The notes beneath the pieces were generated by a model. It worked only from the letters and a program-made list of their open reading frames with translations, was not told the origin of the DNA and did no database searches. Below are positions 1 through 64,000 of a stretch of DNA of 64,000 nucleotides, piece after piece. This DNA comes from a virus. Taxonomy: Duplodnaviria > Caudoviricetes. Within the stretch, counting starts at the first letter, position 1, and every line of letters starts with the position of its first letter. The stretch is from positions 32,001-96,000 of IMG/VR virus record IMGVR_UViG_3300028844_004840; one strand, given 5' to 3'. A program made the translations under genes and the position numbers.

Positions 1-1
1 A

Positions 2-91
2 GAAGACGCCGAACGCGTCAACAGCGCAGTGGCGTTGATACATCAATTTCTAGAAGAAGCCAGAGACAATGGCTTGTTGGAGGTATTCTGA
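2..91 (+). CDS. 3' end of a hypothetical protein (partial)
   Basis: Open frame EDAERV...GLLEVF ending at TGA 89-91, overlapping the next ATG (TGATG). Confidence 0.55.
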   Translation, partial: EDAERVNSAVALIHQFLEEARDNGLLEVF

Positions 92-423
92 TGCATTTCT
101 GTGATAATTGGGTTATTATAAAAATCAACGGAGACGATCCACACTATCGCGTTTTGACTGGAACATCTGGGGGGTTCGGGACGGGAGATAGCTGGCGCAT
201 GAACAGTGGAATTACCGCTGTTCGAGAAGATGCTGACTATTTTTACTTCGCTGGATCATCCGGATCCGAGTATGAGTGCCACAAAGATTCTTATTGCCTA
301 CGAATGAACAACGCCCATATCTGGACACAGATGCAGAAAAAGAACAAAGAGAAGGGTGAAGAAATTTACGAAATGATGCCCGAAGACGTCGACTGGACAG
401 CAGTAGACTGGTTAATAACATGA
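91..423 (+). CDS. conserved phage hypothetical protein
   Basis: DNWVIIKI...GDSWRMNSGI motif typical of a widespread phage family; coupled start. Confidence 0.75.
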   Translation: MHFCDNWVIIKINGDDPHYRVLTGTSGGFGTGDSWRMNSGITAVREDADYFYFAGSSGSEYECHKDSYCLRMNNAHIWTQMQKKNKEKGEEIYEMMPEDVDWTAVDWLIT

Positions 424-487
424 AACACGGTTTATAAAAAATCCAGTTATACCGAGATTGGTTAATTACAAGAAGGATCATCCAAAT

Positions 488-789
488 ATGCCGATGTTTA
501 GAAAAACCCGTTGAAATTGAGGCCGTTCAGCTGACGGCAGACACGGTGCGCGAAGCCTACTAATTTATGCACGGTAGACAGGATATATCAGGACTGACCG
601 CTGAATATTGGTATTACTACTGCGTTTCCGTTTGCGATACGGGAATGAATGTCACGACCCTAGAAGATGGCCCAGACGCGCGCCAAGCATGTGGCTTCAA
701 TTGGAGATTGGATCATTAAAGGGATCAAGGGAGAGTTCTACCCTTGTAAGCCTGATATTTTCGAAGCCACGTACGAACCCTGTAAATAA
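488..789 (+). pseudogene. degraded phage protein of the KKPVEIEAVQ...[19 protein letters not shown] family
   Basis: SD AGAAGGA then ATG 488. Family motifs are spread over three frames (shifts near 506 and 684), with an in-frame TAA at 561-563. Confidence 0.8.
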
Positions 790-808
790 AAACGTTTAAC
801 ACTATCAT

Positions 809-887
809 GCCCTCACGATGTAATAGGAATAGCATACCGGACTTAAAATCGGGGTTTTGTGGGTTCGAGTCCCACTGGGGGGTACCA
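809..887 (+). tRNA. tRNA-Leu(TAA), short variable arm
   Basis: Anticodon loop CTTAAAA, T arm GTGGG-TTCGAGT-CCCAC, encoded CCA; imperfect acceptor and anticodon stems. Confidence 0.8.
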
Positions 888-892
888 AACAC

Positions 893-921
893 TTGACATG
901 TACATATTATGCAATTAGTGA
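893..921 (+). promoter_or_regulatory. sigma70-like promoter
   Basis: TTGACA-N17-TAGTGA upstream of the ORF at 951. Confidence 0.5.
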
Positions 922-950
922 TGTATACAGAATTTAAAAGGAGAACCAGC

Positions 951-1172
951 ATGGTAAAACGCGCCGTTCAGTATATTCGGAATAAGTTAACAACTATCGG
1001 GGAACACATCCGCCGAAACAAAGCTGAATTGATTCGTGGATCAGTTCTTGATCCAATTAATCACCCATCGTATTCTACAGACAAAATGCTGCAAGTCTAC
1101 CGCGCGGCTAATCACCGAGACCGTACAATAAAGACTGCAAACGGTAGATACGAAAACGCGGTAAACATTTAG
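951..1172 (+). CDS. hypothetical protein
   Basis: SD AGGAGA before ATG 951 (MVKRAVQ), preferred to the track start at 909. Confidence 0.65.
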   Translation: MVKRAVQYIRNKLTTIGEHIRRNKAELIRGSVLDPINHPSYSTDKMLQVYRAANHRDRTIKTANGRYENAVNI

Positions 1173-1175
1173 TAC

Positions 1176-1270
1176 GGACGGCCATCTGGACAGGCGAACC
1201 AGTCCCGTTTCGAAAGCGGTGAGTACTTGTTAATAGCAAGTATGGGGATCGAGACCTCGGCCTTCCGCCA
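1176..1270 (+). tRNA. tRNA-Ser(CGA), 8/4 fold
   Basis: Acceptor GGACGGCC/GGCCTTCC (8 positions, one mismatch), T stem GGGG/CCTC, T loop ATCGAGA, anticodon loop TTCGAAA, long variable arm, G73, CCA. Confidence 0.9.
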
Positions 1271-1278
1271 AAAATAAC

Positions 1279-1363
1279 GCTTCGGTAGCTTAACGGTAAA
1301 GCTCCTCGCTCATAACGGGTGTTCGAAAGAACTATGTAGGTTCGAATCCTACCCGAAGCACCA
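1279..1363 (+). tRNA. tRNA-CAT (Ile2 or Met) with long variable arm
   Basis: Acceptor GCTTCGG/CCGAAGC, loop CTCATAA, extra hairpin GTTC-GAAA-GAAC, T arm GTAGG-TTCGAAT-CCTAC, A73, CCA. Confidence 0.85.
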
Positions 1364-1364
1364 C

Positions 1365-1459
1365 GGATAATCAACTGGACAGGCGCGCCAGACCCGCTTT
1401 GAAAGCGGTGTGCACGGGTTAACAGCTCGTGCGGGGATCGAGACCTCGATTATCTACCA
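1365..1459 (+). tRNA. tRNA-Ser(TGA), 8/4 fold
   Basis: Acceptor GGATAATC/GATTATCT, T stem GGGG/CCTC, loop TTTGAAA, long variable arm, A73, CCA. Confidence 0.9.
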
Positions 1460-1507
1460 ATTAGCCCTTGCACAATCACGCGTGATGTGCTTAAATGGGC
1501 ACAACAT

Positions 1508-1582
1508 TGCGGAGTAGCCAAGTGGTAAGGCGTCGGGTTTTGATCTCGATATGCGTAGGTTCGAATCCTACCTCCGCAGCCA
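1508..1582 (+). tRNA. tRNA-Gln(TTG)
   Basis: Canonical cloverleaf TGCGGAG/CTCCGCA, loop TTTTGAT, G73, CCA. Confidence 0.95.
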
Positions 1583-1616
1583 GAACACCGATATTTTGGT
1601 AAACTAAGGTCACTGC

Positions 1617-1693
1617 AGGGGTGAAGCTCAATAGGAAGTAGCGTCGGATTCCAAACCCGAAGGCTGTCGGTTCGACTCCGACTACCCTTGCCA
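1617..1693 (+). tRNA. tRNA-Trp(CCA)
   Basis: Acceptor AGGGGTG/TACCCTT, loop TTCCAAA, T arm GTCGG-TTCGACT-CCGAC, CCA. Confidence 0.9.
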
Positions 1694-1711
1694 AATTTAA
1701 GGAGACACGAC

Positions 1712-2035
1712 ATGTCGACCAAGAAAGACAATAAACGCCACGTCGTTCGTCGCGTCCGCCGCGCCTTGAACCTTGCTGAAACACCTATTATGTCTGTGGG
1801 AAATATTCTTATCCGTAGTGGGCATGGAAAAGGCGCAGGACTAAAACAGGTCGACGCTCGTGATAGAATCGACATTTACGATTATAGAAATTTGTTTTAT
1901 TTCGAAGATCTCACTTGTGATGAATGCGATTGCTACAACTGCATGCACGTAGTGGATGCTACAGCGGGCAATGGGTGGTCTTTTGAATCAGAAAATGACA
2001 ACAACCCTAAATTAGGTGAATTAATCGCCGTGTAA
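1712..2035 (+). CDS. hypothetical protein with Cys cluster (CxxCxCxxCxH)
   Basis: SD AAGGAG before ATG 1712; motif CDECDCYNCMH. Confidence 0.6.
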   Translation: MSTKKDNKRHVVRRVRRALNLAETPIMSVGNILIRSGHGKGAGLKQVDARDRIDIYDYRNLFYFEDLTCDECDCYNCMHVVDATAGNGWSFESENDNNPKLGELIAV

Positions 2036-2055
2036 CAGATTAACGCGCATCAAGT

Positions 2056-2151
2056 GGATGGTGAAGCAGACAGGCGTGCTGCACCTGCTTGGAAAGCAGT
2101 GTGTGCCTCGACAAACCGAGGTACGGGGATCAAGACCTCCGCCATCCGCCA
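2056..2151 (+). tRNA. tRNA-Ser(GGA), 8/4 fold
   Basis: Acceptor GGATGGTG/CGCCATCC, T stem GGGG/CCTC, T loop ATCAAGA, loop TTGGAAA, long variable arm, G73, CCA. Confidence 0.9.
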
Positions 2152-2261
2152 CGTATATCGAATAACAGTAAGCATCAAATTTAAACTTAGATGAATCTAT
2201 TTTACATGTTTACATTACAGCCTCATCTCGTTATGAGTACTTTGTAACCCAAAAAAGGAGT

Positions 2262-2645
2262 GTGAATATGGCACCAATTTTATACATCTTAATGCGTACA
2301 GACCTTGCCTCCATGAATTCGGGCAAAGGGATGGCACAAGCCTGCCACGCCGCAAATCAGTTTGCGCACAAATACGCTGGGACGGATTTCCTAGAACAGT
2401 GGGAAGCCGAAACAGGAATGGGATTTGGAACTACAATTGTATTAGCCGTTGAAGATTGGTACGCACTAGCTTATTATACTTCTTATGCGGAAGATGTGGG
2501 TATACCAAGCGGGGTCACTCACGATCCGTCTTACCCGATTCGAGATGGAAAGGTAACGCACACAGTATCTTTAAGTACGTGTGGGTATATTTTCAGCGAA
2601 GACGGTCCTCTGGATATTCTGAGCAAACTAAATCTACACCCGTAA
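2262..2645 (+). CDS. peptidyl-tRNA hydrolase, PTH2 family
   Basis: Signature YILMRTDL..MNSGKGMAQACHA and IVLAV. Confidence 0.85.
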   Translation: MNMAPILYILMRTDLASMNSGKGMAQACHAANQFAHKYAGTDFLEQWEAETGMGFGTTIVLAVEDWYALAYYTSYAEDVGIPSGVTHDPSYPIRDGKVTHTVSLSTCGYIFSEDGPLDILSKLNLHP

Positions 2646-2681
2646 TCACACCAAAAATGGTTAAAAATAAGGAAATACACC

Positions 2682-3194
2682 ATGTTTAGCGATGAAAAAT
2701 TGCAAGAGGTGATAACGTACTTAGCTCTGTGCGATGAAAAAACCAACGTATTTATTGGGTGTGACAGTAAACGCAGCCACGACAAGCAGGGTAACTGGAC
2801 GGCAGCTTACACAAGCGTGGTCGTTATTCACCTGAAAAACGATAGCGGACGGGGATGTGGTGGCGTCGTCTTTTCTGATACCACGCATATGCCTGATTAT
2901 GATCAGAAATTCAACAGACCGTTCATGCGTATGATGAATGAAGCATATAAAGCGACCGAATTGTACCAACAGCTTGAGGATGTGCTGATAAACTTTGACG
3001 TAGAATTACATCTGGACATAAACAAAGACGCGCGACACGGATCTAACGTCGCCCATAACGCTGCTGTTGGGTACGCCACAGGAATAACGGGGCGTCCAGT
3101 GAAGACAAAACCCGACGCGTGGGCTGCAACTCATGTTGCCGACCACGGTGTACACGGTGGCTTCGATGCCAAAGTTACGCGCACGGTGCATTGA
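2682..3194 (+). CDS. RNase H-like protein (YkuK/DUF458 family)
   Basis: Motifs FIGCDS, RMMNEAYKA, ELHLDIN and KPDAWAATHVADH. Confidence 0.8.
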   Translation: MFSDEKLQEVITYLALCDEKTNVFIGCDSKRSHDKQGNWTAAYTSVVVIHLKNDSGRGCGGVVFSDTTHMPDYDQKFNRPFMRMMNEAYKATELYQQLEDVLINFDVELHLDINKDARHGSNVAHNAAVGYATGITGRPVKTKPDAWAATHVADHGVHGGFDAKVTRTVH

Positions 3195-3200
3195 ACCACT

Positions 3201-3228
3201 GGTGGTTACATTTTAGAATGTAACCATC
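3201..3228. repeat. inverted repeat / hairpin before tRNA-Ser(GCT)
   Basis: GGTGGTTACATT-TTAG-AATGTAACCATC. Confidence 0.6.
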
Positions 3229-3239
3229 TACACTTACAC

Positions 3240-3334
3240 GGATGGTGAACCGGACAGGTGCGCCGGAACCGATTGCTAATCGAGTTGTGCCCGTTAATAG
3301 CGGGCATGGGGATCAAGACCTCCGCCATCCGCCA
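3240..3334 (+). tRNA. tRNA-Ser(GCT), 8/4 fold
   Basis: Acceptor GGATGGTG/CGCCATCC, T stem GGGG/CCTC, loop TTGCTAA, long variable arm, G73, CCA. Confidence 0.9.
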
Positions 3335-3370
3335 TGTAGTCTATTTCTTATCGCTGTACACGTGGATGGA

Positions 3371-3385
3371 ATGCACAGACCGCAT
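3371..3385. promoter_or_regulatory. putative LysR-type operator ATGC-N7-GCAT
   Basis: Palindromic T-N11-A box just upstream of TTGTAC..TAAAAT and the DUF1127 genes. Confidence 0.55.
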
Positions 3386-3471
3386 GGCGGGTATTCCTGC
3401 ATAAGGCATTGTACAGACGTAGTGATCGTGTAAAATATCTCCTGTAGAAACAGCACATGGAGATATTTAAT

Positions 3472-3609
3472 ATGTTTAAACGATTCACAAAATCTTTAGT
3501 AGTGGCGCGCACTGTGTCAGCACTATCGTATCTTTCCGACAAACAATTGGATGATATTGGAATAACTCGCGCCGATATCCGTAAACACGCGGAGAAAATC
3601 AATGCTTAA
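3472..3609 (+). CDS. DUF1127 small protein 1 (45 aa)
   Basis: MFKRFTKSLVVARTVSALSYLSDKQLDDIGITRADIRKHAEKINA; DUF1127 core LSD..L.DIG.TR; SD GGAGA. Not in the ORF track. Confidence 0.85.
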   Translation: MFKRFTKSLVVARTVSALSYLSDKQLDDIGITRADIRKHAEKINA

Positions 3610-3733
3610 AGCTTTCGCACGCTGGCGCACAGAAACAACAGTACAACGAGAGCTTTCTGCACTGACAGATCGTGAGTTGGCCGATATAGGTATTTCTCGT
3701 GGAGAAATAATCTATATTTCAAAAATGAAATAG
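3602..3733 (+). CDS. DUF1127 small protein 2 (43 aa)
   Basis: MLKAFARWRTETTVQRELSALTDRELADIGISRGEIIYISKMK; textbook DUF1127 motif; SD GGAGA. Not in the ORF track. Confidence 0.9.
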   Translation: MLKAFARWRTETTVQRELSALTDRELADIGISRGEIIYISKMK

Positions 3734-3735
3734 AC

Positions 3736-3806
3736 ACCCTCACCGCTGGGACGGGCATGGTTTTCTAGGCCGGAGATGGTGAGTTCGATTCTCACTGGGG
3801 GTTCCA
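3736..3806 (+). tRNA. atypical tRNA, probably Arg(TCT), reduced D arm
   Basis: Acceptor ACCCTCA/TGGGGGT, T arm GTGAG-TTCGATT-CTCAC, loop TTTCTAG, mini D arm CCG-CTGGGA-CGG, U73, CCA. Confidence 0.6.
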
Positions 3807-3811
3807 AAAAC

Positions 3812-3886
3812 GCCGATATAGCTGATCTGGCTTAGCAACTGCCTTGTAAGCAGTAGAAGGGGGTTCGAGACCCTCTATCGGCACCA
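3812..3886 (+). tRNA. tRNA-Thr(TGT)
   Basis: Canonical cloverleaf GCCGATA/TATCGGC, loop CTTGTAA, CCA. Confidence 0.95.
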
Positions 3887-3961
3887 AAAACTTGTGTTAT
3901 GCTGCGGGATGTGGTACTGTTTTTAGAACAGTATTTTTGGCCTTTATAATGGAGAAAAGCC

Positions 3962-4261
3962 ATGACCATGCACGTAGTAAGTGACTTGACTATCGGGAAC
4001 TCATCCGTAGTATCTATAAAAGAATCTGGTAAGTATTTTATTGCCGTTACTGGGGAATTTCATGGAGCCACCGCGAGTGTGTTCGTCAATATCGGAGAAA
4101 CCGCCGATTGTATTGTAACGGATTCTTCTTTCACAGAAGACGGTACTAAGGTTATGTGGCTACCCACGTGCACACTATACGTCGGTGTCGCTGGCGAAGG
4201 GGCGGCAACTTCCGTAAATGCATCTATTGCGTTGTTGGAAGAAAACTATGACCGCGTTTAG
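3962..4261 (+). CDS. hypothetical beta-rich protein, possibly virion-associated
   Basis: SD GGAGA; overlaps the start of the following large gene. Confidence 0.65.
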   Translation: MTMHVVSDLTIGNSSVVSIKESGKYFIAVTGEFHGATASVFVNIGETADCIVTDSSFTEDGTKVMWLPTCTLYVGVAGEGAATSVNASIALLEENYDRV

Positions 4262-7200
4262 TAATCCGGTATATCCGGTTGTAAGTTACCCAATATTGGC
4301 GGCTGTATTTGGTTCTGTGACAGGTGGTACACCCATAACAAACCTACCTGATTCTGTTTTAGCCCCCTTTACTACTGCTGTATGGGGGCAGTCAGAACAT
4401 CAGCACATCCTTAATGAGTTTGATGATCGCTTAGACCCAGAATCACTCGTGGATCAAGATCGTGTAACATTTTGGTGGCACGACCGCACGAACAATGACG
4501 CTGCGGGAGTACAGTCCGTTACCCTGAATGACGCAACTGTTGCTACAAGCACAGTTACAGCAGCTATGGTCGCAATGGGAAACACCTTTATGCGTCAAAT
4601 ACCTGATCGCGACATTAAAATTGTGATGCATACACAATCAGGCACATCACCAAGTGAAATAATGGACAACAGTGCTATTCCAGAGACACCTGATGGAGAA
4701 GAGGATAACGCCCCGCGCCGTTGGCAAGACGACTGGGCGCTAAATGCAGCGGCAACGGCTGACGGACATCTAATCGACCACCCGTGGCATTCGTGGTTTG
4801 CCGCACCAGGATCTTACGCCGACGACTACGGTCAAAACATGTTTACATTTATAAAAGGCCGCGACCACGAGACAGGCGCGGAACTTGTTTATTCGGACAC
4901 CGACCCCCTCGATGTGAACGGCATTCAAGTGTCGCGAACACTGCGCGATGTATATACACACGAACCTGCTTGGGTGGTTCCGTCCAGCAGCCATGTATTT
5001 ATCCCAACGGACGACCTGAATAACGCAACCACGTTATCTGCGGGCGGTATAGATTTCTCGCTGCTCAACAAACAACGATCAACAGAAAGCTGGCGCACGG
5101 TTATTCGAAACGAAGCGCTGTCTGCGCATTTCTCGAATGAGGTACCACATCTTAACGGATACGCCAACGGTGAAGACCAAGGAGGCGAGTGGCGCGACCA
5201 AGCACACCCTACGGGGATAATCGATGCAGGAATTAACCGCATGGCACGCCAGATCGCGCATACGATTATGCGTGGGGCGGATGTTACCTCATGGGATGTT
5301 CCATCAATCACAGACGCAGAATGGCAAGATGACGGTTCCTATATGGAAATGTGGTCTAGTGCTGGTCCCGTAACAAGCGCACGAGCTGCTAAGGCTGGGG
5401 AGTTTCTAGCCTCACTAGGTGTGGCCCAAGTTGAAGCGATGAACGACGCCGTTAAAGACGGTCGTGTCCACACGGGGCACCGCGTAGCCAACTTTGAAAG
5501 CGCGGCTGACTGGTCCGCTCGAACAGGTATTTCACTACCCAATATTGAAGCAGATGTACATATTGAAGGTGTGGACTTCACAGGGCTGAATATTCGTATT
5601 GAGGGGGATAATACCGTCACATTTACTGATTGTCTTTTCAATCACAGTGATGGCCCTAATCTTCTCGACGTATTCAAAAACGCTACTGCTATCGCTGAGT
5701 ATTGCACATTCTCGTGTGATGGGGACGGAACAGGCCCCGGTACTCTGGCGCGACGTAGATATGAAGCAGACGGCACGGGCCATTTCGCAACGATACTTTG
5801 CCGTGCAGAAGGGTATCCGAGCGATTCCATTAAGCCGACTGATAGCGATATTGCGCTGTTTAACTACTGCGACACGCCTCTAAACAGCACGGTCAACCCT
5901 ATCGTTTACGTGTCTGGAACGTATGACGTTGGTGTTAAAGTAACTGCAGATAATATTCGCAATCCTTTCGTTTGGGTAAACACCGTTACGGGAAACACAG
6001 ATGCACCAGACTTTAGCGCATCTACAGGAACCACCATCAATGGTTGGGAGGCAACCAACATCCATGCGGATAACATGACGCTCGTAAATGGCGCTAATGC
6101 TATCATCTTCGGTAACGTCTTAAACATGGACCCTAACCGCCGACAGTTTCCGCGCGACAATCCAAACACGAGCAATTTCGTCATCGGGCCTAACGCGAAC
6201 CTATGGAGCGAAGGGGTAAACGCGCCGAACGCCATAATTGCAGGAAACCTATGCCTGCGTGATCCGGACGAAATTGGTGGTCAGCCAATGGCAGGCTTTA
6301 ACGGAGCGTCGTACCTATTGAACCGCATTGAAAGCTTCTCACATGAAGGTGTCAGATATGTTCGTGACATGACTGCGGACCAATCCGCCACATTTGAGGG
6401 CAATATAGACCCAACCACTGGGCAGCCTATCGTACTGCCTACAGGCGGTGTGGACGGTGTTGTGGATCGTACTTTGCTGGAGCCTGTATTGGTTCACGGA
6501 CGTACAGCTACCTCTCGCGCGCAACGCAACAGCGCAGCCGTGGTGCTTGATCATTGGACTGATGTTATGGGCGTTGAGATTGATGGTCAGCCAGCACACC
6601 GTGCGGAGATTCAGTCGAATGGTCGTGTGCGTGTCTATCCTAATTCGGGCGCGTTCACTAACACCTCGCTAATCTCATTTGCAGGTGGGGGTTCATCAGG
6701 CTTTGTGGATCACAACGCGGACGCCTTCGCGGGTTTGTGGGATGATTTCCCAATTGTGGACGTAGGTTTGGGGGATCTTGCAGGTGTTCCGTTGAGTGTT
6801 CTTCCTGACCCTGCAATTTTGGAAAGCACCATTGTGGGCGCAGCGTCGTTCAGCACGACAATTGATGGCCCTCTTTTCTACGATACAGCCAGAATTCCAG
6901 CTAACACGTTCGAGCTTACCGCGCTGTTCAGAGGCTCTGTGTCCACTGAACAAGGAGGCACAGCCCGTCTTTTAAACATTAGCGGATCGCAAATGAGTCT
7001 TGAAGCGCTGTCTAATGGTAATCTGAGATTATCGCTTCGTGATGGGGCTAACGTCAAGGTTGTAGATCTTGTGACGGCAGATCAGGGGTATACTAAAGGT
7101 GTCGTATTTGAAGTCATCATCAGTGTTGATATGGCCAACGGATACGCACGTATGTGGCTCGACGGCACACAAGTGCTTGACGCGACATTTGCAGCAACAG

Positions 7201-7409
7201 TAGCCCTTTCAGCCAGCCGAAATGTTAGCTTGCTAGCGTCAACTAACAGTGGGACGAATCAGACCGTGGGCACGGTGGAACGTTTGGCGGTGTGGTTTGA
7301 AGCAGCACCTGACGGAACGCTTCCATTGGGAATACCGCACAAAGATATTTCCGGCGGACCATCCACTGTCAATGCAGATACGTGGAAACTAGGGGCGGAC
7401 GCAACCTAA
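4248..7409 (+). CDS. large multidomain protein: SGNH/SASA-like esterase, beta-helix-like region, C-terminal LamG-like domain
   Basis: WGQSE and DQAHP motifs, a central Asn/Gly beta-helix-like stretch, C-terminal concanavalin-like pattern (ARMWLDG..V). Start at ATG 4248 preferred. Confidence 0.6.
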   Translation: MTAFSNPVYPVVSYPILAAVFGSVTGGTPITNLPDSVLAPFTTAVWGQSEHQHILNEFDDRLDPESLVDQDRVTFWWHDRTNNDAAGVQSVTLNDATVATSTVTAAMVAMGNTFMRQIPDRDIKIVMHTQSGTSPSEIMDNSAIPETPDGEEDNAPRRWQDDWALNAAATADGHLIDHPWHSWFAAPGSYADDYGQNMFTFIKGRDHETGAELVYSDTDPLDVNGIQVSRTLRDVYTHEPAWVVPSSSHVFIPTDDLNNATTLSAGGIDFSLLNKQRSTESWRTVIRNEALSAHFSNEVPHLNGYANGEDQGGEWRDQAHPTGIIDAGINRMARQIAHTIMRGADVTSWDVPSITDAEWQDDGSYMEMWSSAGPVTSARAAKAGEFLASLGVAQVEAMNDAVKDGRVHTGHRVANFESAADWSARTGISLPNIEADVHIEGVDFTGLNIRIEGDNTVTFTDCLFNHSDGPNLLDVFKNATAIAEYCTFSCDGDGTGPGTLARRRYEADGTGHFATILCRAEGYPSDSIKPTDSDIALFNYCDTPLNSTVNPIVYVSGTYDVGVKVTADNIRNPFVWVNTVTGNTDAPDFSASTGTTINGWEATNIHADNMTLVNGANAIIFGNVLNMDPNRRQFPRDNPNTSNFVIGPNANLWSEGVNAPNAIIAGNLCLRDPDEIGGQPMAGFNGASYLLNRIESFSHEGVRYVRDMTADQSATFEGNIDPTTGQPIVLPTGGVDGVVDRTLLEPVLVHGRTATSRAQRNSAAVVLDHWTDVMGVEIDGQPAHRAEIQSNGRVRVYPNSGAFTNTSLISFAGGGSSGFVDHNADAFAGLWDDFPIVDVGLGDLAGVPLSVLPDPAILESTIVGAASFSTTIDGPLFYDTARIPANTFELTALFRGSVSTEQGGTARLLNISGSQMSLEALSNGNLRLSLRDGANVKVVDLVTADQGYTKGVVFEVIISVDMANGYARMWLDGTQVLDATFAATVALSASRNVSLLASTNSGTNQTVGTVERLAVWFEAAPDGTLPLGIPHKDISGGPSTVNADTWKLGADAT

Positions 7410-7420
7410 CACGCAAAACA

Positions 7421-7452
7421 AAAGAGTAAGCCCCGCTAAGTGGGCTTACTCT
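7421..7452. terminator. hairpin terminator-like element
   Basis: GAGTAAGCCC/GGGCTTACTC stem preceded by an A tract. Confidence 0.55.
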
Positions 7453-7585
7453 CCCCGCCAGCAATGGTTAATTTACCCAATTAATTCCTCAAACCAACCC
7501 TCCCCTCAAATACCCTGTCAGAAACAGAAACCAAATCAACCCACATATGTTGACTTGTGCTTAGCAATTCTGTTAAGGTGAAAAC

Positions 7586-9229
7586 ATGAATGCACAAGTA
7601 CCCAACCCCGAAGCTAGATCAATTCTATCTATACCATTCCGCGCAGCCCTTTCAGTGCACCCAGATTACACATACTGGGCACCGCACTGGGAGACAATTC
7701 GTGACGCGGAAATAGGTGAAGTTGAAGTAAAGCGCAAGGCAGATAAGTACCTTCCTAAGCTGTCTAGTCAAGACGCCAGCGAATATCAATCATACCTGCG
7801 CCGAGCCGTGTTTTTCAACATGACCTCACGCACGCTTAACTCTTTATATGGGACTGTGTTCCGCCGCGCCCCTAAAGTTTCAGGGCTACAGGCGAAAACG
7901 CTGGAAGCAGCAAAATCCATAACCAAAGATGGTACAAGCCTTCATTTGATGGCAAAAACTACTGTTAAAGAAGTTCTAGCCGTTGGACGCTATGGTCTGA
8001 TGGTCGACGCCGAGCAGGACGGGCGTGGAGGAGCACACGTGGCGTGCTACACCGCAGAGAACATCATCGATTGGGATATGGCAGAAGTTGGAGGCAAGTG
8101 GCAACTTGTGCGTGTTGTGCTGCGTGAAATATTTTACGACAGAGATGAGGCGTGGGGACCGTACCAGTACAAGGCACGTTTTCGTGTACTAGTTCTAGAT
8201 GAATCTACAGGCAGTCCGGTATACAAGCAATTTGTGTTTATCAATGAAATTGGAACAAATGTTCCTGACGTCGACGCGCTTGACGGTGCCACAGAAATTG
8301 TACCAAAAGTGCGCGGGGCGGAGTTGGATTATATTCCGTTTATAATCGTAGGACCGTTTACAAACCATCCTGATGTGCAAAAGCCGCCCATGCTCGATAT
8401 TGTAACATTAAATTATTCTCACTATCTATCTTACGCGGACATGGAATCCGCACGTTTTTTGACGGCGTCACCTGTTTACAAGGTCAATCTAACGAACGCA
8501 GATTCTGCACCAGATTTTAAAGTTGGACCCAATGTTGTGTGGCAATTTGGTCCGGGCGAAGATGGGGGAATTATCGAGTTCACGGGACACGGTTTACGCT
8601 TCTTAGAAAATGCCATGAAAGACAAAGAGGCACAAATTTCTGCCATTGGTGGACGCCTGATGCCAGGCGCATCGAGAGGTGCGGCGGAGAGCGATAACGC
8701 ATTAGCGCTGAAAGAGCAGAACGAACAAACGATGTTACTGAATCTCGCTGATACTGTCGATGAAGCCACTACAAAAATACTCCGTTGGTGGGCTGACTGG
8801 AACAACGTTAGTAAGGATGCTGTAGAGAAAATTGTTTTTGAAATAAATAGAGATTTCTTGATCAGTGATGGAGGCGCACGCGAGTTTCGCGCAATTCAAC
8901 AAATGTACGAAGCTGGTATCATCCCAGTCGATGTTGTGTATTCGTACCTGCGTAAGAATGACGTAATTCCGGAATGGATGTCCGAGGAAGAATTTGCTAG
9001 CAGATTGAACGATAGTAAGCAGTTCCCCAATATGGTCGACGTACTTGCGCGTATGAAGAATTTCCCCGATGCGAATGCTTTTCATGAATTTGAAATGCAG
9101 AAAAAAATGATGAACAACGCTGAAACAGTCGCGCCAGGACCAAACGATCCCGATAATCCGCCAGTACAGCCTGAACAGGTTAGAGGCGGGCGCGCATCAG
9201 AATCCTCTGGAAATGCAAAAATACAATAA
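7586..9229 (+). CDS. portal protein (DUF4055 type)
   Basis: YQSYLRRAVFFN and IPFIIVG..N.P....PPMLDI motifs; position ahead of the head genes. Confidence 0.9.
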   Translation: MNAQVPNPEARSILSIPFRAALSVHPDYTYWAPHWETIRDAEIGEVEVKRKADKYLPKLSSQDASEYQSYLRRAVFFNMTSRTLNSLYGTVFRRAPKVSGLQAKTLEAAKSITKDGTSLHLMAKTTVKEVLAVGRYGLMVDAEQDGRGGAHVACYTAENIIDWDMAEVGGKWQLVRVVLREIFYDRDEAWGPYQYKARFRVLVLDESTGSPVYKQFVFINEIGTNVPDVDALDGATEIVPKVRGAELDYIPFIIVGPFTNHPDVQKPPMLDIVTLNYSHYLSYADMESARFLTASPVYKVNLTNADSAPDFKVGPNVVWQFGPGEDGGIIEFTGHGLRFLENAMKDKEAQISAIGGRLMPGASRGAAESDNALALKEQNEQTMLLNLADTVDEATTKILRWWADWNNVSKDAVEKIVFEINRDFLISDGGAREFRAIQQMYEAGIIPVDVVYSYLRKNDVIPEWMSEEEFASRLNDSKQFPNMVDVLARMKNFPDANAFHEFEMQKKMMNNAETVAPGPNDPDNPPVQPEQVRGGRASESSGNAKIQ

Positions 9230-9279
9230 TACACGTAAAGGCTCGGATACTGTTACGCAGAATCTGGTGAAGGAAACTA

Positions 9280-9504
9280 ATGACTAAAAAAATTGTAGGG
9301 GTAAATCCTGAGTATGCCGACCACGACGAAATTGATTACGACGTCGAAGATTTAATTGCTGAATTTGAGCATGGCGTTGTAACATTTGATGAATTGAAGT
9401 GCATAGTGGGAACTGAGACCGCGCGCTCAGTCCAAAATCGCGTCCATGGGGAGGGGGATCCAAGTGACCCTGAAACGTATTTCGATGACCCTTCCGCGTA
9501 TTAA
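9280..9504 (+). CDS. hypothetical acidic protein
   Basis: SD GAAGGA; 74 aa. Confidence 0.65.
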   Translation: MTKKIVGVNPEYADHDEIDYDVEDLIAEFEHGVVTFDELKCIVGTETARSVQNRVHGEGDPSDPETYFDDPSAY

Positions 9505-9543
9505 CTCTAAAAAGTACCAGCCTGACCCTTTTATGCACTTTTC

Positions 9544-9572
9544 TTGACTTTTAACGTGTAGTCAGGTAGAAA
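9544..9572 (+). promoter_or_regulatory. sigma70-like promoter for the head operon
   Basis: TTGACT-N17-TAGAAA. Confidence 0.55.
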
Positions 9573-9715
9573 TATCCTCACAGCCTTATGTGCGAAATTG
9601 TACAGCAATCAGCACATGGCTGCATCTACTACTGGAGACACCCATGTCTCCACCCGTCGCGGAGCGATGGTCCAAACAAACACAAGGGTCCATCGCGGGG
9701 CGGTGGGAAAAATAA

Positions 9716-10522
9716 ATGGCAACAACTATTCCATTCGCACAACTGTCTGATATTCCGGAGGGACTCCGTGAACACGCAGTTGAGACAGACGGCACTTACA
9801 CTGTTAGTGTAGAATTCTCAGGACGAGTAAAAGAGTTTCGAGACAACAATGTTGAAGTTTCCAAAGAACGTGACGGACTAAAATCTGTGTTATCTCAATA
9901 CGAGCAAGCCACTGGTGTTACCATGGAAGCGCTCGAAGAAGGTAAACTTGATGACTTTGTGTCGACGTTTACGACACTAAAAGATACCAAGCAGCGTGTA
10001 GACGACGGAAAACTTGTCGAGGAGACTTCACTAGAAGAAGCGTCCGCATCCCGCGTTTCTGAGGTACACAACTCGTATCGAGGACAGCTAGCAGACAGTG
10101 CTAAAGAACGTGACGCGCATAAAGCCCGTGCAGATGCTGCGGAAAAACGCGCGAATTCCATGGTACTGGAAAATGCAGTACGTATCGCGGCAGGAGATGT
10201 CGATGTTGGAATGCTGGAAAACGCCGTCCAGATGATTTTACCGCAGGCGCACGGAATATTCCGTGTTGACGATAAAGGTGGAATTACACCGAAAGACGCG
10301 GACGGAACAGTGATTTACGGGGGCGATGGAATGTCGCCAATGTCGATTAAAGAATGGTTGCTAAAGCAGCGTGAGACGAACGACTTCTTATTCAAAGGAG
10401 CTACTGGCGGAGGGGCACACGGCTCCAACAACAACGACAGTGGTAAAATGACTTTTGATCAGATGCAGAAGGCCAACATTCGTCCCGAAGAGCGTATGCG
10501 CCTAGCGCGCGCAGGCAAATAA
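9716..10522 (+). CDS. putative capsid scaffolding protein
   Basis: Coiled-coil, EFRDNN and LFKGATGGGA motifs, directly upstream of the major capsid gene. Confidence 0.75.
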   Translation: MATTIPFAQLSDIPEGLREHAVETDGTYTVSVEFSGRVKEFRDNNVEVSKERDGLKSVLSQYEQATGVTMEALEEGKLDDFVSTFTTLKDTKQRVDDGKLVEETSLEEASASRVSEVHNSYRGQLADSAKERDAHKARADAAEKRANSMVLENAVRIAAGDVDVGMLENAVQMILPQAHGIFRVDDKGGITPKDADGTVIYGGDGMSPMSIKEWLLKQRETNDFLFKGATGGGAHGSNNNDSGKMTFDQMQKANIRPEERMRLARAGK

Positions 10523-10729
10523 ATTTTTCCCGTGGAGGGCGTTACAGCGCCCTTCACTCCCACACTAATTACTAATTTCACACCACGGGGTGGTACTGAG
10601 ATTTCACGAAATACCTTCGACACAACTTGGGCTAGTCGAAGGGTATTAACAACAGGCTCGGGGAGCCTGCTTCCACAGCCCGAAGTAACCCTACTTGGAT
10701 AGCAAGCAACCTGAACTTAGGAGATTAAA

Positions 10730-11656
10730 GTGCTTACTCTTTTTGAAGCTGCAAAGCTTAATTCCGGTGACGTCGTACGTGCGACAATCATCGAGCACTT
10801 CGCCCGTTCGTCTGAACTATTGCGCGCAGCGCAATTTATCGACGTACAAGGCGGAGCATATGTCTACAACATGGAAGGCCAACTTGGCGCTTCTGCGTTC
10901 CGTGGTGTTGGTCAAGGATACACGCCTAGCGCTGGTATTGTCAACCCAGAAACCGAGCGCTTGCGCATCATCGGTGGAGAATTGGACGTAGACTTAGCAA
11001 CACTGAAAATTCATGGCGAAAATGTTCGTTCTCAGTACGAACTCATGAAGGTTAAATCAATCTCACTCGCCATCGGCGCTGCGATGATTAACGGTAACTC
11101 TGTAAACAACCCACTAGAATTTGACGGCCTACGTCAGCGTATTGGTGGATCACAGTTGATTGAAGCGGGCGCTACAGACGGTGGAGATCCTCTTTCCATC
11201 CAAAAACTGTACGAACTAATCGATGCTGTCGATAATCCAACTCACCTGATCATGTCGAAAAAAATGCGCGCACTTCTTTCCGGCGCAGCGCACGACATCA
11301 ACGTGGGGGGCTTCATCAGTTATACCGACGACGAATTTGGCCGCAAGGTTATGATGTTCGACGGCCTACCGATTTTGATCACAGACTACGACAACTTCGG
11401 CAACCAGATCATCGACTTCAATGAAGTTGGCGGAACTGGATCGACAGCTACTGCCACGTCAGTATATGCCGCAAGCATGGGTCCTGGCGGCGTCATCGGA
11501 CTGCAAAACGGTACGATGGAAGTTCGCGATCTCGGTGAATTGCAGACACAGCCAGTTATGCGTACGCGCGTCGAGTGGCTTGTCGGTATGGCAGTGGAAG
11601 GACAGCGTTCTGCTGGACGTCTACGCGGTATCAGCAACGCAGCCGTAACAAAGTAA
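10730..11656 (+). CDS. major capsid protein
   Basis: LTLFEAAKL, GGELDVD, EFDGL..RI, RTRVEW motifs of CbK-like HK97-fold capsids; SD AGGAG with GTG start. Confidence 0.9.
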   Translation: MLTLFEAAKLNSGDVVRATIIEHFARSSELLRAAQFIDVQGGAYVYNMEGQLGASAFRGVGQGYTPSAGIVNPETERLRIIGGELDVDLATLKIHGENVRSQYELMKVKSISLAIGAAMINGNSVNNPLEFDGLRQRIGGSQLIEAGATDGGDPLSIQKLYELIDAVDNPTHLIMSKKMRALLSGAAHDINVGGFISYTDDEFGRKVMMFDGLPILITDYDNFGNQIIDFNEVGGTGSTATATSVYAASMGPGGVIGLQNGTMEVRDLGELQTQPVMRTRVEWLVGMAVEGQRSAGRLRGISNAAVTK

Positions 11657-11720
11657 AAGTGTTCTGAGGGGCTTAGGTCCCTCACCATACCCCCTCAGAA
11701 ATCTTAGGAGAAAACTGAAA

Positions 11721-12188
11721 ATGGCACGTTCCAACGTAAACTACCTGTTTGACGCAAGCACCGCGTTTGTACAAGCAGGAACTGGGCAAACAATCACTGC
11801 ATCTGAAAATCTCGCGTCTCGTGTGAATTTGGATAAGATGGTTAACGCCCGTGCAGACGGCGAGCTGCGCAACAAACTAGGCGCAGAAGGCTACGCAATC
11901 GTAATCGCGATTTCGGCAGCGAAAGCAAGTGCTGGTGATGAATCATACAGCTTTGTTGTACAAGCAACTGACGCAGCAGGCGGAAACGCTGCTGACGTAG
12001 GTAGCTTGACAATTCCAGCCACAGCAGCAGCCGCTGGACAGTGGGTTGTACACGTAGATGCTGACACTGTTGAGCGTCTCGGCGCTCCAAATAATGTGCA
12101 GTTAAATGTTGCAGCCAATGTATCCGGCACGTCACCTTCCGTAACGGTAGCTGCAGCATGGCTGGCGTACAACCGCGTAAACGGTTAA
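11721..12188 (+). CDS. putative minor capsid / cement protein
   Basis: Ala-rich beta protein right after the MCP, strong SD AGGAG. Confidence 0.65.
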   Translation: MARSNVNYLFDASTAFVQAGTGQTITASENLASRVNLDKMVNARADGELRNKLGAEGYAIVIAISAAKASAGDESYSFVVQATDAAGGNAADVGSLTIPATAAAAGQWVVHVDADTVERLGAPNNVQLNVAANVSGTSPSVTVAAAWLAYNRVNG

Positions 12189-12196
12189 ACAAATAC

Positions 12197-12223
12197 AGAG
12201 AGGGCGCAAAACGCGCCCTCTTA
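12197..12223 (+). terminator. hairpin after the capsid genes
   Basis: AGAGGGCGC-AAAAC-GCGCCCTCT. Confidence 0.55.
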
Positions 12224-12260
12224 ACTCCTCATATACCCTCTAGCCGAAGGACCCGACATA

Positions 12261-12587
12261 ATGGCCCAACTTGAATTCACCCCCGCAAACCCAAATGACG
12301 TTGTAGAAGTACACTCACCAGAAGGTGAAATTGTTAAGTGCTCCATAGCCAACGCCAGTGATCTTGTTCGTCTAAACGGATATTTCTGGAAAGCCGAAGA
12401 AGCCGTTGCAGTTGCTGCAGCCAAGGCATCCGAAGCAGAAGAAAAAGCAGCCAAGGCTACCGAAGAAAAAGCAGCCAAGGCTACCGAAGCAGGTGCAGAA
12501 GCAGGTGCAGAAGCAAATGCAGAAGCAACCAAAGCCGAAATTACAGATGTAAAGGCGAAGAGCAAGACACGCAAAACAGGATCCTAA
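12261..12587 (+). CDS. small virion-associated protein with Ala/Glu/Lys low-complexity tail
   Basis: N-terminal VHSPEGE domain followed by repeats. Confidence 0.7.
   Translation: MAQLEFTPANPNDVVEVHSPEGEIVKCSIANASDLVRLNGYFWKAEEAVAVAAAKASEAEEKAAKATEEKAAKATEAGAEAGAEANAEATKAEITDVKAKSKTRKTGS
12438..12521 (+). repeat. in-frame tandem repeats (2 x 24 bp, 3 x 12 bp)
   Basis: GAAGAAAAAGCAGCCAAGGCTACC twice, then GAAGCAGGTGCA twice and GAAGCAAATGCA. Confidence 0.9.
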
Positions 12588-12622
12588 TCCTGCAGACGCT
12601 CTAATTTTAAAGGAGACCTGAC

Positions 12623-12925
12623 GTGTCCAGCACAACTGCACATCAATACAGAACTACAACCACTGCCACGGTAACCCCCGTAGCAGCGGTTTCCCTTACG
12701 ATTGCACCTAATGACACTCCGCGCACAGTCAGATTTGTTTCTGACGTGGCTGTACACTTGAAGTGGGCAGTACGTGACGAAGATGCCAGTGTATCCACAC
12801 TCGACGGGTATGTTCCGGCAAACTGTGTTGAATACATAACAATAGGACCGAACAATCAGGTTGAAATTATCGGGGCACAAGGCGTTACAACAGGAAACGC
12901 TTGGTTCACCGAAGTTTCAGGATGA
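12623..12925 (+). CDS. hypothetical virion protein
   Basis: SD AGGAG with GTG start; beta-rich. Confidence 0.65.
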   Translation: MSSTTAHQYRTTTTATVTPVAAVSLTIAPNDTPRTVRFVSDVAVHLKWAVRDEDASVSTLDGYVPANCVEYITIGPNNQVEIIGAQGVTTGNAWFTEVSG

Positions 12926-12931
12926 TCCGAA

Positions 12932-13708
12932 ATGCAGATGACACAACCACTACGTTCTGGAGTTGCGGGATGGTTACGCGGAACAACGTTTAACCCTCTC
13001 GCAGGTGTAGTTCAACTGGCCTTATCTACCACGGATCCAACTTATGACGCATCGGGGGTCTCTGAGCCTTCGGGAGGCGGCTACGCCCGTAAAGATGTTT
13101 TGTTCGGGGATCCAACACAGATCGCAAATGTTCAATCACGTTCCAGTATATCTCAAGTAATATTCGAAGCGACTGCTGACTGGGGAACGATAACCCATGC
13201 TGTGTTGTACCGAGGTACTGAGGCGTACTGGCAGGGGACCCTGAACGCCCAAAAACTGGTAAATAGTGGGGACTCCTTGAGTTTTGCTGTGGGAGACATC
13301 GAGCTGACGGCAGGCCTTCGTTGGTCAACGTATTCCCGTGATCTTATTTTAAACACCGTAACAGGTGGTGCGCTACAGGGATTAGGGCAACTGTACCTGG
13401 CACTTTCAACCGCCGACCCTACGGAAACTGGTGCAGGTATTTCAGAACCTTCTGGGATGTACGCTCGCCAAGGAATATCCCTAAATGAAACGGCAAATGA
13501 ACCCACGGGAATAGTCGTGAGCAACCCAAATGCTGTTGTATACGGCCCCGCCACAGGAAATTGGGGCAACATAAGCCACATGGCTATATATGACGCTGTG
13601 ACAGGAGGGAATATGGTAGCATATGGCCCTGTCGCCGTTCAGCGTAACGTCGTATCCGGAGACGCGTACGCCGTTTCCACAAACTCTCTGGCCTTAACGA
13701 TCCGATAA
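12932..13708 (+). CDS. virion structural protein with two tandem homologous domains
   Basis: LALST.DPT...SEPSG..YAR...AT..WG.I.H occurs twice. Confidence 0.75.
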   Translation: MQMTQPLRSGVAGWLRGTTFNPLAGVVQLALSTTDPTYDASGVSEPSGGGYARKDVLFGDPTQIANVQSRSSISQVIFEATADWGTITHAVLYRGTEAYWQGTLNAQKLVNSGDSLSFAVGDIELTAGLRWSTYSRDLILNTVTGGALQGLGQLYLALSTADPTETGAGISEPSGMYARQGISLNETANEPTGIVVSNPNAVVYGPATGNWGNISHMAIYDAVTGGNMVAYGPVAVQRNVVSGDAYAVSTNSLALTIR

Positions 13709-13718
13709 GGAGTATGGC

Positions 13719-14387
13719 ATGTCCGCGTCTAGCACAGGTCCACTCCCTTCGTTCGGTGTTTTTGGCTGCCTCGGTTGGAGTAGTTCGGGGACCATCGACC
13801 GCCCCGCAACGATAAGCACCACAGGAACGCTCCAAACAGCATTAAGTGTTATTTCCCCTATCCATGCTGCTGCACCCGTGCGATGGGATACAGGCACAAA
13901 TTTACGTATTAACTCGGCGACAGATTCCACTATAAGAATGTCCGCAGAGTTGATGGGGTCCGAGGACCCAAGAACACCTACTGACACGCCTTATTTTGTA
14001 AACAATATCGCAATTGTTACAGGTGGAAATTCTGGCGGAGGTGGAAGTGTTTCTATATATGATGAAGGCGGACTTGTGCGTGCCAATACACAAGAGATTG
14101 ATGTAATAGGGGCAGAGGTCGCCGCCACGATTTCCGCACAAGGTTCCAACAGAGTCGCGCTTACAGTGACTTCGGAGGGATCCACTGGATATCCATTTCC
14201 AGACATATTAGACGAATCTGATCCTGTTTATTTCTATTTTGGATGGGATTTCACAGGAAGTGATTGGGCTATTCAACGTCAAGAACGCAGCACGTCCCAA
14301 ACCACTATAGCAGTGTTCTCCGCCAACACGACGCACGCCACCTTGGACAGTGCGTGGGAAGACCGAATAGTTTTGACTTACACGTAA
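13719..14387 (+). CDS. hypothetical virion protein
   Basis: SD AAGGAG; Ser/Thr/Gly rich. Confidence 0.65.
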   Translation: MSASSTGPLPSFGVFGCLGWSSSGTIDRPATISTTGTLQTALSVISPIHAAAPVRWDTGTNLRINSATDSTIRMSAELMGSEDPRTPTDTPYFVNNIAIVTGGNSGGGGSVSIYDEGGLVRANTQEIDVIGAEVAATISAQGSNRVALTVTSEGSTGYPFPDILDESDPVYFYFGWDFTGSDWAIQRQERSTSQTTIAVFSANTTHATLDSAWEDRIVLTYT

Positions 14388-14427
14388 TTTCGTGGTACAT
14401 TTTTTCTGAAATTCTAATACAAGAGAG

Positions 14428-15813
14428 ATGTATAAAATGGTTCTAATCACTGATCCAGATGGTCTAAACCAAGCCGTTGAGGTGGATTTTGATCCAGTTT
14501 TAAAGACCATAACTCTGAATATTGCCGGAAACCTATCGGCAGACGGTGTCACACTAAAAACGCTATACTCGTTCACCAAAGAGGAATGGCGTACTGATAT
14601 TGATTTAATTAAGTATGAGTTCCCTTTTACACCGATTACTGACGAATTTTTTGAGCTAAAGGACGGTTGGGACTTCGCTTCGGCTACGTCTGAAAACTTG
14701 ATTCGACGTTCGGGGTGGCTCGTACGCGACGGATCCAATAATGTTGTAAAGCATTTCTGTGGTGTAGCGATTCTTGGTGCCGAAAATGATGATCAGATTT
14801 ACTATCAATTAGACGGAGACGAGTCTCCCTCTGATTTTGTATTCCTAGGAAATACCGCAGAAGCTGTTCAGATTATCGATGACCCCGATGGAGACGGCAC
14901 ATACGCAGACGGATTCAATAAGTCTTCTAGTATTAATGTTTTCAACCGTGAGCAGGGGCAATTATATTCCTCCGGATCCACGACCGCTAACGGTGAAGCC
15001 AGTTTACTCGCGCCTAAACTGTTCTCGCTAACACTGAATACCGGGACCGATCTAAAAGTTTCATCGAGCGACTCTGCCATCGATACTACGGCACCGTACA
15101 CAGGAATGTCGATAACGTACTACGCCACGCCGCAGTCACGCACAATCGGCGCGGCAGGACGCGATTTTGGAATTATAATTGACGGCAATAACGGCACTGC
15201 TGAACAAATTTATGAATACGTACAAAGACAACTGCGCTTAGCAACAGATATTGATGCTGATTCTACTTCTCAAATCGGTAAACTTTCTGATGAACTTCTA
15301 CTCTTCGTGGGGGATAATCTTGAAACACTGAGTTCTACCAACCCTGACGGGGGCGGTACAGGTGTGTATATTGATAATTTCCAAGCGGCAGACACCAACC
15401 GAATCTCTTTCCGAGATAATGCCCAAACGTCCCGCGCATTCCCGTTTGTTTCTGTGGTAACTCTGTCGTTCAGCCAGACTTTGGAGAAAGACACGGATGC
15501 TATTTATCGTGTGTTTTTCACGAACGCTAACGGCAATAATTTTGGAGATTCCGATGCTATTCTCGTTGAGGATAATGGCGGAAGTGTTGTTTCAGGCAGC
15601 ATTTCGGGGGTCCCTTCGATTCAATTCGACTTTGATTACGACGGAAATGTACAAGGCGGGCGTACACCAGCAACTGACGCGGATATCACTGTGGTGGCAC
15701 TCGGCTTAGACACTGGGCAGTATGTTGTGGCTACCGGAACCATTGCACGATCAACCGCTAACAGTGTTTCTCTTGTTGCACCGACTGAGCGTCAATATGA
15801 AAATGCCGTCTGA
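14428..15813 (+). CDS. putative virion structural protein
   Basis: 461 aa, acidic and beta-rich; ends ERQYENAV. Confidence 0.7.
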   Translation: MYKMVLITDPDGLNQAVEVDFDPVLKTITLNIAGNLSADGVTLKTLYSFTKEEWRTDIDLIKYEFPFTPITDEFFELKDGWDFASATSENLIRRSGWLVRDGSNNVVKHFCGVAILGAENDDQIYYQLDGDESPSDFVFLGNTAEAVQIIDDPDGDGTYADGFNKSSSINVFNREQGQLYSSGSTTANGEASLLAPKLFSLTLNTGTDLKVSSSDSAIDTTAPYTGMSITYYATPQSRTIGAAGRDFGIIIDGNNGTAEQIYEYVQRQLRLATDIDADSTSQIGKLSDELLLFVGDNLETLSSTNPDGGGTGVYIDNFQAADTNRISFRDNAQTSRAFPFVSVVTLSFSQTLEKDTDAIYRVFFTNANGNNFGDSDAILVEDNGGSVVSGSISGVPSIQFDFDYDGNVQGGRTPATDADITVVALGLDTGQYVVATGTIARSTANSVSLVAPTERQYENAV

Positions 15814-15862
15814 TAAACTTACTTGGTAGGCGCTATCCTACCCCGACAGGCGGAGGATACCC

Positions 15863-17116
15863 ATGGCATATCGCGACGATATAATTGGTCTAGGGGCAAA
15901 CCATCTATTCCCTTTTGATGGTGATGCAACAGACCTTGTAGGAAATTTATCTACAACCCCCGTAGGAATAACTTACGGGGGTCCTTCCATATGCGAAGAC
16001 GCCTCCCAGAGTTTACTGATCAGCTCCGTGACTAATAGACTAACCTTAGATGCCACACCCAATATAGAAGATGCAAATCAGCGTTTCGCGGTAGCAGGAT
16101 GGTTTATGGTGGATTCCATTCAACTCCCTCCCAAGAGTATGTACGCAGATGGTGGGTCATTAAATTCGATGAAGATAATATTCGGATTCGGCAACAATTT
16201 AATGCTTGAAGTGCTCAGCTCCTCTGCCCAAAATCCGTTTCTAGTACAGGTGTACGGGCCGATTCTCCAGCCCAATAGAATTTATCACATATGCGCGGTG
16301 TTTGAAGGACCTGCCTATGGCAACGAAGCGCGCTTATACGTGGATGGAGTGAAGTATACACAGGCAAGCCCCGTCGGAGGCGCACCTAACGACGTACTAG
16401 CCGCTGGACGCGATACAGGAGTATTCGGGGTTCCAATCACGTCCGAAATAGGAAACGACAGCGTGGTACAAAACGCTGCGGTGGATTCTAGATTAGGTTT
16501 CTGGGCATTCTGGGGAAACAACAGCTCCGCAGCACTGACTGACCAACAAGTACGCCGCGATCTTTTCGAAAAAGGGGCACCACCTAGTATCACAATCGAA
16601 TCGAATACGCAAGAAAGTATGCAGGCAACTTTAAATACACTTGCTAACACAGTACGCCCCGATCAACCACTAAACATACGTGTTGAACCCGTTCTAGGTG
16701 GCGGGGATTTCCAGCTAGTTGCTGATAATATAAGACACGACGCACTGGCGAGCACGCACCTACAGTACACAGGCACGGACACACTTACATGGATCAATGA
16801 TAATGGAAGCAACACATCGATAGTAAGTGTACCCAATTTGGGTGCTGTGGATATAATTACGCCTGCTACGCTAACCATTTCCTCCCTGATTCCAGATACA
16901 GAAATACGAATTCTAGTGTCAGGGACAACTGATGAAATTGTCGGGGTAGAAAGTTCTGGAACATCCTTTCAAGTTATGCTACAAGCAAGTGTTGTGGATG
17001 TAGTTATACATAAAGAAGACTACGAAAATCTTTTTATAAAAAATGTATCCATGATGGACGGAAACGTCGAATTATCGATTGATCAGATATTTGATAGACA
17101 GTACGGGAGTGGATAA
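15863..17116 (+). CDS. LamG/concanavalin-like domain virion protein
   Basis: YHICAVF...RLYVDG pattern; ends DRQYGSG. Confidence 0.7.
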   Translation: MAYRDDIIGLGANHLFPFDGDATDLVGNLSTTPVGITYGGPSICEDASQSLLISSVTNRLTLDATPNIEDANQRFAVAGWFMVDSIQLPPKSMYADGGSLNSMKIIFGFGNNLMLEVLSSSAQNPFLVQVYGPILQPNRIYHICAVFEGPAYGNEARLYVDGVKYTQASPVGGAPNDVLAAGRDTGVFGVPITSEIGNDSVVQNAAVDSRLGFWAFWGNNSSAALTDQQVRRDLFEKGAPPSITIESNTQESMQATLNTLANTVRPDQPLNIRVEPVLGGGDFQLVADNIRHDALASTHLQYTGTDTLTWINDNGSNTSIVSVPNLGAVDIITPATLTISSLIPDTEIRILVSGTTDEIVGVESSGTSFQVMLQASVVDVVIHKEDYENLFIKNVSMMDGNVELSIDQIFDRQYGSG

Positions 17117-19777
17117 ATGGGTGTAATTAAAGTTGAGTCTTTTGACGTTTCCCCCACAAACGACGGAGACATGCACACACTGACCAACGACGTGGGAAAC
17201 CTGTCGAGCGCGTTCGTAAAAATAAACGGGGCGTCTGATAAAGGTTCAGGACGTGTTGGGAACACAGGCAACATTGGGCCAAGAGACACCCATATGGGCG
17301 CACGGCTCACTGGTACAGGCGAGGTAACGTTCCATAAAGGCGGAACGCTACAGATGCGTAAAATGGGAGAAGTGTGGCGCTATACGGGGCTTCCGGGTGG
17401 CCCCGACGAATTTATTGTGCGCGGACATCTTGTAGTTACCCTGCCCGCAGGAACCTCTTCTGGCAGCGCACCTGTGCCTTCCCTGATCAATAAAAACGAC
17501 GTGGTGCCATTTCTAACGGGGCTTAGTTCTACGTCAACAAGTGTGTCCGACTTCGACGCTGCCACAGTTGCCACGCACATAGACACTAATGGGGACTTAG
17601 TTGTGAGTCGCCGATCCACTGGTATCGCAATTACGGTATATGTGTCGGTAGTGGAGTTCACTGGAACAAATTGGACCATTGGTCACGCTATCTCGGCTAA
17701 CCACGACACCGCACAAGAGATTGTAGAAATAAATAGTGATAGCACCGGAACGGGTGGGACAGCATTCAGTGTCGGCGATTGGGAACACGCCTTCATAGAG
17801 GGATCTATGCAGGGAGACACCAGTGAAACAGGTCTCTCCGATAATCTAATTGTCATGGAACCTGGAGGGACACCAACACAAATACGCTTCTTCCTACACC
17901 AAGACGCTAATGCGCGCAACGACGGCGTGGCGTACGCACATGTTTTAAGTAATCCAGCTATCTCCGTAGCACGTGAATCTGATACTGATTTCGCGGAGAC
18001 CAATGGTACCGTTGGAACCATGGGTTTTCCATCGGGGGCACCGACGAACACCCCTATAGATGAGTTGTCTTTGGAATGGTTTTCGGATACGAGCGGCGTA
18101 GGAACGGCGCACGCCCGTGGACGCGTAATAGCTAGAATCACAGATTCCTCCGGAACAATCGAGCACTGGGTACATCGAACCGGAAATACTGTATCTGTTT
18201 ACTGGGGTGTGATAGATTTATCCAACGTTATAGGCGTGGCGCGTCCTGTGATCGACTCCACTAATGATGTTGTCTACGACGGCGGCTCCAATATCACGGT
18301 CACTGGAAGCAACTATCAAACTGTACAAGGTTCAGGAAAACTTGAAATATGGGGGGATCTGGAGGGCACGCTGCGCGTAGAGCAGGCCGTGACTACGTGG
18401 ACTGACGTTTCCATATCGTACAATTTTGTTAGAGGGGGGCTACCGGACGGTGTCGGATATTTGGTAGTGACCAATGCAGACAGCGTCGCGAGCGCCCTGT
18501 TCATTATAGATGTAGGGTTTCCGGACTATCTAACCGTTGTAAACCGCGTGAACCCCGATCACATGTGGGTTTTGGACGGGAACTACGATGATACGGGATC
18601 CTTTCCCACCTCTCCGATGACAAGTAGTGTAACAGGAACACAAAATTTTATCAACGATCCGCTGTGTGAGAATGTTGTACAAACGGTACAGTTCACTGGA
18701 ATCAATTCGAAGAGAGAAGCCGCCGACAACACTGAAATGAACTTAGGAGTGCACACTGCACGCACTATGTGGGGGTGGATTAAAGTTTCTGACATACAGG
18801 AACAGCTTTCTCTAATTTATAAAGAAGGCGGCACCATAAACAATATTATGTTTGCACGTGGTTATGGCAACAAAATTATGGCACAACTGGCAGACACTGG
18901 AGATGACAACGTACAAGCGTATTCTGATAGATCAATAATTCCCGAACGAGCGTACTTAATAGCATTTCGATACGACTATAGCGACACAACCCCCGCATTC
19001 GAATTTTGGATTGATGGAATATTGCAATCACGTTCTACCGGAAACCCGCTAACGGCTTCGTCGCTAGATTCCCACTCAGGGGATATCTTGTGGAATGACA
19101 GCGATTCCAGTCTTGAAGTAGGGGGAACCGACGTCACGTTTCGCGGAAACAATGACATTAAATACAATGTATGGGGATCCACAACTGTTAAATTGACAGA
19201 CGAACAGATGCGTTTTGAATTATTTGAGTATGGCGCGTTGCCCGATTTCAGTATAACGTCAGATACGCCAGCAAACATGCAGGCGCAACTGGATTCTATA
19301 GCCAACACGCACCGCGCGGACAGCCCCTTAGCTATTCGCGTGGAGAAACCTGTTGGAACCACGGATATGACGCTAATCGCTAATAATATTACATTTGATC
19401 CACACTGTTCTATAGACGTCCAATGGGCAGGGACCGGAACGCTGTCATGGATAAATCTGAACGGATCGAATACGGAAAAAACCTCTGAAAAATTTGGGGG
19501 AAATATGATCATTGTCAATCCAGCCACGCTAACTCTTACTGGATTGCAAAATCCAACAGAAGTACGTATATATGATACGGGAACCACTACCGAAGTTGCT
19601 GGACAAGAGGATGTAACATCTGGTACATTCTCTACAGACATACTAGTAGAGGCTGTTGACGTGGTGATACATTCTCTAGGATTTCAGTATAAACGTCTAA
19701 CAAATATAAATACTTCTGGAGGAGACGTCAATCTTCCGATACAGCAACGCATCGACCGACAGTATCTTAACGCATAG
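17117..19777 (+). CDS. large virion protein, C-terminal half paralogous to 15863-17116 (LamG-like)
   Basis: LTDEQMRFELFEYGALP vs LTDQQVRRDLFEKGAPP; ends DRQYLNA. Confidence 0.7.
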   Translation: MGVIKVESFDVSPTNDGDMHTLTNDVGNLSSAFVKINGASDKGSGRVGNTGNIGPRDTHMGARLTGTGEVTFHKGGTLQMRKMGEVWRYTGLPGGPDEFIVRGHLVVTLPAGTSSGSAPVPSLINKNDVVPFLTGLSSTSTSVSDFDAATVATHIDTNGDLVVSRRSTGIAITVYVSVVEFTGTNWTIGHAISANHDTAQEIVEINSDSTGTGGTAFSVGDWEHAFIEGSMQGDTSETGLSDNLIVMEPGGTPTQIRFFLHQDANARNDGVAYAHVLSNPAISVARESDTDFAETNGTVGTMGFPSGAPTNTPIDELSLEWFSDTSGVGTAHARGRVIARITDSSGTIEHWVHRTGNTVSVYWGVIDLSNVIGVARPVIDSTNDVVYDGGSNITVTGSNYQTVQGSGKLEIWGDLEGTLRVEQAVTTWTDVSISYNFVRGGLPDGVGYLVVTNADSVASALFIIDVGFPDYLTVVNRVNPDHMWVLDGNYDDTGSFPTSPMTSSVTGTQNFINDPLCENVVQTVQFTGINSKREAADNTEMNLGVHTARTMWGWIKVSDIQEQLSLIYKEGGTINNIMFARGYGNKIMAQLADTGDDNVQAYSDRSIIPERAYLIAFRYDYSDTTPAFEFWIDGILQSRSTGNPLTASSLDSHSGDILWNDSDSSLEVGGTDVTFRGNNDIKYNVWGSTTVKLTDEQMRFELFEYGALPDFSITSDTPANMQAQLDSIANTHRADSPLAIRVEKPVGTTDMTLIANNITFDPHCSIDVQWAGTGTLSWINLNGSNTEKTSEKFGGNMIIVNPATLTLTGLQNPTEVRIYDTGTTTEVAGQEDVTSGTFSTDILVEAVDVVIHSLGFQYKRLTNINTSGGDVNLPIQQRIDRQYLNA

Positions 19778-19788
19778 GAGGTTAGGAC

Positions 19789-20262
19789 ATGACCGACTTC
19801 CTTTTTAATGGGGTCACTAAATTAATAACAGAACCTTCGGGCGCTGGGGATAGTTTATTCACCGTGAAGCGTGACGTGTATTCTGCGTGGAAACGCTGGG
19901 TACAGCGTGGGGATGGTGCTCCTTTTCTGCGTCCATTCGATCTGGAGGGCGGGAGACCTATTGGGACTACTGGGTTATTTACGGGGGTAACATATATTTT
20001 AATAAATGGGTGGAAAATACGCGGCGCGGATCGCGATCACCAATTATTTTTAGACGGAAATATATATGCAGAAGACGGCAAAGTAACTTCGCCTAACCCA
20101 AATTTCAACGTAGAAGTTTTCATAAACTCTTCCACACAAGCACAAGGCATCAGTACTACAGGCACACAAGGTGGGTTCACGGAAAACGACCGAACTGATT
20201 TACAACTGACAAGAGACCACGCACGTGCCGCAAATCAGCAAACTAAAATGGAAAATCCGTAA
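19789..20262 (+). CDS. hypothetical virion protein
   Basis: VYSAWKRW...YILINGWKI resembles the N-terminus of 14428-15813; SD GGAGG. Confidence 0.65.
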   Translation: MTDFLFNGVTKLITEPSGAGDSLFTVKRDVYSAWKRWVQRGDGAPFLRPFDLEGGRPIGTTGLFTGVTYILINGWKIRGADRDHQLFLDGNIYAEDGKVTSPNPNFNVEVFINSSTQAQGISTTGTQGGFTENDRTDLQLTRDHARAANQQTKMENP

Positions 20263-20334
20263 CCGTGGTATATCGACAAAATAGCGTCGTCGTGATATAA
20301 GTATCCCACCAAGCGGTTAGCGGGAGAATATGAA

Positions 20335-20583
20335 ATGTATAAAAAAGTTTACGCGCCAGACGGTTCGATGTTTGAGGTACCTCAGCACGTTTTTGAGGAT
20401 GTCATCCTTAATCTCGGTTGGACGCAAACAAAACCTGACGACAAACCTGTGGATAAACCCTCAGATAGTTATGTAGGTAAACTGCCTGATGAAACGGTAC
20501 GTTCTCCTAAAAAATCTGAAAAATCTGCACGACGTGGCTCCACAAAAGTATCTAAAAGTACTTCAAAGAAAACAACAGATTAA
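20335..20583 (+). CDS. small protein, likely paralog of 12261-12587
   Basis: VYAPDGSMFEV domain with a basic low-complexity tail. Confidence 0.65.
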   Translation: MYKKVYAPDGSMFEVPQHVFEDVILNLGWTQTKPDDKPVDKPSDSYVGKLPDETVRSPKKSEKSARRGSTKVSKSTSKKTTD

Positions 20584-20585
20584 AC

Positions 20586-21029
20586 GTGACGGGAAACAGT
20601 CTTATGGGCCTTTTCACAGGAAGTAAAAATGAAAACTCCGGTGAAGCGGTAGGTGTAGCTCTGATGCTGGGCGAGATTCGCGATTTACGCGGAACAATAG
20701 ATAAACACGACGAACGTCTTCGCGGCGAAATTGGGGGAGTGAAGCAATCTGTTTCTGACCTATCCCAAGCCGTACTTAGATCGCAAGGAGACGTAGGGGC
20801 CATCCGCACAGATATTGACCGTATGTCAGATAATTTTGATTCTATGCAGAAGGATTTGACAGGAGTACAATCCGAAGTCAATGAATTAAAGAACGCCCGT
20901 GACATCGATGATGCCGGATGGGTAGGCCCCAAGAAATTGGCACGCAGCGTAATTCTAGTAGGAAGTTTTCTAGCCGCTGTGGCTATTCTAGTAAAGTTTG
21001 GCCCCGGAATATGGGCAGCTTTTATATAA
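20586..21029 (+). CDS. coiled-coil protein with C-terminal transmembrane helix
   Basis: Heptad pattern then VILVGSFLAAVAILV. Confidence 0.6.
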   Translation: MTGNSLMGLFTGSKNENSGEAVGVALMLGEIRDLRGTIDKHDERLRGEIGGVKQSVSDLSQAVLRSQGDVGAIRTDIDRMSDNFDSMQKDLTGVQSEVNELKNARDIDDAGWVGPKKLARSVILVGSFLAAVAILVKFGPGIWAAFI

Positions 21030-21117
21030 CGATATACACATATGGGGAGTAAAAACACACGTTCGCGTGAACAATGAATGACGCCTAATACCTTTTACCA
21101 CGTCGGAGAAATATCGT

Positions 21118-21930
21118 ATGAACGAGACCAAGCAATCCGAGATGTTCGAAATTAGTGCGAAAGCACAACGCCGCCATGCACGTAAAGCCGAAAAAGAAAT
21201 GAAGCAGGCCAAGCGAAATCCCAAGCCAATTGAAGCGCGTAATACACGCCAGCAGTTTTATATTGATAGCCTACACAACAATGAACTAACATTTGGAGTA
21301 GGGCCAGCGGGTGTAGGAAAAACATACGTACCAGCGCGTATATATGGAGCCATGCTTGCTTCTGGAGAAATAACTAAGTTGTATGTCGCGCGTCCAAACG
21401 TCGCTAAAAAACAACATCAAAATGGATTTCTACCCGGAACGTTAGAAGAAAAAACCGCACCGTGGCTCGTCCCGATATTTGAAGGCATCAAAGACAGTAT
21501 GAGTCCTGCCGAATTTGAGCGCCTAAAACGTGAGAAAAGAATAGAAGAAGTACCGTACGAGTACATCCAAGGACGCACATTTAAGAATGCGGCGTGCATC
21601 ATTGATGAAGCTGAAAATCTGGATCTAGATGATCTGTATATCACATTGACTCGCCAAGGTGAAGGCCTAAGTATGGTTCTATGCGGCGATATCTACCAAT
21701 CGCGCATCCCTAATAGCGGTTTGAAAACTGTTGTAGATATGGCACAGTCCTCTCATATGGAATCTATCGGAATTATTGAATTCCAAGACGAGGACGTGGT
21801 TCGCTCACGCCAAGCGCGTCAGTGGGCAAAGGCATTCCGAGACCACCACTCCTTGAAAAATGCACCGGATTATGATAGTGACCAAGGGGTATTAGACTTG
21901 CCCGATTTCATAACCAAGGATAAAATTTAA
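21118..21930 (+). CDS. phoH: PhoH-family ATPase
   Basis: GPAGVGKT, GFLPGTLEEK, QGRTF, IIDEAEN, GD..QS. Confidence 0.95.
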   Translation: MNETKQSEMFEISAKAQRRHARKAEKEMKQAKRNPKPIEARNTRQQFYIDSLHNNELTFGVGPAGVGKTYVPARIYGAMLASGEITKLYVARPNVAKKQHQNGFLPGTLEEKTAPWLVPIFEGIKDSMSPAEFERLKREKRIEEVPYEYIQGRTFKNAACIIDEAENLDLDDLYITLTRQGEGLSMVLCGDIYQSRIPNSGLKTVVDMAQSSHMESIGIIEFQDEDVVRSRQARQWAKAFRDHHSLKNAPDYDSDQGVLDLPDFITKDKI

Positions 21931-22448
21931 TGGCTTTCGTTTTCACAGTAGAGACAGGCGCAGGGACAGACCCTCTAGCCAACTCTTATGTCTCCGTTGT
22001 GGAAGCGGACGACATCATTACAACAAACATCCATGCAGCGCTTGAATGGGACATGTTGGCGGTAGAACAAAAAGAGAGATTACTGGTATGGGCATCTCGA
22101 TATCTCGATGAGCACACCACGTGGAAAGGCGAGAAAACCATTTCTACAAGTCCACGCCGCTGGCCCCGTTCAGGAGTATGCGACCGCGATAACACCCATA
22201 TTGGACCTAATGAAATCCCTGTCCAATTGAAAGTGGCCACCGCCGAAATGGCTCGATATTTAGTGGCGCAAGATCGTACTGTTGAACGCGATAGTGATGG
22301 ACTCGAACGTGTCAAAGCAGACGTTGTAGAAATCGAGTTCCTTCCGGGCTACCGCCTCCCATCTGTACCATCCAATATGCAGTATCTTGTACAAGGTCTT
22401 GGAGCCATTTTTGGTGGCGGATTTCGCTATGGAAAGGTGACACGTTAG
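21930..22448 (+). CDS. head-tail adaptor (DnaT-like family)
   Basis: F.VETG.G...ANSYVSV.EAD, WPR, IP.QLK.AT.E.A. Confidence 0.8.
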   Translation: MAFVFTVETGAGTDPLANSYVSVVEADDIITTNIHAALEWDMLAVEQKERLLVWASRYLDEHTTWKGEKTISTSPRRWPRSGVCDRDNTHIGPNEIPVQLKVATAEMARYLVAQDRTVERDSDGLERVKADVVEIEFLPGYRLPSVPSNMQYLVQGLGAIFGGGFRYGKVTR

Positions 22449-22852
22449 TGGGCTTTAAATCTCTTCTTGATAATCAGGTGCAAGGTCTAATGAAGACCCT
22501 AGGCCAAGCCGATGGCCTAGCACCGAATCATACGTACAATCAGGTCACCGCTAACGCGTATGACCCTGCAACAATGACTAATGCTGCAACCGAAGTTCCC
22601 TATACTGATGTTCCAATGGTTATGGCAAGATTTAAAATTGAAGAAATAGACGGGGAAAAAGTTGTCGCCACCGATTTAAAGGCAATCATTGCCTCTCTTG
22701 ATTTGGCTGTACAACCTTCTGAGCAAGATATTATTGTCATACAAACTGCAGGTACTGTAGCCGGACCTGTCGGAACCCGCTATCAGGTAGAAAAAGTAAT
22801 GGGAGTTCCGGGCAACAGTGTGCACATTCTTCAAATTAGAAAGACTACGTAA
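22448..22852 (+). CDS. head closure protein
   Basis: YDPAT motif, synteny, ends LQIRK. Confidence 0.7.
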   Translation: MGFKSLLDNQVQGLMKTLGQADGLAPNHTYNQVTANAYDPATMTNAATEVPYTDVPMVMARFKIEEIDGEKVVATDLKAIIASLDLAVQPSEQDIIVIQTAGTVAGPVGTRYQVEKVMGVPGNSVHILQIRKTT

Positions 22853-23337
22853 TGCCGCGCGGGAGTACTGTAATAAACGCTGTTGGCTTCAATAGTAGCC
22901 TTGATCGCACAATCACCCGCTTAGAAAAGAAGTGGATGAAACGTAACCAGACATTGGTTAACACGGCGATGAAGAAGTTGATAGCACGTACACCCGTACA
23001 TACAGGGCAGACCGTACGCAATTACATCGCCTCGAACGGTAACCCCGCCTCCGGCGGTGTTATAGCAGGTGAAGCTCCTGTTGAGCGCACAAACTCAAAG
23101 TCTCTAGGAACTGAGCGCCTGCGTGGAGGGGCGGAAGCACAGGCTTTAGCAACTCTCGCAACCGTGGATTTTTCAGATCCATACGATACATTCTTTATAA
23201 CTAACAGATCCCCCGCCGTAGGCGGGTTGGAGATTGGGGCATTACCCAAAGAGCCGTTCACGCCTAGATCCCCCGCAGGTATGTTTGGAATAACGCTGCA
23301 GGATATATCAGCTATCGCAGACCGAGGAATATTTTAA
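22852..23337 (+). CDS. neck protein (HK97 gp10-like)
   Basis: RTPVHTG motif; ITN....GLE; PAGM. Confidence 0.7.
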   Translation: MPRGSTVINAVGFNSSLDRTITRLEKKWMKRNQTLVNTAMKKLIARTPVHTGQTVRNYIASNGNPASGGVIAGEAPVERTNSKSLGTERLRGGAEAQALATLATVDFSDPYDTFFITNRSPAVGGLEIGALPKEPFTPRSPAGMFGITLQDISAIADRGIF

Positions 23338-23750
23338 TGACACCTGATATGGTATCAGACGCCCAAGTTCTTTTTTCAACACGACTACATGAACTGTATC
23401 CGGATATGCCCGTGTTTTTCTCGAATACAGATGTAACCGACCAGATCGGATATTATGCGGTGTTTCACGTTTTACCGGGGGATACGCTGCCGATAAATCT
23501 AGGCATAACCGCGAAATCTCGTAACGTTGGTTTGATTCAGATTGATGTTATTGGTCCGTTAGACGTGGGCCGTGGAGAAGCTTTTAAACGCGCGTTTTCC
23601 CTTGGTAAGGTATTTCGCCGCCAAGTACGTACCGTAACCACTGAGGGACAGGTTACTTACAAAGATCCGAGCGTTGCAGACGCGGGGGAAGTTCGCGGAA
23701 AGCACATGGAGATGGTGCGAATTCCGTATAGATACGACTTTGTGGGTTGA
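23337..23750 (+). CDS. tail terminator protein
   Basis: RNVGLIQIDV..P...G motif; synteny before the tail tube. Confidence 0.7.
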   Translation: MTPDMVSDAQVLFSTRLHELYPDMPVFFSNTDVTDQIGYYAVFHVLPGDTLPINLGITAKSRNVGLIQIDVIGPLDVGRGEAFKRAFSLGKVFRRQVRTVTTEGQVTYKDPSVADAGEVRGKHMEMVRIPYRYDFVG

Positions 23751-23796
23751 CAGTATCCCCGTTGTCAGCTATTCTGGCCCGTTACTCCGACCAATC

Positions 23797-23825
23797 TTGA
23801 CTTTCATGTAGATATTGGGTAGTCT
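23797..23825 (+). promoter_or_regulatory. sigma70-like promoter for the tail tube gene
   Basis: TTGACT-N17-TAGTCT. Confidence 0.55.
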
Positions 23826-23931
23826 CCCCAGTACGTAGAGAACGCTCAGCGCACTCTATCTGATCAGATTTAGAACGTAGGGGTGGCACGGCTACCCTCC
23901 TATACCCGCCCATTATAAGGAGGCATGCATA

Positions 23932-26034
23932 GTGACCTTTGCTGACGCAAACCGCGCACAAATTCGTACTTTAGAAGAAGTTACTTGGGGGATCACTCCC
24001 ACGGTAGGATCTTCTCGCGAAATGCGCTTAACATCTTCATCTCTGTCCGCGACAAAAGAGACGGCGGTCTCCGACGAACTTCGTGCGGATCGTATGGTTC
24101 CTGATATTGTCGAAGTCGCAGCGCACTCTAGTGGTGAAATTAACTTTGAATGGTCTTCTGGCCCGCAGGACGAATTCCTTGCCGGATTCCTTCTATCCAC
24201 TTGGACGCGCCCGATGAACATGGATTTCTGGAAAGGATCCATTGTAACCGTATCTGCGGCTAATACCTTCACATTAGTAGGCGTCGACGCTACGCCGTAT
24301 ATTGAAGCAGGCCGTGTCATCAAGATTGTTGGGTTAGAAGCCGCTGCAAATAATGGCTACTTCACAGTGGCTACTGTAGCTGTAAACGGATCCAATACTG
24401 ATATAACCGTAGCAGCATCCAATTTGGTTGTAGAAGCAGGCGGGAACGCGGCGCGTCTATATGACGCCAATGACGTCATCATTAACGGTAATGAAACCAT
24501 CTCAGCAACCGCATCTGGTTTTGCGGGAACAGGTGTGTTTGCTTCTGCGATTGCTGCTGGACAGCTACAAGTAGGACAGCAAGTTACAGTAGAAGGCATG
24601 GGATACGGTACAGCGGTCGTGACCTTTACAACTGCTGCTGCGTCCACATTTGCTATGGTACTCAGCGACGGTACAAACGAATTAACCATCACAACTACGA
24701 CTGATTTTGACCCAGGCGTGGATCACATTGCATCTGCCGCAGCGCTTGCGGCATTCATCAACACAAACGCCCGTACAGGTGCCACAGCGCTTAACGTTAA
24801 GGCTTCCGACGACGGTGCAGGGGTTGTTACAGTAACCAACCTTAATACCTTTGTGACTGATCCTGTAACACTGGTTCGCACTGCCTCAACTGGCGGCGGA
24901 CAAGCGTACGTAACAGTGCCTGATGCAAACGTTGTTGTTACATCCTTTTCTGCAGCAACGATCACAGTGGCAGGGGACATTACAACATCTGTTCTAACAC
25001 TCGATAACGGTAATGACACGATCACAGCATTAACAGCAGGCACAAGCTATCCGGTAACGGGAGCAGGCGCAGCGGCGGACGGCGCGGCGCTGGCGGCGGC
25101 AATCAATGCTCTGGAAGGCTGGACGGCTGTTGATGATTCTGCTGGAATTCTGACGGTATATCCAAAGCACGCGAATGCTACAATCAACGTTACTACAGTT
25201 GATGCAACGGTTGTCCTAACAACTCCCGTGGAGTACACAGGCAGCACTGAATCGCGCGGCGTATTCAGAATTACAGGCGTAGCTGACGACTTGTTGAGCG
25301 TCACACCTGCACCGCAAATCACACCTGCTGGGCAAGCTGTTGTTATTAAAGGGTCACACCTACGTAACTCTGGAAATGTAAACGCGATTGCGCAGCGTTC
25401 GTGGAGCATTGAAACGGCTTACACCGACATCGATCAGTACATGGAACAGGATGGCATGGTCGTAGGTACCATGGGCTTAGAGATTGCTTCTGGGTCTATC
25501 CTAACGGGTACACTCGGTTTCGAAGGACGTGCTACGTCATTGCGCCAGTCCACGCTACTTGGATCGCCACTGTATGTGCAGCAAGTCGCCCAATCAGGTG
25601 AAGTGTCCAACGCAACCACAGACGTGGGTAATATCGAAAAAGATGGTGAACTTCTTCCAGCATGTATCCAATCGTTGTCTATTTCTGGGGAAGCCGGACT
25701 GCGTATGCAAAATTGCGTCGGATCTAAGTTCCCACGCGGTATTGGTACAGGACGATTCAACTTGTCTGGATCCGCAACGATCTACTTTGAAAATCAGACA
25801 CTGTTCAACGACTTCATCTCCCATAGCACACTTTCGCTAGGGTGGTCAGTGGCTGACGCTGAAAATATCGCCTATTATTTCCGCATTCCTGCAGCGAAAT
25901 TCTCTGCAGATGAGATTGCACCGGGTGGTATCGACCAAGACGTGTTTGAAAATATCGAGTGGACAGCGTTCCGCGATGCGGCGACGAATACCATGCTTAT
26001 GTTGGATCGATTCTCTAACGACACAGCAGTGTAA
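23932..26034 (+). CDS. major tail tube protein with large internal insertion
   Basis: EVTWG.TP, SDELRADR, GEINFE at the N-terminus; G.F.LSG..TIYF at the C-terminus; Thr/Ala-rich middle. Confidence 0.85.
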   Translation: MTFADANRAQIRTLEEVTWGITPTVGSSREMRLTSSSLSATKETAVSDELRADRMVPDIVEVAAHSSGEINFEWSSGPQDEFLAGFLLSTWTRPMNMDFWKGSIVTVSAANTFTLVGVDATPYIEAGRVIKIVGLEAAANNGYFTVATVAVNGSNTDITVAASNLVVEAGGNAARLYDANDVIINGNETISATASGFAGTGVFASAIAAGQLQVGQQVTVEGMGYGTAVVTFTTAAASTFAMVLSDGTNELTITTTTDFDPGVDHIASAAALAAFINTNARTGATALNVKASDDGAGVVTVTNLNTFVTDPVTLVRTASTGGGQAYVTVPDANVVVTSFSAATITVAGDITTSVLTLDNGNDTITALTAGTSYPVTGAGAAADGAALAAAINALEGWTAVDDSAGILTVYPKHANATINVTTVDATVVLTTPVEYTGSTESRGVFRITGVADDLLSVTPAPQITPAGQAVVIKGSHLRNSGNVNAIAQRSWSIETAYTDIDQYMEQDGMVVGTMGLEIASGSILTGTLGFEGRATSLRQSTLLGSPLYVQQVAQSGEVSNATTDVGNIEKDGELLPACIQSLSISGEAGLRMQNCVGSKFPRGIGTGRFNLSGSATIYFENQTLFNDFISHSTLSLGWSVADAENIAYYFRIPAAKFSADEIAPGGIDQDVFENIEWTAFRDAATNTMLMLDRFSNDTAV

Positions 26035-26044
26035 ACTAATAACA

Positions 26045-26080
26045 AAGAGGGCAGACCCCGAAATCTGCCCTTTTTATTTT
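26045..26080 (+). terminator. rho-independent terminator
   Basis: AGGGCAGA-CCCCGAAA-TCTGCCCT followed by a T tract. Confidence 0.8.
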
Positions 26081-26191
26081 CTATCCCCGACATTCAGTTT
26101 CTGAATAGCCATGGCTCGCGGAGCGTGGAAGGTTGTCGGGGCCGTTATAACCACGCTCCGCACCTAAACACAACCCGACGAGGAAGCAACA

Positions 26192-26653
26192 ATGACTACA
26201 CTAAATAGCACAAATCTTCACGCAATCTTTGCAACAGATCGATCCAAAGAAGAAGACGGATCGTGGGTGGATATCAACCAATTCCAAGGATTGAAGATTA
26301 AAATTCGTCGCCTACGCTCGGACGCGGCGGCAAAAGAATTTGAAACTAAACTGGCTGCACGCTACGGTGAAGGCAAGCTGCGCGAAATGCAGAAAAATTC
26401 TACAGGCGGAGACACCAACGAAGGTGCTGAGATCCTGAAATTACAACTGTCTTGTGTTTTGGTTGATTGGAAAGGGTTGGTAGATACTTCTGCAGAGGCT
26501 GACGAAGACGGCATTCTACCTGAAATTCCGTATTCAGCCGAACTGGCCACAGAACTTTTAGAACTACGTGATTTCCGTGAATTCGTATTCCAAGCGGCGA
26601 ATGAACGAGACGCCTTTCGCGAAACGTCAAACAAAGACGCAGTAAAAAACTAA
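26192..26653 (+). CDS. tail assembly chaperone (G)
   Basis: FATD...EEDG.W, LVDWKG motifs; ends at slippery site A AAA AAC TAA. Confidence 0.85.
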   Translation: MTTLNSTNLHAIFATDRSKEEDGSWVDINQFQGLKIKIRRLRSDAAAKEFETKLAARYGEGKLREMQKNSTGGDTNEGAEILKLQLSCVLVDWKGLVDTSAEADEDGILPEIPYSAELATELLELRDFREFVFQAANERDAFRETSNKDAVKN

Positions 26654-27105
26654 CTAGCTTCCTTCGCTGGACTTTGGATCAATCCCCAACGTCCAGCAAG
26701 GAAGCCAGCAAAGAAAAATTTAAGGCGGCATTGGCGGCGAAGGGTAGTAAGAAGATCACAGCGGTCTCCAAAACCCCGCCCGCACAAAAGGCAGTAAAAG
26801 AAGAAGTTCCTATCCTGTTTCCAGATTTATTCTGGGTATGGGGTGCGTACTGTTTTTTGAACGAGCGCCGCCAAGTGGGACCAAATGGACCACAGCCTAT
26901 TTCGGTTGAAGCGATGCAGGCGTACTCGCAGCTAACCAACCGCATCGAAACCACCTATCGTGAACAACTACTTCTTTTCATTCCAGAACTAGATCGACTG
27001 TTTCTACATGATTTCTACGCGAAACAACAGGAACAACATGAAGAAATGCAGAAGAAGCAAGACCAATCCGCGCGCCGCGCAAAAAACACAGGACGAAGTC
27101 GATAA
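26644..27105 (+). CDS. tail assembly chaperone -1 frameshift extension (GT)
   Basis: The -1 frame from 26644 reads KKLTSFLRWTLDQSP... and is continuous with track ORF 26674-27105. Confidence 0.85.
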   Translation, partial: KKLTSFLRWTLDQSPTSSKEASKEKFKAALAAKGSKKITAVSKTPPAQKAVKEEVPILFPDLFWVWGAYCFLNERRQVGPNGPQPISVEAMQAYSQLTNRIETTYREQLLLFIPELDRLFLHDFYAKQQEQHEEMQKKQDQSARRAKNTGRSR

Positions 27106-30100
27106 ATGGAATCCAATGAACTCCGCCTGATTATCAACGCTGCCGCTGCGAAAACTGGCGGCAAGCAATTTGTTGCGGCTATACGACAAGTACAGCAATC
27201 AGTAATGGATCTTGATCGAGATTCTGCGGGATCGTTCACCAAACTAAAAGCCGAAGCTAAAGCGGCAGGAACTGCAGCACGCGCAGCGGGTAAGGAAATC
27301 GGTGCGGCAGGTAAATCCGCCAAAGCAGGCTCGGATGAAGCTGTCGCAGGCCTTTCAAAACAAACCACTGCAGCACAACGCGCCGCCGCCGCGCAGGCCC
27401 AATTCACTGCATCTATGGGCGCAGCACAGCTTGCGTCTGAACGATTACGTGCGCGATTACTCCGTTCGGGAGACGCTGCGGGGGCTGAATTAGTTACAGC
27501 GGCGTACGATAAGTTAAAAGTGTCTACAACAGGTCTGGCAGGGAACACAGAACGTGCTCGCGCTTCGCTGGCGACGTTCAGAGGCACGCTTACGCAGATA
27601 CAAGTAAAAGCGCTAGAAACCGCCAATAGCTTTGGGCGCACATCCGCACAGGCGCAGGCACTAACGGGCGCTGTTGGTCGTGTATCCGGTGCAAGTAATA
27701 ACGCTGCAGGCGGTATCCGCAATGCAGGCGGAGCTGCGCGACAAGCATCCCGCGATTTCCAAACAGCGGCTGGAAGCATGCGTGGATTTGAAAACGCACT
27801 GAACGGCACATTTCAAGCGTCATCACTACTGCGAAATGCTTTCGGAGCGATCACCATCGGCGCATTCACCTCTAGTGTATTTCAAGCTGGCGACGCCCTT
27901 GAGCAATTTAAAACTACGATGGAAGTGGCGAGCGGATCCGTTGCTGCCGCAAGCAGCGACCTAGAGTTTATTGATGGAATGGCAAGCCGTCTCGGTACAA
28001 ACCTTGGCGCGTCCCGCGATGCGTTCTCAAAGTTCGCCGTTTCGGCACAAATTGCAGGCGTTGAAACTGGCCAAACCCGTGAAATATTCGAATCCGTATC
28101 GACCGCCATGGCTGTTCTTGGTAAAGGTACTGAGGATCAGCGTCTAGCTTTCTTAGCCCTAGAGCAAATGATGTCAAAAGGGGTGATCTCCGCCGAAGAG
28201 CTGCGTCGTCAGCTCGGTGAACGCTTACCTGGCGCCGTATCTATCATGGCGAATGCCCTAGGCGTGGGCGTAGGTGAATTACAGGATATGCTTAAAGCGG
28301 GGGAGCTTGTATCCTCAGAGGTTCTGCCCAAATTCGCCCGTGAATTAGATAAGGTTGTCGGATCGCAGTTGGAGCGTACGTTCAACCGAGCCGGATCCAA
28401 CTTAGGCCGTCTACAAGTTGAATTTGCTAAATTGCTGGAAGTAGTGTCGAGTAGCGGATTCTTAGATGAATTATCCTCACAATTTAAAGACCTAACAACA
28501 CTGTTGCGCTCATCTGAGGCAGAGGAAGTCGCCCGCCGCATCGGTCAAGGGATGGCAGATATGGCACGCATGGTCGGAGACGCCGCCCAGTTTATCGTGC
28601 AACATTTAGATACCATCGCCACTGTAGCTAAAACCGTGTTCGGGGGTATCCTTGTACGTCAAATTGGCTTAGCAATTACCGCAATTACCGCGATGGGATC
28701 AGCCTCGAAGGTTTCGGTAGCCGCACACCTATTATTTGGACGCTCCGCCGCTGCTGTCGGAACGCAAATGGCCACTACTACAGGTAAACTGACTGCAGGG
28801 GCAGCAGCTACTACATTGTTTGGCAGCGCATCCGCAGGCGCGGCAGGTAAAGTTAGACTTCTAGGTGCAGGTATGGGACTCCTGCGCGGATCTTTCGCGT
28901 TTCTAACTGGACCAGTCGGGCTGGCACTTACCGCCTTAACGCTTCTTCCTGCCATTTTCAGTGATGCAGGTAATGCTGCTGAAAATACATCCGCGCAGTA
29001 TGAAAAAGCTATGCAGCGCATGAATACAGCAAGCTTCGATTTCTTGGATACTGCTCGTCAGATCGGAGAGCTTACACCGTTTGATCGATTAAATCAAACC
29101 CTTGGCGCGCTATCCGAAGGACGCGTTATAATTGAGGAGCTGGCTTCTTCCGGAACGTTTTTGACTAATCTCGCTGACAATATGCGCGATCTAACAGAAG
29201 CAACGCAGGGAACGGGAGCGGCTGCAGAGGTTTCTGGATTAACAACGCTTGTAGAAGACCTTCTGGCTATGAACCTGACTGCCCCAGAAGCGGCTGACAA
29301 GGTTAATGAAATCTCGGATGCGATGAACGCGTTGAACGGTTCTGGAGAATTGGGGGACAACTTTTCCGAGCTGAAAACATTGGGCGACACCTTGAATCCG
29401 CTGGGACAGGCCATCCTAACGTTCAGTGGATCAATGAAGGAAGCCGACACAATCGCTGGAGATCTGGGTGGCACACTTTCAGATCTCAATGTAAAACAGG
29501 GAGAGCTTTTTGCGGCGCAAGAACTGCTGATCACCGGGCAGGGCAATTTAAATAACATGTCAGCCGAGACAGCCGCTGCATTTGATGGGCTGGCGAACGG
29601 TCCTATCGTTGGTTTAGTCAGCCAAATGAGCCAGCTTGAACAGCGTATGCAGCGTATTTCTAACTTAAATGGTTCTGGTGTACGCGTAAATGAACTTGTA
29701 ACTAATTTACAACTACTGAGACTGACGTTCGACGGCACGCAAGAATCCATCGATGAGTATGCAGCCCACTTGGAAGAGGCACGCGCTAAGGCACAGCAAG
29801 TCGCTGATAATGATTCGCTTTCTCGCCGTCTCAGAGAAGATGCAGCAGCCGCCTTAGAGGCAATCAGTGAAGCGGAAGCGTACGTAAATTCCTTATTGAA
29901 TCTACAGGCGCAGGGAGATACAACTGCTGCGGCGCAGGAGAATTTACGCAATAACGTAAACGGAGCGAGCGGTGCCATGAGCAACGCCTCCGCAGTCGCA
30001 TACGAATATGCAGGGGCGCTTGCGGTGGTTGCGTCGGCGCAGGCAAACGTTTCAGACATTTCAACTGATTTCCGAGAACAAAACCGTCTTCGCGTAGAAT

Positions 30101-31752
30101 TATCCACGCTTGAAGGCGAGGCGCGTGCAGTATTCCAAGATCAAAACTTCGGTAACACTGCGCGCGAAGTCGCGGCAGTAAATAAAGAAATAGCAGCAGC
30201 CGAGGACACAATACGAAGCCTATCTACAACAGGTGACGCAATGGGTGCGGAACTCGCCCCCATCAACGCAGAGATTGTGAAATTGTACGATGAACGTGCC
30301 CAAATCATGGCAGAGGGAGAAGCCGCAACAACGTCGATTTTTCAGAACAATGAAGCCCGCGCAGCGGCGCGTCGTGAAAGCCCGCGTAGCAAACGCGGTG
30401 GTGGAGGCGGTAGTAAAGGCGGTAAATCAGATGCTGCTAAAGCGCTAGAAGCAGAACAGAAAGCATACGAACAAGCCGAAAAAGCGCTTAAAGACTACGT
30501 CTTAGGGCTGCAGGATGAGTCAATCGCACTGTCACTCGTTACAACTGGACGAGCGTCTTCCACCGAAGCCGCTAGTCTTTTAATTGAAGCGCAGCGTTTA
30601 GGTGTAATTACTTCCGACGAGCAAGCAGACGCATTCCTGCGTCAGGCACGCGCTGCGGAAGAACTCAAGAGAGAAATGGAAGCGCTTGCAAATGACCCTG
30701 TAAAGCAGTGGCTTGCGAGTGTCCCTGCATGGCGCGAAGCTGGGCAGCAAATCGAAGTAGGCGTGTTCGAATCACTCAGTGATTCTATTTCAAACTTTAT
30801 CAAAACAGGTCAATTTAGTTTCGAAGCTTTAGGAGAGTCAATTTTGAGCACGGTATCCGATATTGTTGCGGATAAAGCCGTTAAGGAGTTGGCAACACTA
30901 TTTGGCGGAGGTGAAAATGGTTTTGATCTGGGTGGGATACTGAGCGGAGCCTTTGCTTCTACGGGTGATGACACGGGCGGAATAGATATTGCATCGGCAG
31001 ACCAGTCGGCTGTTATCCAAAATGCCCACAACCTTGGAGGACAGCAGGTTGCTAACGCAATCCAGCAAGCGTTCACAGGAGTGTCTGGACAACTACGCAC
31101 CGACATAAAAAGCGGTGGCTCAGAAGCTGCGGCGAAATTAAAGACAGGCTTACAGACGGGCGGAACAGTCGCGTCGACTCAAATGGGAACACAGGTTAGA
31201 ACTGCTGCAACGTCTGGGGCAGGTAATATGCACAACAAAATTGTTACAGCGTCACGTACAGGGGCATCTGCGATGGGATCAGCAATTGCATCCAGTTCAG
31301 GTGCGCCCGGTGGAGGGGGTTTATTAGGACTCTTCGGAGGCGGCGAAGGCGGTGGCTTATTCGGCGGCGGAGGCGGTGGTGGAAGTTTAGACTCTATACT
31401 ATCCTTTGCCACGGGGTTCTTCTCGGAAGGAGGGATGTCTACAAGTCCAGTTGCAACTCAATCCGTACCCGCATCTGCATTCAAAAACGCACCACACTTT
31501 AGTCGCGGCACCGCGAACACTTCGGGAATACCTGCAATGCTGCACGACAATGAAGCAGTTGTACCGTTGTCAGGGGGTCGAAAGATTCCTGTTGACTTGG
31601 GGGATGCAGGTGGTGTAGGAGGTGGTTCTACTGTAATAAATCAATCGTTCAATATCACGACACCAGACTCTGACAGCTTCCGACGCTCTCAATCACAAAC
31701 CGCCGCTGACGCGGCTGGTGCTGCTAATCGTGCTCTTAGAGCGAATACATGA
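27106..31752 (+). CDS. tape measure protein
   Basis: ALEQMMSKGVISAEELRRQLGERLPGA tape-measure motif; 1548 aa, Ala-rich; C-terminal PAMLH..E.VVP. Confidence 0.95.
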   Translation: MESNELRLIINAAAAKTGGKQFVAAIRQVQQSVMDLDRDSAGSFTKLKAEAKAAGTAARAAGKEIGAAGKSAKAGSDEAVAGLSKQTTAAQRAAAAQAQFTASMGAAQLASERLRARLLRSGDAAGAELVTAAYDKLKVSTTGLAGNTERARASLATFRGTLTQIQVKALETANSFGRTSAQAQALTGAVGRVSGASNNAAGGIRNAGGAARQASRDFQTAAGSMRGFENALNGTFQASSLLRNAFGAITIGAFTSSVFQAGDALEQFKTTMEVASGSVAAASSDLEFIDGMASRLGTNLGASRDAFSKFAVSAQIAGVETGQTREIFESVSTAMAVLGKGTEDQRLAFLALEQMMSKGVISAEELRRQLGERLPGAVSIMANALGVGVGELQDMLKAGELVSSEVLPKFARELDKVVGSQLERTFNRAGSNLGRLQVEFAKLLEVVSSSGFLDELSSQFKDLTTLLRSSEAEEVARRIGQGMADMARMVGDAAQFIVQHLDTIATVAKTVFGGILVRQIGLAITAITAMGSASKVSVAAHLLFGRSAAAVGTQMATTTGKLTAGAAATTLFGSASAGAAGKVRLLGAGMGLLRGSFAFLTGPVGLALTALTLLPAIFSDAGNAAENTSAQYEKAMQRMNTASFDFLDTARQIGELTPFDRLNQTLGALSEGRVIIEELASSGTFLTNLADNMRDLTEATQGTGAAAEVSGLTTLVEDLLAMNLTAPEAADKVNEISDAMNALNGSGELGDNFSELKTLGDTLNPLGQAILTFSGSMKEADTIAGDLGGTLSDLNVKQGELFAAQELLITGQGNLNNMSAETAAAFDGLANGPIVGLVSQMSQLEQRMQRISNLNGSGVRVNELVTNLQLLRLTFDGTQESIDEYAAHLEEARAKAQQVADNDSLSRRLREDAAAALEAISEAEAYVNSLLNLQAQGDTTAAAQENLRNNVNGASGAMSNASAVAYEYAGALAVVASAQANVSDISTDFREQNRLRVELSTLEGEARAVFQDQNFGNTAREVAAVNKEIAAAEDTIRSLSTTGDAMGAELAPINAEIVKLYDERAQIMAEGEAATTSIFQNNEARAAARRESPRSKRGGGGGSKGGKSDAAKALEAEQKAYEQAEKALKDYVLGLQDESIALSLVTTGRASSTEAASLLIEAQRLGVITSDEQADAFLRQARAAEELKREMEALANDPVKQWLASVPAWREAGQQIEVGVFESLSDSISNFIKTGQFSFEALGESILSTVSDIVADKAVKELATLFGGGENGFDLGGILSGAFASTGDDTGGIDIASADQSAVIQNAHNLGGQQVANAIQQAFTGVSGQLRTDIKSGGSEAAAKLKTGLQTGGTVASTQMGTQVRTAATSGAGNMHNKIVTASRTGASAMGSAIASSSGAPGGGGLLGLFGGGEGGGLFGGGGGGGSLDSILSFATGFFSEGGMSTSPVATQSVPASAFKNAPHFSRGTANTSGIPAMLHDNEAVVPLSGGRKIPVDLGDAGGVGGGSTVINQSFNITTPDSDSFRRSQSQTAADAAGAANRALRANT

Positions 31753-31756
31753 TCCC

Positions 31757-31785
31757 TTGACAGGGGCGATATAAATTGCTAAGGC
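31757..31785 (+). promoter_or_regulatory. sigma70-like promoter, possibly leaderless transcript
   Basis: TTGACA-N17-TAAGGC, ATG begins 7 nt after the -10. Confidence 0.5.
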
Positions 31786-31791
31786 GTAAAC

Positions 31792-33156
31792 ATGGCACTA
31801 GGTTTTCATAATGTTAGATTCCCCACTGATGTAAGCTTTGGATCGCAGGGCGGACCAGAATTCAAGACGCAGGTATTCACCTCACACAGAGGGTACGAAA
31901 AACGCAACATTGAATGGTCTCAACCGATGATGCGATTCAACGTTGCCTACGGAATAAAAACCGACGAACAGATGATGCAGGTTCTTGAGTTTTTTAACGC
32001 CCGCCAAGGACAGGCGTACGCTTTCCGATATAAGAACTGGGGAAATTTCCAAGTAGTTAACGAAGCCATCGCCACTGGGGATGGTACATCGACAAGTCTA
32101 CCTCTTTGGAAGTTTTATGGCTTTCAAGGCGCACGTCAGTATAAACGTCTGCGTAAGATTGTTAGAGGAACTGTAACGGGTGTTGGTATCGGCGCAGTAG
32201 GTGCCCTCGTAGAGGGTATTGACTACAACGTAAATTACGATGAAGGTGAGATTGCCTTAAATCAAGCGCCTGGATATGCTGTTCCTATATATGCCTCCAC
32301 ACTGGAATTCGATGAGCCAGTGCGATTCGCCCAAGATTCTGTTCAAAATGTAATTGATCAGTACAACAATAACTCACTAAATAGATTAGATTTAATTACG
32401 GTTCGCGCACCATTTACGTCTGGACAGGTGTTTGCCCCCAATCAAGCTAATAATATCTCCGACCCATATTTCGACAAAGTTAGATTACTGCTAAATTTTG
32501 ATGATATTGAAACACCTACTACTACCGTAGATAATTCGGATTTAAGTATTCCTGTAACTTTGACGTCACCAGCGACGCTCGAAACGGTGTCGCATAGTGG
32601 TTCAGGATCATTCAGTGCAGGCGTAGATGGACGCCTACAAACCCCCGGAACCCCGTTCAATCTATCACCTCTACAGCCGTTCACGTTAGAGGTATTTGCA
32701 CAACACCCGCCAGAGACAGGCGGAGAAAACACCCAACAGATCATTGGAAAATGGGACGAAATAAATAACAACCGTTGTTGGGAACTTCGCTATAAAAAGG
32801 AAACCCAAGAGATACAGTTTGCGGTATCTACTGACGGAACAGATGAACGAGTTGTACTTACCTTCCCATGGGCGGTCGGTGTCGCAGAAGACTTCGATTA
32901 CATCACGGTAGATCGACTTACAAATAATTGGTACGTCATGCGTATAAAGGGACAGGTAGTGGCTTCTAGACAGGACTTTTCGGAAGTAAACGACGACGTC
33001 TTTACACTATTAACTGTTGGCCACGCATCAAATCCTGCAGCAAGCACGGGGGCGTATCAGGGTTTGATCGATTCTGTCCGATTGACTGTGGGACGCGCAC
33101 GTCACCTAGATTTTAATGCAATTACAGTGCCTGGACCATACAGCGTCACAGGTTGA
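31792..33156 (+). CDS. distal tail protein DUF2460 (GTA-like) fused to a LamG-like domain
   Basis: FH.VRFP..VSFGS.GGPEF.T, FFNAR.G....FRYK.W, EFDEPVRF. Confidence 0.85.
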   Translation: MALGFHNVRFPTDVSFGSQGGPEFKTQVFTSHRGYEKRNIEWSQPMMRFNVAYGIKTDEQMMQVLEFFNARQGQAYAFRYKNWGNFQVVNEAIATGDGTSTSLPLWKFYGFQGARQYKRLRKIVRGTVTGVGIGAVGALVEGIDYNVNYDEGEIALNQAPGYAVPIYASTLEFDEPVRFAQDSVQNVIDQYNNNSLNRLDLITVRAPFTSGQVFAPNQANNISDPYFDKVRLLLNFDDIETPTTTVDNSDLSIPVTLTSPATLETVSHSGSGSFSAGVDGRLQTPGTPFNLSPLQPFTLEVFAQHPPETGGENTQQIIGKWDEINNNRCWELRYKKETQEIQFAVSTDGTDERVVLTFPWAVGVAEDFDYITVDRLTNNWYVMRIKGQVVASRQDFSEVNDDVFTLLTVGHASNPAASTGAYQGLIDSVRLTVGRARHLDFNAITVPGPYSVTG

Positions 33157-33206
33157 CTTATCCGCACATTGTGTGGTAGTTTCCGATGAAAGAAGGAAAA
33201 TAACAT

Positions 33207-34217
33207 ATGACAATACTTGTTTGTGGTGCAGAGGGTGATTGGGCACTTTTCGAGAACACACTAGATCCCTTGGGTGCTGACGATAAACGTCGCGGGTCAG
33301 TGCGCGTTAACACGGGCCAGCAGATGTTTAAGGAATGGGTCGGGACGGATGATATCTGGGTACACGTCCGCGCCGCCGGACCGCGTACCACCAGCAATAC
33401 CGGAGACGGACTTCCGTGGCTGTCAGTACGAGCATCGGACGGTACTACACTATTGTCGCTGGTTGACGCCAATATTGATTTCTCCACTAACAGACCGTCA
33501 CAAATATATCGCCGAAAAAGAGTCGCCGACGCGGAAACGCCCAACGCAGAGATCTTCACATCAGCCCCAAATGAATTCAACAACTACGATATACGATTTC
33601 AGCGTGCTACAACAACTGATTTGTACGACACGATGACTATGTCCGTGTATATTGATGAAGTCCTGCGTTTTCAAGAAGTAAACACTGATCCTACAGGGTG
33701 GCCTCCACTAAGTCAATTACTTTTGGCCCCCCGCCATACAAACGGATCGCACGACGAGATGTACTATCAGGATGTGATCGTCACAGATTCGTTACCCACG
33801 GTTGGGATGGAATTAGCGACCCTCGTTCCATCTGCGGTGGGTCAGTATAACGAATTTGTGAATGACTACACCAACATTGATGATCTAGGTTATGACCAAT
33901 CCACGGTCATTTCTGCACCTACATCTGGCATACGTGAGAGCTGGGTTTTTGCAACACCAGAATTTGATCTTAGTGATAAAGTCATTTACGGACTCGTTAC
34001 AAACACGGTGGCACAGACCGATGTAGCAGGAGTGGTCGGGGATTTTCAGCCTTTTATTCGTATTGGGATCACAGATTATGACGCCGACGTGAGCCTTGGA
34101 TCAAACAATATTGCTCCGAACAGCTATGTCACTGAGTATCGCATAAATCCTGAGACAGGACAACCGTGGACACAACTACAGCTTTCAGGCCTCCAGTCGG
34201 GCGTGCGTGCTGTATAG
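33207..34217 (+). CDS. virion tail-associated protein
   Basis: Ends NPETGQPWT..QL..LQSGV, typical of phage tail accessory proteins. Confidence 0.65.
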   Translation: MTILVCGAEGDWALFENTLDPLGADDKRRGSVRVNTGQQMFKEWVGTDDIWVHVRAAGPRTTSNTGDGLPWLSVRASDGTTLLSLVDANIDFSTNRPSQIYRRKRVADAETPNAEIFTSAPNEFNNYDIRFQRATTTDLYDTMTMSVYIDEVLRFQEVNTDPTGWPPLSQLLLAPRHTNGSHDEMYYQDVIVTDSLPTVGMELATLVPSAVGQYNEFVNDYTNIDDLGYDQSTVISAPTSGIRESWVFATPEFDLSDKVIYGLVTNTVAQTDVAGVVGDFQPFIRIGITDYDADVSLGSNNIAPNSYVTEYRINPETGQPWTQLQLSGLQSGVRAV

Positions 34218-34229
34218 TAAGGTAATATA

Positions 34230-35156
34230 ATGCCTAATGAAATTCCCAGTAACACTGGATACGTTGTGGGTACTAATCACAGTGCCATTTCTGATTTAAA
34301 GGGATACTCTCTAAGTGCCTTCTCCGCCGTTGGCACCGTATCAAAATTTGGATCACAGGCCGTTTTAGCGCCATCTTCCAGTTTGCAGCGTACGCAGAGC
34401 TACGTTCCATTGGTAAACCCTGCGGCTGCGGTTGATTCTAATACTTACGCTGTGTCTGGCTCGGGAGCGCTACACGCGACTGTTACGGCACAGAAAGGTG
34501 CGGTGGTGATGCAATCATTCTTTCCCCCACACGAGGATCTTATAACAACGATTCCATTCGTTGCACAGCGATTTCCGGAGTGTGTTTCGTACGGATCCTC
34601 CGGCGGGCCGGGGTTCAAAACAACAGTGTTCGAGGTGGACAGTGGTCTTACTTCCACAGAGATCGAGTGGGACAGCATACGTTCCGAATTCGAAGTATCC
34701 TTTGACCACGTACCTCCTAACGACATTGCATCCGTGGAGAGTTTTTTCTATGGCATGCGCGGGAGAGGTGTTGGGTTTCTTTATAAAGATTGGTCTGATT
34801 TTACTATATCCAACCAAAATTTTTTAGTGGGCGACGGTATCGAGCAGAGGTTCCAGCTATTCAAGCGATATAATTCTGGTGGGTATATATTTGACCGTAT
34901 CATACGAAAACCCGTAGTGGGGACAGCGGTGATAGCAGTAAATGGTGTAGTCCTAATTGACAATCAGGATTATTTTATAAATGAATCCACAGGAGAAATA
35001 TCATTCGTCGTCCCCCCGCCCGCCAACGCTCTGGGCACAGTTATTTTCGCAGAATTTGATGTTTCTGTTCGCTTTGATTCCGACTTCTTAAACGTGTCGT
35101 ATGATGATCATCAACAACTTAATATATCCGGCTTACCTTTGATTGAGATACTATAA
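34230..35156 (+). CDS. second DUF2460 distal tail protein
   Basis: RFP..VSYGSSGGP.F.T, FF..MRGR..GF.YKDW.D, EFDV.VRFD. Confidence 0.85.
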   Translation: MPNEIPSNTGYVVGTNHSAISDLKGYSLSAFSAVGTVSKFGSQAVLAPSSSLQRTQSYVPLVNPAAAVDSNTYAVSGSGALHATVTAQKGAVVMQSFFPPHEDLITTIPFVAQRFPECVSYGSSGGPGFKTTVFEVDSGLTSTEIEWDSIRSEFEVSFDHVPPNDIASVESFFYGMRGRGVGFLYKDWSDFTISNQNFLVGDGIEQRFQLFKRYNSGGYIFDRIIRKPVVGTAVIAVNGVVLIDNQDYFINESTGEISFVVPPPANALGTVIFAEFDVSVRFDSDFLNVSYDDHQQLNISGLPLIEIL

Positions 35157-37366
35157 TGAAAACCGTCCCGACAACACTCCAGACACACCTAAACCAAGAG
35201 GTGACCACGCTGTGCACGTGCTGGAGAATAACACGTACAAATGGATCTAAACTGTTTTTCACGGACTCTGACGAAGACGTCGTTGAGGGTGGAGACCGCT
35301 ACTTATCAATTGGGGCGTACAGACGAACCGCCATTGAAAGCACCGCCACACTGTCGGTAGATAATCTAGAAGTAACCGGAGTAGCAAACCAGCTTGTGCT
35401 ACCAGAAAATGAACTACAAGCAGGACTATTCGACAATGCAGAAGTGAATATTTTTGTCACTTCGTGGCAAGGTGGCGTTTCTGGGGAGTTGAAGATGCGT
35501 CGCGGGTTTTTCGGCGACGTCCAATCTATGCCTAACGGGACGTACCAAGTCGAACTACGCGGACTGATGCAGCGATTGGGCTACACGTACACAGACATAT
35601 TTACGTCGAGCTGTCGTCTCGACTTAGGCGAAAGATCCTGTGGTATCCCAATTCCGCGCGGTCAAATGGAGCGTGATACTTCTTATGAGGTGGGAGATGT
35701 TGTCATTGCTCCCAATGCAGGGCAGCAAGATAACGTAGGAACATATAGAAAAATGCCCATCGGCGACGCCAGTTTTGAGCAGGTTGGTGATGCTGAACCT
35801 ACGCCTTCTGTGTACTGGAGATCTGTTGGAAATGTTGATCCCACGTTTCCTGATATCCAACCAGTACAAGGAACCCATGTTCTAAGAGGTGGGGACGGCG
35901 TTACAGATATCATTCAGGACATCGATCTAGTGGATTCCATTGGGATAGCAGCGAAAACTATTGACGACAACAAGGCAACTGCAACCCTGTATGGATGGCG
36001 TCGTGACACCGACGGTGCTGGTCGTTTTCGTATGCAGTTCCTTGATTGTGATATGAGAGATCTGGGATACGGTAGAGCAGTGCTCGCAGGCGCGTCGAAA
36101 ATGACGGCAAGCACTCCAATTGTACTGGGCGGCGATTTTACCGCAGAGGCTTGGGTATACTTAAACGCAACCGCCGATGCATCTGCTGCAGGGATTGGCG
36201 GCGCAGAAACAACTGCGGATGAGTACGCGGATATTCGTTTTAATCCTCCTAGATTATTTCACAAAATCAGCGTCGCAAGCAGCGTGTCTTACGGCACATC
36301 TTCACAAGAGTTAAATGTTGGACAGTGGTACCACGTTGCAGTGTCTCGCCGCGCGTCGGATGGGCAGGTAACAACGTACATAGATGGAATCGAGAAAGGC
36401 CAGTCATCTGGATACACGGACCCATTTACACTAGATTTCTTGATGGCTACCACGGCGGGAACCACAGATGCCATATATGATGAACTCCGTGTCTGGGATG
36501 TGGTTCGAGCGGGTTACGAAATTCGCGATAACATGAAGAAAACTATTTCCGAAACAACGCAAGGACTGATTCATTACTGGCGTTTTAACGATTCGGATGG
36601 CGCTGCTGTAACAGGAACCGTTACTGTAAATACAGGCTTAAACGCTTTTGAAGGAGGCACCATCGCGCCAGTAGCATCAGCTATGATACACACCCCACAT
36701 GTGTCCACAATAGGAACTGGATTTGAGAATGTGGGGGATGTGTGGATACTACGTGAATTGGCTAATAGACCTATCCCTGTAGGCGCTCGTTACGTACAAA
36801 TCTGCTTCGATGCTACCAGTACTGGAAACTATCTTGATAGTGTGTTTGGCTGGACCGTAGACCGTACTGGTGTTGAAATGCCGAGCATCTTATCCGAAAA
36901 CACCTATTATTCTTGCACGGTGGCGGGTACTACCGGAACTACACTACCTGTTCTGGGTGTGGATACTATCGTAGACGGGGGAGCAACGTTCACACGCGCT
37001 GATGATTCTTTTTCACGTGGGGGGCTTGTCACATCTTCCGAAGGCGCGCGTGTATTCACGGCAATCGTGGAGGATACACGTGCGGTCGATGCGTGGTTTA
37101 ACGGAGGGGTTGTAACTTTCGAAACAGGTGCAAACAAGGGAGCTTCCATGGAGGTGAAAAACTGGATGCAAGCTGACGGAAAGCTTGAATTGTTTCTTTC
37201 CATGCCGTTCAATGTCGAGGCAGGGGACCTTTTCCGCGTATATCCGGGGTGTGATAAATCCCGTATATCATGTGCAGCTATTTTTAAAAATATAATAAAT
37301 TTTCGCGGTTATCCAGATGTTCCTGGACAAGACGATTTGTACCGTTATCCGGATGCGCGCCAATGA
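35156..37366 (+). CDS. baseplate hub protein DUF2163 (GTA-like) with inserted LamG-like domain
   Basis: TTLC.CW.I.R..G....FTD, C..DLG...C, PGCDK....C...F.N..NFRG.P.VPG. Confidence 0.85.
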   Translation: MKTVPTTLQTHLNQEVTTLCTCWRITRTNGSKLFFTDSDEDVVEGGDRYLSIGAYRRTAIESTATLSVDNLEVTGVANQLVLPENELQAGLFDNAEVNIFVTSWQGGVSGELKMRRGFFGDVQSMPNGTYQVELRGLMQRLGYTYTDIFTSSCRLDLGERSCGIPIPRGQMERDTSYEVGDVVIAPNAGQQDNVGTYRKMPIGDASFEQVGDAEPTPSVYWRSVGNVDPTFPDIQPVQGTHVLRGGDGVTDIIQDIDLVDSIGIAAKTIDDNKATATLYGWRRDTDGAGRFRMQFLDCDMRDLGYGRAVLAGASKMTASTPIVLGGDFTAEAWVYLNATADASAAGIGGAETTADEYADIRFNPPRLFHKISVASSVSYGTSSQELNVGQWYHVAVSRRASDGQVTTYIDGIEKGQSSGYTDPFTLDFLMATTAGTTDAIYDELRVWDVVRAGYEIRDNMKKTISETTQGLIHYWRFNDSDGAAVTGTVTVNTGLNAFEGGTIAPVASAMIHTPHVSTIGTGFENVGDVWILRELANRPIPVGARYVQICFDATSTGNYLDSVFGWTVDRTGVEMPSILSENTYYSCTVAGTTGTTLPVLGVDTIVDGGATFTRADDSFSRGGLVTSSEGARVFTAIVEDTRAVDAWFNGGVVTFETGANKGASMEVKNWMQADGKLELFLSMPFNVEAGDLFRVYPGCDKSRISCAAIFKNIINFRGYPDVPGQDDLYRYPDARQ

Positions 37367-37809
37367 CACCAGCAAACGATATAGTAGAATACGCCAGAAC
37401 GTGGCTTGGATGTAAGTGGCGTCACCAAGGACGTGGCGAGGGCACGCCCCCTACACTGGATTGTGCGGGTCTTTTAATTTTGACTGCAAGACATTTTAAT
37501 CTACCTCACGAAGATTTGAAAGGATACGGACGAAACCCCGCACGTGCGTTCATACAACAAATAGAAACGTTTACCGATCAAGGAGACTTGAACGGACCGA
37601 TGCATGGGGCAATAGGCGTATTTAACGACACCGTCATGCCTTGTCATACAGGAATATTTTCACAACACGATAATGGAGACCTGTACGTAATTCACGCTGA
37701 ATGTAAGCCACGTCGTGTATGTCACGAAGAATCATTTGGAAAATCATTTCCATCATTGCGCGACCGATTAGTCTCTGTTCGCTTGTTTAAGGATGTAGAA
37801 TATGTCTAG
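37363..37809 (+). CDS. NlpC/P60 tail-associated peptidase
   Basis: AR.WLG..WRHQGR, DCAGL, H.GI, IHA. Confidence 0.9.
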   Translation: MTPANDIVEYARTWLGCKWRHQGRGEGTPPTLDCAGLLILTARHFNLPHEDLKGYGRNPARAFIQQIETFTDQGDLNGPMHGAIGVFNDTVMPCHTGIFSQHDNGDLYVIHAECKPRRVCHEESFGKSFPSLRDRLVSVRLFKDVEYV

Positions 37810-40800
37810 TAGTTTTGGACGTCTCGCGCTCGGTACTGTGGGTGCCATAATCGGCGCACCATTACTCTTATCAGGGGTAGGATTCTCTATTGGGTCTGCA
37901 CTGGGCGGATTTATATTCGCACCAGAGGTGGACGGACCGAATGTCGAAGGACCGCGTGTTGGTGACACTGACGTTGCGACCTCTACGCTTGGTAAAACGT
38001 TGCCGGAGCACTACGGTGTGACACGTTCTGCTGGTAATATAATTTGGTCAGCCGGACTTAAAGAAGTAAAAACGACCGAGGAAATAGAAGGAGGCGGCAA
38101 GGGTGGAGGAAGTGCTGGAACCTCATCCACTTACTCATATTTTGCCAACTTCGCCTCAGCCTTCGGGCGCGGCAGAGCTGCGGATATCCTGCGCCTTTGG
38201 GCCGATGGAAAACTTATTTACGACGTCAGCGGCACGGACGCTATACAAAACGACAAATATAAATTCCGTTTCTATGAAGGGACGTCGGACCAAGCAGTAG
38301 ATCCTTTAATACAAGAATCTGTCAATCGACGTCTACAAGGACTTCCTGACGTAAACGAAGGGAGTGGTCAACAGGCTTCTTTTAGAACTATTTTTGATCT
38401 TGTAAACGACGCTCAGATCGCGGCAGCGGCAGGAGACCCTCGCGCGTCGCTATACGCCACATATTTGGAAGAATTAGAAGCAAACGCCCCTCAAGGGATT
38501 CCAAATGACTACGGGTTTACACCTGCGTATCGCGATACGTGTATGATTGTATTTGAAAACATGCCTCTGGAGGACTTTGGTAACCGAATTCCGAACATAA
38601 CAGCAGAAATTGCGTGGGGGGACATTCCACAATCTATTGCAGATTCGGATGGAGGACCGCGCCAAGTGACTGTCCTAGAGAATTCTTCAAACACCGCTGT
38701 CCCTCTAAATGGTGTTGGGGTAGATTCGGGGCGCGGAATTATTATAGTTCGATCAGAAGACCGCCTGCGAAAGTTCTCCTCCATTGCTGGGTCGGAGACT
38801 TTGAATAGACCTGCCACACAGAGCGTGGGGGAGGTAGGATCCGTCGCCGTCTCTCAAATAATTGGGGAAACCGATACTGGAGACATGGTAACTAAATTAA
38901 CCACCGACACCGGGACAACTATTTTAGGAAAGATAAGCTCCACGTCGCTCTTAATCACTGGCGCGGTTTCCGACGATGGACAGTTACACACATTAGATAA
39001 TCGCGTGTCTGAAATAACTTTCGGGGCGTCTCTAGGAACGCGTACAGATACCGAGTTATTTGCGGGAATTAGTCCTAGTGGATATTTTTACGCCCTGCGC
39101 ACAGATACGCCCAACCTACAGCGTGTATACGGTGGCCCTGAATCAGAGGCTCGTAATGTGCTTGACTTCCTACGCGGTAACGTCAGATTTATAGGCGATG
39201 GTCCGATGTGTAGTGCGGGGTTAGGCACGGTGTACGCTCTTGCGCATGACGATACGAGATGGCAGTTAGTGAGAGCCGAGGTAGAGTGGGGCGGTGAGGT
39301 CAGTTTCGCTACCTTACTTGGTAGAAATTCTTCGGGGGTGGCTGTAGACGGCGACACCGTAACAGATAGATTCTCTCTCGATGGTAGAACGGTGTCCAGT
39401 GTCGTTTACGATTCTTCGGAAAATCGTATTTACACGCTATTCCGCGTCGGAACTACTGCGGGACAGGTTCGTAAGTATACCCCCAACGGCTCGTTGGTAT
39501 ATGCAAAATCACTTACGCTACCACCTCCAATGCCTGAGTCCGGTATTCAAAGATCTTCGATAACAAACGGTAAAATAGTTTACGCCCACGAGGCGTCTGT
39601 AGCAGAAATTGACCTCATTACAGGGGATGAAACCGTGTACGCAGGCGTGTTAACAGGAAACGCTACTGCGGATGTGCAGATATACGAATCTGCTAGAGAC
39701 ACCCTTTATACATGGGTAGACGGATCTCCATACAAAATCGAGTTAGGAAAAAACAGCTCAGTCTCCACGTATCAGACTAATAATACGTTGCAACGCGTGG
39801 TGTCGTCCATATGCACGCGCACTGGAATGCGTGCTGACGAATATGACGTCAGCGGAATTGCCCCAGAGCATTTTGTGCGCGGATACACTGTCGGCAGACC
39901 GTCGACAGGCCGAGCAGCTCTGGAAAAACTTCTCCTAGCTTACTTTGTTGATGGAATAGAAAGTGACTATACGGTAAAATTCAGTGACAGAACAGTAACC
40001 CCCGTGCGTACTATATTTGAGGATGATCTAGGCACATTGAACGGCCCAACAGGTGCAATTAACTTTTTAGAATCACGTGCGCCTGACTACGGATTGCCTG
40101 TTGAGGTGAATGTGGTATACAATGATCAAGACCGCGACTATCAGCAAGGTACGGCGCAGTTTAGACGTGTGTCACAGCCTGTGCAGGTAATGCATTCCAA
40201 TAAAACGGACAATGTGGAAATACCTATAGTATTCACCGAGCCAGAAGCTGCAGACATCGCACAGCGTATATTATTTATGGCGTGGCAGTCCCGCGACTCT
40301 GGTAAAACCCAAACACATTGGTCTCATTTGGATTTGGATCCGGGGGACGTAGTTAATATTGCGTTTAACGATGGGCGAACTATTACAGATAGAATAGGAA
40401 AATCCACAGTCGGAGCAAATTTCGAGATAGAGATGGAGACCTCACGTTCAGGGGATCCGGTATATACGGCAAGTACGTTGTCCCCTTTACTTACGGGGAG
40501 CGTTCCGTCAAATGGAATATTAACGCCCGTACACACCGAACTGTTCGTACTAGATACACCACTACTGGAGGATTACCACGATCTAGGCCGATCCGCGTTC
40601 CGCTACTACACGGCAGTAGGCTCCGAAACAACCCAATGGTTGTCCGCGACCTTGTACGCCTCTTTCAACAGCACACAGTATCAAAGTTTTGATTCATCAA
40701 ATGTAGATATCACGTGGGGGCAATGTCAGAATGTGCTGAAAGCACCGCGCGCGTTGTGGTGCACAGATACTGAAAACACCCTTACAATATTGTTGTCGGT

Positions 40801-41539
40801 GGATAATGAGGACGTCGCGTCGGTTACTCGTGATGAAATTATAAACAATAAAGCTAATCGCGCCTTCGTGTGGAACCCTCACACGGGAGAAGGAGAACTG
40901 ATTCAATTCCAAGATGTTGTAATAAATAGTGATAACTCCATAACGATAAGTAATATATCACGCGGATTGCGCGGTACAGATTATGCCGCGTACACCCACG
41001 TACCCGGAGAATATTTCTTATTTGTAAATGAATCCGCATATTTGTCACAAACCAATCCACTGGAAGTATTGGGGTCAACCGAATATTTTAGAGCCGTATC
41101 CATAGGAGGACTTCTCGCTTCTACACCTACGGTCACAACCACATGGCAGGGACGTGATTTGCGTCCGTATGCTCCGTCACGAATTCGCCGCGCCACTTCG
41201 GGGGAGACCCTAACCGTATCGTGGGAACGTCGTACCCGTATTGGTGGGGAGTGGAACATGTTCGTGAGTGACGTGGAAATAGTACCGCTGAACGAAGACA
41301 GTGAATCGTACGAATTCTATTTACTGCTACAGGGTACAGCGGCGTTGGATGCTTTTGATCCGGACGATGCGTCAACATATTCGCTCAAACGCGTGGTGTC
41401 TTCCCCTAACTATACCGTAACTGCCGAGGAACTAATCGCGGCAGGGCTTACAACAGGCGATCCTATCAATATTGCGGTGGCGCAGGTCAGTGCCCAAGTA
41501 GGGCGCGGCTTTGTAGCCAGCGGAGAACTGGCCCCATAA
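37802..41539 (+). CDS. central tail fibre / host-specificity protein (GTA gp15-like)
   Basis: YG..R.AGNIIW, RLWADGKL, PAYR.....VFE..PLEDFGNRIPN, W.RRTR.GG. Confidence 0.85.
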   Translation: MSSSFGRLALGTVGAIIGAPLLLSGVGFSIGSALGGFIFAPEVDGPNVEGPRVGDTDVATSTLGKTLPEHYGVTRSAGNIIWSAGLKEVKTTEEIEGGGKGGGSAGTSSTYSYFANFASAFGRGRAADILRLWADGKLIYDVSGTDAIQNDKYKFRFYEGTSDQAVDPLIQESVNRRLQGLPDVNEGSGQQASFRTIFDLVNDAQIAAAAGDPRASLYATYLEELEANAPQGIPNDYGFTPAYRDTCMIVFENMPLEDFGNRIPNITAEIAWGDIPQSIADSDGGPRQVTVLENSSNTAVPLNGVGVDSGRGIIIVRSEDRLRKFSSIAGSETLNRPATQSVGEVGSVAVSQIIGETDTGDMVTKLTTDTGTTILGKISSTSLLITGAVSDDGQLHTLDNRVSEITFGASLGTRTDTELFAGISPSGYFYALRTDTPNLQRVYGGPESEARNVLDFLRGNVRFIGDGPMCSAGLGTVYALAHDDTRWQLVRAEVEWGGEVSFATLLGRNSSGVAVDGDTVTDRFSLDGRTVSSVVYDSSENRIYTLFRVGTTAGQVRKYTPNGSLVYAKSLTLPPPMPESGIQRSSITNGKIVYAHEASVAEIDLITGDETVYAGVLTGNATADVQIYESARDTLYTWVDGSPYKIELGKNSSVSTYQTNNTLQRVVSSICTRTGMRADEYDVSGIAPEHFVRGYTVGRPSTGRAALEKLLLAYFVDGIESDYTVKFSDRTVTPVRTIFEDDLGTLNGPTGAINFLESRAPDYGLPVEVNVVYNDQDRDYQQGTAQFRRVSQPVQVMHSNKTDNVEIPIVFTEPEAADIAQRILFMAWQSRDSGKTQTHWSHLDLDPGDVVNIAFNDGRTITDRIGKSTVGANFEIEMETSRSGDPVYTASTLSPLLTGSVPSNGILTPVHTELFVLDTPLLEDYHDLGRSAFRYYTAVGSETTQWLSATLYASFNSTQYQSFDSSNVDITWGQCQNVLKAPRALWCTDTENTLTILLSVDNEDVASVTRDEIINNKANRAFVWNPHTGEGELIQFQDVVINSDNSITISNISRGLRGTDYAAYTHVPGEYFLFVNESAYLSQTNPLEVLGSTEYFRAVSIGGLLASTPTVTTTWQGRDLRPYAPSRIRRATSGETLTVSWERRTRIGGEWNMFVSDVEIVPLNEDSESYEFYLLLQGTAALDAFDPDDASTYSLKRVVSSPNYTVTAEELIAAGLTTGDPINIAVAQVSAQVGRGFVASGELAP

Positions 41540-41604
41540 CCACATTTACTTGACAATGGGCACCACACCACGTACAAAAATAACACATCCGCAGGAGTTA
41601 CACG

Positions 41605-42342
41605 ATGCCACTAGGTAAAACACCTATACTACAAACCGATTTGATGGCCCAATCCGATAACAACAAATTTTTGTTATTCAATGACGCCATCGTAAAACTA
41701 GAAGATTCCATCCAGCGTTCCAGTATTATTACGATTGGTTCTGATGTGAATATAGCACTGGTGGAATCCCAGTTACTAGGGTTTGGGGTGCAGTTACTGC
41801 AAGACGCGACTGTTCCATATACCGTGACGATCCCCGCAACAGTTGGATCCCCCGCCATACCCACAAATAGAATGTTGGCGTTCATCAACACATCGGGGCA
41901 AACCGCAATAATCACACACGGTGTCGGCGCGTTCGTGACAATTCCGACAGGAGAGGGGGTCATGGTGTATGCTGATGGAACTAATGTCGTCGCGGTTGCG
42001 GGTGCGGGTGCGGGAAGTACTCCACCACCACTGACCATTGTAACTGAATCCGCTGCGAACACATCCCGTACATCGGCTGAAACAGACATTGGTGCGTATA
42101 TAATTTCAAACAACGCAACAGGGTACACGTATAATATCTCGGTAGATGCTTCTGACATCATCCCTATTGGCACCGTGATCAGTTTTGAACAGGGTTCTAC
42201 AGGCCAAATTACTTTCGCCGCCGAGGTCGGGGTGTCGCTTCGAGCTACGGGACAATTGACAACACGTACACAATATTCGGTATGCCGCATAACAAAAGTA
42301 GCGACGGACACGTGGACATTGGATGGCGATACAGCGCCGTAA
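41605..42342 (+). CDS. tail fibre-associated protein (DUF2793-like N-terminus)
   Basis: TP.L...LMAQ....K....NDA..KL; C-terminal TR.QYS.....K...DTW.L.GD. Confidence 0.6.
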   Translation: MPLGKTPILQTDLMAQSDNNKFLLFNDAIVKLEDSIQRSSIITIGSDVNIALVESQLLGFGVQLLQDATVPYTVTIPATVGSPAIPTNRMLAFINTSGQTAIITHGVGAFVTIPTGEGVMVYADGTNVVAVAGAGAGSTPPPLTIVTESAANTSRTSAETDIGAYIISNNATGYTYNISVDASDIIPIGTVISFEQGSTGQITFAAEVGVSLRATGQLTTRTQYSVCRITKVATDTWTLDGDTAP

Positions 42343-42361
42343 AGTTATAGGAAATACACTG

Positions 42362-43150
42362 ATGCAAATCACAAACCATAAAATAACACCTTCAATAGAT
42401 TCGCCCTCCCCGAATAAAAGCGGTGTGATCTCACCAAAATTCATCGTCATGCATTACACCGCAGGATTTACAGAGGAGTCTGCCGTCAATACCTTGACTC
42501 GAAGTGGTTCAGGTGTATCGGCACATTTAACACTTGGCCTAAATGGTACCTTATATCAGCACGTTCCCTTTAACCGCAAAGCGTGGCATGCTGGACCTTC
42601 CCGCCACATGGGATACAGCGGATTGAATAGTCATTCAATTGGCATAGAAATTGTGAACGCGGGATGGTTTCGCCGCGATACAGACGGTAATTACGTTCGC
42701 AACAATATCGTCCGTCGTCCTGACCAAATGCCTCCGATGATCGAAGCTGCTAACAGTCGTGTAGGTTCAGGGACGCTTTACTGGCCCCAGTATACAGACG
42801 CACAGTTGGAGGCCCTTGACGACATCACATCGGCAATCGTTACTGACTACAACATTCTCGATATCGTAACCCACGAAGAAATCGACACACGCGGATGGAA
42901 GACTGATCCTGGCCCCGCATTTCCAATGCAACGCTATAATAACCTTATGGGCGGGCGCGACATAGACGCTGATACCTACGCTGTCACCGCAAGCTCGCTT
43001 AACGTTCGTAGTGGCCCCGGTGTGAACTACGCAAAGATTGGGGACTCTCTTTCAAAAGGTTCTCTTGTCACACCGACAGATGTGCGTGGCAACTGGACTA
43101 GAATCAGCGGAGATGGTTGGGTACACAATGGATATCTGCAACGCGTCTAA
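42362..43150 (+). CDS. endolysin, N-acetylmuramoyl-L-alanine amidase with SH3b domain
   Basis: IVMHYT, SAH, AWHAG, N..SIGIE, H..I....K.DPG; LNVRSGPG; SD AGGA before ATG 42362. Confidence 0.9.
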   Translation: MQITNHKITPSIDSPSPNKSGVISPKFIVMHYTAGFTEESAVNTLTRSGSGVSAHLTLGLNGTLYQHVPFNRKAWHAGPSRHMGYSGLNSHSIGIEIVNAGWFRRDTDGNYVRNNIVRRPDQMPPMIEAANSRVGSGTLYWPQYTDAQLEALDDITSAIVTDYNILDIVTHEEIDTRGWKTDPGPAFPMQRYNNLMGGRDIDADTYAVTASSLNVRSGPGVNYAKIGDSLSKGSLVTPTDVRGNWTRISGDGWVHNGYLQRV

Positions 43151-43158
43151 GGATTAAA

Positions 43159-43479
43159 ATGATTTCGTTAATTGCTGTTTTTCTCGGAGGCGTTACGATC
43201 TACCGCGCGCGTCAGTCCGGCATGGAATGGATCGCAATAATAGCGGTGTTATCTAAGTATTTTAATTTTCTTATTGGCGGTGACCTGTACGAGACTTTTT
43301 CCGCCAGAACTGGTCGCCACGTCCGAGACAGTGATGCACCTGCCTATGCTTGGAATATATGCTGCTTAGTGCTCGATTGCGCGTTCATTGTGGTAGAACG
43401 AAATCATTGTCACGCTTCCGCAAGAAGAAAAATAGAATATGATATGAAACTATGTGGTAAACATGCCACATACAAATAG
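43159..43479 (+). CDS. hypothetical membrane protein
   Basis: SD AAGGA; GG...ET.S.R.G...C..LD.....NHC pattern. Confidence 0.6.
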   Translation: MISLIAVFLGGVTIYRARQSGMEWIAIIAVLSKYFNFLIGGDLYETFSARTGRHVRDSDAPAYAWNICCLVLDCAFIVVERNHCHASARRKIEYDMKLCGKHATYK

Positions 43480-43499
43480 AATGGAGTGAGAGTTTATAG

Positions 43500-43997
43500 A
43501 TGAATCTTAAAGCATTACTACCCGACCCAGCCACCATCGATGAAACACTGCAGCAGATGTATTTTGTACGCGCTGTGCTGAAAGAATCCATTCACCACCA
43601 CGCCACGGAGGCGCTAAAAGACGCCCAGTATATACTGGATGTTGCCCAAGCAAGTGGTCCTGTGGTTGATACGTACACTGCACAGCATTCGTATACAGAA
43701 AATACTAGACGTGTTAAAGATGGAATTAATGCCGCGAGTATAATCAATCAAGGAATTTTAAATCTAGAAGAGACTACTGATCCTGAGATTGACGATTCCA
43801 ACGAAGAATACAAGGTGGATACAATGGATATCCCCGTAATAAGCGCGCTGGTTGAAGGTGCTGCTAATCGTTTTAACGCTGCAGTGGAGTCTTTTCCAAA
43901 AAACCCTCGCCCAGGCACACGCTGCAATGGTAGTATATACTCGGTTCAGTCCCAAGATGAAACCGATGGGGAAGATCCCCATGAACCGGACACATGA
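43500..43997 (+). CDS. hypothetical protein
   Basis: 165-aa ORF in the lysis operon. Confidence 0.6.
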   Translation: MNLKALLPDPATIDETLQQMYFVRAVLKESIHHHATEALKDAQYILDVAQASGPVVDTYTAQHSYTENTRRVKDGINAASIINQGILNLEETTDPEIDDSNEEYKVDTMDIPVISALVEGAANRFNAAVESFPKNPRPGTRCNGSIYSVQSQDETDGEDPHEPDT

Positions 43998-44008
43998 GGA
44001 GATAAATA

Positions 44009-44326
44009 ATGTCTAAAGATACTAATAAAGTCCTCTCCGAACCCGTAAGCCGATCTAGACGATCCTATTTCATATTTCTTGTTGTAGGATACGCCTTAAT
44101 ATCTGCCACCGTGTTCACAGCCTTGGCTGGTTTAGGACTATTGACAACGCAGGCTTCGCTAATTACACTGTATGTGGAAGCCGCGCTAGGTCTCGCAGGA
44201 ATCTCAACTGTTGCCTATGTGGGCGGATCGTCAATTGACTACAACGGCGGGTTTGGAAACATGTTCCGACGAGACAGTCAGGAAGATCCGTATGCACCTC
44301 CGAAGCAAGAAGAGGCAAAAGGGTAA
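44009..44326 (+). CDS. putative holin
   Basis: Two hydrophobic helices, charged termini, SD GAGGAG, next to the spanins. Confidence 0.6.
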   Translation: MSKDTNKVLSEPVSRSRRSYFIFLVVGYALISATVFTALAGLGLLTTQASLITLYVEAALGLAGISTVAYVGGSSIDYNGGFGNMFRRDSQEDPYAPPKQEEAKG

Positions 44327-44703
44327 TGAATATTTTAGCTTTACTGAGTTGGTTCAATCCAAAACGTTTGCTCGTACTAGGCGGCGCACTTGTATTGATG
44401 TACGTAGTGTATATGGCGACACTATTCATTGCCGAGAAATATGAGCTAGAGAATCAAGTACGTATGCAGCGAACAGTGATTCAGCAAAATCAGATAAGAA
44501 TAGATGGCCTCGTAACGTCGCTTAACTTAGCGAATGAGGCAACGGCTGTAGCGGAGGAAATATTGAATTCGGAAATACAGCGATCTGTAGAAATTGAATC
44601 TGCGCGTCAGCGCGCTCTGCAAGTGGATCCAGAAGACAACGGTGCGGTGGCCCCAGTTCTACTAGATGCTTTAGATACAATTAGAGAGTTTTCCAATGAA
44701 TAA
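44326..44703 (+). CDS. i-spanin (Rz-like)
   Basis: N-terminal TM helix, coiled coil, ends D.G.VAPVL..AL. Confidence 0.75.
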   Translation: MNILALLSWFNPKRLLVLGGALVLMYVVYMATLFIAEKYELENQVRMQRTVIQQNQIRIDGLVTSLNLANEATAVAEEILNSEIQRSVEIESARQRALQVDPEDNGAVAPVLLDALDTIREFSNE

Positions 44704-45031
44704 ATTGGCAACATGTATTTCGGTTTTGTGCCTTTTAACGGCGTGCGCCGTGCCTAAAGAAGTGACAGTGGTGGAACCCGTATATATAAATATACAAGTT
44801 CCGGAGACGCTTATGGCTTCCTGTAATATTCCCGTACCGCCTACTCGTGCAACTCTTGAATCGCTTGGTGCAGAAGCCCAAAGTGTTGTCGCTGCATGGA
44901 CGTTGGCGCTTCACGGAGCACTAGAAACCTGTGCGGATCGTCAAGATGGATTAGTACGTGTAATACGTAATTATCAGGCAGAAATACGTCGTCAAAACGC
45001 GATGAAGTCAGGTAAAATTAAAGGGCCGTGA
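44696..45031 (+). CDS. o-spanin lipoprotein (Rz1-like)
   Basis: Lipobox LTAC, Pro-rich segment, overlaps the i-spanin. Confidence 0.75.
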   Translation: MNKLATCISVLCLLTACAVPKEVTVVEPVYINIQVPETLMASCNIPVPPTRATLESLGAEAQSVVAAWTLALHGALETCADRQDGLVRVIRNYQAEIRRQNAMKSGKIKGP

Positions 45032-45047
45032 AAGGCCCTTTAATTAA
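45016..45047. terminator. bidirectional terminator at the convergence of the two arms
   Basis: AATTAAAGGGCC-GTGAAA-GGCCCTTTAATT. Confidence 0.8.
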
Positions 45048-45055
45048 TAGGTATA

Positions 45056-45511
45056 TCAACGTCCTGTAGAACCGAATTTACCCGACCCACGCGCCGTGTC
45101 ATCAAGATCTTCAACTACGCATGGCGTGCTCAATTCACACGGCAGTATTAGCATCTGAGCGATACGATCCCCGTGATTAAATGCTATAGGGTACTCGCCA
45201 GAGTTTAACACAGCTACCATTATCTCACCACGGTAATCAGAATCGATTACTCCTGCGAGAATTTCCAATCCGTGTGCTACGGCTAGCCCGCTACGCGGGG
45301 CGATCTGACCATAAAACCCGTCAGGAATAGCCACGGCGATACCAGTTTTAAGAACCGCGCGTTCGTTTGTGTCGAGAAAGAACGTGGCAGCAGGCTTTTG
45401 ATTGATCCCGTACTGTGATGCCTCATCCCAATATAAGTCTAATCCTGCGGCAGTTTCGGACCCACGCGTCGGGAGCGTGGCAGTGTTCGTAAGTAGTTTT
45501 GTCGGGAGCAT
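45056..45511 (-). CDS. dut: trimeric dUTPase
   Basis: AGLDL, PRSGLA, GVIDSDYRGE, GDRIAQ, RG.G.FGSTG. Confidence 0.95.
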   Translation of the reverse strand: MLPTKLLTNTATLPTRGSETAAGLDLYWDEASQYGINQKPAATFFLDTNERAVLKTGIAVAIPDGFYGQIAPRSGLAVAHGLEILAGVIDSDYRGEIMVAVLNSGEYPIAFNHGDRIAQMLILPCELSTPCVVEDLDDTARGSGKFGSTGR

Positions 45512-45515
45512 AAGT

Positions 45516-45644
45516 TTAGTCCTTTGTTACTAAATCAGTTACTTCACCAATAGCCCATTTGCGCCAACCGTTGATGGTCATGCGGGCTACTGGACCAAGT
45601 GCGGCACCGATTAAGATGCCAATTCCAAGCGATAGTACACTCAT
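45516..45644 (-). CDS. small membrane protein (42 aa)
   Basis: MSVLSLGIGILIGAALGPVARMTINGWRKWAIGEVTDLVTKD; SD AGGAG; not in the track. Confidence 0.65.
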   Translation of the reverse strand: MSVLSLGIGILIGAALGPVARMTINGWRKWAIGEVTDLVTKD

Positions 45645-45700
45645 GGTAGTTCTCCTAGCATTTATTGTCCTAATGGACAAGAGTTAAAGTAATTTAAAGT

Positions 45701-45725
45701 GAAAACGCCGCAGAAAATGCGGCGT
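45701..45725 (-). terminator. terminator after the RNR gene
   Basis: ACGCCGCA/TGCGGCGT stem followed by TTT on the minus strand. Confidence 0.6.
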
Positions 45726-45751
45726 GATTTAGATGCAGACCCCACACGTGT

Positions 45752-47806
45752 TCATCGGATCGGACACGCACCCCCCGCGCATTCATCAAGATCTAGAAGT
45801 CCTTCCTGATCAGTGCCCTCGAAGTTCACTGCTTTTAGGGTCACGACATACGCTGCGTAGTCGTCTTGTGACACGGGCGTTTGCGGTAGATACGAATATC
45901 CAGCGTCTTTTGCGTATCCTTCTGGATCGCTAACCATCTTTACAGGATCGGGGCGGTACAAAAATGACACACCTACGTAAGAATCCCAATTAGCCAATAA
46001 CCAATCAATGATAGTCTCCACTTCTGTTAAATCATAGTAAATTGTGATTGAACAGTTGTGATCAACGTAGTGATCCTGCATCATCTTGTATCGTTCAAGT
46101 TGATCTAGAGCAGGCTCCATATTAACCTCAACGTTGACACCGTTAACTTCTACTGTGTCGAAATCTACATTACTGTATTCCGCAGGAATCACAACCAAGC
46201 GTGCTGTAGGATCGTATGGGTTTGGCTCGGTTTTGTACCCCGCCGCCTCCAAAGCTTTTAACATCGGATCTGCACCAGAAAAGTTGATGCGGTTGAAAAG
46301 ATACTTACCTAGAGGACGGTGCGCACCTTCCGATACTTCGTCGCCAACTAGGCCAAACACTTTAGATTGTGTTCCCGATGGTTTGATAGTGGTTTTCAGT
46401 TTCGCGCGTGGTAGTCCCAGCTCATCTGCCATGCTGTCACAGCCGTTATGCGCGACTGTACGAAGCCCTTCGAGCTGTTCGGCACTCGTGTGGCCTTCCC
46501 ATCCAATAATCCCTGTCAGACCCACTCCACACAAGCGGAGGAACTCATTCAATTCGTGCCACGTCTCTTGAAGCACGCCATCTTTAAGGTTGACGCAGGT
46601 TTGGCGATAGTTTGCGCGGGATATCAAATATATTGCGCGGTGAAGTCCTGCAAGATCTCCATTGAAGCGGGATACGGCAACCTCTACGAGGTTACAGAAT
46701 GATTTGTCCCCAAGCAAGATCTCCGCACAGGGATTTACACCCTTAAAGTGTGGCGCACGCTTTAGCGCTGCGATGGCGTTGATGAAGCCTGGCTCCGACC
46801 CCCCTGCATCCTCCATCAGTTCAAATATTTCGTGTAAGTCAGATTTAGTTGGAGTGTGGTAAAACAGCAACGAATTATTGGACATACCACGATGCCACAA
46901 CCCGTTCTCGTTGTGACCTTTCTTGGCTGTTGCAAATTCTTTCCACTCAGGCTCACCGAATGGATAGAGAGCGATTTCAGCAGAACGTCGGGATGACAGA
47001 ATCGTCCCCAAGAAATTTTCAATGTCTAGAATATCGATTGCGGTGAGAAGTTCACCCGCAGCTCTGTTCATGACCCCCACAATACCGTGAAGTGCCGTCG
47101 TAATCTGTTCGTCTCCAGAACTGATCCAACCGTAACCTGACAGGCGATAACCAGCAGGACGGATTTCAGATAAATCAATGATCAACTTTTTGGCACGTTT
47201 CTTACCTGCCATGATTTTACCGAAAAGCTTTGCCCAAGCCTCCGCGCTGTCTCCGACCTTGATCGTCCATACACCTGTACGCTTATTAAAAAACTCACGG
47301 TTGTTAGGGCGTCCTTTTAGAGCTGGATCAGAAATTGGATTTCCAGCTTCGTCGTGCGGGAGGACCTTAGTCGAACGAATGATTTCCAATTCAACGGGAG
47401 CAGTGAACCCGTTCAGAACTCCTACATTTCCGCGAAAGCCGACACCACAACCCTGTAGAAGAAGCCAAATTGTATCTACCACATCATGTACGGTCTGGAC
47501 TTCACCGAATGAGCAATTGAATTGGGAGGCTTCACGTTCTTTCGCCACATCTGTTCCACCCAGCCAGCGTGTACGCCCTGACACGGTAGCCTTTCGATCA
47601 ATAAATAGTTGGTAAAGTTCTTCTAGTTCATCTGCTTGGTCTGCATCAAGCGCATCGCCCTGCGCACGTTCCCACAACCAACGCTGATGATCAATGACGC
47701 GTCGCCACGCCTGATCAGGGGTTTCAAATTCTGTGCCGTTTTTGTTTGTGGGGCGTAGATACGTGCGACGCTCTACAATTTGAGCGCGTGCGCTTTGTTC
47801 AATCAT
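45752..47806 (-). CDS. nrdJ: class II (B12-dependent, monomeric type) ribonucleotide reductase
   Basis: RRTYLRP, FNCSF, G.GVGF, NPCAEI, FCNL.E, TTIKPSGT, C-terminal CAGGACP; SD GGAG before ATG 47806. Confidence 0.92.
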   Translation of the reverse strand: MIEQSARAQIVERRTYLRPTNKNGTEFETPDQAWRRVIDHQRWLWERAQGDALDADQADELEELYQLFIDRKATVSGRTRWLGGTDVAKEREASQFNCSFGEVQTVHDVVDTIWLLLQGCGVGFRGNVGVLNGFTAPVELEIIRSTKVLPHDEAGNPISDPALKGRPNNREFFNKRTGVWTIKVGDSAEAWAKLFGKIMAGKKRAKKLIIDLSEIRPAGYRLSGYGWISSGDEQITTALHGIVGVMNRAAGELLTAIDILDIENFLGTILSSRRSAEIALYPFGEPEWKEFATAKKGHNENGLWHRGMSNNSLLFYHTPTKSDLHEIFELMEDAGGSEPGFINAIAALKRAPHFKGVNPCAEILLGDKSFCNLVEVAVSRFNGDLAGLHRAIYLISRANYRQTCVNLKDGVLQETWHELNEFLRLCGVGLTGIIGWEGHTSAEQLEGLRTVAHNGCDSMADELGLPRAKLKTTIKPSGTQSKVFGLVGDEVSEGAHRPLGKYLFNRINFSGADPMLKALEAAGYKTEPNPYDPTARLVVIPAEYSNVDFDTVEVNGVNVEVNMEPALDQLERYKMMQDHYVDHNCSITIYYDLTEVETIIDWLLANWDSYVGVSFLYRPDPVKMVSDPEGYAKDAGYSYLPQTPVSQDDYAAYVVTLKAVNFEGTDQEGLLDLDECAGGACPIR

Positions 47807-47880
47807 TCGATATTCTCCGAAAATGGGATGGGATAGTGACGTCAAATTCACCTCTATCAAAGATGATTACGTGAACGACA

Positions 47881-47896
47881 ACACTATAGGTGGTAT
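47881..47896. promoter_or_regulatory. putative NrdR box
   Basis: ACACTATAGGTGGTAT vs consensus acaCwAtATaTwGtgt, upstream of nrdJ. Confidence 0.4.
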
Positions 47897-47979
47897 GCGA
47901 TAACCCGAAAATGGGTAAGACTTGTAATTTACCTCGAAAAAATCAGGATGTCAAACTAAATGATGTCAAGGCCGTGCGG

Positions 47980-48330
47980 TTATAATTTGTGGGGGATAAG
48001 CCCCGCCGCTTCGATGATTCTGTCGATGTGTGCGGGGCGACCGTCCAGTAAGTACCCGATATGGCGTTTTTCTGTAAATCTATCCCCCAATATCTCTTGC
48101 GCCTGTTCGAGCATGGATCGATCATCTTTTAGGTGCACGATGATCTCACCATTACGTGATAGGTGGCTTTCACGCTTTCGTCGGGCTTGTTTTGAGGGGC
48201 GGGGGATTCTGTACTGTTTGATGCATCGTCGGATAGTTGTGATACTCACATCAAAATGTTCGGCAATCTTTTCTCTTGTTAATCCCTGCTCTCGGAGAGC
48301 TACAATCTCTTCACGGGTCGGTGTCACCAT
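47980..48330 (-). CDS. helix-turn-helix DNA-binding protein
   Basis: LTREKIAEHFDVSITTIRR HTH. Confidence 0.75.
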   Translation of the reverse strand: MVTPTREEIVALREQGLTREKIAEHFDVSITTIRRCIKQYRIPRPSKQARRKRESHLSRNGEIIVHLKDDRSMLEQAQEILGDRFTEKRHIGYLLDGRPAHIDRIIEAAGLIPHKL

Positions 48331-48565
48331 TTCCGTATCTTTCCTTTACTGCCGCCGTAGGCGGTATTTCATTTTCAAGGGCTTTGACAGCAATAGCCCC
48401 CGCTTGCGCAAGTATGCCCGTTTCAAATAAAGCCATAGCACCTAACATCATAACACTCGCCGCCGTAGGCGGTGATTGGTTCTCTAGGGATGTGACCTCT
48501 TCCATTTCTGTCGTCATCTCGACCGTACCGTCACGCAGGTCTCGAAGAATTATTGCGGCTCTCAA
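48311..48565 (-). CDS. hypothetical protein
   Basis: Overlaps both neighbours in operon fashion. Confidence 0.6.
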   Translation of the reverse strand: MRAAIILRDLRDGTVEMTTEMEEVTSLENQSPPTAASVMMLGAMALFETGILAQAGAIAVKALENEIPPTAAVKERYGNGDTDP

Positions 48566-48789
48566 TGTGTTCTCCCCAAGGCGAACGCATCCAAAGATTC
48601 TTGATCAGCGCGTTCCTCGTCATTAATGTATTGGCGCATTCGAGGGAGAATAACAGAAAGGCGTTCAACATGTGATGTGCGGGAAGAGTGAATGGATGTT
48701 GGGTGAAATTTTTCACCCGAATCCGTTTCCTCGACTAGGTCCAGAATTTCGAAAAACTCTCTCAAGTATTCACACAGTTGATCAGTCAT
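48562..48789 (-). CDS. hypothetical protein
   Basis: Start MTDQLCEY overlaps the thyX stop; EETDSG..FHP motif. Confidence 0.6.
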   Translation of the reverse strand: MTDQLCEYLREFFEILDLVEETDSGEKFHPTSIHSSRTSHVERLSVILPRMRQYINDEERADQESLDAFALGRTH

Positions 48790-49780
48790 AGATATCGTCG
48801 TCCCATTGTGGTGTTCGAATGGATTCATGGTCCAGCGTCTTGCGATACTGAATCCACCCGCCGCCGAAGTTTCCCGACAAATGTTCATTCTCCCACTTAG
48901 CCACATCTACGCCGCTGCAACCAAAGTACGTTAAAGTGTCCATCTTTGCTTGGTGTTCTGCAGGAGATGCATGTAGCGGTACAGAGCCAAGGAGGCGTTC
49001 GTACAAGGCCATGTCTGCTTCAACGGATGTTGGTGTACCGTCATGCGTTTTGTACGACACACGGGCGCAGCGAGCGACGCTGACCTTGATAAGATCGTCC
49101 ACCGTCATAGGCACCGCGTCATGTACAAGGTTTTCCGCCGACTGGATGTAATCAAGCTCGGCGTCCGTCACATACGGCAGGTGCCAGTCCTCGTTGGATA
49201 GCTCGCGCGGTGTTGATTCCGCATATGCTGCCATCATCAGATCGGACAAAACTTTGATTTCCGGCTGGGCGTCTTTGTGGCTGCGCAGGTGGAAGAAGTT
49301 ATCGTAGTTTGTTGCGGTGACAACTACCTTGATGTGTGAGAATGGTTCGAGGATGCGGTTGACCACTTGCTTGTGATAACCTGCGGCGACAAATGCCTCG
49401 GCGACTTCGATGGCGCGATCTCGGGCTTCGTTCCAAGCACCTTCTGCCGAGTACATAATTCTATGTTCAAGCAGACCACAACGATCATCACCATCATCGT
49501 AATATTCAAATCCGTTGACAAATACAGCGGCGTCAGTTTCTTGCTCCGCCTGCATGCCCGACTGGTTCATCCCCCAGTGTACGGGCATCGCCGTGTCTTC
49601 GATAATTGCGGCAATTTGACGCTCTACAGGAATGGCGCGGGACGACGAAGCGTTACGGCTGAACATGCGGTGGGTCATTAATTCGGCATGAATGAAGCGC
49701 GGGTAGTGCAATTCAAATGTGGTAATGCGTGGAGATTTTGGTCCAACGCTGTCTGCGATTATTTTAGCTGTGATTGTCAT
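48782..49780 (-). CDS. thyX: flavin-dependent thymidylate synthase
   Basis: ELMTHRMFSRNASSSR, FFHLR...AQPEI, ARCARVSY, HASP.EH. Confidence 0.9.
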   Translation of the reverse strand: MTITAKIIADSVGPKSPRITTFELHYPRFIHAELMTHRMFSRNASSSRAIPVERQIAAIIEDTAMPVHWGMNQSGMQAEQETDAAVFVNGFEYYDDGDDRCGLLEHRIMYSAEGAWNEARDRAIEVAEAFVAAGYHKQVVNRILEPFSHIKVVVTATNYDNFFHLRSHKDAQPEIKVLSDLMMAAYAESTPRELSNEDWHLPYVTDAELDYIQSAENLVHDAVPMTVDDLIKVSVARCARVSYKTHDGTPTSVEADMALYERLLGSVPLHASPAEHQAKMDTLTYFGCSGVDVAKWENEHLSGNFGGGWIQYRKTLDHESIRTPQWDDDIYD

Positions 49781-49869
49781 GGTGTTCCTTGCCGATGTTG
49801 TCTGGCTAAATGTCCGGTTTAATGTACGTGATTGTCGTTTATGTTCAGTTAGTTATACAGTAAATTCCA

Positions 49870-50427
49870 CTAAACTGTAAACGTTTTTTGATCCAGTTTA
49901 GGAACAATATCAGCGACGTTCTGGTGAAGGTCTTCCAGAGAACGGTTGTTGTCGATGCGGTAGTCAGCGCCACTGTTCTCGTATGTAATATCCATCGAAC
50001 CTGTTTCTGGTGGATGGCGGTCGCTACCATCAACCCAAATCACTGCGTCGAAAATGCCTTGCGCCTGACATGCCTGTAATTCATCGAGACGGCGCATGCC
50101 GACGTACAAGTTGAATCCACGTTTCAACATCGTCTTTGCTGTCATGGTTTTGTCTGGCGTGTTGAACGCGCTGATCATTTGCATCCACAAGACACGGTTG
50201 TTGACACGGTCTGCGAACATTTCATCAAAGTCTTTGTACACCGCGCAGCCCCAGTTGTCCCACATGACTTCGCGTCCGACAAACTCGGATGAAGATGTGA
50301 ACTTAAAACCGTAATCATCGCGCAGGATTTCACCAACAGTGTCTTTGCCGTGGCGGGCGTATCCTAGGATCAGTATGTTTGGTCGCGACGATTGGTGGTC
50401 GCTGTCCATGCCTGCGTATGCCATCAT
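49870..50427 (-). CDS. putative deoxynucleoside monophosphate kinase
   Basis: P-loop GYARHGKDT; YVGMR...E. Confidence 0.75.
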   Translation of the reverse strand: MMAYAGMDSDHQSSRPNILILGYARHGKDTVGEILRDDYGFKFTSSSEFVGREVMWDNWGCAVYKDFDEMFADRVNNRVLWMQMISAFNTPDKTMTAKTMLKRGFNLYVGMRRLDELQACQAQGIFDAVIWVDGSDRHPPETGSMDITYENSGADYRIDNNRSLEDLHQNVADIVPKLDQKTFTV

Positions 50428-50603
50428 TCTACTTTCGGGTCTGTGAAGGTGAAGGTTCCGTCGATGTGCCTCGCGTAGTCAGGTGTTTCGCCCATCTCCC
50501 ACAATTCGGAGAACAGCCACGCGTCCCATTCATCTTGTTTCTCGATGGGGATATAGAAGTGGTCCCCGCTGTCGTTACTGGCGATAATGTATCGTTGTGT
50601 CAT
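50424..50603 (-). CDS. hypothetical protein (59 aa)
   Basis: SD GAAGGA before MTQRYII. Confidence 0.6.
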   Translation of the reverse strand: MTQRYIIASNDSGDHFYIPIEKQDEWDAWLFSELWEMGETPDYARHIDGTFTFTDPKVE

Positions 50604-50614
50604 GGGGGTTTCCT

Positions 50615-51052
50615 TCAAATATTTTGTGTATACATCGGACTGTCTCTGGTGATCGACACCGTACATCGAGAGACGCGTGTCTGCATTTCTTCGAGGGTCA
50701 AAGCGATGGACCAGCTTTCTTCCCAGTTGGCACGATCCCATCCATCAGGGTCGTGAATCGTGACGCCTTCGAATTCGGGTTGACCCATCCAGTCTTCTGG
50801 TTGACGCTTGCCTGTCAGAAGAAACAGTTCATCTGAATCATCTTCTGCCATTATCTCTATCTTGAGTCCTTCGGAATCGATGTTGGCAAAACGTCCGTCA
50901 TAAAATTCGTGGGCGGGTCGCACCCACGTCTGACCATCTTCTAGGCTCTGATAAATCACCGCCTCAGTCATCGTCGCCTCAATCAGGCAGTTACCGCTGA
51001 CGCGGTATACTCCGCCAGATTTGACGTGCATCCATACTTCTGTTTTGCTCAT
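50615..51052 (-). CDS. DUF1653-domain protein fused to a second small domain
   Basis: HVKSGGVY.V....VIY.....TWVRP..EF.DGRF, then I.DPDGWDR. Confidence 0.7.
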   Translation of the reverse strand: MSKTEVWMHVKSGGVYRVSGNCLIEATMTEAVIYQSLEDGQTWVRPAHEFYDGRFANIDSEGLKIEIMAEDDSDELFLLTGKRQPEDWMGQPEFEGVTIHDPDGWDRANWEESWSIALTLEEMQTRVSRCTVSITRDSPMYTQNI

Positions 51053-51243
51053 TATACGTGTGTCCAGTTGAATTGAAGAAATAGCCAGCCCGCGAATATT
51101 CGGGTGTATTCAACACCAGAAAAGTCGTCGGCTCCGTTTAGGTGTGCAGCCCATGGTAGGAAACGAAAGCCATGCGCCTGCCAAGAAACTTCGCCACGAC
51201 GTGCGTGCCACATGAAAGATTTTAGATATTTCATTTTATCCAT
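51052..51243 (-). CDS. hypothetical protein
   Basis: Trp-rich ORF coupled to its neighbour. Confidence 0.5.
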   Translation of the reverse strand: MDKMKYLKSFMWHARRGEVSWQAHGFRFLPWAAHLNGADDFSGVEYTRIFAGWLFLQFNWTHV

Positions 51244-51429
51244 CCCATAATTTTGTATTTAAGGAAGTTGCCTATCTTTGCAGCAGCCCCACAGTGTGCC
51301 TTGTTGACGCCATAGGTTGTCATATGCTCACCCCCCATCAGGACCCACTTTTCGGGCGTATATGATCACCTGATCGCAGCCGTACTGGCAAGCGATCAAG
51401 TCAGCTTCTTTGATGGGGATGGGTTTCAT
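51231..51429 (-). pseudogene. frameshifted small phage gene (MKPIPI...YGCDQV...EHMTTYG...FLKYKIMGW)
   Basis: Removing one G from the G6 run (C6 at 51331-51336) restores a continuous frame to TGA at 51231. Confidence 0.65.
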
Positions 51430-51807
51430 GTCTTGGCCTATTCCCGCGTAGCGGGTGATCCAGTTTACGTGTGGCTCTGCTGTAATTAGTCCTGATTCAC
51501 GCAGTCTTTCGATGAATTCTTCCTTTTGTTCAGGTGGGATAACTTTACCACGCAAAGGTGCAGAATATCGTTCCATTGCGGCTACGCCGAGAGCACTGAC
51601 CTTGCGGATATGTTCCATGCATGCCTCGCCACCATTTGGCTTGTACCAAGCCTCGCGTGCATCTGCCAGACATTTCTCCATACAGAGAATGTACTCGCCG
51701 GGTGTCATTGCAGGTTGTCCTTCATGGCGTTTCGCATTGCCACGTTGGGCATCTTGATAGGCGCGTTCGGTGTTTATTGCGCGGTAAACGGCATCACGTG
51801 TTGGCAT
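51328..51807 (-). CDS. MazG-like helical protein, apparently fused to downstream coding fragments
   Basis: AI..ER.YQD...IRKV.AL.VAAME.Y.AP.R N-terminal family motif. Confidence 0.55.
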   Translation of the reverse strand: MPTRDAVYRAINTERAYQDAQRGNAKRHEGQPAMTPGEYILCMEKCLADAREAWYKPNGGEACMEHIRKVSALGVAAMERYSAPLRGKVIPPEQKEEFIERLRESGLITAEPHVNWITRYAGIGQDMKPIPIKEADLIACQYGCDQVIIYARKVGPDGG

Positions 51808-51845
51808 ATTTATGGCTTTCTGTTTGTCCGCGTAGCGGGTGATTA

Positions 51846-52223
51846 CTACGATTCAACTGGTAGTGCTGAGCCGTCTGTTGGGCGGAGCTTACGCTTTGCG
51901 ATAATTTTGTCACGGTTCTTGTGTGCGCGATACATCACGGCATACGCCGACTTGTCCATGGAGATGTTGCGTGATGAAGCCAGCCCTGCCAGCGTCAGCA
52001 TAACGTCACCGACTTCGGAGAAAGGGTCTCCGGCTTCACGGTCATAGACATAATCTACCAGTTCCAGCACTTGAGATTTCGTTAATCCCGTTGCTTGGAC
52101 CAGTTCCAAGGCTTCCTCAAAAAAGCGCATCGGGCGATCTTTCGCCACCTCTTCTGGCGTGCCGAAACATTCCTGCATCCAGTTCCAAATCCATGTTTGG
52201 AAGTCTTCAATTTCTCGTTTCAT
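51846..52223 (-). CDS. MazG-like nucleotide pyrophosphohydrolase
   Basis: RFFEEALELVQ...EVGDV acidic motifs. Confidence 0.7.
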   Translation of the reverse strand: MKREIEDFQTWIWNWMQECFGTPEEVAKDRPMRFFEEALELVQATGLTKSQVLELVDYVYDREAGDPFSEVGDVMLTLAGLASSRNISMDKSAYAVMYRAHKNRDKIIAKRKLRPTDGSALPVES

Positions 52224-52442
52224 TCGTAGTCTGCCTTTCCAAAGAAACTGGGTCTAGTACCGTTCTGCACCTCTTTCCAGCGAATTGCTGGGTCCCAATT
52301 AGGCGGGGCGACGCAGAGGTACACAACGGATGCGGTGGTAATAAATATTGAATTCAGGATTGCGTGGTACGAGATACCAGCGTTCCATGTATGGGTCACC
52401 TTCGGGACCGATCAAGAAGTCTGGTTCACGATCCGGTCTCAT
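52220..52442 (-). pseudogene. deletion-fused gene remnants (cupin-like N-terminus plus unrelated C-terminus)
   Basis: MRPDREPDFLIGPEGDPYMERWYLVPRNPEFNIYYHRIR stops early at 52299; a second frame runs to TGA at 52220. Confidence 0.5.
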
Positions 52443-52465
52443 GTTATTGATTGTTCCAAAAAGCA

Positions 52466-52750
52466 TTAGTATCCTCCTTCGGATGCATCTAAAGCAGCTT
52501 CGGCTTCGAACAATTCGTCGCGAACTTCGTCAAGCTGTCTTTCAAGATCATCGATTTCGTATTGCAGTACGTCGGCACGCATTTCGTTATTATCACGTTC
52601 TGTCGTGACGGTGTAGACCTCTTCTTCAAGGTCCGATTCACGCGATTCGAGTCCTGAGATTTCTATATCCTGCGCCACAATTGTTTGGCGAAGTTCGTGG
52701 ATCACTTTGCGTTGATCTGCGATGATTGTTTCATAGGTTACTTCTGACAT
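52466..52750 (-). CDS. acidic coiled-coil protein
   Basis: Heptad pattern; coupled to the helicase stop. Confidence 0.65.
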   Translation of the reverse strand: MSEVTYETIIADQRKVIHELRQTIVAQDIEISGLESRESDLEEEVYTVTTERDNNEMRADVLQYEIDDLERQLDEVRDELFEAEAALDASEGGY

Positions 52751-54189
52751 TATACGATCACCGTTAATTTGTGGCTGGCGCGGGTTATCCCCGTATACAA
52801 CCAGCGTTGCGCGTCTTGGCGGAACACGGGACTTTCGTCGTGCAGCGCCACATCTTCAAACTCTGAACCCTGTGATTTGTGGACCGTGATAGCGTGGCCC
52901 CAGTCAACATGTTCACACTCTTTATTGGCACGAAATGCTTCACGGTCGGGGGCAGAATGTGACCCCTTGTTACGGAATGCATGTTCTTCGAATAGGCCTT
53001 GGGTAGCCCATATATCATATTCCATCCCGCCAACGTCTTCATCAATGGCTTTCAAGTTGATTCGGGCGCTCGCGTTGTTGAGATTTCCAATGTCTTCTGT
53101 ACAACGAAGGAGCGTTCCGTTCACCAGTCCTGGGTACTGTCTCGAATTGCGGCATACCAGTAAAGGCTCATCTTTCATTGGTCCAGTTTCTTCCCACCCA
53201 CACTCCGTACGGATTTTGGCTGTGACATCCCAACGCTTTTTATTAGTACCAACAAGAACCATTGCATCGCGTTTCATGTTGAACGTGACGTCATCATTTC
53301 GGCGGGCGACCACGCGTACATCGTCACCATAATCAGCGATAGGAATATTGCGCCCCTCTCGGGCCATCGTGGCTAAACGAATTATGGGGTTGTCTGCAGC
53401 TTGGCGATGTATTTCTTTTAAAAACACATTCGGCATTTCCATATCGAAGCCCCAAGAGTCTCCTACAGGAGGGAGCTGCCCCGGATCACCGATGGCCATA
53501 ATTGGAATACCAAAAGATTCAAGATCCGCAACGATTTCGGTGCCCACCATGGAAGCCTCATCGATAACGATCAGCTTAACTTCGGGAGGAAGCTCTGACG
53601 CTGATTTTAGGTTAAATTTCGGACCCTCATTGTTCATTGCGTCTCCTAACTCTATGATAAGACCAGCAATTTTAGATTCTGCGGTCTTTACATCCATGGA
53701 AGCAATGGAATGATCGGGGTGTTTTGCGCCTGCGTCTCCGTTTGTACGTAAAAATAATACGTGGTTCTCAATCCCTTTTATCTGTATTTCAAGGGCATCG
53801 GCACGTGCAGATTTAGGCATGTAGATGGCTTTGTGAATAGTTGTTGCACCAGACGGCCAACCACTCTCCTTTAGTTTTCTGGACAGCACTTTCGCCGCCT
53901 TGCCTGTCGGAGCCATGAACATTACTTCATCTGGTGTTAATCCTATATGTTCGATCATGGATCCAACACAAGTGGATTTACCACTACCCGCAAATCCTGT
54001 AAACACGAAAGGCTGAATGCTAGAGGGAGCTACATTTCTGGAGGCGTAATCATACGATTCACGCTCTTCGTTCCATGTTTTTGTCTCAACTTCAAATCCA
54101 TATTGATCAATGGAGTTCTCGCAATTTTCATACCACAGTGCACCTTCTTTGACACCGCTAAATTGTTCGTCTGTTAATGTGATAGACAT
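52750..54189 (-). CDS. Dda/RecD-like SF1B helicase
   Basis: GFAGSGKS, APTGKAA, IDEASM, GDPGQLPPV, HRQA, TVHKSQGSE, LYTGITRA. Confidence 0.92.
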   Translation of the reverse strand: MSITLTDEQFSGVKEGALWYENCENSIDQYGFEVETKTWNEERESYDYASRNVAPSSIQPFVFTGFAGSGKSTCVGSMIEHIGLTPDEVMFMAPTGKAAKVLSRKLKESGWPSGATTIHKAIYMPKSARADALEIQIKGIENHVLFLRTNGDAGAKHPDHSIASMDVKTAESKIAGLIIELGDAMNNEGPKFNLKSASELPPEVKLIVIDEASMVGTEIVADLESFGIPIMAIGDPGQLPPVGDSWGFDMEMPNVFLKEIHRQAADNPIIRLATMAREGRNIPIADYGDDVRVVARRNDDVTFNMKRDAMVLVGTNKKRWDVTAKIRTECGWEETGPMKDEPLLVCRNSRQYPGLVNGTLLRCTEDIGNLNNASARINLKAIDEDVGGMEYDIWATQGLFEEHAFRNKGSHSAPDREAFRANKECEHVDWGHAITVHKSQGSEFEDVALHDESPVFRQDAQRWLYTGITRASHKLTVIV

Positions 54190-54254
54190 GTATAATTCCG
54201 TTGTTCAGATGGATTCATTTTATTAAAGCCTTTCTACATGCAGGGGGGTAGATG

Positions 54255-54289
54255 GTCAAGGACAAAATCGGATGTCCTTGACCTTTTTC
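54255..54289. terminator. hairpin between the SSB and helicase genes
   Basis: GGTCAAGGACA/TGTCCTTGACC stem with an adjacent T5 tract. Confidence 0.55.
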
Positions 54290-54291
54290 AT

Positions 54292-55092
54292 TTAGAAGTT
54301 TTTGGCACCACGGCGACCGCGTCGCTTCGGAGCTTCATCTTCGGTAGGAGTTGAATCGTCAGCCCCTTCGGATTGGTCTTCGATTTGTACAGACTCCTCG
54401 TTAGTTTCTGGCTCTTGATCGTAATCGCCGCCATCTTCTCCAACCATAGCCAGCAGTTCTTCTTCCGAAGCCCAGTCAACAATTTTCAGTTGGGGAGCAT
54501 AGCGCCATCCCACGTTTTTAGCCTTTGCCTTGTACTTGTTCGCATCAATTTCGATGATCGGTGTAAGGCCTGCTTTAATTTTGTAGGACTTGCCGAATTG
54601 AGCCACTAGTGTGCGGAAACCGTTTAAGGCTACGCCTTGGTTTAGCTTGATAGTGTACTCTTCTTCATCTCCGTCAACAGGGCGCATGCCCAGAACGGCT
54701 TGACAGGTCCAACCATCCATGAAGTTATTGCTGCGGTCATTCTGCTTTGCACGAATTTCGTCAAGAGACATGTCAACCTTCTCTTCTGGATCGTCTGGGA
54801 GACGGTTAGGACCGTTTTTCCATCCGTTTGGATCCGCTGTCAACATTACGTCAACAGTTTCGAGAACTTCCCCATCCCACCAGAATGACCAAGACCATAG
54901 AGAATTTTCTACATCAGCAGCGAACTGCGTTCCGTGGTCCAACTCTGTTTCGTCTTGTCCCGCCACAAATTGTCCAGTTACACCTTTAAACTTGACATAT
55001 GTTGTTCCGCTTGCCCCAGCACCAGCTTGAGCAAATGGGTTTGCGCCTGCGACCGCTAGGCCTGCGTTTTGCGCTTCAACAAGTGCGTTCAT
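54292..55092 (-). CDS. putative single-stranded DNA-binding protein
   Basis: Aromatic-rich core, long acidic tail, C-terminal Phe; beside Cas4-like nuclease and PolA; very strong SD. Confidence 0.6.
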   Translation of the reverse strand: MNALVEAQNAGLAVAGANPFAQAGAGASGTTYVKFKGVTGQFVAGQDETELDHGTQFAADVENSLWSWSFWWDGEVLETVDVMLTADPNGWKNGPNRLPDDPEEKVDMSLDEIRAKQNDRSNNFMDGWTCQAVLGMRPVDGDEEEYTIKLNQGVALNGFRTLVAQFGKSYKIKAGLTPIIEIDANKYKAKAKNVGWRYAPQLKIVDWASEEELLAMVGEDGGDYDQEPETNEESVQIEDQSEGADDSTPTEDEAPKRRGRRGAKNF

Positions 55093-55172
55093 ATTTTCTT
55101 TCCTTCTTCGATTTTATTTTTACATTCATACCCGTTTTCATTAAATGTAAAACGCACGGGTTCGTTTTACAT
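55093..55172 (-). promoter_or_regulatory. H-type pseudoknot plus A-rich leader (putative translational operator)
   Basis: S1 ATGTAAAACG/CGTTTTACAT, L1 = A, S2 ACCCGT/ACGGGT, L3 9 nt, then a 37-nt A-rich spacer to ATG. Confidence 0.7.
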
Positions 55173-55192
55173 ATAGTACCGCTAGCGCGGCG

Positions 55193-56353
55193 CTATTTCG
55201 ATACGGTTACGGTTAATTTTTCAAAACCATTCCCTTGTTCTTTGTAGTCTTCTGGATCTAGTCCAGCCTCTTCCATGAGTGCCGTAGATAGTCGTTTTGC
55301 GCCAGCTTGTGCACTGTAAAAGACTTTCCAATTCTCACCCACCGCTCGACTTGTTCCAGCGTTTATCATTTCTTGTCGAATAGCCTCGTTAGCTTCCTTG
55401 ACATCTCTCTCGGTCTGCTTTTCCAATGCTTTCAATTTAGCTTGATTAGCGACAAGAATGTCCATGCGTGATATCATATCTGGATCCTGTCCGTCAATCT
55501 CTCCAGCTTTCAGAGGGTCACGTTTTTCAGGAACACGTCCAGTTGATACGATGCTGCATGCGTCTTTAAACTTACAGTACTTACAATCCCCGTCTAATTT
55601 TCCTTCTGGAGCAAACAGCGCAGGATCTTCCACTTCGAAAACCTTTTTATTACGCTCGCGTCCGATTTGGTATTCGCTCTCCGAGAACGGTACTAAAAAC
55701 GGGCGAATGTCATCATACCAAGAGGCATTCACGTATATGACAATAGCGTATTCGGGTTTGTACTCCGTAGTGTCGCGCACAAGTCCCATCTGCATCTGCG
55801 TCTGTCCGTGGTGAATGGCTTTAGCTTGTTTGATTTCAATTCTAGGGTCAAAAGACTTCATCTCTAAAACAACACTGTCGGCGTCTAAATCTCCTTCGAA
55901 ACCGTAGTATTCTAAAAAATCTTTGGGTAGTTTACCACCCATTTCTGGATCAATGGGAACGATTAATCCGTCCAGTGTTGCAGAATTACATCCATCACGA
56001 ATTGTCTCTTGATCGTCTCCTTCCATAATCAAATCAAGTCCACGACGGTTCAAACCTTGGCGGATTGCGGGGACGATAAGATAGTTCTCCATTATATCCC
56101 CACGACGCATCGCGCCCCAGTTCTCTTCGTGGTCTTTATCTACTTCGTGTCCAAATTTCTTTCCGTGCTTCCCGAACCAAGTCTTACGGATGCACCCAAA
56201 ACATTCGGAGGCACCTACCATTTCATTACGGTCATATTTCCACGTCTTCTGGTGGCTGGCGACGAATTCGTCAAAACAATCCTCAAACGTGAACCCGCCC
56301 GCAGGGATGTCCTTAGGGACACCTGTCGCCATGAGTTCTTCGTAATAGCTCAT
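55193..56353 (-). CDS. Cas4-like PD-(D/E)XK exonuclease with Fe-S cysteines
   Basis: GASE...C.RK, TLDG, LEMKS, Q.Q.QM, C..C.....C. Confidence 0.8.
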   Translation of the reverse strand: MSYYEELMATGVPKDIPAGGFTFEDCFDEFVASHQKTWKYDRNEMVGASECFGCIRKTWFGKHGKKFGHEVDKDHEENWGAMRRGDIMENYLIVPAIRQGLNRRGLDLIMEGDDQETIRDGCNSATLDGLIVPIDPEMGGKLPKDFLEYYGFEGDLDADSVVLEMKSFDPRIEIKQAKAIHHGQTQMQMGLVRDTTEYKPEYAIVIYVNASWYDDIRPFLVPFSESEYQIGRERNKKVFEVEDPALFAPEGKLDGDCKYCKFKDACSIVSTGRVPEKRDPLKAGEIDGQDPDMISRMDILVANQAKLKALEKQTERDVKEANEAIRQEMINAGTSRAVGENWKVFYSAQAGAKRLSTALMEEAGLDPEDYKEQGNGFEKLTVTVSK

Positions 56354-56622
56354 TATACGTTACCATACCCCATTGATTTTGCTGGATCATCCATTTGTGG
56401 TACCTTCAAATTGTGGTCCTGACACGCCATCATGTATCCGATCTGCATTGCACGTCTAATGCTTATTTCATTGATGTCGTTGGAGACTTTCTGTACCAAG
56501 CGTTCCCCTCCGCGAGTGATATCACTCATATACACTGAAATACGTTCGTTGTAAAGAGGATTTTCATTAGACCCTGTATCTTGAGTAGATGTCGGGTTAT
56601 TGTAGTTATTATTCGGTTCCAT
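56353..56622 (-). CDS. hypothetical protein
   Basis: Coupled to both neighbours. Confidence 0.6.
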   Translation of the reverse strand: MEPNNNYNNPTSTQDTGSNENPLYNERISVYMSDITRGGERLVQKVSNDINEISIRRAMQIGYMMACQDHNLKVPQMDDPAKSMGYGNV

Positions 56623-57220
56623 TGAACACTCCTAAATCCAGTAGATGGTAGAATACTTTTGCAGTCCCTTTAACGTCAACCAAGGCGTCGTGGGCACCGT
56701 CTAGTTCTTCGCCGAAAAAGTGCATCATACATTCTTCCAGCTTAGGCCACTTATATTTACCGTAGCGCATAGGCAGGGCCTTAACGATGTTCGTTGAGTT
56801 CACCATTGTACACGCTAAGGTTTTTCCAATAAACGGGTCGGTGTATTTTTGATCTGTGCGCTCGCTGTACACTTTACACATACGGCGCATCACCGTGACG
56901 TCAAAAGCGATGTTATGTGCCACAATTGTGTCAGCGTTTTCCATCATATCAAGAAACATTTCAACACCTGTTATCAGGTCACATCCATACTCGTCGGCGA
57001 TATCGTTGTCAATTCCGGTAATTTCGGCAGCTTTTGGGTTTACAATCCAATCTCCGTTTGTACGGATACAGTAATTAAAGGCACCACGCTCGTTACGGTT
57101 CATCCCGTCCAGCTTCATACCTATTTGTACAGCCATAGGCTGTCTCGGGTGAATATCTTCGAACTTATCCAACTTTAATCCAGTGGTTTCAGTATCGAAA
57201 AAGAGTACGTTTTTGTTCAT
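56609..57220 (-). CDS. DEDDh 3'-5' exonuclease (DnaQ-like)
   Basis: FFDTETTG, AHN..FD, AHDA..DV. Confidence 0.9.
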   Translation of the reverse strand: MNKNVLFFDTETTGLKLDKFEDIHPRQPMAVQIGMKLDGMNRNERGAFNYCIRTNGDWIVNPKAAEITGIDNDIADEYGCDLITGVEMFLDMMENADTIVAHNIAFDVTVMRRMCKVYSERTDQKYTDPFIGKTLACTMVNSTNIVKALPMRYGKYKWPKLEECMMHFFGEELDGAHDALVDVKGTAKVFYHLLDLGVFNGTE

Positions 57221-57268
57221 TGCTTTGCCTTTGTATAGTTATATATCTCGTATGTCAACAAGAAAAAT

Positions 57269-59524
57269 TTAGTGAGTAGCGGCCCACGTCATACCAATAG
57301 CGGATTCGGCGGTTACAGGGCAGTTGAAATTAAAATGCTCCCCTGCAAGAGGTGCCGCAGCTTCCATTATTTCAGCGGCGCGTTCTGCCAAGTCTTCGCG
57401 TACTGCGATCTGAATTTCGTCGTGAGACCACGAGCAGAAGAAATATTCTAAATTGGGGCCGTGATCCCACCCTTCTTCATAGAACATATCGTCAACAAGT
57501 AGACACCATTTCTTCGCAATTAGCGCACCGTCAGATTGCAGGCGAAGATTCAACGCAGAATGCTTTGAGCGTGCATATAATCGACGTCCGTCCAGTCCGC
57601 GAATGGTGTTAGAGTTCTTTCGCATCTCTTTGTGAATTTCACGGATCGCCTTCTGTAGTGAAGGCATCGCCGCCATGAGCTTTGATCGAAGTGTCTTACC
57701 TAAAGACTGCTGACGGGCTGCGGATGAGAATGGCTCAACAATAGAACCAAGCTTTCCGTCCCCTCCGCCATACATGGCGGCGTACAGGAGGCGCTTAGCC
57801 ACTGATCGTGTAATTCCCGCCAACTGGGCGTTTCGAGCGTGAATATCTCCGTTGAGTACTACGTCCACGATTTCTCCACCATCAAACGGGAACGTAAGAT
57901 TCCCTAGGCAACGAAATTCGATTCCCGAGAGATCGCATCCTACCAGCTTATAGCCTTTAGGTACGGTAAACAATTCGCGGCAATCGTATCCGTAATCCCC
58001 CGCGCGTCCGCGTGCCACGATAGACCACTCAGATTTATTCTCTTTCCACTTTGATGATACGATGATAGGCGCACTCCAGCTATTTACGTTCCCAGCGTTT
58101 TTAGAAAGAAACTCCTCTCCTTTTTCTTTCGCCATTTCAGGAGTTATTCCTTTGTCTTCGTTAGCTCCAAATTCCACCGCATTTACCCCCGGCACCTGTG
58201 AGATGTTTGGGGAAGAGTGTGTAGCACGTCCTGATACGGTTCCACCTACATTTACACGTCCGTGGATTCGTCCGTCACTGCGGAGTAATTTCAGCCATCC
58301 ATTTTTACCGTCAGATACTTGTCCTAGTCGTTTTTTGTAAAAGAATAATTCCGCCAATGTTGCAGCCAAAGGAACATCATCAGCAAGATCTCGTAGGATT
58401 TCATCATTAACTTTGGCTGCACCTTTTTCCGTGAAGTCTTGCGGTTCCCACCCATACAACGTTTTTAAACGATCTGTAATTTGAGGACGTGAATTGGGGT
58501 TGAATTCTTTCAATTCAATTTTCACTAGAGGAACATCCGCATAAACATCTGGCATCATCTTACGAAAGTCTCCACCAGCCGCAGCCTTTGCACGAGATTT
58601 ACTTCTGTCTATGTTGCGCTTGTAGGTATCAACGTTTCCCCATGTGCGGCGGGCGTGGTGTTCTCCATGTTCTGTTACAAATTCGTCCGTGTGGGCTTTT
58701 AACGGTCGATGCCATTTTCCGATATCCGCCGTAGCTTCCTCTGCGAGTGCATCGTATTGCGTCTGAAAATCTTGAGCCAGTTTGTCCGCTTTATTTTTGT
58801 CAAACACAAACCCATTACGCTCTTGCTTTACCATTAGATCATGTATTTGGTGCTCCATAATGGTAGCTTCGCGGGACCAATTGCAGCGTAGAATACTTGT
58901 CCACACCAACATGTTAACGTCAACATCGTTGATACAGTAGTCGTGCATATTCTGACTCCACGTGCCCCAGACGTAGTGGTGTAACTCCTCTGTAGTCGGT
59001 GCATCTAGTCCTTTTTCTTTGTGAATATCCTTTAGTTCGTTTTCACGGTCTTTCTTATAGTCGCCTTTATGCATCCCAAGACGTTGGCCCCAGCCTTCAA
59101 GGCCCTGTGTACCAATTAGTCGCCCAGCCAGTTTACCTGTTGACGCTAATCGAAAATCTTTTTCCTTTTGATCTGCAAAACACATGCGAACCATGACCAG
59201 TGTGTCAACAATACGGGCTTCGGGAACGAAATATGGATATATAAGTGCAATCGCGGGGATATCAAAGTCGATGATGTTGTGTCCGATGATTGTCTTCGCA
59301 TCCATCAGGATTTTTACACCTTCTTCGAGGTTATTTCCTTCATCGTTGTTAACAAATTCTATCGTCTTTTCAGTGTGAATATCTTTGATCACAAGGCAGT
59401 GAATTCGATCCATGCAGAACGGTGGTTCGACGTGTTCGGGTAAAAGCCCGTTGGTCTCGATATCGAATATTACTTCTTCGAATTCGCCCGTCACGATCTG
59501 GATTGGATTGAATGAGTAAGTCAT
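57269..59524 (-). CDS. polA: DNA polymerase, family A (T7-like) with 3'-5' exonuclease
   Basis: FDIETNGL, GHNI..FD, motif A DLSGIEFR, motif B AKRLLYAAMYG, motif C HDEIQ. Confidence 0.95.
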   Translation of the reverse strand: MTYSFNPIQIVTGEFEEVIFDIETNGLLPEHVEPPFCMDRIHCLVIKDIHTEKTIEFVNNDEGNNLEEGVKILMDAKTIIGHNIIDFDIPAIALIYPYFVPEARIVDTLVMVRMCFADQKEKDFRLASTGKLAGRLIGTQGLEGWGQRLGMHKGDYKKDRENELKDIHKEKGLDAPTTEELHHYVWGTWSQNMHDYCINDVDVNMLVWTSILRCNWSREATIMEHQIHDLMVKQERNGFVFDKNKADKLAQDFQTQYDALAEEATADIGKWHRPLKAHTDEFVTEHGEHHARRTWGNVDTYKRNIDRSKSRAKAAAGGDFRKMMPDVYADVPLVKIELKEFNPNSRPQITDRLKTLYGWEPQDFTEKGAAKVNDEILRDLADDVPLAATLAELFFYKKRLGQVSDGKNGWLKLLRSDGRIHGRVNVGGTVSGRATHSSPNISQVPGVNAVEFGANEDKGITPEMAKEKGEEFLSKNAGNVNSWSAPIIVSSKWKENKSEWSIVARGRAGDYGYDCRELFTVPKGYKLVGCDLSGIEFRCLGNLTFPFDGGEIVDVVLNGDIHARNAQLAGITRSVAKRLLYAAMYGGGDGKLGSIVEPFSSAARQQSLGKTLRSKLMAAMPSLQKAIREIHKEMRKNSNTIRGLDGRRLYARSKHSALNLRLQSDGALIAKKWCLLVDDMFYEEGWDHGPNLEYFFCSWSHDEIQIAVREDLAERAAEIMEAAAPLAGEHFNFNCPVTAESAIGMTWAATH

Positions 59525-59565
59525 TGTTTTAATGTCCACATTTCGATTAGTTGTTGAGTTAATAA

Positions 59566-59613
59566 CGTGACTCTGCCGTAACAGGTCGGGGGCTGATAAC
59601 AAACAGAGTCACG
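59566..59613 (-). promoter_or_regulatory. long hairpin in the polA leader
   Basis: CGTGACTCTG/CAGAGTCACG 10-bp stem, apical loop CCCCCGAC. Confidence 0.55.
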
Positions 59614-59648
59614 CGTATTGGCAGCGTGTCGATAGACACATTAATTAT

Positions 59649-60191
59649 TTACGCCGCCGCTACATCCTCAGTAGTGGTTTCCTTGGAAGCCCATGACGGT
59701 GTCACGTCTTTCAGATACATCGCTGTACCGACTTCACGCACGTAGTCGATTGGAATTTTAGGATTATTCAAGTGTGTACGCCCTTTTAAAGAGCGTCGCC
59801 ACTTGGCGAACACAGGCATAAGTGCAGCCGATTCAACCAAGTAGGCTTCGACAAGGGTACTATCTTTATATGTAGCAAACACGAAACGGCGTGCCATAAA
59901 TCGGTCGATAACTGCGGTATTCAGGTGATGATTTGTTGAGAATCCTGAGTTCTTTTTGTTCAAATCGACCGTTTTAATTTCGTATTCGTTTCCAATGCGA
60001 TCCATGGCGTCTGGACCGCGACGTCCTGGGTGGATATCTAGACCAGTTGCTATCGCGATTTGCAGGACTTTTACGCCGTTGTCCGAGAATGGGTCCGCGA
60101 TGCCGTACGACTTGGCGAGGTGTTTCAGCTTGTCAGTGGCTTCGAGTGCGTCTTCCATTTCGGTCCAGCGCAGGTTCATATGTGTTGGCAT
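59649..60191 (-). CDS. R.PvuII-family restriction endonuclease (orphan)
   Basis: Colinear with R.PvuII: D.F.DNG.K.LQ, PGR.G.DA.D..G.EYE.K, GFST.HH.N, NNPKIP..YV.E.GT..Y. Confidence 0.88.
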   Translation of the reverse strand: MPTHMNLRWTEMEDALEATDKLKHLAKSYGIADPFSDNGVKVLQIAIATGLDIHPGRRGPDAMDRIGNEYEIKTVDLNKKNSGFSTNHHLNTAVIDRFMARRFVFATYKDSTLVEAYLVESAALMPVFAKWRRSLKGRTHLNNPKIPIDYVREVGTAMYLKDVTPSWASKETTTEDVAAA

Positions 60192-60194
60192 TGT

Positions 60195-60776
60195 TTACTC
60201 CTTGATTCCGAGTGCATCGCACGCGGCGAGGTATTCGTCACGCGCTTTCTTTGGTCGCCACGGATAAAAGTCCGAGTCGATTTCGTAAAGTGTCTGCTCG
60301 GCGCGGCCGGGGAACTGGTCCCACTCCCACGGCGAGGTTGTCGTAAGCTCTTCGGCTTCCGCATAAAGCAGTTGAATGTCTGCCCACTTGACGTAGGCTT
60401 CAATGCCATCGTCATATGGAACGCCGTAACGTGTGCGGAATGCTTGAGCACTTCCGTTTTCGAAACGGCGGTAGTCTGGTAAAAGTGATTTGAGGGGAGA
60501 GTTTACATCGCCCCATGCGTATTCAGGGGCGTCGTGGGTCAAAGCCCACTTGCGTACATACTCTGGTGCTCCTCGCTGTACCAAAAGACGCTCAACGTAC
60601 ACGCTATGTTGCGCAACTGAGTATATGTCGTCTTCGTATCTGTCTGAGAGATGTCCTGTGAATCGGCAGATACGGCTTAGCGCTCGTGCAATATCCGGTA
60701 GATAAAATTCAGATGGATCGTGAGGACCGAAGTGAAACTTACGTCCGGTCGCGGTTGTGATATACGGGTGTGTCAT
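60195..60776 (-). CDS. HD-domain 5'-deoxynucleotidase (YfbR/YfdR-like)
   Basis: LS.ICRF.GH, YSVAQHS, HDA.E...GD..SPLK. Confidence 0.85.
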   Translation of the reverse strand: MTHPYITTATGRKFHFGPHDPSEFYLPDIARALSRICRFTGHLSDRYEDDIYSVAQHSVYVERLLVQRGAPEYVRKWALTHDAPEYAWGDVNSPLKSLLPDYRRFENGSAQAFRTRYGVPYDDGIEAYVKWADIQLLYAEAEELTTTSPWEWDQFPGRAEQTLYEIDSDFYPWRPKKARDEYLAACDALGIKE

Positions 60777-60864
60777 TCGTTGTCCTCATTGGTTTGGTTC
60801 TTTTATCATAAAACTTGTTGGTGTCAATACTTAAATTTAAAATATCCCCGCAATCTGCGAAGTG

Positions 60865-62658
60865 TCAATCCAGTGCCTCTTTAATTACGCCCATTTTTTC
60901 TAACAAGGCTATCGCCATTCGGCTTTCAATGGACCCGTCTACCACAAGGTGCTGTACAAGTACAGCATTTAATTGTCCGTGTCGCCATGCACGATCTTCG
61001 GCTTGCTCAATCATCGCAGGAACCCAATCTAGTTCCGCAAATACAACAAAGCGCGCGCGCGTCAATGTAAAACCAACACCCATAGCAATGATGTTTCCAA
61101 GTATCACATCGAGATGCCCGTCTTGGAAATCGTCCACGATGTCCTGGCGCTTGTCTGGATGGACGTCTCCGGTAATCACACCGACGCGAATTCCTTTCTT
61201 TTCAAGGCGCTCTTTGATCGATTTGATTACCGACTTGTGGTATCCAAAACAAATTACAGGCTCGCCGCACTGGACCAGTTTCTCGACGTGCTCTACCACC
61301 AATCCGACCTTGGCTAGTGCCACTTCTTCACGTGCCGAGCTGATTTCGGTGAACATGATTTGTTCTGGTGCGGAGAGCGTTTTTACCGCCTCGCCCCAAT
61401 CAGGTTCTTCTCCTGATTGTTCTGCCAAAGCTGCTGCCAATTTGTCACAAAGGTTGTCGATGTATCGGAACAGATTTGAAGTATCGATTCCCAGTACTGA
61501 TTTCTCGTAGGCTTCCAACGCGTTCTCGACGCGGTTTTGCTCTTTCTTGACAGGTGCTTCCAGTTTGTCTTTTGGAAGTAGAACCATTTCGCGGTTTTTG
61601 TCGGGCAGCTCTTTCAGCACCGATTGCTTATCGCGACGTACCATGAAACGCTCACGCAGGAGACGGTTAAGTTCTTCAAGATTTGACGCGCCGGACGAAT
61701 CAAGGCCCCCGAACGATTCCTGTGCGTCACAGTACGTTAGTGCGTATTTTCTCCAGTTCAGCCCTAGTCCCTCAGGGTCGCACGCTCTAATAATCGTCCA
61801 AAGTTCTGATGGTTTTGAAAGAATTGGCGTCCCAGTTAGGTACAGGTGGTGTGCAGCCTCGATAGGCGTGAATACTTTTTTCGATATTCCTTTCTTTCGA
61901 CTTGCCTTACGCTCTCCGCCAAAAACACACATGGATCGTAGTGACGTTGCCGTTTTTAACAGGTGGGCTTCGTCGCAGATAACAAGGTCCCATTCGACTT
62001 TTTTGATCTGATCATCGAACGCTTCAAGCATGTCGTAGTTGACGATACACACATCAGCGGCAGGCCAGAAGTGTTCCGTACGCGATTTTGATATAGGCTT
62101 ATCGCGGTGATCCCGCGCTCGGCCTCCGTTAGGCATGAACACCGGATCATTGTGCAATATTGACGCAGTTTGTCCCACAGATAACCCGTGAACGTCCCAG
62201 CGCTCCCACTCACGCTTCCAATTGCGTTTCAATGACGCAGGGCAGATGATAAGGATTTTATTCAATTTCTTGGTGTTGTGTAATCCGATAGCCTGAATCG
62301 TTTTACCCAGCCCCGGAGGGTCGGCTATCAGAGTTCTGGAGCGCTTGGAGGCGTACTCTATCCCAGCGCGTTGGAAGGGCATGTAAGCAAGCCCCTCAGG
62401 GGCAGGGAATTCTGCCACGGTGTCTTCTGCCCAAGATGCGTCAATCGCCGCCTGACGGATCGCTAGGGCGTTGTCAAGGTACTCTTTAGCTGCACCAATC
62501 GCCCAATCCTTTACAAGTAGAGCTTTTTCTTCATCAGCAGTCCACCAATGCTTTCGACGGAAGTCGTACTTCCACTTAGCACGTTTCAGTGCAAAACGAT
62601 CTTTCTCGTATTTACGTGTGGTTACAAACTTACCATCAATACGGTCAAATTGGGTCAT
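60865..62658 (-). CDS. SNF2-family helicase
   Basis: ADPPGLGKT, CPASL, DEAH, LTGTP, G.TLT.A, QAEDR..R.GQ. Confidence 0.92.
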   Translation of the reverse strand: MTQFDRIDGKFVTTRKYEKDRFALKRAKWKYDFRRKHWWTADEEKALLVKDWAIGAAKEYLDNALAIRQAAIDASWAEDTVAEFPAPEGLAYMPFQRAGIEYASKRSRTLIADPPGLGKTIQAIGLHNTKKLNKILIICPASLKRNWKREWERWDVHGLSVGQTASILHNDPVFMPNGGRARDHRDKPISKSRTEHFWPAADVCIVNYDMLEAFDDQIKKVEWDLVICDEAHLLKTATSLRSMCVFGGERKASRKKGISKKVFTPIEAAHHLYLTGTPILSKPSELWTIIRACDPEGLGLNWRKYALTYCDAQESFGGLDSSGASNLEELNRLLRERFMVRRDKQSVLKELPDKNREMVLLPKDKLEAPVKKEQNRVENALEAYEKSVLGIDTSNLFRYIDNLCDKLAAALAEQSGEEPDWGEAVKTLSAPEQIMFTEISSAREEVALAKVGLVVEHVEKLVQCGEPVICFGYHKSVIKSIKERLEKKGIRVGVITGDVHPDKRQDIVDDFQDGHLDVILGNIIAMGVGFTLTRARFVVFAELDWVPAMIEQAEDRAWRHGQLNAVLVQHLVVDGSIESRMAIALLEKMGVIKEALD

Positions 62659-62696
62659 GAAATCGAAACACCTTAACGGATTAGAGAAACTTGAGT

Positions 62697-63167
62697 TTAT
62701 CCTAGTAGATTGGAAAAGATTTTAATAACAGCGTTTTCACCTTCCTCAAGCGTGACTCTGTCAGGAACCGCGATATAACCATCAGGAGGAATCACCGTAA
62801 ACGTGTCAGGGTCATTACCGCTACGCGGTTCTGGCACAACAATAACAACTTCACCTTTTATCTGAAAGTCGTACCGAGTGTGTGTCGTATCCGCGAACAC
62901 CAATCGGTTGTGGATAGTCACGTCAGCAAAGTGAAACTCACCTTCGGCAGGACTTTCAACAGCTATCAGCATAGGAGTATGTACGGCTGCTCTGGAGACG
63001 GCTGGAGATGTAAACGGCCTGTTTTCAGTGCCTTTGAAAGGCTCTGTACTCTGTCCACAGCAAGGTGCAGTTCTGCTTCCGTCTCCATGTTCTAGGTAGA
63101 TGCCATGCCCATCTGCATATGCAGATGAACATGTAATCAGGGCAATTAAAGATACCCAGCGACGCAT
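62697..63167 (-). CDS. putative exported protein
   Basis: Signal peptide MRRWVSLIALITCSSAYA with an A-x-A cleavage site. Confidence 0.6.
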   Translation of the reverse strand: MRRWVSLIALITCSSAYADGHGIYLEHGDGSRTAPCCGQSTEPFKGTENRPFTSPAVSRAAVHTPMLIAVESPAEGEFHFADVTIHNRLVFADTTHTRYDFQIKGEVVIVVPEPRSGNDPDTFTVIPPDGYIAVPDRVTLEEGENAVIKIFSNLLG

Positions 63168-63388
63168 CACGCAGTTCCAGCCATGTGTTGGATAACCGCC
63201 AAGCGGAAATCCTGTGGACACGTGTTAGACGTGAATTTACGACGCCCCGCACGATTGAGTGGTAGGGGAGATTTCATTCGTGAAATATTTTTTCCCTTAA
63301 CAACCTCGTTTTCGTGTCGTCTGCGATATTTTTCTGCTCGGCGATTCTCGGCGCGGAGTACTTGGCGTGTGGGAGTGTTGGTATTCAT
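63167..63388 (-). CDS. small basic protein
   Basis: SD AAGGAG; TRQVLRA and NRAGRR motifs. Confidence 0.6.
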   Translation of the reverse strand: MNTNTPTRQVLRAENRRAEKYRRRHENEVVKGKNISRMKSPLPLNRAGRRKFTSNTCPQDFRLAVIQHMAGTA

Positions 63389-63485
63389 GTTGGTCTCCTT
63401 ATGATATGATTCGATAATAACCTATACTATCATCTTGGGTTTCGTAGTCAAGAGTAACTTTTCCGTCGAAAATTCTGTCACCTGT

Positions 63486-63788
63486 TTATGACACAGTCTT
63501 GATAAGACAGCGCCGTGTTTGTTGCTTCAAGCGAGTTTTCACCTCTTCATGAAATTCGACGCGTTTATCTTTTGATTGCTGTATGAAATATTCGTCGGTG
63601 GGATAGCAATCACTGATGAGGCAATGAAAACCATATTCGTCAAGGCCTTCTTTCACCCATAAATCATACGCGTGTAGGGCTTGCTGAATTGCGTCATCGC
63701 GGTCGGTGGCTGCGACAATCACGTCTGAGCAATAAAAGCCCATCAATACATCGCTATCCATGTACCAGAGTGCAGGTGTCTTGTGCAT
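63486..63788 (-). CDS. hypothetical protein
   Basis: SD AAGGAG in the upstream gene end. Confidence 0.6.
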   Translation of the reverse strand: MHKTPALWYMDSDVLMGFYCSDVIVAATDRDDAIQQALHAYDLWVKEGLDEYGFHCLISDCYPTDEYFIQQSKDKRVEFHEEVKTRLKQQTRRCLIKTVS

Positions 63789-63789
63789 G

Positions 63790-63999
63790 TTAGTCTCCTT
63801 TTATTGTGGATAGTAGGTTTTGAAAGTGTTTTTCTGCTGCAGCGGTTGCATGCGTTTCGGTGTCGAATCCTGTCACAAAATTAACCGGAAAATATTTCGA
63901 TTCTTGTGCGAGCAATCTTGTGTCAAATTCATCGTATTGTTCCAGCGAGGTAAAGAATCCAAAACTGTATCCAGAAGTCGGCCTGATTGGATGGGTCAC
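63790..63999 (-). CDS. hypothetical protein (possibly partial)
   Basis: Open to the window edge; coupled to the next gene. Confidence 0.5.
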   Translation of the reverse strand: MTHPIRPTSGYSFGFFTSLEQYDEFDTRLLAQESKYFPVNFVTGFDTETHATAAAEKHFQNLLSTIKGD

Positions 64000-64000
64000 A

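Follow-up and report, generated by a model that had tools for sequence, protein, structure and literature searches.

A complete set of 8/4 serine tRNA genes in a phage related to roseobacter phages

Introduction

The genome of the marine phage described here carries four genes that probably encode functional serine tRNAs. They would belong to a lineage borne by phages and built on an 8/4 cloverleaf, be charged by the host and sustain translation, and their shape would be inherited within the lineage and not recently derived from a host. Judging from the sequence comparisons and predicted folds presented below, we place the probability of this reading at about 0.8. The four genes are real and conserved tRNA genes, and covariation across the family speaks for the 8/4 pairing.

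The window analyzed is a stretch of 64,000 nucleotides that corresponds to bases 32001–96000 of a complete phage genome, a 139,562-bp virus record (139.6 kb) with terminal repeats. The relatives of this phage are roseobacter phages such as DSS3P8, MD18, RcXuper, and RpAliso. Its portal protein shares 56–60% identity with those of DSS3P8, vB_RpoS-V10, RcXuper, MD18, DSS3_MAL1, and RpAliso, and the hosts of the nearest cultured relatives belong to Ruegeria, Rhodobacter, and Phaeobacter; a megablast comparison of window positions 1–6000 with cultured phages gave no match. The genome has a GC content of 47.6% and uses all six serine codons, each of which accounts for 13–22% of the serine codons. 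It contains a tRNA island of at least 20 genes. Over the whole genome ARAGORN with default settings predicts 20 canonical tRNAs, none of them for serine, and a canonical tRNA-Ser was found neither by ARAGORN nor by Rfam.

The Serine tRNA Genes

The four genes, all located on the plus strand, encode tRNA-Ser(CGA) (1176..1270, 95 nt), tRNA-Ser(UGA) (1365..1459, 95 nt), tRNA-Ser(GGA) (2056..2151, 96 nt), and tRNA-Ser(GCU) (3240..3334, 95 nt). Each of them was assigned the 8/4 fold on the basis of its sequence, the consensus fold, the minimum free energy (MFE) fold and the prediction of ARAGORN at the relaxed setting -ps80; the ends, read from the sequence, confirm the locations given in the preliminary description. 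tRNA-Ser(UGA) begins 2 nt after a tRNA(CAU) (1279–1363), and genes for PTH2 and an RNase H-like protein lie directly upstream of tRNA-Ser(GCU), an order that is the same in RcXuper, RpAliso, and DSS3P8.

Alignment and folding of the copies bear out the features that had been described as common to them, namely an 8-bp acceptor stem, a 4-bp T stem GGGG/CCUC, a D loop starting with ACAGG, a T loop AUCRAGA without T54 and a long variable arm. The 5′ end GGA and the 3′ CCA are also common to the four copies. The variable-arm stems comprise 7–8 bp (8 bp in the GGA copy), three copies carry discriminator G and the UGA copy carries A, and the GGA and GCU copies do not differ in their acceptor and T arms. 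A 15-base T-arm motif occurs four times in the window vs. 0 expected (100 shuffles). The anticodon loops UUCGAAA, UUUGAAA, UUGGAAA, and UUGCUAA present the anticodons CGA, UGA, GGA, and GCU, respectively; under standard wobble rules these would cover UCN and AGY, in agreement with the earlier proposal that the set reads all six serine codons.

The acceptor stem of tRNA-Ser(CGA), GGACGGCC/GGCCUUCC, contains a single C.U mismatch, at pair 4, and is accompanied by discriminator G and an encoded CCA, while tRNA-Ser(UGA) has a G1.U72 pair, discriminator A and an encoded CCA. Either the mismatch of the CGA copy or the A73/G1.U72 combination of the UGA copy could weaken charging.

On the covariance model R1 tRNA-Ser(CGA) scores 105.6 bits (self match). 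No 8/4 tRNAs beyond the four were found in the phage, the next model matches being canonical tRNAs with at most 27.9 bits. A scan of positions 1–4400 for promoters and terminators returned 10 and 5 sites, respectively, no better than the 7.2 and 4.0 obtained in shuffles. A search for RNA runs covering positions 1100–3400 found none; full coverage came only from two runs of a single marine-metagenome sample, which may be the source.

Evidence for the 8/4 Fold

Applied to the four copies, RNAalifold gives an 8/4 cloverleaf in which the eighth acceptor pair is C-G in two copies and G-C in the other two, and the same cloverleaf is the minimum-energy structure of each copy folded alone (z-scores −1.4, −3.3, −4.2, and −2.5). 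The architecture is of type II with an AA or AU linker, a 4-bp D stem, a 4-bp T stem and a 7-nt T loop, and the acceptor stems contain seven or eight standard pairs per copy when G.U is counted as a pair. As to the unpaired position reported at the top of the anticodon stem, the odd base is present, but the consensus and MFE folds describe it better as a one-base bulge inside a 6-bp stem.

Pair 49:65 of a 7/5 fold cannot form in the GGA copy (C.C) or in the GCU copy (U.C). For the UGA copy the ARAGORN -ps80 drawing is a 7/5 structure with a 3-nt linker, but the covariation seen in the family favors 8/4 here as well. The family test set consisted of 60 of the 144 model matches (80 loci in other viral contigs), which represent 50 distinct sequences and were chosen only by the T-arm motif and a length of at least 80 nt, not by the eighth pair. 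This pair forms in 49 of the 50 distinct relatives (GC 20, UA 16, AU 9, CG 3, UG 1), whereas the alternative 49:65 is possible in only 21 since base 49 is always U. Similarly, among 17 parsed copies from cultured phages the eighth pair is present in 16 and the 7/5 alternative in two. Over 125 distinct matches 94.9% of cells pair, compared with 63.7% in shuffles and 44–51% with slid partners, and compensatory change occurs in every helix across the family.

It is very improbable that these elements are decayed or non-translational tRNA-like sequences, or else ordinary 7/5 tRNAs with a 3-nt linker. The rejection of the four copies by default gene finders, the ARAGORN drawing of the UGA copy and the inactivity of some allo-tRNAs (Mukai et al., 2017; PMC5389517) point in that direction; however, the compensatory changes argue against decay, neither the anticodon loops nor the CCA end is damaged, each of the four serine anticodon classes persists, and the 7/5 pair is impossible in two of the copies and in most of the relatives.

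Gene Prediction and Annotation

As the preliminary description had anticipated, standard finders miss these genes: ARAGORN with default settings detects none of the four, and the Rfam tRNA and tRNA-Sec models match none of them either at the gathering score or at E ≤ 10. When relaxed to -ps80 ARAGORN recovers all four, with ends and anticodons identical to the manual reading, along with many overlapping and minus-strand predictions (also at -ps60) that were treated as false. A “tRNA-Ser(gga)” at 673–755, predicted by relaxed ARAGORN, was likewise treated as false and is absent from the Rfam scan of the whole window at the gathering score.

The same blind spot affects public records. The GenBank records of six cultured alphaproteobacterial phages contain 20 strong 8/4 matches, and not one of these bears a tRNA annotation; the DSS3Φ8 paper, which used tRNAscan-SE, describes 24 tRNAs serving 14 amino acids. 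Serine tRNA counts and codon-compensation analyses of such phages are wrong. The 12 canonical tRNA-Ser genes of three bacteria (G002, G082, and G046) all score 22.9–30.9 bits on the 8/4 model vs. 39–106 for the family, and with the class at 39 bits or more and canonical tRNA-Ser at 31 or less a small covariance model such as R1 cleanly splits the two.

Distribution in Phages and Bacteria

Among cultured phages, DSS3P8 and MD18 carry 8/4 genes for the complete set (CGA, UGA, GGA, and GCU) and RcXuper, RpAliso, and the Caulobacter phages CcrPW and CcrRogue carry those for CGA, GGA, and GCU. The anticodons of the 50 distinct relatives are CGA (21), UGA (11), GCU (10), and GGA (7), one sequence being misparsed; 46 of these relatives start with GGA, 49 have an AA linker, and 45 have G, four U and one A as discriminator. 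The paralogues within the window share 70–81% identity with the anticodon loop masked, which is higher than their identity to same-anticodon genes of other genomes.

The family occurs in at least 118 stretches of viral contigs and is far commoner there than in bacterial genomes, where the 8/4 motif was found at 45 loci among 185,579 species genomes. Dense tRNA arrays (at least 10 ARAGORN tRNAs in 8 kb), which are typical of mobile arrays and not of housekeeping genes, make up 22 of these 45 loci. In the likely host order, which contains a Paracoccus MAG, strong 8/4 matches were obtained in two of 151 genomes by a search of 27 candidates per genome under strict filters that weak 8/4 variants could escape, and both of these genomes also have four canonical 90-nt tRNA-Ser genes. 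The 8/4 genes of G002, G082, and G046 are extra clustered copies in genomes that have four dispersed canonical tRNA-Ser genes too, and in G002 and G082 they form a second tandem set. The bacterial 8/4 modules are neighbored by metabolic genes, a phage lysozyme and an RTX/CAP protein; no toxin or defence genes were found among the 10 flanking proteins scanned.

These data bear on the possibility of simple capture, according to which the serine tRNAs of the host are themselves 8/4 and were copied by the phage. A few bacteria do hold the motif, including the two strong matches in the likely host order; however, the 8/4 genes of the three bacteria mentioned above are only additional to canonical ones, the bacterial loci include many tRNA arrays, and viral contigs contain the family far more often than bacterial genomes do. 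The check for 8/4 tRNA-Ser in the host, made on the likely host order, was mostly negative at two of 151 genomes, with canonical sets present. Recent capture from the host is unlikely because that order normally has canonical tRNA-Ser, and simple capture, to which we give very little credence, is largely refuted. Its removal by the negative host check does not, however, show escape from a defence.

Proposed Role and Alternative Explanations

In the reading that we prefer, the 8-bp acceptor stem would stack on the 4-bp T stem to give a 12-bp arm of the same length as in a normal 7/5 tRNA, and with this arm kept the molecules would be accepted by EF-Tu and the ribosome. Charging would be performed by the seryl-tRNA synthetase (SerRS) of the host, which may recognize the long variable arm, the G1-G2-A3 acceptor end and the discriminator and would not read the anticodon. 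Phage translation would be sustained by the four tRNAs in concert with roughly 25 further phage tRNAs, a CCA-adding enzyme and the PTH2 peptidyl-tRNA hydrolase. The 8/4 shape, along with the 2-nt linker, the 4-bp D stem, the 6-bp anticodon stem with its bulge, the long variable arm and the A that replaces T54, would be an inherited trait of a mobile tRNA lineage common to related alphaproteobacterial phages, and the set may be renewed within each phage by duplication and anticodon change. Other members of this class, 8/4 and 9/3 allo-tRNAs with serine identity, are translation-competent in Escherichia coli (Mukai et al., 2017; PMC5389517).

Codon compensation leaves unexplained that the 8/4 shape is confined to serine, the other 20 tRNAs found by default ARAGORN fitting the standard cloverleaf, as well as the presence of three serine anticodons for one four-codon box where threonine and proline have one each. 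This raises the question why one amino acid family alone retains an alternative architecture.

The phage also encodes a 259-aa class-II synthetase-like protein (G000:C1:114387-115166, minus strand) that matches PF00587 with 39.4 bits, above the cut-off, and has homologues in Caulobacter, Brevundimonas, and Sinorhizobium jumbo phages, one of them annotated by the depositors as a serine-tRNA synthetase. That this protein is a dedicated charging enzyme for the set, possibly with another amino acid, is nevertheless highly unlikely. Its best family matches are GlyRS (51 bits), HisRS (37.7), and PylRS (28.9), all far under the cut-offs, with SerRS at 18.4; its best PDB match is a GlyRS; and it has neither the coiled-coil arm nor an anticodon-binding domain. 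Moreover, no match to it was found in the 8/4-set carriers DSS3P8, MD18, RcXuper, and RpAliso, and it is heavily disfavored as the charger because it does not co-occur with the 8/4 set. As a candidate phage SerRS it was rejected, being neither SerRS-like nor associated with the set.

Two further explanations attribute the shape to a threat against canonical tRNA-Ser. The first builds on the proposal of the preliminary description that the remodelled acceptor/T arm allows escape from a host defence or toxin acting on canonical tRNA-Ser. The 8/4 arm, the A54 loop and the bulged anticodon stem would hinder attack by a nuclease or toxin, from the host or a competitor, that disables canonical tRNA-Ser, and the phage would bring a complete replacement set; we consider this unlikely. 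The second, which is also unlikely, would see in the 8/4 set a self-contained mobile module for serine decoding that persists when canonical tRNA-Ser is cut, sequestered or uncharged, for example where a nuclease recognizes type-II tRNAs by their 7/5 acceptor/T arm, T54 loop or normal D arm. Such a module might keep all four anticodon classes, be regenerated in each genome by duplication and anticodon switching, and move among phages, tRNA arrays and bacterial chromosomes.

Escape from a defence would suit a set that is both complete and redundant, with three UCN anticodons plus GCU where most other phage families have one or two, and that recurs in full in DSS3P8 and MD18 and, beside four canonical genes, in the bacteria G002 and G082; in addition, the evasion of anticodon nucleases by phage tRNAs is an established idea (PMC10264068, PMC11555353). 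On the other hand, our literature search found no defence directed at tRNA-Ser, and for the one tRNA-cutting defence considered, a bacterial Schlafen, the account consulted names Lys, Ala, Met, and other tRNAs, but not serine, as those whose anticodon arms are cut. The flanks of the bacterial modules are free of toxins among the proteins scanned, and the anticodon loops, with their U33 and A37, show nothing out of the ordinary. To our knowledge, no nuclease directed at tRNA-Ser has been described. The computed evidence speaks neither for nor against the defence-escape idea. As carriers are in culture with their hosts (DSS3Φ8/Ruegeria pomeroyi, MD18/Phaeobacter inhibens, and CcrRogue/Caulobacter), the question is directly testable.

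Comparison with Known tRNA Classes

The T loop of eukaryotic initiator tRNAs has A54 and A60. It shares with the loops described here the AUCG start, the A at the last loop position and the absence of T54, a resemblance that is restricted to the loop and involves an unrelated class. Bacterial tRNA-Sec (8/5) is similar in its 8-bp acceptor stem, long variable arm, 6-bp anticodon stem and charging by SerRS; its branch, however, comprises 13 bp, its anticodon is UCA and its D stem of 6 bp closes a 4-nt loop. An identity as tRNA-Sec was rejected, the branch being of 12 bp here, the anticodons being sense serine anticodons and the Rfam tRNA-Sec model giving no match at E ≤ 10.

Canonical 7/5 tRNA-Ser, represented by the 12 genes of G002, G082, and G046, have in common with the phage genes the same four anticodons, a GGA or GGU 5′ end, a GCCA end and a long variable arm, and differ from them in the 7-bp acceptor stem, the 5-bp T stem with a UUCGAAU loop, the 3-bp D stem with a large D loop and the 5-bp anticodon stem. 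The phage genes were not accepted as canonical type-II tRNA-Ser: RF00005 and default ARAGORN match none of the four, and their T loop is AUCRAGA and not UUCRANY.

The 8/4 and 9/3 allo-tRNAs of Acidobacteria, Clostridia, and Proteobacteria (Mukai et al., 2017, PMC5389517; Krahn et al., 2020, PMC7609411) share with the phage genes a 12-bp branch split 8/4, serine identity elements and acceptor stem, anticodon stem and variable arm longer than canonical. They have mismatched anticodons and have been proposed to act as mis-sense or nonsense suppressors or to belong to toxin-antitoxin or transposon systems, whereas the four phage genes have proper serine anticodons. The literature on allo-tRNA and phage since 2018, to the extent available, deals with genetic-code engineering and does not address the function of phage 8/4 tRNA-Ser.

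The four genes belong to the known (8/4) tRNA-Ser group and do not represent a new fold. As the preliminary description acknowledged, the fold is already published, (8/4) tRNA-Ser having been reported from alphaproteobacterial phage tRNA clusters and also from proteobacteria (Mukai et al., 2017; PMC5389517). Both have an 8-bp acceptor and a 4-bp T stem adding up to a 12-bp arm, a long variable arm and serine anticodons. Of the discriminators that serve SerRS as identity element in that group, G73 or U73, three of the four copies here have G73, the UGA copy having A73. Both occur in tRNA clusters of marine alphaproteobacterial phages, and both were found by manual folding and are missed by gene finders. 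The clusters of Mukai et al. also hold an 8/4 tRNA-His, which is absent here: the tRNA-His of this phage folds as 7/5 and has A73 without G-1. In phages the 8/4 family extends well beyond what the 2017 paper might lead one to expect; its T arm with A54 is conserved, its 6-bp anticodon stem contains a bulge, and it occurs in complete four-anticodon sets.

The Four Serine tRNA Genes and Their Fold

The source record is a 139,562-bp virus genome with direct terminal repeats, rated complete, of which the window represents bases 32001–96000. A tRNA island extends over about 19.5–36 kb of this genome and its end occupies the first 4 kb of the window. Four serine tRNA genes lie there on the plus strand: tRNA-Ser(CGA) at 1176–1270, tRNA-Ser(UGA) at 1365–1459, tRNA-Ser(GGA) at 2056–2151 and tRNA-Ser(GCU) at 3240–3334. 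When aligned, all four share a 5' GGA, a D loop starting with ACAGG, the T arm GGGG-AUCRAGA-CCUC and an encoded CCA, with a 2-nt linker (AA in three genes, AU in one). The 15-base T-arm motif is present in four copies in the 64 kb, with none expected from 100 shuffles. RNAalifold (n = 4) folds the genes into a consensus cloverleaf (acceptor stem 8 bp, D stem 4 bp, T stem 4 bp, long variable arm), in which compensatory change affects 14 of 32 predicted pairs; two genes have C-G and two have G-C as their eighth acceptor pair. Single-sequence minimum-energy folds give the same cloverleaf for each gene (z-scores −1.4, −3.3, −4.2, and −2.5). The GGA and GCU copies have identical acceptor and T arms, and a 7/5 drawing fails for both because the fifth T-stem pair would be C.C (GGA) or U.C (GCU).

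Standard finders miss these genes, as the preliminary description had anticipated. ARAGORN with default settings reports 20 tRNAs in the whole genome, none for serine and none of these four genes, and Rfam detects none at gathering score; between 700 and 4000 they have no match to the Rfam tRNA or tRNA-Sec models even at E ≤ 10. At 80% of the ARAGORN threshold all four are called tRNA-Ser with identical ends and the anticodons CGA, UGA, GGA, and GCU, drawn as 7/5 with an imposed 3-nt linker. The observation of four 8/4 serine tRNAs is real and precisely described.

Neighboring tRNA Genes

The default search also places tRNA-Gln at 1508–1582, tRNA-Trp at 1617–1693, tRNA-Thr at 3812–3886 and a plus-strand tRNA-Met/CAU at 1279–1363 (Rfam, 56.2 bits). 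The latter has Ser(CGA) and Ser(UGA) as its immediate neighbors, the next gene beginning 2 nt past its CCA; its variable region contains a 12-nt hairpin (GUUCGAAAGAAC), the body being otherwise type I with discriminator A. To our knowledge, a tRNA(CAU) with a long variable arm is no standard bacterial type. An irregular tRNA at 809–883 (plus strand; Rfam, 36.8 bits; ARAGORN at relaxed threshold only) has the anticodon UAA, for Leu codons UUA/UUG, yet a short variable loop, and shows the mismatches G1.G72 and a G.G within the anticodon stem. A 71-nt tRNA-Arg(UCU) whose D arm is reduced (3736–3806, plus strand), called only by ARAGORN -ps80, is probably real since a tRNA-Arg(tct) is annotated at the matching place in phage RcXuper and a tRNA-Arg, for which the record gives no anticodon, at a similar position in DSS3P8. 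The phage genome also has a tRNA of canonical appearance beyond the window (29448–29523, plus strand), with the amber suppressor anticodon CUA; ARAGORN labels it "Pyl." Nothing suggests wholesale recoding of TAG, as this codon still terminates 26 of 141 ORFs in a crude ORF call.

Conservation across Phage Contigs

The T-arm motif is present in at least 118 stretches of IMG/VR, the matches listed representing 80 loci. R1, a covariance model derived from the window genes, has 144 matches in these listed loci. Its structure pairs in 94.9% of cells over the 125 distinct matches (63.7% in shuffles, 44–51% with slid partners) and all 28 model pairs show compensatory change. This alignment was fitted to R1, so more weight is given to a count that avoids circularity, in which sequences from the listed loci were selected by the scan motif and a length of at least 80 nt alone (60 rows, 50 distinct). 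Of these 50 sequences, 49 have the eighth acceptor pair (GC 20, UA 16, AU 9, CG 3, UG 1); the alternative 7/5 pair is possible in 21, because the base ahead of the T stem is U in every sequence. The 5' GGA (46/50), discriminator G (45/50), and AA linker (49/50) are likewise conserved, and the anticodons are CGA (21), UGA (11), GCU (10), and GGA (7), with one sequence misparsed.

The anticodon stem departs from the usual pattern. Of the 52 distinct motif rows among the matches listed, no more than 23 have the canonical 27:43 pair; in 42 of them the partner of base 27 lies one base further downstream, and in 47 of 50 rows base 26 is matched with the base after that partner, C-G, G-C, and A-U alternating. 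From this shifted pairing, the anticodon stem is one of 6 bp with a single bulged base on its 3' strand, as single-sequence folds also draw it. The "unpaired top anticodon-stem position" noted previously is thus a family-wide feature, but it is really a bulged base within the longer stem.

T loops starting with AUCG were also seen in some tRNAs for other amino acids (Asp GUC, Tyr GUA, Asn GUU) on other phage contigs, which have possible eighth acceptor pairs too (e.g., L021:1335–1409, L067:5340–5422, and L025:1763–1838, in stretches from those contigs, and others in the same set of hits), so the A54 loop may not be confined to serine tRNAs.

Phage Relatives and Probable Host

The portal protein (7586–9229) is 55.5–59.7% identical to those of six phages (roseobacter DSS3P8, Ruegeria vB_RpoS-V10, Rhodobacter RcXuper, Phaeobacter MD18, DSS3_MAL1, and Ruegeria RpAliso). 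Genes for a PTH2 peptidyl-tRNA hydrolase (2268–2645), an RNase H-like/DUF458 protein (2682–3194), tRNA-Ser and tRNA-Arg(UCU) follow one another in the window as in RcXuper; RpAliso matches up to tRNA-Ser, and in DSS3P8 tRNA-Ser likewise comes after the DUF458 gene, with two small ORFs separating it from tRNA-Arg. Two small DUF1127 genes (3457–3609 and 3602–3733; like the preceding two, on the plus strand) lie between tRNA-Ser and tRNA-Arg in the window. The phage tRNA-His has A73 and lacks G-1, a type that Mukai et al. (2017, PMC5389517) ascribe to one group of alphaproteobacteria. From the portal relatives, the gene order and this tRNA-His we infer a marine alphaproteobacterium as the probable host, with the Rhodobacterales as its most likely order.

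Strong R1 matches occur in DSS3P8 and MD18 (four each, with the anticodons CGA, UGA, GCU, and GGA), RcXuper and RpAliso (three each), CcrPW (three, beside one record-annotated tRNA-Ser(UGA)), and CcrRogue (three, in tandem). The eighth pair forms in 16 of the 17 copies parsed from these 20, the 7/5 alternative being possible in two, and none of the 20 is annotated as a tRNA in the GenBank records of the six cultured phages. The complete 8/4 serine set is thus not peculiar to the window, since DSS3P8 and MD18, out of four cultured relatives among the roseophages that were examined, hold all four anticodons.

Two further translation-related genes of the phage lie outside the window on the minus strand. 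A CCA-adding tRNA nucleotidyltransferase (genome positions 119695–120894; L221:7696–8895 in a stretch of this phage) scores 187.9 bits with NCBIfam PRK13299, under the curated cut-off of 290, and 110.2 bits with Pfam PolyA_pol, over its cut-off; the RpAliso record annotates such an enzyme as well. The other encodes a stand-alone class-II aminoacyl-tRNA-synthetase-like core of 259 aa (114387–115166; L221:2388–3167; PF00587, 39.4 bits) without a tRNA-binding domain, whose best matches (GlyRS, HisRS, PylRS) are all weak. Its homologues (38–44% identity) come from jumbo phages of Caulobacter, Brevundimonas, and Sinorhizobium and from huge uncultured phages, under the depositor labels hypothetical, "aminoacyl-tRNA synthetase," or "serine-tRNA synthetase"; the nearest roseophage relatives gave no match.

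Bacterial Copies, Origin and Possible Role of the Set

A stricter pattern (T arm plus TCCG) was found at 45 loci among 185,579 species genomes (one genome per species); 22 of these loci are dense arrays (at least 10 ARAGORN tRNAs in 8 kb). Many are from Myxococcota or alphaproteobacterial MAGs. Roseibium sp. SCP15 holds one tandem 8/4 cluster (CGA, UGA, GGA, an 83-nt tRNA, GCU; G002:C2:932633–933084, L174) and a genome of the order containing a Paracoccus MAG holds another (G082:C2:160962–161315, L190). In both, this is a complete second set (CGA, UGA, GGA, GCU) beside four dispersed canonical tRNA-Ser genes (90-nt in SCP15). The G082 cluster is flanked by genes for an alcohol dehydrogenase and homogentisate dioxygenase, and phage genes are absent up to a distance of 3 kb. 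An 83-nt tRNA was observed beside or among 8/4 genes at four loci, three Roseibium-titled and one from a Pseudomonadota MAG (ARAGORN; L124 4911–4993, L133 4437–4519, L155 2635–2717, and L159 5921–6003), with the anticodons GCA, GUA, GAA, and GUA by genome; it looks like a single tRNA body in which the middle base of the anticodon varies.

Such copies raise the alternative that the phage simply captured its host's own 8/4 tRNAs. R1 separates the two classes, as canonical tRNA-Ser genes score 22.9–30.9 bits (12/12). Across 151 genomes of the order containing the Paracoccus MAG, which is the likely host order, with 27 candidates per genome scored, 16 have a match at E ≤ 0.001 and only two a strong full-length one: G082 (four in tandem, 53–65 bits) and G046 (two, 61 and 39 bits), each also with four canonical tRNA-Ser genes. 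The other 14 have 77-nt matches of 31–35 bits. Within the scope of this survey of a probable host order, simple capture is unlikely. The window paralogues are 70–81% identical (anticodon loop masked), closer than to same-anticodon genes elsewhere, and D arms or variable arms are similarly shared within DSS3P8, MD18, CcrPW, and CcrRogue; the set therefore seems to be renewed within genomes, either through duplication with a switch of anticodon or through gene conversion.

The proposal that the set evades a defence or toxin acting on canonical tRNA-Ser would suit a complete and redundant serine set, an odd architecture limited to the serine family, and the recurrence of that set as a second one in bacterial chromosomes. 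It is left unsupported: the literature searched contained no tRNA-Ser-directed defence, the tRNAs cut in the anticodon arm according to the bacterial Schlafen preprint are other ones, and the bacterial 8/4 modules have no flanking toxin genes; we regard it as improbable.

What is observed comprises the genes with their fold and conservation, their serine anticodons and their setting in a phage; the most likely working of the set is proposed as follows. Host SerRS would charge the four tRNAs, since this enzyme recognizes the long variable arm, the acceptor end and G73, not the anticodon, and tRNA-Sec of the 8/5, 9/4, and 8/4 types is accepted by it too (see Mukai et al., 2017 and references therein). 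EF-Tu and the ribosome would accept them given the retained 12-bp arm; other 8/4 and 9/3 members insert Ser in Escherichia coli (Mukai et al., 2017). The tRNAs would then supply serine decoding capacity. The phage has a G+C content of 47.6% and uses all six Ser codons (13–22% each); its cultured relatives infect G+C-rich bacteria (64% in R. pomeroyi; DSS3Φ8 paper).

Comparison with Known tRNAs

As stated in the preliminary description, the fold itself is known. (8/4) tRNA-Ser species were described in bacteriophages, proteobacteria, and rumen Clostridia, including tRNA clusters of alphaproteobacterial phages, the first from a marine macroalgal-surface metagenome (Mukai et al., 2017), and the four tRNAs of the window are further members of this group. 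Relative to the accessible text of that study, the wide spread of the family across IMG/VR, the conservation of its A54 T arm, the presence of complete four-anticodon sets in both cultured phages and bacterial chromosomes, the complete absence of these genes from GenBank annotation and the bulged 6-bp anticodon stem may be new. The last of these agrees with the longer anticodon stems of allo-tRNAs reviewed by Krahn et al. (PMC7609411).

What the first reader, a model, noticed from the sequence alone, without database searches (positions are those of the whole stretch)
59649..60191. Orphan PvuII-like restriction enzyme in the replication operon, with CAGCTG almost absent from the window
Seen: the ORF aligns end to end with R.PvuII as I recall it. 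The catalytic D...EYExK (D58/E68/K70 equivalents) and the recognition elements DNG, FST.HH and NNPK are kept; the E55 and H83 equivalents differ (R, N). No methyltransferase or C protein is in the window. The gene lies between an HD nucleotidase and polA. Scanning AGCT contexts by eye, I found CAGCTG once in 64 kb (528-533, inside a decayed pseudogene), while CAGCT[ACT] and [AGT]AGCTG together occur dozens of times; uniform expectation is about 15. Inference: the phage may use a restriction enzyme offensively, cutting host or competitor DNA and feeding its nucleotide-salvage enzymes, and protect itself by purging sites instead of methylating. Caveat: GAGCTC also seemed absent, so avoidance could reflect host R-M pressure.
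Basis: partly seen in the sequence, partly recalled or inferred. Interest (0 to 1): 0.85.

Follow-up and report, generated by a model that had tools for sequence, protein, structure and literature searches.

The report
Solitary PvuII-like nuclease in roseophages
A marine phage carries a PvuII-type DNA-cutting enzyme without the usual protective methylase, probably to cut up host DNA, but its own lack of cut sites is part of a general purge also seen in phages that lack the enzyme.

Summary
The ORF at 59649-60191 (-) is a real PvuII-family endonuclease (Pfam 1.7e-33; fold TM 0.87-0.91 to PvuII). The catalytic D..ExK and the DNA-reading residues are kept. It is a conserved, vertically inherited gene of a clade of 140-150 kb roseophages (DSS3phi8, MD18, RcXuper and 84 metagenomic protein clusters). 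It evolves as slowly as polA (dN/dS 0.05-0.09). It has no PvuII-type methylase or C protein, whereas 77 of 80 bacterial homologues have the methylase next door. Every clade member has lost the E55 equivalent, which is invariant in 85 of 85 methylase-linked homologues.

CAGCTG occurs once in the whole 139.6 kb genome (expected 24-37) and never in five relatives. However, about ten other palindromes are purged equally. CAGCTG is also absent from RpAliso, a nested relative that lost the gene, and from two unrelated phages of the same host that lack the gene. Site purging is therefore not explained by the enzyme; it more likely made a methylase-free nuclease affordable. The host megaplasmid has one site per 2 kb.

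The gene sits 3 nt after a T5-Dmp-like dNMP phosphatase. Host-DNA demolition is the best reading (about 0.5). The phage's own genome has an unlinked C5 methylase outside the window.

The parts
59649..60191 (-). PvuII-family endonuclease gene, 180 aa, without methylase or C protein
   Evidence: ORF. Pfam PF09225 at 1.7e-33. PDB PvuII at 2.4e-31. AF2 model pLDDT 89.6. Foldseek top hits are PvuII, TM 0.87-0.91. PADLOC REase_II at 1.5e-33.
59973..60011 (-). Catalytic motif D61 ... E71-I-K73 (PvuII D58, E68, K70)
   Evidence: Alignment and codons. D is kept in 98/98 clade rows, E and K in 97/98.
60018..60020 (-). R58, at the position of PvuII E55. This position is never E in the phage clade.
   Evidence: E in 80/80 bacterial and 5/5 viral methylase-linked homologues. 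In the 98 clade rows the five commonest residues are T 38, M 24, Q 17, L 10 and R 4; no E among them.
59652..59714 (-). Clade-specific C-terminal tail (LKDVxPxW...), beyond the end of PvuII
   Evidence: K161, D162, V163, P165 and W167 are 90% or more conserved in A1. Median tail is 19 aa in the clade and 7 aa in bacterial homologues. pLDDT is 77 for residues 161-170 and 52 for 171-180.
60195..60776 (-). HD-type dNMP phosphatase (T5 Dmp-like). Its stop codon lies 3 nt before the nuclease start.
   Evidence: PHROG 318 at 3.4e-51. Relatives annotate it as HD superfamily hydrolase. In locus L044 it shares a reading frame with the nuclease, with no stop between them.
57269..59602 (-). Family A DNA polymerase, immediately downstream
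   Evidence: PF00476 at 3.5e-25. 61-66% identical to the polA of the relatives.
60865..62658 (-). SNF2-type helicase, upstream in the same gene run
   Evidence: PF00176 at 2.2e-30 and PF00271.
55193..56353 (-). RecE-like exonuclease in the same gene run. Candidate processor of cut DNA (inferred).
   Evidence: PHROG 434 at 1.4e-24. 61% identical to the RcXuper 'exonuclease'.
528..533 (.). The only CAGCTG in the window and in the whole 139.6 kb genome
   Evidence: No ORF of 40 aa or more covers it.

Best explanation
The ORF encodes a working, selectively maintained PvuII-family homodimeric endonuclease. It was captured once, without its methylase and C protein, and has since been inherited vertically as a near-core gene of the replication/nucleotide module of a DSS3phi8-like roseophage clade.

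It most likely still reads CAGCTG and makes double-strand cuts in any DNA that carries that site. The main target would be the host chromosome, which has about one site per 2 kb. With the RecE-like exonuclease and the adjoining T5-Dmp-like dNMP phosphatase, it would form a host-DNA demolition line. The phage meanwhile makes its own nucleotides with RNR and ThyX.

The phage DNA escapes because it has no CAGCTG (its own genome has one). That absence is not the work of this gene. It is part of a broad purge of GC-rich 6-bp palindromes common to roseophages, and the purge is what made a methylase-free restriction enzyme affordable.

Shown: family, fold, conserved residues, solitary status in the genomes searched, vertical descent, purifying selection and the site counts.
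Inferred: cleavage activity, CAGCTG specificity, the host as target, and the link to the neighbouring enzymes.
For: Family and fold.

Residues: the catalytic D, E, K and the recognition D34, H84, H85, N140, N141, K143 equivalents are kept in 97-98 of 98 clade rows. These rows overlap in part, because A1 clusters include MAL1 and RcXuper.

Homodimer model: score 0.47, best control 0.11. Contacts agree in at least 87% across runs and partner pLDDT is at least 81. The mark was reached by 20/30 solved pairs and 1/23 single chains. The interface uses residues 2-50. A PvuII dimer is solved, so the pass may reflect that likeness.

Selection: dN/dS is 0.05-0.09, against 0.06-0.07 for polA. Identity between RcXuper and the window's phage is 58.9%, against 61.7% for polA and 37% for HD.

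Descent: the clade forms one side of a branch with support 100. The nuclease tree is congruent with the polA tree.

Solitary status:
- My M.PvuII HMM hit 77/80 bacterial loci and 5/5 viral loci with distant homologues.
- It hit 0/12 clade loci and 0/5 complete genomes.
- PF01555 gave 0/5.
- Pfam confirmed the M and C genes in the sampled bacterial loci.

Targets: there are 238 CAGCTG in the 491,611 bp host megaplasmid and 0 in DSS3P8.

Context: a dNMP phosphatase lies 3 nt upstream. The T5 precedent of a nuclease plus Dmp with de novo synthesis comes from passages of bioRxiv 10.64898/2026.04.02.716235. RNR, ThyX and dUTPase are in the window.
Against: - The E55 equivalent is invariant in 85/85 methylase-linked homologues and is lost in every clade member. 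Catalysis may therefore be weakened or changed.
- One CAGCTG remains in the phage's own genome.
- RpAliso lost the gene yet is a viable isolate, so the gene is dispensable at least there.
- N35 is A in 34 of 98 clade rows.
- No activity, specificity or expression data exist.
- The dNMP kinase found in 3 of 3 relatives searched with RcXuper's own was not found in the window's phage by tblastn. A 185-aa ORF gives only a partial PHROG 139 hit.
- The phage's own genome has a C5 methylase of unknown specificity.
Confidence: 0.5

Rival explanations
1. One reading: the phage purged CAGCTG from its genome because it carries this enzyme, so site loss replaces methylation as self-protection.
For: Every carrier has 0 sites. 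This holds for MAL1, RcXuper, MD18 and DSS3P8 and for 12 metagenomic clade loci (0 observed, about 53 expected in sum). The window's phage has 1. Bacteria that hold the complete R-M system keep 1721-2486 sites. PvuII-family genes were found in only 1 of 401 sampled Alphaproteobacteria, and that one was the centre genome itself. Host PvuII-family pressure therefore looks rare.
Against: RpAliso has 0 sites (expected 66-80) without the gene. It is nested in the clade. Its dS to its sister RcXuper is 0.74-0.99. It has 365 neutral one-step routes to a site, 271 synonymous and 94 non-coding. On these numbers, 0 sites is likely only if the gene was lost within the last 0.025 substitutions per site or so. 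The unrelated phages DSS3phi2 and DSS3-P1 lack the gene and also have 0 sites. Five other palindromes are absent from all five clade genomes.
Confidence: 0.1
2. It is a weapon against competitors, not against the host. It cuts co-infecting or superinfecting phages and plasmids that carry CAGCTG. Clade members are immune to each other because none has the site.
For: The gene sits among middle replication genes and not in an obvious early takeover block. Several carriers and the non-carrier RpAliso share one host strain. All phages of that host examined here lack the site.
Against: If all local phages already lack the site, the weapon has few targets. No data exist on timing. The neighbouring dNMP phosphatase fits host DNA breakdown better.
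Confidence: 0.15
3. It is a changed enzyme. After the loss of E55 it is a weak cutter, a nickase or a site-specific binder. It serves phage replication or recombination, perhaps through a partner that docks on the conserved C-terminal tail.
For: E55 is lost across the clade, and the residues at that position vary (T, M, Q, L, R). A conserved tail, absent from PvuII, is present. The gene is placed tightly between HD and polA and is as conserved as polA.
Against: D58, E68 and K70 equivalents are kept in 97-98 of 98 rows, which a mere binder would not need. The phage genomes have no CAGCTG on which to act. H83N also occurs in 4/5 viral and 6/80 bacterial methylase-linked homologues.
Confidence: 0.15
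4. In this genome only, it is half of a separated R-M pair. The C5 methylase 69 kb away protects CAGCTG, including the single site.
For: A C5 methylase is present at genome 22049-22966. One CAGCTG is tolerated. From recall: 5mC within AGCT blocks PvuII.
Against: The methylase is absent from all four relatives, three of which carry the nuclease. It belongs to a very large family of small phage and marine C5 methylases, none named for a specificity. It is not of the PvuII N4 type. The site is purged anyway.
Confidence: 0.05
5. It is a selfish, homing-type free-standing nuclease gene that inserts between conserved genes.
For: The gene shows clean presence or absence between HD and polA: RcXuper has it and RpAliso lacks it.
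Against: The nuclease tree is congruent with the polA tree. Twelve of 13 clade polA rows come from carriers (for L136 only through its polA being identical to that of carrier L044); RpAliso alone lacks it. dN/dS is as low as for polA. RpAliso, the gene-less relative, offers no CAGCTG target.
Confidence: 0.03

Closest known systems
R.PvuII of the PvuII type IIP restriction-modification system (solved structures 1pvi, 1f0o, 1ni0 and others)
   Same: Same Pfam family and same fold (TM 0.87-0.91). Same catalytic D..ExK. Same DNA-reading residues at the D34, H84, H85, N140, N141 and K143 positions. Similar size. The predicted dimer forms through the N-terminal helices.
   Different: No M.PvuII-type methylase and no C protein. 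The E55 equivalent is lost in the whole clade, N replaces H83, and F replaces Y94 in this copy. A conserved tail of about 20 aa is added. It is carried as a vertically inherited phage gene. Identity to PvuII is only 36-38%.
Phage T5 pre-early host-DNA degradation (A1 nuclease function plus the Dmp dNMP phosphatase)
   Same: A DNA-degrading function stands next to a dNMP phosphatase, in a phage that has its own nucleotide synthesis genes.
   Different: T5 A1 is a predicted metallophosphatase, not a restriction enzyme (passages). Here the nuclease would be site-specific, and self-protection would rest on the absence of sites. The functional link is inferred from adjacency only.
Solitary restriction endonuclease genes in phage genomes (Oliveira, Touchon and Rocha 2014, PMC4176335)
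   Same: A REase homologue stands without a methylase in a phage. That survey counted 12 in 831 phage genomes, 7 of them in virulent phages (passages).
   Different: That survey gives counts, not functions. Here the gene is a conserved clade-wide gene under strong purifying selection with a defined active-site change. The survey's supplementary lists could not be seen and may or may not include this family.
Restriction-site (palindrome) avoidance in phage genomes
   Same: Many 6-bp palindromes are purged to 0-1 copies.
   Different: The avoidance is usually read as escape from host enzymes. Here one avoided site coincides with an enzyme the phage itself makes. The coincidence is not specific.

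Membership tests
PvuII endonuclease family (Pfam PF09225) | Sequence match to the family profile above the curated cut-off | tested here: met
   116.3 bits against a cut-off of 25, E 1.7e-33, covering profile positions 5-155 of 155.
PvuII endonuclease family (Pfam PF09225) | PvuII fold | tested here: met
   AF2 model pLDDT 89.6. Foldseek ranks 1-11 are all PvuII chains, E down to 5.8e-17, target-normalised TM 0.83-0.91 except 0.45 for the double-length single-chain 3ksk.
PvuII endonuclease family (Pfam PF09225) | Catalytic D58 ... E68-x-K70 | tested here: met
   D61, E71 and K73. Kept in 97-98 of 98 clade rows. The residue roles are recalled.
PvuII endonuclease family (Pfam PF09225) | Auxiliary acidic residue E55, invariant in methylase-linked members | tested here: not met
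   R58 in this copy. E in 80/80 bacterial and 5/5 viral R-M-linked homologues, and none in the clade. Its chemical role is recalled, not checked; no paper was found.
PvuII endonuclease family (Pfam PF09225) | CAGCTG-reading residues (D34, H84, H85, N140, N141, K143) | tested here: met
   All are present here and in 97-98 of 98 clade rows. The title of PDB entry 3pvi names D34 in recognition. The other roles are recalled.
PvuII endonuclease family (Pfam PF09225) | Homodimer | tested here: inconclusive
   Model score 0.47 against a best control of 0.11. The mark was reached by 20/30 solved pairs and 1/23 single chains. Contacts agree in at least 87% and pLDDT is at least 81. The pass may come from likeness to the solved PvuII dimers.
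PvuII endonuclease family (Pfam PF09225) | Cleaves CAG^CTG | not testable with these tools
   Needs the purified protein.
Type II restriction-modification system (PvuII type: M, C, R) | Cognate N4-cytosine methylase (PF01555) next to R | tested here: not met
   PF01555 gave 0 matches in the phage's own genome and in four relatives. My M.PvuII HMM hit 0/12 clade loci and 0/5 genomes, against 77/80 bacterial and 5/5 viral R-M loci.
Type II restriction-modification system (PvuII type: M, C, R) | C (controller) HTH protein upstream of R | tested here: not met
   The upstream gene is the HD phosphatase. The bacterial loci sampled have an HTH_3 ORF or a C-R fusion. Not every small ORF of the window was scanned.
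Free-standing homing endonuclease | Patchy distribution and a gene tree at odds with the flanking genes | tested here: not met
   The trees are congruent and the gene is missing from only 1 of 13 clade rows.
T5-like host-DNA degradation module | Dmp-type dNMP phosphatase beside the DNA-degrading function | tested here: met
   PHROG 318 at 3.4e-51, with its stop codon 3 nt before the nuclease start.
T5-like host-DNA degradation module | Host DNA is degraded early in infection | not testable with these tools
   Needs infection experiments with DSS3P8, RcXuper or MD18.

The most novel reading that the evidence does not exclude
The methylase-free PvuII variant of this abundant roseophage clade is itself a selective agent in the sea. 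By cutting any CAGCTG-bearing DNA in a shared host cell, it would keep CAGCTG out of other roseophages that lack the gene (RpAliso, DSS3phi2, DSS3-P1). On this reading, phage-borne restriction shapes the sequence composition of competing phages. The clade-wide loss of E55 together with the conserved C-terminal tail would mark a re-engineered, partner-dependent active site.
Probability: 0.08. Interest if true: 0.8.

Novelty: new variant of a known kind. Interest (0 to 1): 0.5.

Why it matters
Restriction enzymes are textbook host defences, lethal without their methylase. Here a whole, environmentally widespread phage clade keeps one as a slowly evolving gene with no methylase. Its own DNA has none of the sites and its host's DNA has one every 2 kb.

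If the enzyme is active, it is a clean natural case of a virus turning a restriction enzyme against the cell. Self-protection would rest on genome composition alone. This is directly testable, because three carriers (DSS3P8, RcXuper, MD18) and a natural null (RpAliso) are isolates with laboratory hosts.

The clade-wide loss of a residue that is invariant in all methylase-linked homologues gives enzymologists a defined natural variant of a well-studied enzyme.

The result also corrects the attractive story that the phage purged the site because of the enzyme. The purge is general among roseophages.

Tried and rejected
**Purging as a consequence of the gene.** Rejected as the main cause; see rival 1.

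**Other solitary restriction enzymes matching the other universally purged palindromes (CGATCG, GCCGGC, GGCGCC, CGGCCG, CTCGAG).** I ran PADLOC on 141 ORFs of 100 aa or more from the phage's own genome. Among the 25 rows displayed (of 127 matched families), only the two REase_II models hit by the PvuII-like ORF appeared. Weaker hits, with E above about 3e-26, were not displayed, so this is a partial negative.

**Fused forms.** None of 316-2000 aa was found (weak evidence). One metagenomic locus, L044, has HD and the nuclease in one frame without a stop.

**Specificity of the C5 methylase.** PDB similarity covers only the catalytic half. The names of 120 listed homologues give no specificity.

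**Role of PvuII E55.** Four literature searches found nothing usable.

**Expression.** No RNA holder was listed.

**Promoter and terminator scan.** Counts were not above shuffles: 10 against 8.1, and 5 against 7.2.

**Near-identical DNA in the phage collection.** None. A single-protein scan of IMG/VR found nothing; the alignment-based scan did.

**Relatives without the gene in IMG/VR.** None beyond RpAliso could be shown. All close polA loci with upstream sequence carry it.

**Papers.** The MD18 and DSS3phi8 papers contain none of the words restriction, PvuII, palindrom-, methyl- or endonuclease (term search only). No paper in the held library links these phages to PvuII. The GenBank records already name the gene as a restriction enzyme.

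Full report
**What is there.** The window is bases 32001-96000 of a single 139,562 bp viral contig with terminal repeats and 47.6% G+C. The ORF at 59649-60191 on the minus strand encodes 180 aa. It matches Pfam Endonuc-PvuII at E 1.7e-33 over profile positions 5-155 of 155. It matches every solved PvuII chain at E about 1e-30. An AlphaFold model built on 84 homologues has mean pLDDT 89.6. Its eleven best Foldseek hits are all PvuII structures, with target-normalised TM 0.83-0.91 (0.45 for the double-length single-chain 3ksk) and rmsd 1.6-3.4 A.

From the alignment and the codon table:
- D61, E71 and K73 stand at PvuII D58, E68 and K70.
- D37-N38 stand at D34-N35.
- H88-H89 stand at H84-H85.
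- N142, N143 and K145 stand at N140, N141 and K143.
- R58 stands at E55, N87 at H83 and F98 at Y94.

The roles of these residues are recalled from the PvuII literature. Only the D34 role and the two-calcium active site are echoed by PDB titles. A two-copy model gave a dimer through the N-terminal helices: score 0.47, best control 0.11. The mark was reached by 20 of 30 solved pairs and 1 of 23 single chains. Contacts agree in at least 87% and pLDDT is at least 81. PvuII dimers are solved, so this pass may only reflect that likeness.

**Gene neighbourhood.** The gene lies in a long run of minus-strand genes:
- an SNF2 helicase;
- an HD protein that Pfam misses but PHROGs calls a dNMP phosphatase (phrog_318, 3.4e-51);
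- the nuclease;
- family A polymerase, a DnaQ-like exonuclease and a RecE-like exonuclease;
- a RecD-like helicase, ThyX, a ribonucleotide reductase-like ORF and dUTPase.

The nuclease ATG comes 3 nt after the TAA of the HD gene and has AAGGAG 8 nt upstream. Consensus promoter and terminator scans were not above chance.

**Relatives.** By tblastn, five phage records hold the protein at 58-61% identity: Phaeobacter phage MD18, DSS3_MAL1, Rhodobacter phage RcXuper, Roseobacter phage DSS3P8 and Ruegeria phage vB_RpoS-V10. In the four records whose annotation I fetched (all but V10), the gene lies between the HD gene and polA. Three of the five records already annotate it as a restriction enzyme. 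The large protein collection holds 84 clusters at 51-88% identity (one at 44%). All are 123-193 aa and many lie on contigs of 80-160 kb. IMG/VR gave 12 further clade loci. PHROGs files the family as phrog_28628, function unknown.

**Descent and selection.** On a tree with 80 bacterial and 5 other viral homologues, the phage clade is one side of a branch with support 100 (FastTree). The nuclease tree of ten clade members has the same pairs and the same main group as their polA tree. The gene is as constrained as the polymerase. dN/dS is 0.09, 0.07 and 0.05 in three unsaturated pairs, against 0.06 and 0.07 for polA. Identity between RcXuper and the window's phage is 58.9%, against 61.7% for polA, 63.8% for the helicase and 37% for HD.

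**Solitary status.** Bacterial homologues are numerous: at least 494 tblastn-confirmed loci among GTDB species genomes, the best 80 at 36-47% identity. Pfam showed the classical arrangement in the seven loci I sampled. Each has a divergent PF01555 methylase. Both small upstream ORFs that I tested are HTH_3 C proteins, and one locus has a C-R fusion.

An HMM I built from six of those methylases gave these hits:

| Set searched | Loci or genomes with a hit |
|---|---|
| Bacterial loci | 77 of 80 |
| Viral contigs with distant homologues | 5 of 5 |
| Clade loci | 0 of 12 |
| Complete genomes (the window's phage, MAL1, MD18, RcXuper, RpAliso) | 0 of 5 |

The three bacterial misses are one short contig and two loci with a different 574-aa PF01555 methylase. 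Family searches over those five complete genomes gave no PF01555, PF02086 or PF05869. PF02384 gave only a marginal match in the phage's own genome (18.6 bits; 25.2 with its neighbours, cut-off 20.4) and a sub-threshold one in MD18.

PF00145 hit once, in the phage's own genome at 22049-22966, outside the window. This is a 305-aa C5 methylase from a very large family of small phage and marine methylases with no stated specificity. The nuclease therefore has no conserved methylase partner. For this one genome, a trans-acting protector cannot be excluded.

**A clade signature in the active site.** In the joint alignment:
- The E55 position is E in 80 of 80 bacterial and 5 of 5 viral methylase-linked homologues.
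- It is not E in the 98 clade rows; the five commonest residues there are T 38, M 24, Q 17, L 10 and R 4. Those rows overlap in part with each other.
- N at H83 is nearly universal in the clade (95 of 98), but it also occurs in 4 of 5 viral and 6 of 80 bacterial R-M-linked members, so it is compatible with a working system.
- N35 is A in 34 clade rows.

The clade also has a conserved tail, LKDVxPxW, beyond the PvuII C-terminus. I recall E55 as the auxiliary acidic residue near the metal sites, like EcoRV E45 or BamHI E77. I could not confirm this from the held papers.

**Site counts.** CAGCTG occurs once in the window and once in the genome. The expectation is 24-37 for the genome.

| Genome | CAGCTG observed | Expected |
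|---|---|---|
| MAL1, MD18, RcXuper | 0 | 61-105 |
| DSS3P8 | 0 | not computed |
| 12 clade loci | 0 | about 53 in sum |
| R. pomeroyi DSS-3 megaplasmid (491,611 bp) | 238 | not computed for the whole record |
| Three bacteria with the full R-M system | 1721-2486 | not computed |

**The depletion is not specific.** In the phage's own genome 10 of 64 six-base palindromes fall to 10% of expectation or less. In the relatives it is 9-20 of 45-50, and in 200 kb of host DNA 0 of 50. CGATCG, GCCGGC, GGCGCC, CGGCCG and CTCGAG are at 0-2 copies in all five clade genomes.

**The decisive comparisons.**

First, Ruegeria phage RpAliso. Its polA is 64-76% identical to the others, and its HD gene abuts polA directly with no nuclease gene. 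No homologue lies anywhere in the genome. It is nested in the clade as sister of RcXuper with support 97, so it lost the gene. It has 0 CAGCTG against 66-80 expected.

Its dS to RcXuper is 0.74-0.99. It holds 1096 words one change away from CAGCTG, of which 271 changes are synonymous and 94 non-coding. That gives roughly 122 new sites per unit of neutral divergence. Zero sites is then likely only if the loss fell within about the last 0.025 substitutions per site, or if another force keeps the site out. Over the same split other palindromes went from 0 to near expectation or back: GGTACC 0 against 47, TCCGGA 42 against 0.

Second, two unrelated phages of the same host strain. These are the N4-like DSS3phi2 (74.6 kb) and the Casjensviridae phage DSS3-P1 (59.6 kb). 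Both have no PvuII homologue. Both have 0 CAGCTG, against 44.3 and 13.8 expected. They purge 19 of 34 and 25 of 33 palindromes.

The absence of CAGCTG is therefore a property of roseophages at large, not a consequence of this gene. What imposes it is open. PvuII-family genes themselves are rare in the host class: 1 of 401 sampled Alphaproteobacteria, and that one was the centre genome. Unrelated isoschizomers were not searched for.

**Most likely mechanism.** This is a once-captured restriction enzyme that a palindrome-poor phage lineage could keep without a methylase. The conserved catalytic and recognition residues, the strength of selection and the abundance of sites in host DNA point to cleavage of non-phage DNA at CAGCTG.

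The adjoining Dmp-like phosphatase recalls phage T5. There, host DNA breakdown is coupled to Dmp, which turns dNMPs into nucleosides while the phage synthesises nucleotides de novo (passages of bioRxiv 10.64898/2026.04.02.716235). In one metagenomic relative the two ORFs even share a frame without a stop. However, the relatives also encode a dNMP kinase.

Points against: E55 is lost, one site survives in the phage's own genome, RpAliso lives without the gene, and nothing is known about activity or timing. I put this reading at about 0.5. The rivals are competitor exclusion, a changed enzyme with a replication role, self-driven purging, a separated R-M pair in this genome, and a homing element.

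**Novelty.** Solitary restriction enzyme genes in phages have been counted: 12 in 831 genomes (passages of PMC4176335). The public records already name this gene. The papers on DSS3phi8 and MD18 do not mention it (term searches). I found no paper on it.

What is new here is the picture of a clade-wide, methylase-free, E55-less PvuII variant with a conserved tail, inherited like a replication gene. The analysis also shows that the matching site avoidance is general and not gene-driven. I rate it a new variant of a known kind, of moderate interest, and readily testable in three cultured phage-host pairs.

Noticed in passing
Whole genomes: the window's phage, MAL1, MD18, RcXuper, RpAliso, DSS3phi2, DSS3-P1 (loci L005-L036, L220-L226): Six-base palindromes are purged to an extreme degree in roseophages of three unrelated lineages: 9-25 palindromes at 10% of expectation or less per genome, against 0 of 50 in host DNA. 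The purged set differs between close relatives (for example CCGCGG 0 against 76-89, GGTACC 0 against 47), which suggests fast turnover under changing restriction pressure.
   Followed up: partly
G000:C1:22049-23579 (locus L037:4049-5579), outside the window: A 305-aa C5 cytosine methylase is followed by a SAM-methyltransferase-fold ORF (Methyltransf_25) and an RlaP-like nucleotidyltransferase. The C5 methylase was not found in the four sequenced relatives (PF00145 search only); its specificity is unknown.
   Followed up: partly
L044:4710-5930: In one IMG/VR relative the HD phosphatase and the PvuII-like ORF lie in one reading frame with no stop codon between them. This is a possible natural fusion. 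No fused protein of 316 aa or more was found in the protein collection.
   Followed up: partly
L137:10001-12865 and L041:5852-8590: The polA of two metagenomic clade members is about 170-215 aa longer (955 and 913 aa against about 740), with no stop codons. This suggests an in-frame insert such as an intein or an inserted domain.
   Followed up: no
window 480-570: The stretch holding the only CAGCTG starts with an ATG frame that stops after 8 codons. It reads on in another frame to a further stop, as a broken small gene would. Homology was not tested.
   Followed up: no
Whole contig: This phage has 47.6% G+C, whereas its four sequenced relatives have 58-62%. Only 7-9% of its DNA aligns to theirs by blastn. 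This points to a different, lower-GC host lineage. The class I RNR subunits, dNMP kinase, dCMP deaminase and small endonuclease of RcXuper gave no tblastn hit here.
   Followed up: partly
Own genome, ORFs of 100 aa or more (alignment A3): PADLOC models AbiEi (1.5e-27), PDC-M16A (2e-39) and mad2 (two ORFs, 1.6e-06) matched unnamed ORFs of the phage. The tool does not say which members matched.
   Followed up: no
L212 (RcXuper 50001-100000): The relative's record annotates two tyrosine integrases, a proteasome beta subunit, NAD salvage genes (NMN adenylyltransferase/ADP-ribose pyrophosphatase, nicotinamide phosphoribosyltransferase), two RNA ligases and two polynucleotide kinases. This is an unusually rich repair and metabolism set.
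   Followed up: no
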